Shown here one piece after another: positions 1-32,000 of a stretch of DNA of 32,000 nucleotides; position 1 is the stretch's first letter; the number at the start of each line of letters is the position of its first letter. The stretch comes from Snodgrassella gandavensis (GTDB taxonomy: Bacteria; Pseudomonadota; Gammaproteobacteria; Burkholderiales; Neisseriaceae). Made by a program: the position numbers and the translations under genes. The stretch is taken from positions 192,279-224,278 of the forward strand of contig NZ_CAJZCE010000001.1 of assembly GCF_914768025.1 (NCBI RefSeq), given 5' to 3'. The notes beneath the pieces were generated by a model. The model was not told the DNA's origin. It saw nothing but the letters and a program-made list of their open reading frames with translations, and made no database searches.

Positions 1-731
1 CGGATAAACTGCGCGCACAGGAAAATGTGGCTAAAGCAGAAGCGGAAATTGCTGCCCAGCAACAGGCGCATAAAGTTGCGCAGATGGATCTGGATAATAC
101 GCGCCAGCTTAGATCAGATGAGCTGGTATCTTCGCCGGAATTACGCCGGCGTCTGGCTGACCGCGATGCGGCTATTGCTAAAGTTAAAGCGGCACAGGCG
201 GCACGCGCTGAGGCACAGGCTGCGGTAAAACAGGCGCAGGCGCAAATTGATGCTACTTCTTCTGCAAACAACGATATGCTGATTCGGGCGCCTAAAGCCG
301 GTCGGGTTGAGTATCGTATTGCTGAAGCCGGTAATGTGCTGGGTGAGGGCTATAAGGTTGTGTCGCTGTTAGACCCAACTGATGTGACGCTGTCGGTGTA
401 TTTGCCCACGGATACTATTGGTAAGCTGAAGCTTGGCGATGAAGCACGGATTATTCTGGATGGGATGAATGCAGTCTGGCCGGCAAAAGTGGATTTTATT
501 GATTCCAGTGCGCAATTTACGCCCAAATTTGTGGAAACGCTGAACGAGCGGCAAAAGCTGATGTATAAGGTTAAGCTAAGAATTCCGCCGCAGATTGCGT
601 TGCAATACAGTGGTTTGCTCAAGGGCGGCTTAACGGGTAACGGCTATATCCGTTTAGATAACAGTAAGGCATGGCCGCAGCAGTGGCAGGTTAATCTACC
701 CAGTATGAAACAATCAGCCAAAGGTGCCTGA
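1..731 (+). CDS. HlyD-family periplasmic adaptor (membrane fusion protein), 5'-truncated at window edge
   Basis: Frame 3 is open from base 3 (DKLRAQENVAKAEAEI...), so the GTG at 27 in the ORF track is not the real start. An Ala/Gln-rich coiled-coil segment is followed by LIRAPKAGRV and FTPKFVETLNERQKLMYKVKL, typical of YhiI/YbhG-type adaptors. The stop at 729-731 abuts or overlaps the next gene. Confidence 0.8.
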   Translation, partial: DKLRAQENVAKAEAEIAAQQQAHKVAQMDLDNTRQLRSDELVSSPELRRRLADRDAAIAKVKAAQAARAEAQAAVKQAQAQIDATSSANNDMLIRAPKAGRVEYRIAEAGNVLGEGYKVVSLLDPTDVTLSVYLPTDTIGKLKLGDEARIILDGMNAVWPAKVDFIDSSAQFTPKFVETLNERQKLMYKVKLRIPPQIALQYSGLLKGGLTGNGYIRLDNSKAWPQQWQVNLPSMKQSAKGA

Positions 732-3522
732 GATGGATAGTACTGCCAAAGAGCAGGCTGCGACAGGAGAAAACTGGGCTGTTGATTTACGCCATGTATC
801 TCACCAATACCGGCAAACGGTGGCGCTGCGCGATGTGTCGCTGCAAATCAGGCGTTGTGCCACGGTAGGCCTGATTGGGCCGGACGGGGTAGGTAAATCG
901 ACTTTGCTGTCGTTGATTGCTGGTGTGAAGATTATTCAGCAGGGCGAGGTGCTGGTATTTGGTGACAGCATGGCAGATAAGCACAGCCGTCAGCTGCTAA
1001 GCCATCGTATTGCATTTATGCCACAGGGGCTTGGCCAGAATCTGTATCCAACTTTATCAGTTAATGAAAATGTTGATTTCCATGCACGCTTATTCGGTTT
1101 GCGTGGCGCGATGCGGCATGAGCGTATTGCGCGTTTGTTGCAGGCTACGGGTCTGACACCTTTTGCCGACCGGCCGGCTGGTAAGCTGTCTGGCGGGATG
1201 AAGCAGAAGTTAAGCCTGTGTTGTGCGCTGGTACATAATCCTGAGTTGCTGATTCTGGATGAGCCAACTACTGGGGTTGACCCTTTATCACGACGGCAGT
1301 TCTGGCAGTTGATTGATCAATTGCGGCAGGAAAACCCGAATATGACGGTTATTGTGGCTACTGCCTATTTTGATGAAGCCAAACGCTTTGAATATTTGCT
1401 GGCAATGGATGATGGCCACCTGATTGTTAATGCACCGACGCAACAGGTATTGCAAGACACGCACACGGATACGCTGGAGCAGGCTTATGTGAAAATGCTA
1501 CCTGCGTCGAAACAGGACAAGGGCGGTAGTTTACAGTTGACGCCGTTTGTACCCGATAAGGATTCGCCACCGGCTATTGAGGCTAAAGATTTAACCAAGC
1601 GTTTCGGGGACTTTGTTGCAGTAAATAATGTTAGCTTTACGATTGAGCGTGGCGAAATTTTTGGTTTTCTGGGGTCAAATGGTTGCGGTAAATCGACAAC
1701 TATGAAAATGCTCACTGGTTTGCTGGACGCAAGCTCAGGTACTGCTCAGTTGCTTGGGCACACGGTTGATGCCGATGATATGACGACACGCATGAAAATT
1801 GGATACATGTCGCAGTCGTTTTCTTTATATGAGGAATTAACGGTACGGCAGAATCTGGTTCTTTCTGCTCGGCTATATCGTATGGATGCGGTGCAGATTG
1901 GTTCTTCGGTTCAGCAGTCTTTACAGCAGTTTGATCTGGTTGAATTTGCTGATATCCAGCCTAGTGAATTGCCTTTGGGTATCCGGCAGCGTTTGCAACT
2001 GGCGGCGGCCTGTCTGCACCATCCGCAGGTATTGATTCTGGACGAACCAACATCAGGGGTTGACCCAGTAGCCAGAGATATGTTCTGGCATCATCTGCTT
2101 GATTTATCGCGGCATAATCGCACCACTATTTTTGTATCGACGCATTTTATGAATGAGGCAGAACGATGCGACCGCATATCGTTTATGCATCAGGGACGGG
2201 TGTTGGCTATTGGTACGCCTGCTGAGTTGTGCGCTAACAAGAATACAGATGATCTGGAAACAGCATTTATTGATTATTTGCAGGAAGCGGTAGACAAGAA
2301 TCAGGCTAATCAGCCAGCAACTGCCGAGCATAATCCGCCACAGGAAACCAAACTGGCGCAAACTGCTGGCAAGGCAATGAATGTTGATAGTTTTACTTAC
2401 TGGCTACAGACGGTATGGACGTTTGCTGTACGTGAAGGCAAGGAGTTGCTACGCGATAAAATCCGCCTGTTTTTTGCTTTGTTCGGGCCGGTTGTTTTAA
2501 TGATGATGGCTGCGTGGTCGGTGTCTTTTGATGTAGAGCATGTGAAATTTGCGGTATTGGATCGTGATCAAACGGTGGAAAGTCGTGCGTTAATCGAACA
2601 TTTTCAAGGTTCGCGCTATTTTACCTTTACCGGTAATCTGCATGATGCCAGTGAAGTTGACCAAACGCTGAAAATTTCGCGAGCCAGACTGGTTATTGAT
2701 ATTCCCCCACATTTTGGTCGCGATTTGCTGCGTGGTGATAAGCCGGAAGTAGGATTTTATGTAGATGGTACCATGCCGTTTATGGCGGAAAATATTAAAA
2801 GTTTTATTCTGGTGATATTGAATCGCTATGCTACGGCTGAATGGGCTCAGAAAGGTTTGCCGGTATCGCTCAAGCCTAATGCGCAGATTGCGCCGCGCTA
2901 TGTATACAATCAGGATTTTAAGAGTATTTTTGCAATAACACCCGGCATGATTATGATGGCGATGATGCTGATACCGGTTATGATGACGGCACTGGGGGTG
3001 GTACGCGAGCGGGAAATTGGTTCAATTACCAATCTGTATACATCCCCGGCTTCGGTAAGGCAGTTTCTGATTGGCAAGCAGATACCCTATGTGTTTGTTT
3101 CCTTTATCAGCTATCTGATTCTGGTGTGGCTGGCGGTAATAGTACTGGGTGTACCGGTACGTGGCAGTTTCTTTGCCATGAGTCTGGGGGCACTGGCGCT
3201 GATTTGTGCGGCCACCGCTTTTGGCTTACTTATTTCCAGTTTTGTTAAGTCACAGGTGGCGGCGATTTTTGGTTCTGCTATCTTGTCACTGATTCCGGCG
3301 CTGAATTTTTCCGGCCTGCTTTATCCCTTATCCACGCTAACTGGTGTGAATTACTGGTTTGGCTGGAGTTTTCCCACTGCATGGTATCAGTTAATCAGTC
3401 TGGGCGGTTTTACTAAAGGTTTGGGCTTTCTGGATTTTGTTAACTATTATCTGGTATTGCTGGCATTTTGTCTGGTGTATGTATTTTTGGCCGGCTGCTT
3501 ATTGAAAAAGCAGGAGGTGTAA
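724..3522 (+). CDS. rbbA: Fused ABC transporter: two ATPase domains plus a C-terminal ABC-2 permease domain (RbbA/YhiH-like)
   Basis: 932 aa with two Walker A motifs (GPDGVGKST, GSNGCGKST), two ABC signatures (LSGGMKQKL, LPLGIRQRL) and two Walker B motifs (LLILDEPT, VLILDEPT). A multi-helix hydrophobic C-terminus follows. This architecture and its neighbours (adaptor upstream, ABC-2 permease downstream) match E. coli yhiI-rbbA-yhhJ. The start could be GTG 724 (8-nt overlap) or in-frame ATG 733. Confidence 0.85.
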   Translation: MPEMDSTAKEQAATGENWAVDLRHVSHQYRQTVALRDVSLQIRRCATVGLIGPDGVGKSTLLSLIAGVKIIQQGEVLVFGDSMADKHSRQLLSHRIAFMPQGLGQNLYPTLSVNENVDFHARLFGLRGAMRHERIARLLQATGLTPFADRPAGKLSGGMKQKLSLCCALVHNPELLILDEPTTGVDPLSRRQFWQLIDQLRQENPNMTVIVATAYFDEAKRFEYLLAMDDGHLIVNAPTQQVLQDTHTDTLEQAYVKMLPASKQDKGGSLQLTPFVPDKDSPPAIEAKDLTKRFGDFVAVNNVSFTIERGEIFGFLGSNGCGKSTTMKMLTGLLDASSGTAQLLGHTVDADDMTTRMKIGYMSQSFSLYEELTVRQNLVLSARLYRMDAVQIGSSVQQSLQQFDLVEFADIQPSELPLGIRQRLQLAAACLHHPQVLILDEPTSGVDPVARDMFWHHLLDLSRHNRTTIFVSTHFMNEAERCDRISFMHQGRVLAIGTPAELCANKNTDDLETAFIDYLQEAVDKNQANQPATAEHNPPQETKLAQTAGKAMNVDSFTYWLQTVWTFAVREGKELLRDKIRLFFALFGPVVLMMMAAWSVSFDVEHVKFAVLDRDQTVESRALIEHFQGSRYFTFTGNLHDASEVDQTLKISRARLVIDIPPHFGRDLLRGDKPEVGFYVDGTMPFMAENIKSFILVILNRYATAEWAQKGLPVSLKPNAQIAPRYVYNQDFKSIFAITPGMIMMAMMLIPVMMTALGVVREREIGSITNLYTSPASVRQFLIGKQIPYVFVSFISYLILVWLAVIVLGVPVRGSFFAMSLGALALICAATAFGLLISSFVKSQVAAIFGSAILSLIPALNFSGLLYPLSTLTGVNYWFGWSFPTAWYQLISLGGFTKGLGFLDFVNYYLVLLAFCLVYVFLAGCLLKKQEV

Positions 3523-4650
3523 ATGCTGCAATGGTTTAAAAATGTGTGGGTACTGAGTATTAAAGAACTGAAAAGCCTGCTGAGCGATGTGGTACTGATT
3601 GCCCTGATGGTGGTGGTGTTGTCTGTAGCCATATATTCTGTGGCCACCAGTATTTCCACGGAAGTGCGACATGCTTCTGTGGCGGTAATGGATGCAGACC
3701 ACAGTATTCTGTCTTACCGGATTCGTGACTCTTTGCTGGAACCATACTTCAAGCCGCCGGTAGAGGTAAAGCGCGAGGAAATTGATGCGGCCATGGATAA
3801 AGGCGATTACGTGTTTGTGCTGGATATTCCGGCTAATTTTGAACGTGATGTGCTGGCAGGGCGTTCGCCTACCATTCAGGTACTGGCTGATGCCACTTCG
3901 GTAACGCAGGCTGGTATTGGTTTTAATTATTTAAGCCAGATAATTGATGCTCAGACACGCTCATTTTTACATCAGCCGGTGGCGGCTGAGTATTCGCCGG
4001 TGACTCCGGTGCTGAATATCCAGTTTAATCCCAATGGTGAATCTTCATGGTTTATCGCTACGATGAATGTGATATCAAATCTGACTTTACTGGCAATTAT
4101 TCTGGTCGGTGCAGCAGTAATTCGTGAGCGTGAGCACGGGACGATTGAGCAGTTGCTGGTGATGCCGGTACACCCCAGTGAAATTGTTATGGCCAAGATT
4201 TTTGCTAATGGTGCGGTGATTTCGGTGGCTTCTCTGCTGTCGCTGTGGCTGGTGATTGAGGGCTGGCTGGGTATTCCGATTAATGGTTCGGTGTCTTTGT
4301 TTAGTCTGGGTATGTTGATTTATTTGTTTTCTGTGGCTTCGCTGGGTATCTGGTTTGCGACGCTGGCACCAACCATGCCGCAATTTGGTTTGTTGTGTTT
4401 GCCGATATATGTGGTCATGCGTTTGCTTTCAGGCTCAGAATCGCCGCTGGAAAGCATGCCGGCTTTTTTTCAGTATATAACTTGGTTTTCGCCAGAAACC
4501 CAGTTTACTCAGTTTAGTCAGGATGTGCTGTTTCGTAATGCTGGGCTGGATATTGTCTGGCCGAAAATTATGATGATGACAATCATGGGTGCGCTGTTTC
4601 TGGCTTTGGCTCTATCGCGCTTTCGTGGCATGCTGGCACAGCATTCTTAA
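3523..4650 (+). CDS. yhhJ: ABC-2 type transporter permease (YhhJ-like)
   Basis: 375 aa with an N-terminal TM helix, a large loop, then 5 hydrophobic helices, the ABC-2 membrane topology. A strong RBS (AGGAGGTG) lies just upstream, and ATG 3523 directly follows the rbbA stop. Confidence 0.8.
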   Translation: MLQWFKNVWVLSIKELKSLLSDVVLIALMVVVLSVAIYSVATSISTEVRHASVAVMDADHSILSYRIRDSLLEPYFKPPVEVKREEIDAAMDKGDYVFVLDIPANFERDVLAGRSPTIQVLADATSVTQAGIGFNYLSQIIDAQTRSFLHQPVAAEYSPVTPVLNIQFNPNGESSWFIATMNVISNLTLLAIILVGAAVIREREHGTIEQLLVMPVHPSEIVMAKIFANGAVISVASLLSLWLVIEGWLGIPINGSVSLFSLGMLIYLFSVASLGIWFATLAPTMPQFGLLCLPIYVVMRLLSGSESPLESMPAFFQYITWFSPETQFTQFSQDVLFRNAGLDIVWPKIMMMTIMGALFLALALSRFRGMLAQHS

Positions 4651-4684
4651 TGATGGTTGCGCCGGATTTTCGGGAAGTAAGGTA

Positions 4685-6163
4685 ATGAATAAAACATGGT
4701 TGCCGGTATTACTGGCTATGGGGTTAATGGCAGGCTGTGGCAGAACCGATATTCAGGTGAAATCTACTGTGGGTGTACCACAGCAGTTTGAGCACAGTGC
4801 GACAGCCCGCGGTGCAGCAGACATCAGCCGCTGGTGGCAGAGCTGGCCAGACCCAATATTGAACGACTTGATCAATACTGGCTTAAAGAATAACCGTAAT
4901 CTGGCCAAAATGAAAGCCAATATGCTTTCAGCCCGTGCCAGTGCAGCCGTGGCGGAGTCTGATCTTGGTCCGCAGGCTGAGGTGGAAAGCAGTGGCGGCT
5001 TACACCGCTACAATGGTGCCAATGCGCTCAAAGACCTGAATCTGCCGAGAATCGGTAATACTAAAGATTATTTACAGGCGACTGGTTCACCTTTGGGTGC
5101 CAATCGCAGTCGCTGGCATGGCAATATGGCGCAGGCGGGTTTTACCGCTAGCTGGGAACCGGATGTATTCGGGCAGAAGCGCAGTGATGCTGATGAAATG
5201 CATTATCTGAGTCTGAGCGAAACAGAACGCTGGCATGGTGCTCAGATGCTACTCAGTAGTGAGATTGCTGATAATTATCTGAAAATGCGTGCCATGCAGC
5301 AGCGGGCGAAAGTGGGTGAACACAGTGTGGCTACGCTCAAAGAATTGCAGCGCTATACAGTTGGTCGTTTTCGTGCTGGCCAGACTACAGCTTATGATGT
5401 AAGGGAAATTGCTGCCAAGCTGGCCGGTATGCAGGCACAGATTGCCACTTATCAGGCACAGGCAGATGTATACCAACGCAATATCGCGGTATTAACCGGC
5501 CAGCCACCGCAGGGTTTTGCTATTGCTCCTGCGTCTCTGGACATTTTTCAGCATTTACCTTCGGCACCTGCTGGACAGTTACCATTGGAGGTCATTATCC
5601 GGCGGCCGGACATTCGTACTCAGGAAAATGTGGTGAAAGCGATGAGCGCTGGGCTGGCCAGTGCTAAAGCAGATCGGCTGCCGCGTTTTACACTTAATTT
5701 TTTATGGCAAACTGGCCAGATACATTTAAATAACAATACATCATATTTAAAAAATATTGTTGGCCTGCTTGATGCTGGTATGACAATTCCAGTATTCACC
5801 GCCGGCCGTATTAAACATAATATTGAAAGAGCAGATGCCCAGTTACAGGCAGCTATTGCTGCGTATGATAATATGATTTTGCAGGCGCTGGCCGAAGTAG
5901 ATAATGCTTATCAGATGCAGTTTAGCCTGTACCAGCAAACCCAGTTAATGCATCTGGCGCAAACGCAGGCGGCCAGTCAGGCCAGTGCAGCCGAGAAACT
6001 GTTTCGCTTTGGCGATATGACACTAGATCGCAGTTTGCGGGCACGTTTGAATGCAGAAGATTTGGCTGATAAACAGATTCAGAGCCGGTTGGAAGAAGCG
6101 CGTAATCTGGTCAATCTGTACAAGACACTTGGCGGTGGCTGGCAGGGCAGTGATGCAGAATAG
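4685..6163 (+). CDS. Outer-membrane efflux lipoprotein, NodT/OprM family
   Basis: I prefer ATG 4685 over the track's 4589. It gives MNKTWLPVLLAMGLMAGC|GRTD, a lipoprotein signal peptide with a lipobox Cys. The rest has two OEP-type repeats and ends with a typical LYKTLGGGW motif. Confidence 0.85.
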   Translation: MNKTWLPVLLAMGLMAGCGRTDIQVKSTVGVPQQFEHSATARGAADISRWWQSWPDPILNDLINTGLKNNRNLAKMKANMLSARASAAVAESDLGPQAEVESSGGLHRYNGANALKDLNLPRIGNTKDYLQATGSPLGANRSRWHGNMAQAGFTASWEPDVFGQKRSDADEMHYLSLSETERWHGAQMLLSSEIADNYLKMRAMQQRAKVGEHSVATLKELQRYTVGRFRAGQTTAYDVREIAAKLAGMQAQIATYQAQADVYQRNIAVLTGQPPQGFAIAPASLDIFQHLPSAPAGQLPLEVIIRRPDIRTQENVVKAMSAGLASAKADRLPRFTLNFLWQTGQIHLNNNTSYLKNIVGLLDAGMTIPVFTAGRIKHNIERADAQLQAAIAAYDNMILQALAEVDNAYQMQFSLYQQTQLMHLAQTQAASQASAAEKLFRFGDMTLDRSLRARLNAEDLADKQIQSRLEEARNLVNLYKTLGGGWQGSDAE

Positions 6164-6356
6164 CCAATACGCGCAACAGGATTTAGTTTCCGGACTGCAT
6201 CGGTAATTTAATAATTTAATAGTGTAATTACAAAGTAGAACTGATAAGGTTGAATAGTGGTGACAATATTACTCTGGCACTTTAATCAATAAAAATAGTA
6301 TTATTGATAATTGAACGGAATATTTTAATACGCTTTTTTTGGTCTGGGAGCCATAT

Positions 6357-7919
6357 ATGCCGCTGTGTATTACTCGATCCACAATATGGCTGATGCTAAC
6401 TTTGATTGTTGTATTCGGATTGAATGCCTGTGCTACTTTGCAATATCAGCCGGTGGCAACGCTTGATCATATTAATGAAAGTAAGGGCTATCGACTGCAA
6501 AATGCTTTATTAAACAATAATACGGATAAAAGAGATGATGTAATTGGTATTGTTATGTTCTCTGGTGGCGGCACACGTGCAGCAGCCTTTGGCTACGGCG
6601 TTCTTGAATCGCTGAAAAAGCAGCAGGTGAAAATTGGTGGCAGACAAACCAGTCTGCTCGATACAGTGGATGTGGCCTATGGCATTTCTGGCGGTTCTGT
6701 ACTGGCTACTTATTTTGGCTTACATGGTGCAGACACGATTCCCAGATTTGAGCATAATTTTCTCAATCAGAATTTACAGAAAATGCTTATCGGGCAGGTG
6801 TTTTCGATGGCAAACTGGTCGCGACTGGCTTCGCCGGAGTTTGGCCGCGGGGATTTGCTGCAGGAGCAGCTAGATTTACATTTATATCATGGTGCTACCT
6901 ATGCCGATTTAAATAATAAACGTCGAGGGCCGTTTGTTGTGATTAGTGCTACGGATATGAGTCTGGGCAGTCGGCTGGATTTTACGCAAGAATATTTTGA
7001 TGTGCTCTGTCTGGATTTAACCAAGGTACCTATTGCACGGGCAGTGGCTGCTTCCAGCGCAGTACCGTTGGTATTTGCTCCGGTAACACTGAATAACAAT
7101 GGTGGCAACTGTCACTATCAGTTACCTAATGATCTCGAGGACAGCAATACTGCGGATGCTACTGGTACCACTGCGTTTCGTGCTCAGACGCGCGCGGTTT
7201 ACCGTGCTAATCTGAAACAGTATCAGGATAGTCAGAAACGGCCTTATATTCACTTACTGGATGGTGGACTGACTGATAATCTTGGCTTGCGCAGTCTGCT
7301 GGATACGACAGAACTATATAGTAATAAAACTCTGTACGATCGTTTGGAATCGGCGAATATTCATAAAATCATTATTATTAATGTCAATGCACAGTCGCAG
7401 CGAAAAAATGAAATTGACAGTAGTGCCAGTGTCCCGGGTACGGCAGATGTAGTCAGGGCGTTGACCAGTATTCCGATTGAGAAGTATTCGGAAGATACGC
7501 AGCGTCAGTTTCAAAAATATGCTGAATGGTGGAACGAGAACCGTAGTGGGAACACGCCACGTGTCTATTATATTAGTGTGAATTTGCTGGATTTGCCGCC
7601 TTCGCCGTTGAGAGAAAAAGTAATTCATATACCGACTACATTTTATCTGGCTCATAGTGAAGTCAATAACCTGCGTAAGGCTGCTAAACAGTTGCTGACA
7701 CAATCTCCAGAGTATCAGCGGCTGATTAAAGACATTGGTGTGCCATCTTCAGCACCTAAGACGGAATCATTAACGCTATATGATGATGACGCATCTGATC
7801 CAGACTCTGATGCAGCGGCGGCGGATACCAAAAATTCTGATATGGTTGATAATCCACAAAATGATCTAAATAATGTAGTCAATTTTATCAATACTGAGTC
7901 GCTACCGTTGCTGCGCTGA
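6357..7919 (+). CDS. Patatin-like phospholipase, predicted lipoprotein
   Basis: Oxyanion motif SGGGTRAAAFGYG, nucleophile elbow GISGG and catalytic Asp motif DGGLTDNLG are all present. Start ATG 6357 has RBS GGGAG at 6346-6350 and gives MPLCITRSTIWLMLTLIVVFGLNAC|A (lipobox). The C-terminal ~60 aa is acidic and low-complexity. Confidence 0.85.
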   Translation: MPLCITRSTIWLMLTLIVVFGLNACATLQYQPVATLDHINESKGYRLQNALLNNNTDKRDDVIGIVMFSGGGTRAAAFGYGVLESLKKQQVKIGGRQTSLLDTVDVAYGISGGSVLATYFGLHGADTIPRFEHNFLNQNLQKMLIGQVFSMANWSRLASPEFGRGDLLQEQLDLHLYHGATYADLNNKRRGPFVVISATDMSLGSRLDFTQEYFDVLCLDLTKVPIARAVAASSAVPLVFAPVTLNNNGGNCHYQLPNDLEDSNTADATGTTAFRAQTRAVYRANLKQYQDSQKRPYIHLLDGGLTDNLGLRSLLDTTELYSNKTLYDRLESANIHKIIIINVNAQSQRKNEIDSSASVPGTADVVRALTSIPIEKYSEDTQRQFQKYAEWWNENRSGNTPRVYYISVNLLDLPPSPLREKVIHIPTTFYLAHSEVNNLRKAAKQLLTQSPEYQRLIKDIGVPSSAPKTESLTLYDDDASDPDSDAAAADTKNSDMVDNPQNDLNNVVNFINTESLPLLR

Positions 7920-8030
7920 TTTATTTTGACCTGACTAAATAAATAGGTGGGTTAGCAAATAAGTGTGTATTTGTTGCGGTTACGTTTTGCCATTACTCAA
8001 TAAGTTTTTATATAAAAAATCATTATTAAT

Positions 8031-8067
8031 AAAGCCTGAAAGCTCTTTTTCAGGCTTTTTTGTTTTT
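8031..8067 (+). terminator. Rho-independent terminator after the patatin gene
   Basis: Perfect 11-bp stem AAAGCCTGAAA (8031-8041) / TTTCAGGCTTT (8048-8058), 6-nt loop, then TTTGTTTTT. Confidence 0.8.
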
Positions 8068-8262
8068 CTTTGCTGGTAAGCGCTCATTCGCCGCTCAGAA
8101 TCAATATATGGCTATTATCTGTCGATGGGGTTTTGGCCGGCCGGTTTGCCATTATTTTGTGTAAATTTTGTGTAGCGAAATGGAATTAGTTGGCTACTTA
8201 CTGAAGTAAATTTTTTAATTTGCAAGTTATGTTAATTTTATTTTCAATTTTTTTAGGAAAAA

Positions 8263-8385
8263 ATGGATTTTGTTGTAAAATGGCCACGGAGTGAGGTAAG
8301 AATAGTCGGTTTTCTAATTTGGATTCTTGGTATTATTTCAGTATGTTATGGCTTGTTACTTAGGTTGCGAAAAGCATTTATATAG
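8263..8385 (+). CDS. Candidate small membrane protein (40 aa), hypothetical
   Basis: ATG 8263 is preceded by AGGA (8255-8258). It translates to MDFVVKWPRSEVRIVGFLIWILGIISVCYGLLLRLRKAFI, one clear TM helix with a basic C-terminal flank. It is below the ORF-track size cutoff. T-rich DNA gives hydrophobic ORFs by chance, so confidence is low. Confidence 0.25.
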   Translation: MDFVVKWPRSEVRIVGFLIWILGIISVCYGLLLRLRKAFI

Positions 8386-8430
8386 CTTAATAATGATATA
8401 TGCAATTTATATAAATATATTTAAAAAAAA

Positions 8431-8502
8431 ATGGATTATTTAATTTGTATGCTAAATATAGCGTTATTGGGTTATTTTATAATTATTATATTTATAGCAT
8501 AA
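8431..8502 (+). CDS. Candidate 23-aa hydrophobic peptide, hypothetical
   Basis: ATG 8431 comes directly after an A8 run. It translates to MDYLICMLNIALLGYFIIIIFIA. It shares the start context AAAAAATGGATT with the 40-aa ORF. There is no clear SD sequence. Confidence 0.12.
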   Translation: MDYLICMLNIALLGYFIIIIFIA

Positions 8503-8698
8503 TTTATCCTTTGATTTTATTAGTATATTAATGAAATTTTCTAAACAAATTCTTAACTTTCTTCTTTTAAATCAATGAAAAAGTTGCTTAATTCGCCTTT
8601 TGTGGTAAGTGTGAATTTATTCTTACATATGACCTAAACGTGATTATTTAATTTAATTATATGCCTTTGGTGTTAACAAAATACCAAAGTTATCATTT

Positions 8699-8718
8699 AT
8701 TTTCATACCTATGAAAAT
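8699..8718. promoter_or_regulatory. Perfect 8-bp inverted repeat ATTTTCAT-N4-ATGAAAAT upstream of aspT (possible operator)
   Basis: Read directly from the sequence. It lies 66-85 bp upstream of the aspT ATG. The binding factor is unknown. Confidence 0.3.
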
Positions 8719-8783
8719 AAAGACAAAAATTAAAATCGCACAAGCGCACACTAATCTTCGTTCTTTCAGGAGAAGGTAGACAT

Positions 8784-10484
8784 ATGTTGAATTGGGTATT
8801 GACTAATATTCAGGAATCGCCGGTTATTCTGCTGTTTCTGTCGTTAAGTCTGGGCTATTTACTGGGCAGTTTTCGCTTCGGTAAGTTCCAGCTCGGCGGA
8901 GTTGCTGGTTCTCTGTTGGTGGCAGTAGTTTTAAGTCTGCTCAATGTTCACATTGATTCTGGTCTTAAAGCTTTGCTGTTTACTTTATTTATTTATGCTG
9001 TGGGTTATGAAAGTGGCCCCCAGTTTTTCCGTTCACTGGGCGTAAAAACTCTGCGTGAAATCTTTCTGGCGCTGTTCATTGCCATTACCGGTTTTATTAC
9101 GGTGATGATTATGGCACGTCTGTTCCATCTCGATAAAGGTCTGGCTGCTGGTCTGGCTGCCGGTGGCTTAACTCAGTCGGCCATTCTGGGTACAGCTGCT
9201 GATGCCTTGACGCATATGGGGCTGCCCGCAGATCAATTGCAGCAATTGCAGGCTAATGTGGCCATTGGTTATGCGGTGACTTATATCTTTGGTTCACTGG
9301 GTGCAATCATTATCTGTATGAATGTGCTGCCAAAAGTCATGGGGCGCGATATTCGTGATGATGCAGTGGCTGCCGAAGCTGAGCAACTGAAAGGTGCCAT
9401 GGCACTGGAAGGCAATCAGGGGATGGCAATTACTCAGATGGTTGGCCGTATCTATGTGGTTGAACGTGATATTCATAAAACCATTAAGGATATAGAGCTG
9501 GAAAATATGGGTATTACCATCGAACGCATTAAACGTCATGGCAATCTGATCGATTGCACGCCGTCTACTGTGCTGAAAGCGGATGACATTATTCTGATTG
9601 TTGGTCGGCGTGAAGCTGTTACTTCTGTCAGCACTTTATTTGGCCGTGAGCTGGATTCAGAACATGGGCTGGAAGTGATTGTTGATACTAAGGATGTGGT
9701 ATTCCGCAATCCTGAGTATGCCAATAAAACCATGGCTGAAATCCGTTCTAAAGTACATCTGAGTGACAATGACTTTGAAATTCAGCACGGTATCTATCTG
9801 GTTGCGTTGCATCGCAACGGTCAAAAGCTGGATATCACTCCTGATACAGAATTCAAGCTGGGCGATGTGATGACCATTTACGGTTCTACCAGTGATATTA
9901 ATCGTGTCGTTCACATTATTGGCGCGCCGATTACTGTTAACAGTAAAACTGACTGGGCTTATCACGGTCTGGGTGTAGTGCTTGGTCTGATTATCGGCTG
10001 GGTAGTGGTTCGTGTTGGCAATATTCCGATTACTTTGGGTGCCGGTGGTGGTGCGCTGCTGTCCGGTTTGTTCTTCGGCTGGCTACGTGCCCGCAAACAG
10101 ACCTTTGGCAATATGCCGGTTGCCGCTTCTCAGTTTATGAAAGATTTTGGTTTGGCTGGTTTTGTGTCTGTAGTGGGTTTGCAGTCTGGATTACAGGCAA
10201 TTACGACTATTAAAGAACATGGGTTGACTCTGTTTTTGATTGGTGTCGTGGTTACGCTGGTTCCGATGATTCTGGCTATTTTCTTTGGTCGCTATGTGCT
10301 TCGTTATGATAATGCAGCGGTGTTTGCTGGTGCTTTATCTGGTTCACGTAGTGCCAATCCTGCATTTGGTGAAGTTCTGGATAAAGCAGGTAATGCTATT
10401 CCGACTACTCCATTTGCCGTTACATATGCATTAGCCAATGTGTTCCTGACATTGTTAGGACCATTGATTGTGGCTCTTGTCTGA
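8784..10484 (+). CDS. aspT: Aspartate:alanine antiporter family transporter (AAE family, AspT/YidE/YbjL type)
   Basis: 566 aa with two hydrophobic halves separated by two central RCK_C/TrkA_C-like soluble domains (..ITIERIKRHGNLIDCTPSTVLKADDIILIVG.. and ..IYLVALHRNGQKLDITPDTEFKLGDVMTIYG..). RBS is AGGAGAAGG. It sits immediately upstream of aspartate 4-decarboxylase. Confidence 0.8.
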   Translation: MLNWVLTNIQESPVILLFLSLSLGYLLGSFRFGKFQLGGVAGSLLVAVVLSLLNVHIDSGLKALLFTLFIYAVGYESGPQFFRSLGVKTLREIFLALFIAITGFITVMIMARLFHLDKGLAAGLAAGGLTQSAILGTAADALTHMGLPADQLQQLQANVAIGYAVTYIFGSLGAIIICMNVLPKVMGRDIRDDAVAAEAEQLKGAMALEGNQGMAITQMVGRIYVVERDIHKTIKDIELENMGITIERIKRHGNLIDCTPSTVLKADDIILIVGRREAVTSVSTLFGRELDSEHGLEVIVDTKDVVFRNPEYANKTMAEIRSKVHLSDNDFEIQHGIYLVALHRNGQKLDITPDTEFKLGDVMTIYGSTSDINRVVHIIGAPITVNSKTDWAYHGLGVVLGLIIGWVVVRVGNIPITLGAGGGALLSGLFFGWLRARKQTFGNMPVAASQFMKDFGLAGFVSVVGLQSGLQAITTIKEHGLTLFLIGVVVTLVPMILAIFFGRYVLRYDNAAVFAGALSGSRSANPAFGEVLDKAGNAIPTTPFAVTYALANVFLTLLGPLIVALV

Positions 10485-10497
10485 TATGTGCTTTTAA

Positions 10498-12108
<1,611 letters not shown>

Positions 12109-12133
12109 TTAATTTGACTGTAGCTTAAATAGC

Positions 12134-12162
12134 AGCACCGTACTTTATCAAAGTACGGTGCT
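12134..12162. terminator. 13-bp perfect hairpin after asdA (probable terminator, weak U-tract)
   Basis: AGCACCGTACTTT (12134-12146), loop ATC, AAAGTACGGTGCT (12150-12162). The downstream tail ATTGCGTTT is only weakly T-rich. Confidence 0.5.
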
Positions 12163-12281
12163 ATTGCGTTTGCCTGCTCTTATGTGCAAATAAAAATCCT
12201 GTTTAGGTTCGATATCTGGTTGTTAAAACGGTATAGTTTTGGCTTGTCAAAGCTGATTCGAATCCACTGAGGAGAGTAGGA

Positions 12282-13004
12282 ATGCATATACATTTTATTA
12301 TTCACGAAGATTTTGAAGGTCCGGCAGCTTGCGAAGAGTGGGCGAAAAGTAGAAAACATCACATTTCGTATTCACGTCTGTATCTTGGCGAAAAACTGCC
12401 AGATTCAGCCGTGAATCTGGATATGCTGATTATGATGGGTGGTCCGCAATCACCTTTAACCTCAACTAAGGAATGCAGCTATTTTGATAGTAACGCAGAA
12501 CAAAAACTGATTATTGATGCTGTTAATAAAGGCAAAGCTGTATTGGGTATCTGTCTGGGCGCGCAGTTAATAGGACAGGCACTGGGTGGAATGGTAGAAA
12601 CCAGTCCCAATAGGGAAATAGGTTATTTTCCGATACACCTGACCTCAGCCGGTTTGGCTGATGAGCTCATTGCGCATTTTGGTAAAGAGTTAACTGTAGG
12701 GCACTGGCATGGAGATATGCCGGGCTTAACACCACAGGCACAAATTCTGGCTTACAGTACCGGTTGTCCGCGGCAGATTGTGCGTTATGCGCCTTTGGTA
12801 TATGGGTTTCAATGTCATTTGGAGCTGAATACAGCAGCAATTGATGCATTAATTGCGCATTCCAAGGTCGATTTACATCATGCAGACAAATACCTTTTTA
12901 TACAATCTGAACAAGAAATACAATCGTTTAATTACACGGCAATGAATCAGCAGTTATTTATTTTTCTGGATAAATTTATGCAGAGATACCAGATGCTGCA
13001 ATGA
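12282..13004 (+). CDS. Class I glutamine amidotransferase-like protein (GMP-synthase-type GATase domain only)
   Basis: 240 aa with nucleophile elbow LGICLGAQL and His/Glu motif FQCHLE. RBS is GAGGAGAG. Confidence 0.75.
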   Translation: MHIHFIIHEDFEGPAACEEWAKSRKHHISYSRLYLGEKLPDSAVNLDMLIMMGGPQSPLTSTKECSYFDSNAEQKLIIDAVNKGKAVLGICLGAQLIGQALGGMVETSPNREIGYFPIHLTSAGLADELIAHFGKELTVGHWHGDMPGLTPQAQILAYSTGCPRQIVRYAPLVYGFQCHLELNTAAIDALIAHSKVDLHHADKYLFIQSEQEIQSFNYTAMNQQLFIFLDKFMQRYQMLQ

Positions 13005-13061
13005 AGATAGCTGAGAATTATCGGGTTTAAAAACAAATTTTGCTTAATGTTTTACTGTGTT

Positions 13062-13418
13062 TCATTTAGGAAAGAATCGAGCAATGGCCGCCAGAGCTTG
13101 TTCTTTCAGAGCCGGTGTTATGGCTGCCTGTAATTGTCTGCACACCATGGTAATCACTGCGATGTCGTCAGTGAATCCGAGTGGCCCAAGAAAATCGGGA
13201 ATCAGGTCTATCGGGCTGAGAAAGTAGACTAATGCCCCCAGAATCAACATTTTGCTGCGTAATGGTGTCTCAGGTGATTTAAACAGCAGATATAAGGTAT
13301 ATAGTTGCACGACAACTGGCTTGCCCAGACGCAAGGCGTTTTTGGCCAGCTTGGCTAAAAAGCTCCGCTCATTAAACCATGAGTGGCGAACATTCACTTT
13401 TTTGGAGAAGAAATTCAT
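13062..13418 (-). CDS. YkvA-family membrane protein (DUF1232)
   Basis: 118 aa with the characteristic motif YFLSPIDLIPDFLGPLGFTDD. Confidence 0.75.
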   Translation of the reverse strand: MNFFSKKVNVRHSWFNERSFLAKLAKNALRLGKPVVVQLYTLYLLFKSPETPLRSKMLILGALVYFLSPIDLIPDFLGPLGFTDDIAVITMVCRQLQAAITPALKEQALAAIARFFPK

Positions 13419-13459
13419 AGCATTTGTGCTTTCGTGCTAATTAGTTATTTGTATACGGC

Positions 13460-13924
13460 TTACTTCAAAGCAGTGGGAGACAAGGCTACTTTTAAACGAG
13501 CCTGATGATGCTGGTGGTAAAAACGGATATCAAACCACCAGAAAGCGGATTTTTTTACCGACCAGAATTGTTGTGGTAACCAGACACCATTGAGCAGATA
13601 GGCACAAAACTGACCCATCCACGGTTGATGACCAACCCATATCTGGGTAGCAGTTGGTGGCTGCTGTTGCAGGAATGTAGCCAGATTGAGCGGATGGCTA
13701 TCAGGATTAAGCAATTTGTGCACAGACAAAGGCTGTTTAAGATAATTTGCAGTTTGTTGTGTCCGTACTGCTTCAGAGCAGTAAACCTGATAGTTGGCAG
13801 GCAAGTGTTGCTGTAGCCACTGGGCGCTGACTTTAGCCTGTTGCTGGCCTTTGTTTGTTAATCTGCGAGCTAGATCATCCCAGTTGTCTTCAGCTTCGGC
13901 ATGGCGCCATAAAATTAAATCCAT
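13460..13924 (-). CDS. sixA: Phosphohistidine phosphatase SixA
   Basis: 154 aa. The N-terminal MDLILWRHAEAE holds the RHA/G catalytic motif of the histidine phosphatase superfamily. Size and a second His region (VGHQPWM) fit SixA. Confidence 0.75.
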   Translation of the reverse strand: MDLILWRHAEAEDNWDDLARRLTNKGQQQAKVSAQWLQQHLPANYQVYCSEAVRTQQTANYLKQPLSVHKLLNPDSHPLNLATFLQQQPPTATQIWVGHQPWMGQFCAYLLNGVWLPQQFWSVKKSAFWWFDIRFYHQHHQARLKVALSPTALK

Positions 13925-14095
13925 ATCTTACTCTTTCGGATAATGGCATCAAAATACAGTGAGCTGTTATGCTTATGTTACAATTGTTTGGTTTGCAGAC
14001 AGCTATATGATAGTAGTGGCATCTTGATGGTTCTGGCAATGTTATACAGACTATCTTTGTGTTTTTTAATCAAGCATTAACATTGAAAGACTGGT

Positions 14096-15010
14096 GTGAA
14101 TCGATTTTCTGTTGAAGGGGAATTGGAGCACAAAAAGTGCTCGCAGCTTGCGGAACGCCTCCATATTTATATGCAACTAATGCGTATAGACCGCCCAATT
14201 GGCACCTTGCTGCTGCTGTGGCCAACTTGGTGGGCATTATGGATTGCCGCAGATGGCCATCCGGACGGGCTTCTCGTATTGTTGTTTACTATTGGTACAT
14301 TTTTAATGCGCAGTGCTGGTTGTGTGATTAATGATTATGCAGACCGCAATTTTGATGGTGCCGTTGAACGCACCAATCAGCGACCGTTTGCATTAAAAAA
14401 AGTTACCAAAAAAGAAGCAATTACATTAACTATAGTGTTGTGTGCTCTGGCGGCACTGTGTTTGCTACCTATGAACCGGCTGACCTGGATGATGAGTATT
14501 CCGGCACTGTTTCTTGCCATAACGTATCCGTTTACCAAGCGTTTTTTTCCCTTACCACAGCTATATCTTGGCTTGGCATTTTCGTTTGGCATTCCGATGG
14601 CGTTTGCTGCTGTTAGCAATCATGTGCCGCTGATTGCGTGGATTTTGCTGGCGGCCAATACGTTATGGACTTTGGCTTATGACACCATTTATGCCATGGC
14701 AGACAAAGAGGATGATCTGAAAATTGGCATTCATACTTCTGCGATTACTTTCGGTGAACATGATATTACTGCGGCTATGTTGTGCCATGCAGGCTTCGAT
14801 ATGCTGATGATTCTGGCTGGCTGGCTGATTCATGCCAGTCTCTGGTACTGGCTGGCTCTGCCACTGGTACTCAGCTTGCAGTACTGGCAGTGGCGGAAAA
14901 TCCGTACCCGTGATCGTAAAGTATGCTTTACTATGTTTGTACGTAATAACCGAATTGGACTCATCTGGTTTACTGGGCTATTACTGCATTACTGGCTGGG
15001 TAAAGCATAA
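14096..15010 (+). CDS. ubiA: 4-hydroxybenzoate polyprenyltransferase
   Basis: [22 protein letters not shown], Asp-rich motifs NDYADRNFD and YAMADKEDD, and multiple TM helices. The start is uncertain (GTG 14096 from the track; the next in-frame ATG is 14171). Confidence 0.85.
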
Positions 15011-15050
15011 AGATTGAGGGCAGTATTGAGCAGGTAAGAAGCAAATTTTT

Positions 15051-15061
15051 TGTAATTTGAT
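15051..15061. repeat. Direct repeat copy 1, TGTAATTTGAT (followed by degenerate copy TGTATTTGAAT at 15062-15072)
   Basis: Exact 11-mer, repeated at 15133-15143 within the 137-bp ubiA-ptsN spacer. Confidence 0.6.
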
Positions 15062-15132
15062 TGTATTTGAATAAATTGCACATTATTTGGCGCAGTAAAT
15101 ATATCCTTAGCTGGATTGTTACAGCCAATGGT

Positions 15133-15143
15133 GTAATTTGATA
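15133..15143. repeat. Direct repeat copy 2, TGTAATTTGAT, abutting the ptsN RBS
   Basis: Exact match to 15051-15061. It is immediately followed by AGGAA (15143-15147) and ATG 15154. Confidence 0.6.
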
Positions 15144-15153
15144 GGAATTGAAA

Positions 15154-15615
15154 ATGAGCATGAGTTTAATTGGGGATATTTTACCGGTTTCACATGTGGT
15201 TCTGGATTTGAACGTAAGCAGTAAGAAACGCCTGTTCGAAGAAGCCGGCCACTTGTTGTCTCAACAGGCAGGTCTTTCACAGGAAGATGTGTTTAATTGT
15301 CTGTTTGCGCGTGAAAAGCTGGGTTCTACTGCATTAGGTAAAGGTGTGGCTATTCCTCATGGTCGTACTGGCGCAGTGACTGATACTGTAGGCGCTTTTT
15401 TTCGGCTGCAAACACCCATCGCCTTTGATGCACCAGATGAACAGCCGGTTAGTATGATATTTGTGTTGCTGGTGCCGGAAAATGCTTCAACCAGACATCT
15501 GAATGTGTTATCAGAACTGGCTGGAAAATTTTCACAGAAATCGGTACGCAATGCCCTGTTGTCCGCAACCAGTGCCGAAAGTGTGCGCGAAATACTGGTA
15601 GCAGAACAGGTATAA
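15154..15615 (+). CDS. ptsN: Nitrogen-related PTS enzyme IIA (EIIA-Ntr)
   Basis: PTS EIIA type-2 domain with the phosphorylatable His in GKGVAIPHGR. I prefer ATG 15154 (RBS AGGAA 6 nt upstream) over the track's TTG 15148. Confidence 0.85.
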   Translation: MSMSLIGDILPVSHVVLDLNVSSKKRLFEEAGHLLSQQAGLSQEDVFNCLFAREKLGSTALGKGVAIPHGRTGAVTDTVGAFFRLQTPIAFDAPDEQPVSMIFVLLVPENASTRHLNVLSELAGKFSQKSVRNALLSATSAESVREILVAEQV

Positions 15616-15627
15616 GGACGAATTATC

Positions 15628-16590
15628 ATGCCCAGTATATCGGTACGGCGCTTATATCATGACAATCAGACCAAGTTGAAACTTGCGTGGTCTGCTGGTA
15701 CGGCTGGTGCGGATAATCGCATCAGTATTGATGCCGATAAGCCGGTATTGGCACTGGTTGGTCACCTGAATTTCATACATCCCAATCAGGTACAGGTAAT
15801 CGGGATTGCTGAAGTAGAATATCTGAATAAAATTGAGGCTGGTGAAATTAAAACCACACTCAATGAATTATTCGATTTAACTATGTCGCTGATTATTGTT
15901 GCCAATGATTTGCCTGTACCATACATGTTGCGTGATTATTGCCATACGCATAATGTACCATTGCTGACATCCAAGACGGAAAGCCCTTTTCTGATGGATG
16001 TATTACGCATCTATCTGCAACGGGTACTGGCTGCATCTACAGTCAAATACGGTGTATTTCTGGATGTTTTTGAAGTCGGAGTATTGATTATCGGCCAGTC
16101 AGGACTGGGAAAAAGCGAGCTGGCGCTGGAATTGATATCGCGCGGACATGGTCTGGTGGCGGATGATGCAGTGGAATTGTATCGTATTGGCCCAGAAACG
16201 CTTGAGGGGCGCTGTCCGGCCTTGTTGAAAGACTTTCTTGAAGTGCGCGGCTTGGGGGTGTTGAATATTCGGGCAATTTTTGGTGAAACTGCCGTACGAC
16301 CAAAAAAGCAGTTACAGCTAATAATCAATTTGGTACTGGCAGATGACAGCCATATGCAGCGAATAGACCGCCTGAGTATCAAAAGTGAAACGGAAAGTAT
16401 TCTGAACGTATCTATTCGCAGTGTTACCTTGCCGGTAGCAGTTGGACGCAACTTGGCCGTATTAGTAGAAGCTGCTGTCAGTAATTTCATTTTACAGATG
16501 CGGGGAAAAGACAGTACCAAGCAATTTCTGGATCGTCATAATTCCATGCTGCAAGAGGATGCTGTGAATCATGAGGATAGTATTGATTAG
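15628..16590 (+). CDS. hprK: HPr kinase/phosphorylase
   Basis: 320 aa with P-loop [19 protein letters not shown] and downstream LVADD and EVRGLG motifs. Confidence 0.9.
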
Positions 16591-17431
16591 TGGATTGTCC
16601 GGTTCCGGAAAATCTATTGCTTTACGTTTACTGGAAGATGTTGGTTTTGTCTGCGTGGATAATCTGCCGGTAAAGCTTTTACCTGATTTGATTGAACACT
16701 ATGCTGCCAGCGATGTGGCACAGCTAGGTGTCAGTGTGGATATACGCTCTCGTTTTAATCCGGCAGAAGTGCTGGAGTTGGTAACCCGCTTGCGTGCCCA
16801 AAAACATCAGGTTGATTTGCTGTTTTTAACTTCTTCCGCGGTCGTATTGCTTCGCCGTTTTTCTGAAACACGCCGCAGTCATCCTCTGGCACAGGAACAC
16901 AAAACCTTAAGTGAAAGCGTTGCTGCTGAACAGCAATATATGTCTGCCTTACAAAGATATGCATATGTTATTGATACCTCCTTGCTAAATGTGCCGCAAT
17001 TGCGCCGGCAGATTCAGCAATGGCTGCATTTGCCCGTGGCTCCGATGCGCGTAGTGCTGGAATCTTTTGGTTATAAATATGGCGTGCCTGCTGGCTTGGA
17101 TTTTGTCTTTGATGTTCGCTTTCTGCCTAATCCATATTATGATTTTCACTTGCGTCCCTTTAGCGGTCTGGATGAACCAGTCAGGACATTTTTTTCCCAG
17201 CAGCCAGTGATGGCAGAAATGATTGCAGATTTAGCCGATTTTTTGCTGCGCTGGTTACCGCAGATGGAAAAAGAAAGTCGCAGCTATGTTAATATCGGTG
17301 TTGGCTGTACAGGTGGTCAGCATCGTTCAGTTTATATCGTGGAAGCTTTAGCGCAGCAATTAAATGCTTATTGCGTACTGGTGCGGCACCGGCAGTTAGA
17401 GTTAAGTAAGAATTCTGAAAAAACGGTATAA
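16571..17431 (+). CDS. rapZ: RNase adapter protein RapZ (YhbJ)
   Basis: [33 protein letters not shown], a C-terminal [10 protein letters not shown] motif, and a 20-nt overlap with hprK. Confidence 0.9.
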
Positions 17432-17449
17432 TAAGAACAGTGAGTTATT

Positions 17450-17485
17450 CAGGCAGCCCGTAATTAGGCTGCCTGTGTGTTTTTT
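17450..17485 (+). terminator. Rho-independent terminator after rapZ, built from a DUS-like inverted repeat
   Basis: 9-bp stem CAGGCAGCC (17450-17458) / GGCTGCCTG (17467-17475), 8-nt loop, then a T6 run at 17480-17485. Confidence 0.8.
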
Positions 17486-17520
17486 GTATAAGAGTTTTGT
17501 GTATCAGACAAGGACAGTTT

Positions 17521-18444
17521 ATGGCTATTCAATGGTATCCCGGGCATATGAACAAAGCCAAAAAAGCCATTGCCGAACGGATTAAAAGTGTGGATATGGT
17601 CATTGAAGTACTGGATGCCCGCTTACCCGCTTCCAGTGCCAATCCATTACTGGCAAAACTGTCTGGTGACAAACCCAAACTGAAAATTCTGAATAAGCAG
17701 GATTTGGCCGATCCCGAACGTACTGAGTTGTGGCTGGCCGATTATCGTTCCCAGCTCAATACCAACGTACTGGCACTGGATGCATCAGAAAAACAGGCAG
17801 CCAGTAAGATTATTGCGGCCTGCCGCACTCTGGTGCCAAACCGTCATGGTTTGGACCGGCCACTAAGAGTGCTTATCTGTGGCATTCCCAATGTAGGTAA
17901 ATCTACCCTGATTAATGGTATGCTGGGTAAACGCAGTGCCAAAACGGGTAATGAGCCAGGTATCACCAAAGCTGAGCAGCGGCTGATACTGGCCGATGAT
18001 TTCTGGTTATATGACACCCCCGGGATGTTGTGGCCAAAAATTATTGTTGAAGAAGCTGGTTATAATCTGGCTGCCAGTGGCGCTGTCGGACGTAACGCGC
18101 TGGACGAAGAAATTGTAGCACTGCAATTACTGGATTATCTGCGCCGCCATTATCTGCCTTTGCTTCAGCAGCGCTATCAGGCTGACCTCAGTGAAAGTCC
18201 GCACTGGCGTGATGACAACTGGCTGGACTGGATTGGTAAAAAACGTGGTGCCCTGTTAAGTGGCGGCCGCATTGATTACCAGAAAGCTGCTGAACGCCTG
18301 CTTACTGATTTCCGTGACGGGCTGATTGGCCGAATCACGCTGGAAACACCCAATCAATGGGCAGTGTGGCTGAAAAAGGGACAGCAGCACGAAGCGCAGC
18401 TTAAAGCTGAACGGGCAGCCAAAAAAGCAGCTCGCAAAGGTTAA
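17521..18444 (+). CDS. rbgA: Ribosome biogenesis GTPase A (YlqF/RbgA), circularly permuted GTPase
   Basis: MAIQWYPGHMNKAKK N-terminus with permuted G motifs NKQDL, then GIPNVGKST, then DTPG. I prefer ATG 17521 over the track's 17497. Confidence 0.85.
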   Translation: MAIQWYPGHMNKAKKAIAERIKSVDMVIEVLDARLPASSANPLLAKLSGDKPKLKILNKQDLADPERTELWLADYRSQLNTNVLALDASEKQAASKIIAACRTLVPNRHGLDRPLRVLICGIPNVGKSTLINGMLGKRSAKTGNEPGITKAEQRLILADDFWLYDTPGMLWPKIIVEEAGYNLAASGAVGRNALDEEIVALQLLDYLRRHYLPLLQQRYQADLSESPHWRDDNWLDWIGKKRGALLSGGRIDYQKAAERLLTDFRDGLIGRITLETPNQWAVWLKKGQQHEAQLKAERAAKKAARKG

Positions 18445-18494
18445 TCTTATAAAGTCCATTGAAAACAGAATTTAAAGCGTTGAAACATATAACC

Positions 18495-19094
18495 ATGAAT
18501 CATCCTGTTTCCATCGAAGCATTGATTGAAGCTGCATTACTGACCCAAAGTGAGGCGTTAAGCGAGCAGGTATTAGCAAGCTTGAGGGAACCGCCATTAT
18601 CAGCAGAGGAATTAGGTGACATATTGTCAGCACTGCGTGAGCGCTGGCAGGAACGGGCGCTAAATCTGGTACACAGTGCAGAGGGTTGGCATTTTCAGGT
18701 AATCAGTACTGCTTATTCGCAATTGGCTGGTCTGGATGTGCAGCGTACGCCACGTTATTCGCGTGCGGTACTGGAAACATTGGCTATAATTGCCTATCAG
18801 CAACCGGTAACACGCAGTGATATCGAAGCTATTCGCGGTGTTACAGTTTCCAGCAATGTTTTACAGACTTTACAGGACCGTGGCTGGATAGAAATTATCG
18901 GGCAGCGGGATAGCGTGGGGCGGCCAAATTTGTGGGCCACTACAGCTACTTTTTTAAGTGATTTACAGTTGGAAAATTTAAGCCAGCTACCACCTTTAAC
19001 AGAATTGGGTGAATTGGTTTTACCCGATTTAAATGAACCTGCCGTGGCTCAAACCACCGCAGAAGAACCGTCTGATGACGGATTAGGAGTATAA
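18495..19094 (+). CDS. scpB: Segregation and condensation protein B (ScpB)
   Basis: LIEAALLTQSEALS N-terminus and winged-helix core TLAIIAYQQPVTRSDIEAIRGV. The start is uncertain (ATG 18495 preferred; the track uses TTG 18459). Confidence 0.75.
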   Translation: MNHPVSIEALIEAALLTQSEALSEQVLASLREPPLSAEELGDILSALRERWQERALNLVHSAEGWHFQVISTAYSQLAGLDVQRTPRYSRAVLETLAIIAYQQPVTRSDIEAIRGVTVSSNVLQTLQDRGWIEIIGQRDSVGRPNLWATTATFLSDLQLENLSQLPPLTELGELVLPDLNEPAVAQTTAEEPSDDGLGV

Positions 19095-19096
19095 CT

Positions 19097-20149
19097 ATGA
19101 GTCAAGCCAACAAAAAATTAACCAAGCGCCAGATACGAGATGGTGTGGCCAACAAAAGCAGTAAGCCTACTGCCAGCAGACATACTGCCGGTAAAGCTAA
19201 ATTTGCGTTTAAACGCCAAAATGAATCCACCGTACGGTCTGCGGCCTCACAGCCTGAGGCGCAGGGTGGCACTAAAGTAAAAGTTCAGCGCGCCAAAAAA
19301 CTGGTTCAGCGTACTCCAAATCAGGAGATTTTACAGCGTGCTCGGGTACTGAAAGAACAGCGTATCAATCTGGAAAAAATGGAACCAGTGCGCCTACAAA
19401 AAGCACTTGCTGCTTCTGGTGTGGGCTCCCGGCGTGAAATGGAACAGTGGATTAGTCAGGGAATGGTGCGGGTTAATGGTAAAGTGGCTCAATTAGGAGA
19501 CAGAATTACCCCAGACGATGAAGTTAGTGTGCGCGGTTCGGCCATTAACATCAAATGGCCTGATCGCTTGCCACGTATTATGGTGTATTACAAACAGGAA
19601 GGTGAAATTGTCAGTCGCGATGACCCTCAGGGGCGTGTCAGTATCTTTGACCGGCTGCCGCAAACTGCCAGCAGCCGCTGGGTAGCGATTGGTCGTCTGG
19701 ATATCAATACATGCGGCTTGTTGATACTGACCACCTCCGGCGAACTGGTAAACCGCTTCGCACACCCCAGTTTCGAAGTAGAACGAGAGTATGCTGTGCG
19801 TGTTCTCGGTGAGCTGAGTGATGAACAAAAGCAAAGCCTGCTCAATGGGGTCGAACTGGAGGATGGTATCGCCAAAGCTCAGCATTTGTGGGAACAGGGT
19901 GGCGAGGGAGCCAACAGATGGTACAACATTATCATTAAAGAAGGCCGCAACCGTGAAGTAAGACGTCTGTTTGAAAGTCAGGGGCTGACTGTGAGCCGTC
20001 TGGTTAGGGTACGCTTCGGACCGATTGCACTACCTAAAAGGCTGAAACGTGGCCAGTATTATGAATTTAATGAGTTTGAAGTAGCCAATATCATGAAATG
20101 GGCTGGTCTGTATCAATCCGATTCTGCAAGAAAAAAGATAAGTAGATAG
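19097..20149 (+). CDS. rluB: 23S rRNA pseudouridine synthase, RluB type, with a long basic N-terminal extension
   Basis: S4 domain RLQKALAASGVGSRREMEQWISQGMVRVNG and catalytic-Asp motif GRLDINTCGLLILT. A strong RBS (AGGAG) lies 7 nt before ATG 19097. Alternative internal start ATG 19379 (MEPVRLQK..) would remove the extension. Confidence 0.8.
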   Translation: MSQANKKLTKRQIRDGVANKSSKPTASRHTAGKAKFAFKRQNESTVRSAASQPEAQGGTKVKVQRAKKLVQRTPNQEILQRARVLKEQRINLEKMEPVRLQKALAASGVGSRREMEQWISQGMVRVNGKVAQLGDRITPDDEVSVRGSAINIKWPDRLPRIMVYYKQEGEIVSRDDPQGRVSIFDRLPQTASSRWVAIGRLDINTCGLLILTTSGELVNRFAHPSFEVEREYAVRVLGELSDEQKQSLLNGVELEDGIAKAQHLWEQGGEGANRWYNIIIKEGRNREVRRLFESQGLTVSRLVRVRFGPIALPKRLKRGQYYEFNEFEVANIMKWAGLYQSDSARKKISR

Positions 20150-20236
20150 CCTGCAATTTATTTAAACAAATACCCTAGTATATGTTATCTCCGATTAATC
20201 AATGTAGTAAAATCTTTACATTAAATTTTGGTTTTG

Positions 20237-20250
20237 TTGATTTATATCAA
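20237..20250. promoter_or_regulatory. Perfect FNR/CRP-family consensus box TTGAT-N4-ATCAA
   Basis: The sequence is TTGATTTATATCAA, and the palindrome arms extend to 8 bp (TTGTTGAT 20234-20241 / ATCAACAA 20246-20253). It lies 131 bp upstream of the PAS gene ATG. Confidence 0.6.
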
Positions 20251-20269
20251 CAAAAAGTGTAGTTTTATG

Positions 20270-20275
20270 CATAAT
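20270..20275 (+). promoter_or_regulatory. Candidate -10 hexamer CATAAT downstream of the FNR box
   Basis: 19 bp separate the FNR box end from the hexamer. That places the box centre near -39 to -41 of a predicted start site (class II-like geometry). This is a prediction only. Confidence 0.35.
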
Positions 20276-20380
20276 TTGATTAAATACTTTGTATTCTTTT
20301 GCTAATCGGCGCAATATATACTCAAAATCGACTTTTGTATTGTTTGCCTAGTTGTCCACATTCAAGAAAATGGAGTCATA

Positions 20381-20872
20381 ATGATTTCACCAATGCAGGT
20401 GCCTGAAATTGAGCACCGTACATTTGAATTGACACATTACGATGGGGTAACACGCACCGTATATTGTACTGATGTAGAAACAGAGTTTCCTGATGGCTGT
20501 CTGATTACCTCAACGACAGATCTGAAGGGCATTATCACACATGCTAATGAAGTATTTGTGCATATGAGCGGGTGGTCACGTAGTGAGTTGATGGGTGCAG
20601 AGCATTACATTCTACGCCATCCTGATATGCCGAAAGTGGCTTATAAGGATTTATGGGATACCGTGCAACAGGGCAAAAAATGGCACGGCTATGTCAAAAA
20701 TCTGCGCAAGGATGGCGGCTTTTATTGGGTATATGCCACTATTGTTCCCAATATTCGTGATGGTGTTATTCAGGGTTATACTTCAGTGCGGCGTAAGCCA
20801 TCACGTAGCAAAGTATTGGAAATGCAGAGTCTCTATGAGGGGTTAATGAAAGAGGAACGGGGTAATTCATGA
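20381..20872 (+). CDS. Stand-alone Aer-type (flavin-binding type) PAS domain protein
   Basis: 163 aa. TDLKGIITHANEVFVHMSGWSRSELMGAEHYILRHPDMPKVAYKDLWDTVQQGKKWHGYVKNLRKDGGFYWV closely parallels the PAS-FAD domain of E. coli Aer (..NMVRHPDMPKAAFADMW..KKGEPWSGIVKNRRKNGDHYWV..). No output domain is present. RBS is GGAG. Confidence 0.8.
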   Translation: MISPMQVPEIEHRTFELTHYDGVTRTVYCTDVETEFPDGCLITSTTDLKGIITHANEVFVHMSGWSRSELMGAEHYILRHPDMPKVAYKDLWDTVQQGKKWHGYVKNLRKDGGFYWVYATIVPNIRDGVIQGYTSVRRKPSRSKVLEMQSLYEGLMKEERGNS

Positions 20873-21618
20873 CTATTAATTTTCTGATTGCACCAGATTT
20901 TCCCCCCAAATATTATGCAGGCTGGCATTTTCTCAACACCCGTCTGCAACGGTTGATAGATGCACCTGTGCATTTGTTTATGCCCAGCAATACAGAAGAA
21001 GAACATCAGGAAATTGACAATGATAATGTTGACATCATCTATGCTAATCCATTTAATGCTTCCAAGCTGATTCGCGAGTTAGGCTACTTGCCTGTAGTAC
21101 GTCCAGTAAACCGTTTCGATGAAATGGTAATTGCCAGCGCTGCAGAAAGTGAAATTAAATCAATTCAAGACATCAAGCCCGGCATGTCGATTCTGTGTAC
21201 AGAAAATTATGATGTTAAGCTCATTGCCTTGCGCTTAATGGAAGCAGTCGATATAGATGAACAAGACCTGACATGGATTAAAAGTGAATCATTCCCGGCA
21301 GTGGCTCGCGGACTCATTCAGCATGAGGGTGATATTGGTTTGTTTATGTCATCTGCCTACCATAAATTAACTCCAATCACCTTGAGCCGTTTGAATTTGT
21401 TGATTGAAAGTAAAATCAATGATTTATATCATATGATTTTACTGCATCCCCGTAATGCCGGTATGCTGGAAACATTACAGCATGCATTCAGTTCCATGCA
21501 TGAAACGCCTGCTGGCGCAATGCTACTGGAAGATTTAGGCCTGAATGACGGGTTTGCTGTATTGAAGAAAGAAGAAGCTGAATTGCTGATTGACCTGATT
21601 GAAACATTACGCGATTAA
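20869..21618 (+). CDS. PhnD/phosphonate-type substrate-binding-fold protein lacking a signal peptide
   Basis: 249 aa. The start overlaps the PAS gene stop (ATGA). The pattern INFLIAPDFPP...PVHLFMPSN...VDIIYANPFNASKLIRELGYLPVVRP resembles periplasmic phosphonate-binding-like domains. The N-terminus is not hydrophobic or basic, and the ORF cannot be extended upstream. Confidence 0.6.
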   Translation: MTINFLIAPDFPPKYYAGWHFLNTRLQRLIDAPVHLFMPSNTEEEHQEIDNDNVDIIYANPFNASKLIRELGYLPVVRPVNRFDEMVIASAAESEIKSIQDIKPGMSILCTENYDVKLIALRLMEAVDIDEQDLTWIKSESFPAVARGLIQHEGDIGLFMSSAYHKLTPITLSRLNLLIESKINDLYHMILLHPRNAGMLETLQHAFSSMHETPAGAMLLEDLGLNDGFAVLKKEEAELLIDLIETLRD

Positions 21619-21651
21619 ACCTGTCGCAACCATTTTTATTTTATAATTGAA

Positions 21652-21690
21652 AACGCAACTTGTTGATGAAAACAGGTTGCGTTATTTTTT
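21652..21690 (+). terminator. Rho-independent terminator after the PAS/binding-protein pair
   Basis: 13-bp stem AACGCAACTTGTT / AACAGGTTGCGTT (one G-U pair), 6-nt loop, then ATTTTTT. Confidence 0.8.
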
Positions 21691-21740
21691 ATAGTTGAGT
21701 AATGGTTATTTGTGTGAGTCAGGCTAGTTTGCAAGCAAAA

Positions 21741-22724
21741 ATGAATTCGCCCAGGTTATTTTTGGCACCCATGCAGGGGTTGATTGATGCACCCATGCGC
21801 GATTTGTTAACCCGTATCGGCGGCTTTGATGTTTGTGTCACTGAATTTGTCCGTATTACTCATACCGTACATGGGCGTTCTATATGGCTAAAATACATGC
21901 CAGAACTGGCACATACTAATCAGACTCATGCTGGTACTGCCGTAGTAGTACAAATATTGGGCAGCCATGCCGAAAATATGGCTCAGAACGCCCAAAAAGT
22001 GGTTGAACTGGGTGCTACGCATATTGATTTAAATTTTGGCTGTCCAGCACCTACTGTTAACCAGCATCAGGGTGGGGCAATCCTTTTACAATATCCTGAG
22101 AAAATAGAACAGATAGTGGCTACTGTGCGCAGGAATTTGCCTGCTGAAATCATGCTTAGTGCCAAAATGCGTCTGGGTTATGAAAATAAAGATTTGGCAC
22201 TGGCCTGTGCCCAAGCTATAGAACAGGGTGGAGCAGGAGAGCTTACCGTTCATGCGCGTACCAAAACCGAAGGATACCGGCCGCCTGCGCACTGGGAATG
22301 GATTGCTCGTATCAGGCAGGCTGTTAACATTCCTGTTATTGCAAATGGCGATGTATTCACGCTGGCCGATTATCAGCAAATTCGTTCTGTCAGTGGCTGT
22401 AAGGATGTGATGCTGGGGCGTGGTGCCGTTCAGCGGCCTGATTTAGCCCGACAAATTGCCGCTTATAATCAGGGAAAAATAATTCCTTCTTTGTCATGGC
22501 CAGAAATTTTGCCGTGGATTAATGATTTTTTTGACTGTTGTTGTAGTAAAACTGCCGCCAATGCTAACTATCCGGTAGTAAGGTTAAAGCAGTGGCTGGC
22601 AATGCTAAAATTAACCTATCCGGAAGCCGGGCAGTTATTTACTCAGTTACGTACTCTGACTACCATTGCAGATATCAGCCAGATTCTTAGTCAACAGCAA
22701 ACAGAAAGCCAGATTACTGGATGA
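21741..22724 (+). CDS. dusC: tRNA-dihydrouridine synthase C
   Basis: Collinear similarity to E. coli DusC (LAPMQGL.., TEFVR.., LNFGCPAPTVN, HARTK.EGY, IPVIANGD, MLGRGA, RLKQWL). I prefer ATG 21741 (MNSPRLFLAPMQG) over the track's 21702. Confidence 0.85.
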   Translation: MNSPRLFLAPMQGLIDAPMRDLLTRIGGFDVCVTEFVRITHTVHGRSIWLKYMPELAHTNQTHAGTAVVVQILGSHAENMAQNAQKVVELGATHIDLNFGCPAPTVNQHQGGAILLQYPEKIEQIVATVRRNLPAEIMLSAKMRLGYENKDLALACAQAIEQGGAGELTVHARTKTEGYRPPAHWEWIARIRQAVNIPVIANGDVFTLADYQQIRSVSGCKDVMLGRGAVQRPDLARQIAAYNQGKIIPSLSWPEILPWINDFFDCCCSKTAANANYPVVRLKQWLAMLKLTYPEAGQLFTQLRTLTTIADISQILSQQQTESQITG

Positions 22725-23515
22725 AACACAAAATTATTCAATCTGCCAGCAATAGTGAGCTGAAACATTTAGCCCGTTTAATTGCTCAATCAAACTACCG
22801 CCGTCAGCATCAGCTCGCCGTTCTGGAAGGAATACACCTTATTCAGACATTCATACAGGCAGAGCATTCAATTCAAACGCTGTATGTACCGCAACTACGC
22901 GAACATGACCATGAAATAGCTGCCTTAATAGCAAAAATGCCGTTGCAGAAAGTGGTACTGGTTGCTGATAATCTATTGGACAAAATCAGCGATTTAGTCA
23001 GTTCAAGAGAACCTGTTGCAATAGTGCAGTTACCAGAAAATATTCCTGCAACAGAAATTCAGGATGCCGTACTGTTAGAGCGGGTACAGGACCCCGGCAA
23101 TGTTGGTACGATTTTACGCAGTGCACTGGCTGCCGGTATTGATAATATTGTCCTGAGCAAAGACAGTGTTGATGTCTGGTCACCCAAAGTATTGCGTGCA
23201 GCAATGGGTGCGCACGCTTATCTGAATATTCAAACTGTTACTGATTTGGCTGCTTGGTGCGCAGATTACACTTGGCCATTGTATGCTACAGCATTAAGCA
23301 CATCGGCCAAAAATCTCTATACATTGAATCTGACTCAGCCTGCCGGCTGGCTGTTTGGTAATGAAGGTAGTGGTTTGAGTGCAAAAATACTACAAACGGC
23401 ATCCAGACATGTGATAATTCCGATGAGCGGACAAACAGAATCACTCAATGTAGCCATGGCTGCAACTGTCTGTTTATTTGAACAACAGCGACAGCGGCAA
23501 CAGGCTGGATACTAA
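22721..23515 (+). CDS. TrmH/SpoU-family RNA 2'-O-methyltransferase
   Basis: 264 aa with SpoU motifs VQDPGNVGTILRSA, GNEGSGLS and IPM.GQTESLNVAMAATVCLFE. There is an ATGA overlap with dusC. Confidence 0.8.
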   Translation: MKHKIIQSASNSELKHLARLIAQSNYRRQHQLAVLEGIHLIQTFIQAEHSIQTLYVPQLREHDHEIAALIAKMPLQKVVLVADNLLDKISDLVSSREPVAIVQLPENIPATEIQDAVLLERVQDPGNVGTILRSALAAGIDNIVLSKDSVDVWSPKVLRAAMGAHAYLNIQTVTDLAAWCADYTWPLYATALSTSAKNLYTLNLTQPAGWLFGNEGSGLSAKILQTASRHVIIPMSGQTESLNVAMAATVCLFEQQRQRQQAGY

Positions 23516-23663
23516 ATAATTAATATTTTTTATTAAGCTGGTTGTTTTGGTTGTCTTTAAACCTGAAATAAGGTGTTATCACAGGCAAACACGGCGGACA
23601 AACGGCCAGTTTGGTGTTATCCTGCAAATCTTCCAGAATGTGGATATATAAGACATTTCGAGC

Positions 23664-25247
23664 ATGAATAAACGAATTGTAACAATCATCGCTGCCATTT
23701 TGGCAGTTATACTGCTTATTGCACTGGCTTTGCCTTATTATTTAGGAGCTAAAGCTCAGCAAAGTCTGGATCAACAACGCGCTTTGCTGGCCAAAAGTCC
23801 TTTTCTAGTGATTGATAAACAGAGCTATCAACGTGGTTGGTTTACTTCTACAGAAACCATGCAGATACGCTTTAAGCCAAGTTTCTTTGCCGGAGTGCAA
23901 CAGCAGTTACCCGATAATGTGCGTACAGTACTGCAACAGCCAATTACTCTGGTTAATCATGTACACCATGGTTTATTTGCAGGCAGTATTCGCCCAGTAC
24001 GTGCACATGTGGAAACTGAATTGCGCTTCACACCGCAAGCTGAGCAGATTCTGGCGCGTTTTTTCGGGCAGGAAGCACCAGTCAAACTGGAAAATACGAT
24101 TAATCTGGGAGGCAGCGGGCAAATGCACGTTGTGATACCAAAATTCAACTACGAAGAATTGTCTGGTATCAAAATCAACTGGCAGGGGCTGGAATCAACA
24201 ATTGATTATGCAGAAGACTTTAATAGTTATGACAGCCATACCGTCAGCCCCGGTCTGGATATGGTTCTTGCCAGCAAAGGACGTGCTTCCTATCAGGATT
24301 TGCAGCTTAATAGCCATACTGAACACGGTAAAACCTCACTCGCTTTAGGTAACAGCGATTTGCGTATCAAGGCCATTACTTTTACGTGGAACGATACCAC
24401 AGACAATACTATTCGTCTGGATCAACTGGTTAATTTGGTAACCAACTTACAGATTGGTGCTTTCATCAGCCCGGCTGGTAGCAGCATGCCTACCAAAATT
24501 ATCATTCAGGATTTGAAACTGGCTACCTCTACTGAGGAAAAGGATCAATGGATTAATAGTAATGGTAAATTTGGCTTTGCCAAATTGCAGTATGGTAATG
24601 ATATTTATGGTCCGCTGGATATCGATGCTTCGGCTGAGCATCTGGATGCGGCCAGTCTGGTAGCAATTAATAATAAAATTACCCAGCTTTCAAGCCAGAA
24701 TCTGAATAATGAGCAGCTACGCGCGGCAATAGTAGAGGCAGTACGCAATGAAGGACTGGGTTTGTTCACTCATAACCCACTTCTCAAACTCAACAGTTTT
24801 AAACTGCAAATGCCACAGGGACTGATTGATATACATGGTAATTTGGGTTTCAAAAATCTGCTTGCTTCCGATATGCAGCAACTGGGGCTAATGCTGAATA
24901 AAACCGAAGCGGAAATGGATTTCGCTATTCCTCAGGCCATTATGGAAAATTTTGCCATCAGTCAGGCTCGGGCGCTGTTTACGGTGGATGCCAGTGCCGG
25001 CGGTGCTGAAGCTCTGGAAGATATTGACCAGACAATTCGTCTGATGATTGATAGTGCGATTAAATCCATGCAGGCACGTGGTTACATACAGGTGACTAAT
25101 GGGATGGTGAAAACACATCTTAAATTAATCAATGGTAAAGTTTATCTGAATGGCAAAATATGGAATATTGAACCTGAATCAGAGAATGAACCTGATTATG
25201 CTGAATTGCCAGCAGCTTCAGCACCAGAAGCTGCCAATACTCACTAA
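23664..25247 (+). CDS. YdgA-like (DUF945) membrane-anchored protein
   Basis: 527 aa with a single N-terminal TM anchor (IVTIIAAILAVILLIALAL) and a large soluble domain. Size and N-terminal pattern resemble E. coli YdgA. The family call is from memory only. Confidence 0.5.
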   Translation: MNKRIVTIIAAILAVILLIALALPYYLGAKAQQSLDQQRALLAKSPFLVIDKQSYQRGWFTSTETMQIRFKPSFFAGVQQQLPDNVRTVLQQPITLVNHVHHGLFAGSIRPVRAHVETELRFTPQAEQILARFFGQEAPVKLENTINLGGSGQMHVVIPKFNYEELSGIKINWQGLESTIDYAEDFNSYDSHTVSPGLDMVLASKGRASYQDLQLNSHTEHGKTSLALGNSDLRIKAITFTWNDTTDNTIRLDQLVNLVTNLQIGAFISPAGSSMPTKIIIQDLKLATSTEEKDQWINSNGKFGFAKLQYGNDIYGPLDIDASAEHLDAASLVAINNKITQLSSQNLNNEQLRAAIVEAVRNEGLGLFTHNPLLKLNSFKLQMPQGLIDIHGNLGFKNLLASDMQQLGLMLNKTEAEMDFAIPQAIMENFAISQARALFTVDASAGGAEALEDIDQTIRLMIDSAIKSMQARGYIQVTNGMVKTHLKLINGKVYLNGKIWNIEPESENEPDYAELPAASAPEAANTH

Positions 25248-25262
25248 GCAGTAATGAAATTA

Positions 25263-25300
25263 TAAAACCCTCTTAATCAATTGGCTAAGAGGGTTTTATA
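25263..25300. terminator. Bidirectional hairpin between convergent ydgA-like gene and mutL
   Basis: Perfect 14-bp stem ATAAAACCCTCTTA (25263-25276) / TAAGAGGGTTTTAT (25287-25300) with a 10-nt loop. The flanks are A/T-rich on both sides. Confidence 0.7.
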
Positions 25301-25375
25301 ATAAATACTTTATAATAAATATCAAGTCAGTGAATACTACTGGTCAGCATAGCTTCACTAAACACTGGCAAAATA

Positions 25376-27304
25376 TTACTGTCCGCGTAAAAAGAGGCCG
25401 TCCAAATCCTGCAAACGTAATTTTATCCATGTAGGACGGCCATGATTACATTGATTTGCCCGTTCAGTCTGTTCCATATCCCGTAGCAAAGCATTCATTT
25501 CCGGCAGCGTTAATTTACGGCCGGCACGCACTGAACCATGGCAGGCTAAAGTAGACAGAATACGATTTTCACGTTCCCGGATTACATCACTACTGCCAAT
25601 GGTCATCAAATCAGCCAGTACCTGCTGTACCAGTTGCTGAATATCACTTTTGACCAGCATCGCTGGTACCGTATGAACTAGCAGTTGCTGATTGTTTTCA
25701 ATGGTAATATCCAAACCATAATCATGCAGGGTGGCCGCATATTCGGTTACCGCAGCAATTTCCTCATGGCTGGCAGTAAAGCGGACAGGAATCAGCAATG
25801 TCTGACTGCTCACCTTGCCATTAGCGTCGCGTTGTTGCTTCATTTTTTCATAATTTACCCGCTCGGCAGTGGCGTGCATGTCCACCAGAATTAATGCTTC
25901 TTCAGCCTGTGCCAGAATATAAATATCCAGTAGCTGTGCAATGGCGTAGCCTAGCGGTGGCGCATTTGTTTCATTTGCTGATATCTGTACCGGTGCTTGC
26001 GCAGCAGAAATACCCCGCACCTGTTCCCAGCTAGCCAGTTCACTATCGGTTTTTTCAGCATCAGCAGTAGCAACCTTGTCTGCCACTGATGCTGTTTCTG
26101 CCCTATACAGTTCGGCATAAGTATTCAGGGCTGCTTGGGATTCTTTTAAACTTAGACTGCGCTGTACTGGTGTATGGCTGCGGTGATAGGGTGCCGGTGC
26201 CTGCTTTGAGCCAGTCGCTTCTGGCGCAGAAAATAGTTGCTGCACACTGGCTGGTTGTTTGTGCATGATATCTGCCAGTACTACGGCTGGCTGAGAAATC
26301 GATTCAGTTTGAGTAGCATTGGTGGCAGCCAGACATTTATTCAAAGCATGAAAAATCAACTGGTGCACAGCCTGACTCTGCCGAAAACGCACTTCGGTTT
26401 TGGTTGGGTGCACATTCGCATCGACATCCGTTGGCGGCAGCGTAAGAAAAAGCGCAAATGCCGGTGTTAATGCTTGATGTAAAACATCGTTATAAGCCTG
26501 TTTTACTGCATGTAAAATGATTTTGTCACGCACAAAACGCTGATTGACAAAAATGTATTGTTGGCTGGTTTTCCCTTGGGTAAAAGTTGGTTTGCCAATC
26601 AGACCATGTAAACGCATCCCATTTATTGTTTCATCCACACTCAGGCTGGCTGCGGTAAACTCAGCCCCCATAATCGCGGTGCAACGCTCCGAAAGGGATT
26701 GTGCCGGCAGCGTGAATATATTTTTGTCGTTGTGCTGTAATTCAAAAGCTACATCAGGATGTGCCAGTGCCAGACGCTCTACCATGGTGCGGCAGTGAGC
26801 AAATTCTGTACTTGTAGATTTAAGAAACTGGCGTCTGGCCGGTGTATTGAAAAAAAGCTCAACAACTTCTACCGTGGTGCCTAATGCGTGTGCTGCCGGC
26901 TTGACGGGGCTTAGTTTGCCGTCTTCTGCATAAATCTGGGTGGCATGAGTAGCAGTAGCGGTGCGGCTGGTTAAGGTTAGGCGGCTGACTGAAGCAATAC
27001 TGGCCAGCCCCTCACCGCGAAACCCCATACTTACTACTTTTTCCAGATCTTCCAGTGTGCTGATTTTGCTGGTGGCATGGCGATGCAAGGCAAGTGGTAC
27101 GTCTGTTTCACTCATGCCCTGTCCGTCATCAGTCACAGACAAGCGTTTGATACCACCCGCTTCCAACTGAATATCAATACGGCTGGCTCTGGCATCGAGA
27201 CTGTTCTCTATAATTTCTTTAAGCGCATTGGCCGGACGCTCAATCACCTCTCCGGCAGCTATTTGGTTAACTAAATGATCGGGTAACAGATGTATCTGGC
27301 TCAT
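25376..27304 (-). CDS. mutL: DNA mismatch repair endonuclease MutL
   Basis: 642 aa. The N-terminal GHKL ATPase motifs are LPDHLVNQIAAGEVIERPANALKEIIENSLDA, DDGQGM and GFRGEGL. The C-terminal dimerisation region contains CNHGRPT. Confidence 0.95.
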   Translation of the reverse strand: MSQIHLLPDHLVNQIAAGEVIERPANALKEIIENSLDARASRIDIQLEAGGIKRLSVTDDGQGMSETDVPLALHRHATSKISTLEDLEKVVSMGFRGEGLASIASVSRLTLTSRTATATHATQIYAEDGKLSPVKPAAHALGTTVEVVELFFNTPARRQFLKSTSTEFAHCRTMVERLALAHPDVAFELQHNDKNIFTLPAQSLSERCTAIMGAEFTAASLSVDETINGMRLHGLIGKPTFTQGKTSQQYIFVNQRFVRDKIILHAVKQAYNDVLHQALTPAFALFLTLPPTDVDANVHPTKTEVRFRQSQAVHQLIFHALNKCLAATNATQTESISQPAVVLADIMHKQPASVQQLFSAPEATGSKQAPAPYHRSHTPVQRSLSLKESQAALNTYAELYRAETASVADKVATADAEKTDSELASWEQVRGISAAQAPVQISANETNAPPLGYAIAQLLDIYILAQAEEALILVDMHATAERVNYEKMKQQRDANGKVSSQTLLIPVRFTASHEEIAAVTEYAATLHDYGLDITIENNQQLLVHTVPAMLVKSDIQQLVQQVLADLMTIGSSDVIRERENRILSTLACHGSVRAGRKLTLPEMNALLRDMEQTERANQCNHGRPTWIKLRLQDLDGLFLRGQ

Positions 27305-27361
27305 ATCTTGCCTGTAAGTGTTGAAATCAGCCGCAGAATAAAATTAAATATTAATTGCTTT

Positions 27362-28000
27362 TTATGCTGTCTGCCGGTGCCGCAGAATCTCAATAATGGC
27401 CGGTAAGAAAGAAATGGCAATAATTATAACCAGTGCTAGAGAAAGATTCTGCTTAATAAATGGCAGATTACCAAAAAAATAGCCAGCATAGGAAAATAAC
27501 ACTACCCAGAGAATAGCACCAATACAGTTGTAACGCAGAAAATGGCCATAATGCATATGGCTCATACCGGCCACAAAGGGCGCAAATGTTCGTACAATTG
27601 GCACAAAACGCGCAATAATAATGGTTTTTCCACCATGTTTTGCGTAAAACTCCTGCGTTTTGTGTAGATAAACCTGCTTGAATAGCCGAGATTGTGGATT
27701 GGCAAACAGAAGTGCGCCGAATTTCTTTCCAACTGAGAAATTTACCGCATCACCAATAATTGCTGCGGCCAGCAATAGTGCTACCATCAAATGGACATTC
27801 ATCTCGCCAACTGCCGCTATTCCGCCAGCCGCAAATAACAAGGAATCACCCGGCAGAAAAGGCGTAACCACCAACCCAGTTTCGCAAAAAATCAAAACAA
27901 ATAGAATAACATAAATCCATATGCCATATTGGGTAACAATAAATTGCAGGTGCTGGTCAATATGTAAAATGAAATCTATCAGAGTGGAGATGATATTCAT
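27362..28000 (-). CDS. DedA-family inner membrane protein
   Basis: 212 aa with the motifs [22 protein letters not shown] and [23 protein letters not shown], typical of the DedA/YqjA/YghB family. Confidence 0.85.
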
Positions 28001-28141
28001 AAGCCATGGCGAGAGATAAAAGGAAGCATTTTAACGCAAAGCATTCCGTGACAGCAGTTATATGCATGTTAAAATCAAATTTATTACCTTCAGCCCACAA
28101 TTAAGGCTGAAATAGACTAAATTTAATCTACTGAAGATATT

Positions 28142-29809
28142 ATGAGCCAATATGTGTACTCAATGCTGCGCGTAAGTAAAACCGTGCCGCCACAAAAACA
28201 GATTATCAAAGATATTTCCCTATCTTTTTTCCCGGGCGCCAAAATTGGTCTGTTGGGACTAAACGGTGCAGGCAAATCTACTGTACTGAAAATCATGGCT
28301 GGGGTAGATACCGAGTTTGAAGGTGAAGCCATTGCAATGAGTGGCATCAAAATCGGCTACTTACCTCAGGAACCGCAATTAGATGCTGATAAAACTGTAC
28401 GGGAAGAAGTGGAATCTGGACTGGGTGATGTAGCCGGGGCGCAGAAGAAACTGGAAGAAGTTTATGCCGCCTATGCCGAACCAGATGCTGATTTTGATGC
28501 ACTGGCCGAAGAGCAGGCACGTCTGGAGGCCATCATTTCCGCTGGTGCCGGAGATAATATAGAACATCAACTGGAAATTGCGGCTGATGCTTTACGGCTG
28601 CCTGAGTGGGATGCGCGCATCGGTAATTTGTCTGGTGGTGAAAAACGCCGAGTAGCCTTATGCAAACTGTTATTAAGCAAACCGGATATGCTACTGCTGG
28701 ACGAACCTACCAACCATCTGGATGCTGAATCAGTAGAATGGCTGGAGCAGTTTCTGGTTCGTTTCCCCGGTACAGTAGTTGCTGTAACACACGACCGCTA
28801 TTTTCTGGATAATGCCGCTGAATGGATTCTGGAATTAGACCGTGGCCATGGTATTCCGTGGAAAGGCAATTATAGTTCCTGGCTGGAACAGAAAGAAGCG
28901 CGGCTGGAACATGAAGCAAAAGCAGAAGCTGCACGAATTAAAGCTATGAAACAAGAGCTTGAGTGGGTGCGCCAGAATGCACGCGGACGTCAGGCCAAAT
29001 CAAAAGCCCGTCTGGCTCGCTTTGAGGAGATGAGTAATTATGAGTATCAGAAACGCAACGAAACACAGGAAATTTTCATACCGGTGGCTGAGCGTCTGGG
29101 CAATGAAGTGATCGAATTTGAGCATGTCAGCAAAAGTTTTGGTGACAAATTACTGATTGATGATTTGAGCTTCAAGATTCCGCCGGGTGCCATTGTTGGC
29201 ATTATTGGTCCCAATGGCGCAGGTAAATCCACATTATTTAAGCTGATTACCGGGCAGGAACAGCCGGATCAGGGGCAGGTAAAGATTGGACAGACTGTTA
29301 AACTGTCAGTAGTAGACCAGAGTCGTCACGGCCTGCATGAAGATAAAACTGTGTTTGATGAGATTGCAGAGGGGCGTGATATTTTACAGGTGGGGCAATT
29401 TGAAATTCCGGCACGTGCCTATCTGGGGAGATTCAATTTCAAAGGCAGTGATCAGAGCAAAATCGTCGGTAAACTTTCTGGTGGCGAACGTGGGCGGTTA
29501 CATCTGGCTAAAACCCTGATTTCTGGTGGCAATGTGTTATTACTGGATGAACCTTCCAATGATCTGGACGTGGAAACCCTGCGCGCACTGGAAGACGCAT
29601 TACTGGAATTTGCAGGCAGTGTACTGGTGGTATCACACGATCGCTGGTTTCTTGACCGTATTGCCACACACATTCTGGCGGCTGAGGGTGAATCCAGATG
29701 GGTATTTTTTGATGGTAATTATCAGGAATATGAAGCAGACAAAAAACGCCGTCTGGGAGAGGAGGGCGCCAAACCTAAACGCATTCGTTACAAACCAGTA
29801 ACCCGCTGA
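28142..29809 (+). CDS. ettA: Energy-dependent translational throttle protein EttA (ABC-F ATPase)
   Basis: 555 aa. The N-terminus MSQYVYSMLRVSKTVPPQKQIIKDISLSFFPGAKIGLLGLNGAGKST is followed by two ABC cassettes with an inter-domain linker, and there is no membrane domain. Confidence 0.92.
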   Translation: MSQYVYSMLRVSKTVPPQKQIIKDISLSFFPGAKIGLLGLNGAGKSTVLKIMAGVDTEFEGEAIAMSGIKIGYLPQEPQLDADKTVREEVESGLGDVAGAQKKLEEVYAAYAEPDADFDALAEEQARLEAIISAGAGDNIEHQLEIAADALRLPEWDARIGNLSGGEKRRVALCKLLLSKPDMLLLDEPTNHLDAESVEWLEQFLVRFPGTVVAVTHDRYFLDNAAEWILELDRGHGIPWKGNYSSWLEQKEARLEHEAKAEAARIKAMKQELEWVRQNARGRQAKSKARLARFEEMSNYEYQKRNETQEIFIPVAERLGNEVIEFEHVSKSFGDKLLIDDLSFKIPPGAIVGIIGPNGAGKSTLFKLITGQEQPDQGQVKIGQTVKLSVVDQSRHGLHEDKTVFDEIAEGRDILQVGQFEIPARAYLGRFNFKGSDQSKIVGKLSGGERGRLHLAKTLISGGNVLLLDEPSNDLDVETLRALEDALLEFAGSVLVVSHDRWFLDRIATHILAAEGESRWVFFDGNYQEYEADKKRRLGEEGAKPKRIRYKPVTR

Positions 29810-29816
29810 TACTAAA

Positions 29817-29859
29817 AAGCCGGACAGGCTGATTTCAGGTAATCAGATTTGCCCGGCTT
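29817..29859 (+). terminator. Probable terminator after ettA (compound hairpin, weak T tail)
   Basis: Outer stem AAGCCGG (29817-29823) / CCGGCTT (29853-29859) encloses inner stem CTGATT / AATCAG. It is followed by ATCTCTCTT. Confidence 0.5.
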
Positions 29860-29946
29860 ATCTCTCTTAATTTCTATAGTTAACATCCATAATAATTAAT
29901 GCGCTAAACATTGAAATGCTTCAATGGCCATCAAGCCACAGAAGTA

Positions 29947-29974
29947 CTTGAAAAACGCTGGTTCAGCACCATTT
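29947..29974 (+). promoter_or_regulatory. Sigma-32 (RpoH) type heat-shock promoter upstream of lon
   Basis: CTTGAAA (29947-29953), a 13-nt spacer, then CACCATTT (29967-29974), against the consensus CTTGAAA-N13/14-CCCCATnT. It lies 48 bp upstream of the lon ATG. Confidence 0.55.
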
Positions 29975-30021
29975 TCACATTCAATTTTATTGCATATTTT
30001 CAGGAAAGATTGAGGCATTAC

Positions 30022-32000
30022 ATGGCTGAAGTTTATGATTCTCCTCCAGTGCAGCCAACTACAATGGCAATGTTACCTCTACGTGACGTTGTTGTTTACC
30101 CGCATATGGTATTGCCCCTGTTTGTAGGTCGGGAAAAATCCATAGCGGCTCTTGATGCAGCAATGGAGCATGATGAGCCGGTATTCTTACTGGCTCAGAA
30201 AAATGCTGATACTGATGAACCGCATGCAGAAGATATGTATGCTATGGGTACAGTAGCCAGTATCCTGCAAGTGCTTAAATTACCTGATGGTACCGTTAAA
30301 GTATTGGTAGAAGGTTTGTATCGGGCTCAAGTACAGCATATTGATGAAACTGGCCCATATGTCGAAGCACACATCGTTAAGTGCGAAGATACTGATGAGG
30401 ATACCCATAATGATGAGGCGTTGCGCCGCACATTGTTATCCCAGTTTGAACAACTGACAAAATTAAACAAAAAAATTCCGGCAGAAGTGGTAACTACTAT
30501 TCATGGAATTGAAGAGCTAAGCCGTCTGGCTGATACCATTGCCGCCCATTTACAGCTAAAGCTGGATCAGCGCCAGCAGATACTGGCCATGGTAAATGTC
30601 ACCGCACGTCTAGAACATTTGCTGCACCTGCTTGAATCCGAACTGGATATTCTTCAGGTGGAAAAACGTATTCGTGGCCGAGTAAAACGGCAGATGGAAA
30701 AATCGCAGCGTGAATACTATCTGAATGAGCAAGTAAAAGCGATTCAGAAAGAACTTGGCGAAGAAGACGACGATCTGGCTAATCTTGAAACGCAGATTCG
30801 TCAGGCAGGTATGAGCAAAGAAGCTGAAGAAAAATGTCTGTCTGAATTCAAAAAGCTACGCATGATGCCACCCATGTCTGCGGAATCTACCGTCGTACGT
30901 AACTATATTGATACTCTGCTTGAATTACCATGGAAAAAGAAATCCAAAGTCAGCAAAGATATTGCCAAAGCAGACCTGATTCTGAATGCTGATCATTATG
31001 GCTTGGAAAAGGTAAAAGAGCGCATTCTTGAATATCTGGCTGTACAGAAGCGCATGAACCAGCTCAAAGGTCCTATTCTGTGCTTGGTTGGGCCGCCTGG
31101 GGTAGGTAAAACCTCACTGGGTGAATCCATTGCTAAGGCTACCGGCCGTAAATATGTGCGCATGGCACTGGGTGGGGTACACGATGAAAGTGAAATTCGT
31201 GGCCATCGTCGTACGTATATTGGTTCCATGCCCGGTAAAATTCTGCAAAACATGGCCAAAGCTGGTGTAAAAAATCCACTGTTTTTGCTGGATGAAATTG
31301 ATAAATTAGGTAATGATTTTCGTGGTGATCCAGCCAGTGCTTTACTTGAAGTGCTCGATCCTGAACAAAATCATTCATTTTCCGACCACTATGCAGAAGT
31401 AGAATTCGATTTGTCGGATGTAATGTTCATTGCCACATCCAACAGCCTGAATATTCCTACCCCACTGCTTGACCGTATGGAGATTATTCGTCTTTCCGGC
31501 TATACCGAAGACGAAAAAATCAACATTGCCATGAAATATCTGGTGGCTAAACAAACCAAGCAAAACGGTGTGCGCGATGGTGAAATCCGCATCGAAGAAT
31601 CTGCTATACGCGATATTGTTCGCTATTACACCCGCGAAGCCGGTGTACGCTCACTGGATCGTGAGATTGCCAAGATTTGCCGCAAAGTGGTTATGAAGCA
31701 GGCAGTTGCAGAAGAGAAAGTAAGTGTAGGCAAAGGGAAGAAAACCAAATCCAAACCGGAAGAAATTCTTATCAATGCTGACAATTTACATGATTATCTG
31801 GGCGTGCGCCGCTTTGATTACGGCGTGGCAGAAAATGAAAATCGTGTTGGGCAGGTTACCGGTCTGGCCTGGACTGAAGTGGGAGGTGAACTCTTAACCA
31901 TTGAAGCCAGCAAATTCCGCGGTAAAGGAAATATTCTACGCACCGGCAAACTGGGCGATGTGATGCAGGAGTCAGTGAGTGCTGCATGGAGTGTTGTACG
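30022..32000 (+). CDS. lon: ATP-dependent Lon protease, 3'-truncated at window edge
   Basis: This gene is not in the supplied ORF track because it has no stop in the window. Hand translation from ATG 30022 gives MAEVYDSPPVQPTTMAMLPLRDVVVYPHMVLPLFVGREKSIAALDAAM... Walker A GPPGVGKTSLGESIAKATGRKYVRMALGGVHDESEIRGHRRTYIGSMPGKI lies at ~31090-31240. The frame stays open to base 32000. Confidence 0.95.
   Translation, partial: MAEVYDSPPVQPTTMAMLPLRDVVVYPHMVLPLFVGREKSIAALDAAMEHDEPVFLLAQKNADTDEPHAEDMYAMGTVASILQVLKLPDGTVKVLVEGLYRAQVQHIDETGPYVEAHIVKCEDTDEDTHNDEALRRTLLSQFEQLTKLNKKIPAEVVTTIHGIEELSRLADTIAAHLQLKLDQRQQILAMVNVTARLEHLLHLLESELDILQVEKRIRGRVKRQMEKSQREYYLNEQVKAIQKELGEEDDDLANLETQIRQAGMSKEAEEKCLSEFKKLRMMPPMSAESTVVRNYIDTLLELPWKKKSKVSKDIAKADLILNADHYGLEKVKERILEYLAVQKRMNQLKGPILCLVGPPGVGKTSLGESIAKATGRKYVRMALGGVHDESEIRGHRRTYIGSMPGKILQNMAKAGVKNPLFLLDEIDKLGNDFRGDPASALLEVLDPEQNHSFSDHYAEVEFDLSDVMFIATSNSLNIPTPLLDRMEIIRLSGYTEDEKINIAMKYLVAKQTKQNGVRDGEIRIEESAIRDIVRYYTREAGVRSLDREIAKICRKVVMKQAVAEEKVSVGKGKKTKSKPEEILINADNLHDYLGVRRFDYGVAENENRVGQVTGLAWTEVGGELLTIEASKFRGKGNILRTGKLGDVMQESVSAAWSVV

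Follow-up and report, generated by a model that had tools for sequence, protein, structure and literature searches.

How does a signal leave a gene pair that encodes a stand-alone PAS protein and a signal-less binding protein, with no recognizable output domain beside them? This question is raised by a locus in a 32 kb stretch of DNA from the bee-gut bacterium Snodgrassella (hereafter, the window), for which a preliminary description, made from the sequence alone, had proposed an oxygen-responsive sensory module of two genes. Both open reading frames were confirmed in the window, together with the ATGA in which the stop codon of the PAS gene overlaps the start of the gene for the PhnD-fold protein. 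The locus comprises the following features:

20232..20255, no strand assigned: predicted FNR/CRP-family operator, whose core TTGATTTATATCAA at 20237..20250 lies within a perfect inverted repeat
20270..20275, plus strand: predicted -10 hexamer CATAAT from the promoter scan, a consensus match only, 19 bp past the box
20299..20320, plus strand: conserved 5' leader block TTGCTAAT-N4-GCAATATATA, from the Snodgrassella-clade upstream alignment A3
20372..20375, plus strand: Shine-Dalgarno GGAG, read from the sequence, 5 nt ahead of the PAS start codon
20381..20872, plus strand: stand-alone Aer-type PAS protein, 163 aa (Pfam, PDB match, AF2, Foldseek)
20869..21618, plus strand: cytoplasmic PhnD-fold protein, 249 aa, as supported by PF12974, AF2, Foldseek and the family alignment
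21652..21693, plus strand: predicted intrinsic terminator, in which a stem of 13 pairs with a 6-nt loop precedes a T-run (stem-loop 21652..21683)

The Shine-Dalgarno region ATGGAGTCATAATG is likewise kept in alignment A3, and the pair lies between rluB and a dus gene. The absence of ABC permease or ATPase neighbours, pointed out in the preliminary description, holds for the whole window, in which none of the phosphonate type occurs and the sole ABC genes are one for an ABC-F protein and, at a distance of 16 kb, an ABC-2 efflux set. Neither an fnr gene nor a gene for a HAMP/MCP transducer is present in the window, and anti-phage defence models gave zero matches.

The first protein had been described as a bare PAS domain of the Aer type, a characterization that is borne out by the domain and structure searches. 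The Pfam search proposed at that time returned PAS_3 (1.4e-14) and PAS (3.5e-10) and no further domain, leaving the 163-aa polypeptide with PAS matches only and without HAMP/MCP signalling domains. In a PDB sequence search, its closest solved relative is the PAS-FAD domain of E. coli Aer (8DIK, E 1e-36), with which the RHPDMP and KN.RK.G..YWV motifs align; matches to Tako8 in the same search were rejected as spurious, this being a repeat protein with no stretch above the threshold alone (about 5 bits each). The AF2 model (pLDDT 91.9) consists of an N-terminal β-hairpin (residues 13-29), a PAS core (approximately 42-138) and a C-terminal helix (142-161), and Foldseek superposes it on 8DIK with a TM of 0.94, an rmsd of 1.2 Å and 45% identity, its top fold matches being all flavin PAS/LOV domains. 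The FAD residues of Aer, namely R57, H58, D60, W70 and N85, correspond to R79, H80, D82, W92 and N107 of the window protein; across 80 family members, R57, H58, W70 and N85 are conserved in 100% and D60 in 85% of the sequences. With these contacts kept, the PAS protein probably binds FAD. Two other Aer positions, R96 and N98, which we take to lie on the β-sheet face contacting HAMP, are occupied by Y and T, respectively, throughout the 80 members.

The second protein matches PF12974 (Phosphonate-bd) at 1.2e-25, spanning the full profile, and its AF2 model (pLDDT 89.7) retrieves ArrX, PtxB, AioX and PhnD in Foldseek with TM values of about 0.8 (0.70-0.81 for ArrX and AioX), so that the phosphonate-type binding-protein pattern seen by eye now has both profile and fold behind it. 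The claim that the protein lacks a signal peptide and cannot be extended upstream also stands. The 249-aa open reading frame is inextensible because it already begins at the first start codon past the upstream stop, the model enters strand 1 at residue 3, and all members of the PhnD-like family keep the motif NFLIAPDFPP from residue 2-5 at the N-terminus; within these bounds, neither a signal peptide nor a lipobox was found. Nine residues (D10, W19, H20, Y58, N60, N113, D115, E180 and H188) are invariant in the family, and presumably sit at the usual ligand place of type II binding proteins. A weak, low-confidence profile alignment (E 0.003) places the loop 'AsTSSH' of PtxB against a shorter family segment that carries the invariant N113 and D115. 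Some homologues have an additional precomputed match to PF09084 (NMT1). The nearest fused relatives are STAS-PBP proteins, which account for 14 of the 15 longer relatives, none of these 15 being a natural PAS-PBP fusion. The neighbours of this sister (STAS) clade are STAS, PP2C and HATPase_c_2 proteins, and in the single STAS-PBP contig with sufficient flanks, the fusion gene follows that of a SpoIIE-type phosphatase and precedes a Roadblock gene. Taken together, the sequence and the structural model support a cytoplasmic protein of the PhnD fold that has no transporter partners.

The PAS/PhnD-like family is present at 531 places in a collection of one genome per species, and gene neighbourhoods were counted at 80 related loci. 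In 79 of the 80, the PhnD-like gene is immediately preceded by the PAS gene in the same orientation, and the stop of the latter overlaps the start of the former in 66; the two genes are conserved neighbours, and the translational coupling that had been proposed from the ATGA of the window is supported. In the wkB2 pair, the PAS protein has the accession AHN28549.1. The pair is usually accompanied. A Roadblock/LC7 (MglB-type) gene (Pfam 9e-17) adjoins it at 59/80 loci, the recurring c4 and c3 proteins are found at 56/80 and 52/80, and a small GTPase (PF03029/Roc/Ras) is encoded in cis at 15/80; in addition, the c6 and c28 proteins form a single receiver-like family (hhalign 6.5e-24). In further Neisseriaceae, Roadblock genes uncoupled from MglA adjoin the PAS-PBP genes. 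A reading of c3, or of its relative S219, as a second Roadblock protein found no support in profile comparison (Pfam E 0.25, hhalign E 0.22). Searches of the cluster proteins gave no match to a kinase or to DUF742, no HAMP/MCP gene stands beside the pair at any of the 80 loci, and ABC permease or ATPase genes are not recurrent there.

These neighbourhoods change the answer given at first. The statement that the module has no output is correct locally, as no relatives of Roadblock, the GTPase, c3, c4 or c6/c28 were found in the 32 kb window even at an HMM threshold of E<=10, but it holds only locally, because elsewhere the pair sits inside a larger cluster with Roadblock, GTPase, c3, c4 and c6/c28 proteins. 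The notion of a self-contained two-gene module without any related known architecture is therefore not supported in that form, since the larger cluster matches the group 3 MglA systems. The pair also stands alone at approximately 20 other Neisseriaceae loci, and consequently the link proposed for Snodgrassella is one of guilt by association across genomes.

The core TTGATTTATATCAA, identified in the preliminary description as a perfect FNR consensus, is the only exact TTGAT-N4-ATCAA across the 32 kb window; its inverted-repeat arms, given there as 8 bp, are 10 bp long by direct reading (20232..20241 and 20246..20255), and within the Snodgrassella clade the upstream footprint alignment keeps these arms while the 4-base spacer varies. 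When the scan for FNR-type boxes was anchored on the first gene of the operon (75 upstream regions), a box with at most one mismatch was found at 30/75 loci versus about 1.6 expected, and an exact box at 14/75 versus about 0.05 expected. A scan anchored on the PAS gene alone missed the box everywhere outside the Snodgrassella clade and locus L019, a misleading result because the Roadblock gene starts the operon in most taxa. The FNR-type box is thus supported as a conserved feature of the operon. Placement of the CATAAT hexamer about 19-20 bp after the box proved accurate (19 bp); from the centre of the box to the first base of this predicted -10 there are 26.5 bp, which, assuming a typical start site, would put the box at about -38.5 to -39.5, approximately 3 bp below the canonical class II geometry of -41.5. 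The terminator that had been said to close the unit was also recovered, with its 13 pairs followed by the T-run. Related genomes retain the gene pairing, the overlap and the FNR box alike, and on this comparison they are more than chance.

Where, then, are the missing partners in Snodgrassella? A second Snodgrassella locus, L087-L089, encodes in order a TM/TPR-like protein, S382, a GTPase, S219 and a Roadblock protein, and the last four of these match proteins of the larger cluster by hhalign (S382 with c6, 5.7e-6; GTPase with c19, 4e-49; S219 with c3, 1.6e-9; Roadblock with c2, 6.6e-45). The operon is also found in Neisseria. With its GTPase, two MglB-like genes and a receiver-like protein, this locus can be equated with the group 3 MglA/MglB system of the literature (PMC4316618, PMC11112851). 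An unknown protein, receiver-like plus wHTH-like, has been described as a neighbour of group 3 MglA (Wuichet & Sogaard-Andersen 2014, PMC4316618), and the c6/c28 family fits this description. In Snodgrassella, the mglB genes have been tied to motility by type IV pili and to colonization of the host, and mutation of an orphan mglB is reported to alter both this pilus-dependent motility and the colonization (Meng et al. 2024, PMC11112851). A search for this orphan, mglB-3 (SALWKB2_RS04330), recovered the operon copy in all named Snodgrassella matches among the best 120. For S483, with which the mgl operon of Snodgrassella begins, a FimV/TspA-like assignment had been made by eye only and was dropped, as NCBIfam gave it no support. 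The PAS protein, the PhnD-fold protein, c4 and FNR control go unmentioned in PMC4316618 and PMC11112851, and literature searches on the PAS/PhnD-fold architecture returned nothing direct.

With Mgl parts present both in the related loci and at the second Snodgrassella locus, the likely exit route of the signal can therefore be named. We consider it reasonably probable that the pair forms, as an FNR-induced flavin/ligand sensor, the front end of a group 3 MglA/MglB switch whose genes are distributed over two or more loci in Snodgrassella, the link to MglA/MglB being inferred from gene neighbourhood. In the mechanism that we propose, an FNR-type regulator bound at 20237..20250 would switch the operon on at low oxygen, as the consensus site and its conservation suggest, and the PAS and PhnD-like proteins are co-produced from one transcript by coupled translation, as the sequence shows. 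The PAS protein, given its 45-50% identity to Aer and its flavin contacts, probably binds FAD and would report the redox or electron-transport state in the manner of the Aer PAS domain, presumably in complex with the cytoplasmic PhnD-fold protein. The latter could serve as an adaptor, or its conserved cleft could bind a small ligand of the cytoplasm. The neighbourhoods of other genomes suggest that the complex would act on Roadblock/MglB-type proteins and in this way shift the MglA-type GTPase between its GTP and GDP states. Against this reading stand the isolation of the pair in the window and at the approximately 20 other Neisseriaceae loci, the small share of loci with the GTPase in cis (15/80), the lack of a PAS-PBP fusion among the longer relatives, the failure of c3 to score as Roadblock-like, and the distance between box and hexamer, some 3 bp short of class II geometry.

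Other explanations for the pair have to be weighed against this one. It could be an autonomous two-protein sensor of redox state and ligand, acting in Snodgrassella on a target unrelated to MglA/MglB, such as an enzyme or regulator that is encoded elsewhere and controlled through direct protein contact. Its lack of linkage to Mgl components, both in the window and at the approximately 20 Neisseriaceae loci, and its own predicted promoter and terminator agree with such autonomy; nevertheless, the same genomes retain the Mgl operon, sister Neisseriaceae hold a Roadblock gene within the PAS-PBP unit, and in no lineage does an alternative partner recur beside the pair, for which reasons we regard this explanation as unlikely. 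Still less probable is a metabolic unit, in which the PhnD-fold protein would be a cytoplasmic enzyme or metabolite carrier (THI5/NMT1-like or MqnA-like) and the flavin PAS protein its redox partner or regulator. The PF09084 match of some homologues and the strictly conserved residues at the presumed ligand positions would suit this function, but the neighbours are of a signalling kind in every lineage (Roadblock, GTPase and receiver-like proteins here; STAS, PP2C and HATPase_c_2 in the sister clade), and no metabolic gene is recurrent beside the pair.

An aerotaxis receptor divided as in CetB/CetA, whose free PAS protein would dock on a HAMP/MCP transducer encoded elsewhere, for instance a receptor of the pilus chemosensory system, is very improbable. 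A stand-alone Aer-like PAS protein does recall Campylobacter CetB, and several database sources name the PAS family 'aerotaxis receptor'; against this, a HAMP/MCP gene adjoins the pair at none of the 80 loci, the invariant partner is the PhnD-like protein, and the R96 to Y and N98 to T replacements extend through the family. Finally, the view that the second gene belongs to a conventional ABC transporter, whose exported phosphate/phosphonate-binding protein it would encode, and is only incidentally paired with the PAS gene, which its PF12974 and PhnD/PtxB fold matches and database names of the type 'phosphate ABC transporter substrate-binding protein' might encourage, is effectively refuted by the lack of space for a signal peptide, the family-wide conservation of the N-terminus, the absence of permease and ATPase neighbours, the fusion of relatives to cytoplasmic STAS domains, the pairing with PAS at 79/80 loci and, at the low confidence of that alignment, the shorter N-x-D segment in place of the PtxB oxyanion loop.

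The front-end reading can also be compared with systems that are already known. The free Aer-like PAS protein CetB of Campylobacter jejuni is co-expressed with a separate signal-carrying partner, CetA; there, the partner is a HAMP/MCP transducer, whereas here it is a PhnD-fold protein. To our knowledge, Snodgrassella has no flagella. With E. coli Aer (8DIK), the PAS domain shares 45-50% identity, the FAD-contact residues and a predicted fold superposing at 1.2 Å, but the present protein has no membrane anchor, HAMP or MCP, and it displays an extra N-terminal β-hairpin and a PhnD-fold partner. The best structural matches of the second protein, ArrX and AioX (PDB 6XL2 and 6EU7), set a precedent for the use of the PhnD fold in signalling rather than transport; these are periplasmic, oxyanion-binding sensors for two-component histidine kinases, in contrast to a protein that is cytoplasmic, associated with PAS, STAS or Roadblock, and tentatively without the Ser/Thr oxyanion loop. 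Group 3 MglA/MglB shares with the cluster the MglA-type GTPase, one or two coupled Roadblock/MglB proteins plus an orphan, the unknown protein with a receiver-like N-terminus, and also the taxa (Neisseriaceae, Xanthomonas, Stenotrophomonas); as published, it comes without PAS, PhnD-fold or c4 proteins and without FNR control. The actinobacterial conservons or AGPS (CvnA-D; PMC13343842) likewise group the genes of one signalling unit, in which a sensor and a small PF03029-type GTPase are accompanied by a Roadblock/MglB protein and an unknown protein, but their sensor CvnA is histidine-kinase-like, their GTPase belongs to group 2 instead of group 3, and they occur in a different phylum; an equivalent of CvnA or of CvnC (DUF742) was not found among the cluster proteins.

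If the reading is true, it corrects several misleading database names ('aerotaxis receptor', 'diguanylate cyclase' and 'phosphate ABC transporter substrate-binding protein') and reveals the PhnD fold in a new signalling role inside the cytoplasm, with PAS in this family and with STAS in the sister clade. Group 3 MglA/MglB is widespread in beta- and gamma-proteobacteria, Neisseria, Xanthomonas and Stenotrophomonas among them, and comes without a sensor in the literature searched; the pair, if attached to it, would add a sensory input for oxygen or redox state and possibly for a metabolite. A broader scenario, which we put forward tentatively and hold to be possible rather than likely, is that the pair constitutes the missing input of this switch, in which, during hypoxia signalled by FNR, the redox state sensed through FAD and perhaps a cytoplasmic metabolite bound in the cleft would be relayed by Roadblock proteins to a Ras-like GTPase. 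This GTPase would control the polarity of type IV pili, twitching and the placement of biofilm on the oxygen gradient of the bee ileum wall. Such an arrangement might be called 'energy taxis without a chemoreceptor' in non-flagellated beta- and gamma-proteobacteria and, if true, it would connect the pair to the host-colonization phenotype of Snodgrassella mglB.

The closest protein match was to Snodgrassella sp. ESL0253 (98% identical), Snodgrassella being a member of the Neisseriaceae from the bee gut. Our re-reading confirmed that the sequence observation of the preliminary description was real and accurately read, and the features of the unit encoding the PAS protein and the PhnD-like binding protein (PBP) are as follows:

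20237..20250: exact FNR consensus TTGATTTATATCAA, nested in a perfect inverted repeat (20232..20255) whose arms are 10 bp long
19 bp past the FNR box, forward strand: predicted -10 hexamer CATAAT
20299..20320, forward strand: conserved leader block TTGCTAAT-N4-GCAATATATA, past the predicted -10 hexamer and ahead of the Shine-Dalgarno
20381..20872, forward strand: PAS protein ORF, 163 aa, read from sequence
20869..21618, forward strand: PhnD-like protein ORF, 249 aa, read from sequence
21652..21683, forward strand: main terminator with a 13-pair stem, end of the unit

The stop of the PAS gene and the start of the PhnD-like gene overlap as ATGA at 20869..20872, as had been described, and the claim that the second ORF cannot be extended upstream was confirmed from the codon positions, since its start is the first start codon past the upstream stop. 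The terminator said to close the unit was likewise located; a weaker terminator-like hairpin of 5 pairs (21611..21627) precedes it and overlaps the PhnD-like stop codon. The flanking genes are housekeeping genes, with rluB upstream and a dus gene, then a SpoU methylase gene, downstream; ptsN (PTS EIIA-Ntr), HPr kinase and rapZ (15148..17431), an ordinary gene set further upstream in the same orientation, show that the pair is inserted among housekeeping genes. The 32-kb window contained no phosphonate transporter genes, consistent with the reported lack of ABC permease or ATPase neighbours, and no fnr gene, while anti-phage defence-system models matched no component. The sequence shows a single transcription unit with coupled translation, both products of which are cytoplasmic by sequence and model.

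PAS models were the sole domain matches in the 163-aa protein (PAS_3, 1.4e-14), in line with the earlier view of a bare PAS domain without an output domain; its public names, which include 'diguanylate cyclase' and 'aerotaxis receptor', are unfit for a protein with a PAS domain only. Among solved structures, the top match was the PAS domain of E. coli Aer that binds FAD (8DIK, E 1e-36), and the Aer-type motifs named in the preliminary description align with it as stated. The predicted model (pLDDT 91.9) matched the Aer PAS-FAD structure with a TM of 0.94 and an rmsd of 1.2 A; two further FAD-binding PAS domains, from NifL and MmoS, ranked next, ahead of LOV domains. Among 80 family members, the Aer residues R57, H58, W70 and N85 are invariant and D60 is kept in 85%. 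Because of this Aer-like fold and the conserved Aer residues, we strongly infer that the PAS protein would bind flavin, and that its domain would be a flavin-binding redox sensor. The family differs from Aer in a confident additional N-terminal beta-hairpin (residues 13-29), which Aer lacks, and in the replacement of R96 by Tyr and N98 by Thr; a long C-terminal helix (142-161) is a further family-specific feature.

The phosphonate-type binding-protein pattern noted in the 249-aa protein was borne out by a PF12974 match covering the whole profile (1.2e-25) and by structural matches to the PhnD fold. The confident predicted model (pLDDT 89.7, pTM 0.82) matched closed ArrX, PtxB, AioX and PhnD with a TM of about 0.8, at identities of only 11-17%. 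Strand 1 begins at residue 3, and every homologue keeps the motif NFLIAPDFPP..GWH at its N-terminus, which leaves no room for a signal peptide and agrees with the reported lack of one. In a weak alignment with PtxB, the Ser/Thr oxyanion loop matches a shorter segment with invariant Asn113 and Asp115, which tentatively hints that the ligand, if any, is not a phosph(on)ate. When 1.84 billion representative proteins were searched exhaustively with a profile, no more than 651 relatives came up, of which 90 reached E<=1e-30; the family is therefore a compact clade.

A one-genome-per-species scan placed genes for PhnD-like relatives at 531 places, in Neisseriaceae, Comamonadaceae, Moraxellaceae, Xanthomonadales and other groups; the pair and neighbourhood counts given here rest on 80 loci out of these 531. 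Conservation as neighbours, raised as a check in the preliminary description, was found: in 79/80 loci the PAS gene immediately precedes the PhnD-like gene in the same orientation, the remaining locus having no upstream DNA, and the stop/start overlap spans 4 bases in 53 of the 80 and 1 base in 13. Pairing and overlap far beyond chance support co-translation, and the two proteins probably form a complex. In a rumen Neisseriaceae MAG (L015 349..2535), two PhnD-like paralogues in tandem come after the PAS gene.

Outside Snodgrassella, the pair is embedded in a larger conserved cluster, identified by grouping neighbouring ORFs and confirmed by tblastn (80 loci). The earlier picture of a self-contained two-gene module without output was not supported as it stood by this comparison, as a Roadblock/LC7 protein of 120 aa (Pfam 9e-17) precedes the PAS gene in 59/80 loci and a P-loop GTPase of 178 aa (PF03029, Roc, Ras) is present in 15/80. 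Two recurring neighbour families are c4, which follows the PhnD-like gene in 56/80 loci, and c3, found in 52/80, for which profile comparison gave no support as Roadblock-like. Two others, c6 and c28, form one family (profile comparison E 6.5e-24) with a receiver-like N-terminus. One complete example of the cluster, in Faucicola (L027), reads Roadblock, PAS, PBP, c4, c28, GTPase, c3; some Neisseriaceae have the orders Roadblock-PAS-PBP, PAS-Roadblock-PBP or PAS-Roadblock-PAS-PBP, the last with two PAS paralogues flanking Roadblock (L019 4172..6741; L049 4359..6744; L097 922..3231).

The c4 proteins (L023 6747..7343; L027 6902..7621) gave no Pfam or NCBIfam match and are absent from Snodgrassella; their conserved motif HHCL(T/A)C(H/D)D is CxxCH-like in Comamonadaceae but without the His in Moraxellaceae. 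Conservation is unusually high in the PAS-adjacent Roadblock protein, with 72-83% identity among Comamonadaceae, Moraxellaceae and Xanthomonadales (L023, L027, L041, L068, L069), and Neisseriaceae versions are about 40% identical to this group. In Casimicrobium (L063 3500..4851), the full cluster is directly preceded by an additional Roadblock and PhnD-like pair that has no PAS gene, which suggests that these two form the minimal recurring unit.

Among the nearest multi-domain PhnD-like relatives, 14 of 15 tested have STAS domains at the N-terminus, between one and three of them. A single contig offered sufficient flanking sequence; the order in this sister clade (L081 224..3886; L082) is SpoIIE-type PP2C phosphatase, STAS-PBP fusion, 120-aa Roadblock; in other STAS-PBP contexts the upstream gene gave weak, sub-threshold HATPase_c_2 matches, and the C-terminus of the PP2C phosphatase also matched HATPase_c_2 weakly. 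The arrangement resembles a partner-switching module to which a Roadblock protein has been added, and we know of no earlier description of it. Given the STAS fusions, this clade within the PhnD fold is a cytoplasmic signalling domain, with PAS as input in one branch and STAS in the other; a Roadblock gene is its neighbour once more in the one STAS-fusion context whose flanks could be read.

With HMM hits up to E<=10 taken into account, none of the Roadblock, GTPase, c3, c4 and c6/c28 partner genes was found in the window. Searching with a Neisseriaceae Roadblock profile brought up Snodgrassella Roadblock proteins on other contigs, and their locus (L087-L089) is a five-gene operon encoding, in this order, a TM/TPR-like protein, S382, a 178-aa GTPase, S219 and Roadblock. 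Profile comparison matched its GTPase to the cluster GTPase family c19 (E 4e-49), its Roadblock to the cluster Roadblock family c2 (E 6.6e-45), S219 to c3 (E 1.6e-9) and S382 to c6 (E 5.7e-6). Operons of this type also occur in Neisseria and other Snodgrassella species. The first protein of this mgl operon in Snodgrassella and Neisseria, of about 485 aa (L088 4161..5612; L090 4114..5592), has an N-terminal TM helix, a low-complexity region and a TPR-like C-terminus, and is absent from the single-cluster versions in Moraxellaceae; a FimV-like identity was a guess without support.

Group 3 MglA, as defined by Wuichet and Sogaard-Andersen (PMC4316618), is found almost only in beta/gamma-proteobacteria, Neisseria, Stenotrophomonas and Xanthomonas among them, and its conserved neighbourhood comprises an unknown protein with a receiver-like N-terminus and wHTH-like C-terminus, MglA, and one or two MglB; that paper nowhere uses the word 'PAS'. 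According to Meng et al. (PMC11112851), Snodgrassella possesses a single group 3 mglA together with two coupled mglB and, about 1 Mb away, an orphan mglB. A G78R change in the orphan gene favours its carriers in competition within a non-native bee host and changes the colony flares that depend on type IV pili, and in a re-reading of Tn-seq data each of the three mglB genes came out as beneficial for colonization. The PAS/PBP pair is not mentioned in that paper, and the literature searched contained no description of a PAS-PhnD-Roadblock association.

The FNR box is the sole exact consensus in the 32-kb window. The preliminary description was right about the perfect consensus and the distance to CATAAT (about 19-20 bp), while its 8-bp arms read directly as 10 bp; as for its class II geometry, the box centre lies 26.5 bp before the predicted -10, about 3 bp nearer than in the canonical arrangement. 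A scan anchored on the PAS gene found the box mainly in the Snodgrassella clade. Re-anchored on the first gene of the operon (75 loci, <=1 mismatch), it found the box in 30 loci against about 1.6 expected from a background of 0.0217 per 270 bp in the same loci, and an exact box in 14 against about 0.05. In Comamonadaceae and Xanthomonadales the box is found 50-68 bp upstream of the Roadblock start; in the Snodgrassella clade, where the arms are kept and the spacer varies, it is found 135-172 bp upstream of the PAS start. Moraxellaceae loci have none, except one 1-mismatch site at -205 in L071. Enrichment above background, consistent position and kept arms are good comparative evidence that the box would be functional, and point strongly to FNR-type control of the operon. 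The leader block has a TTGC-N8-GCAA dyad within it and is conserved throughout the Snodgrassella clade, also in the more distant MAG loci L006 and L008; it may serve as a second operator or as an RNA element.

We consider it probable that the pair is a sensory front end feeding the group 3 MglA/MglB switch. The main rival, autonomous action of the pair in Snodgrassella, draws on its being unlinked from the Mgl genes there, and we hold it to be unlikely; metabolic, CetB-like and periplasmic readings are less likely. As a sensory front end, judging from gene neighbourhoods, the PAS and PhnD-like complex would act on Roadblock/MglB proteins, which would pass the effect to the group 3 MglA GTPase. 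According to the literature, this GTPase system influences pilus-dependent motility and colonization in Snodgrassella, and may also control transcription via the receiver-like/wHTH-like protein. The link from the pair to MglA/MglB appears undescribed and is directly testable: rather than an output-less orphan, the pair is probably the detached sensory module of a known, poorly understood small-GTPase system.
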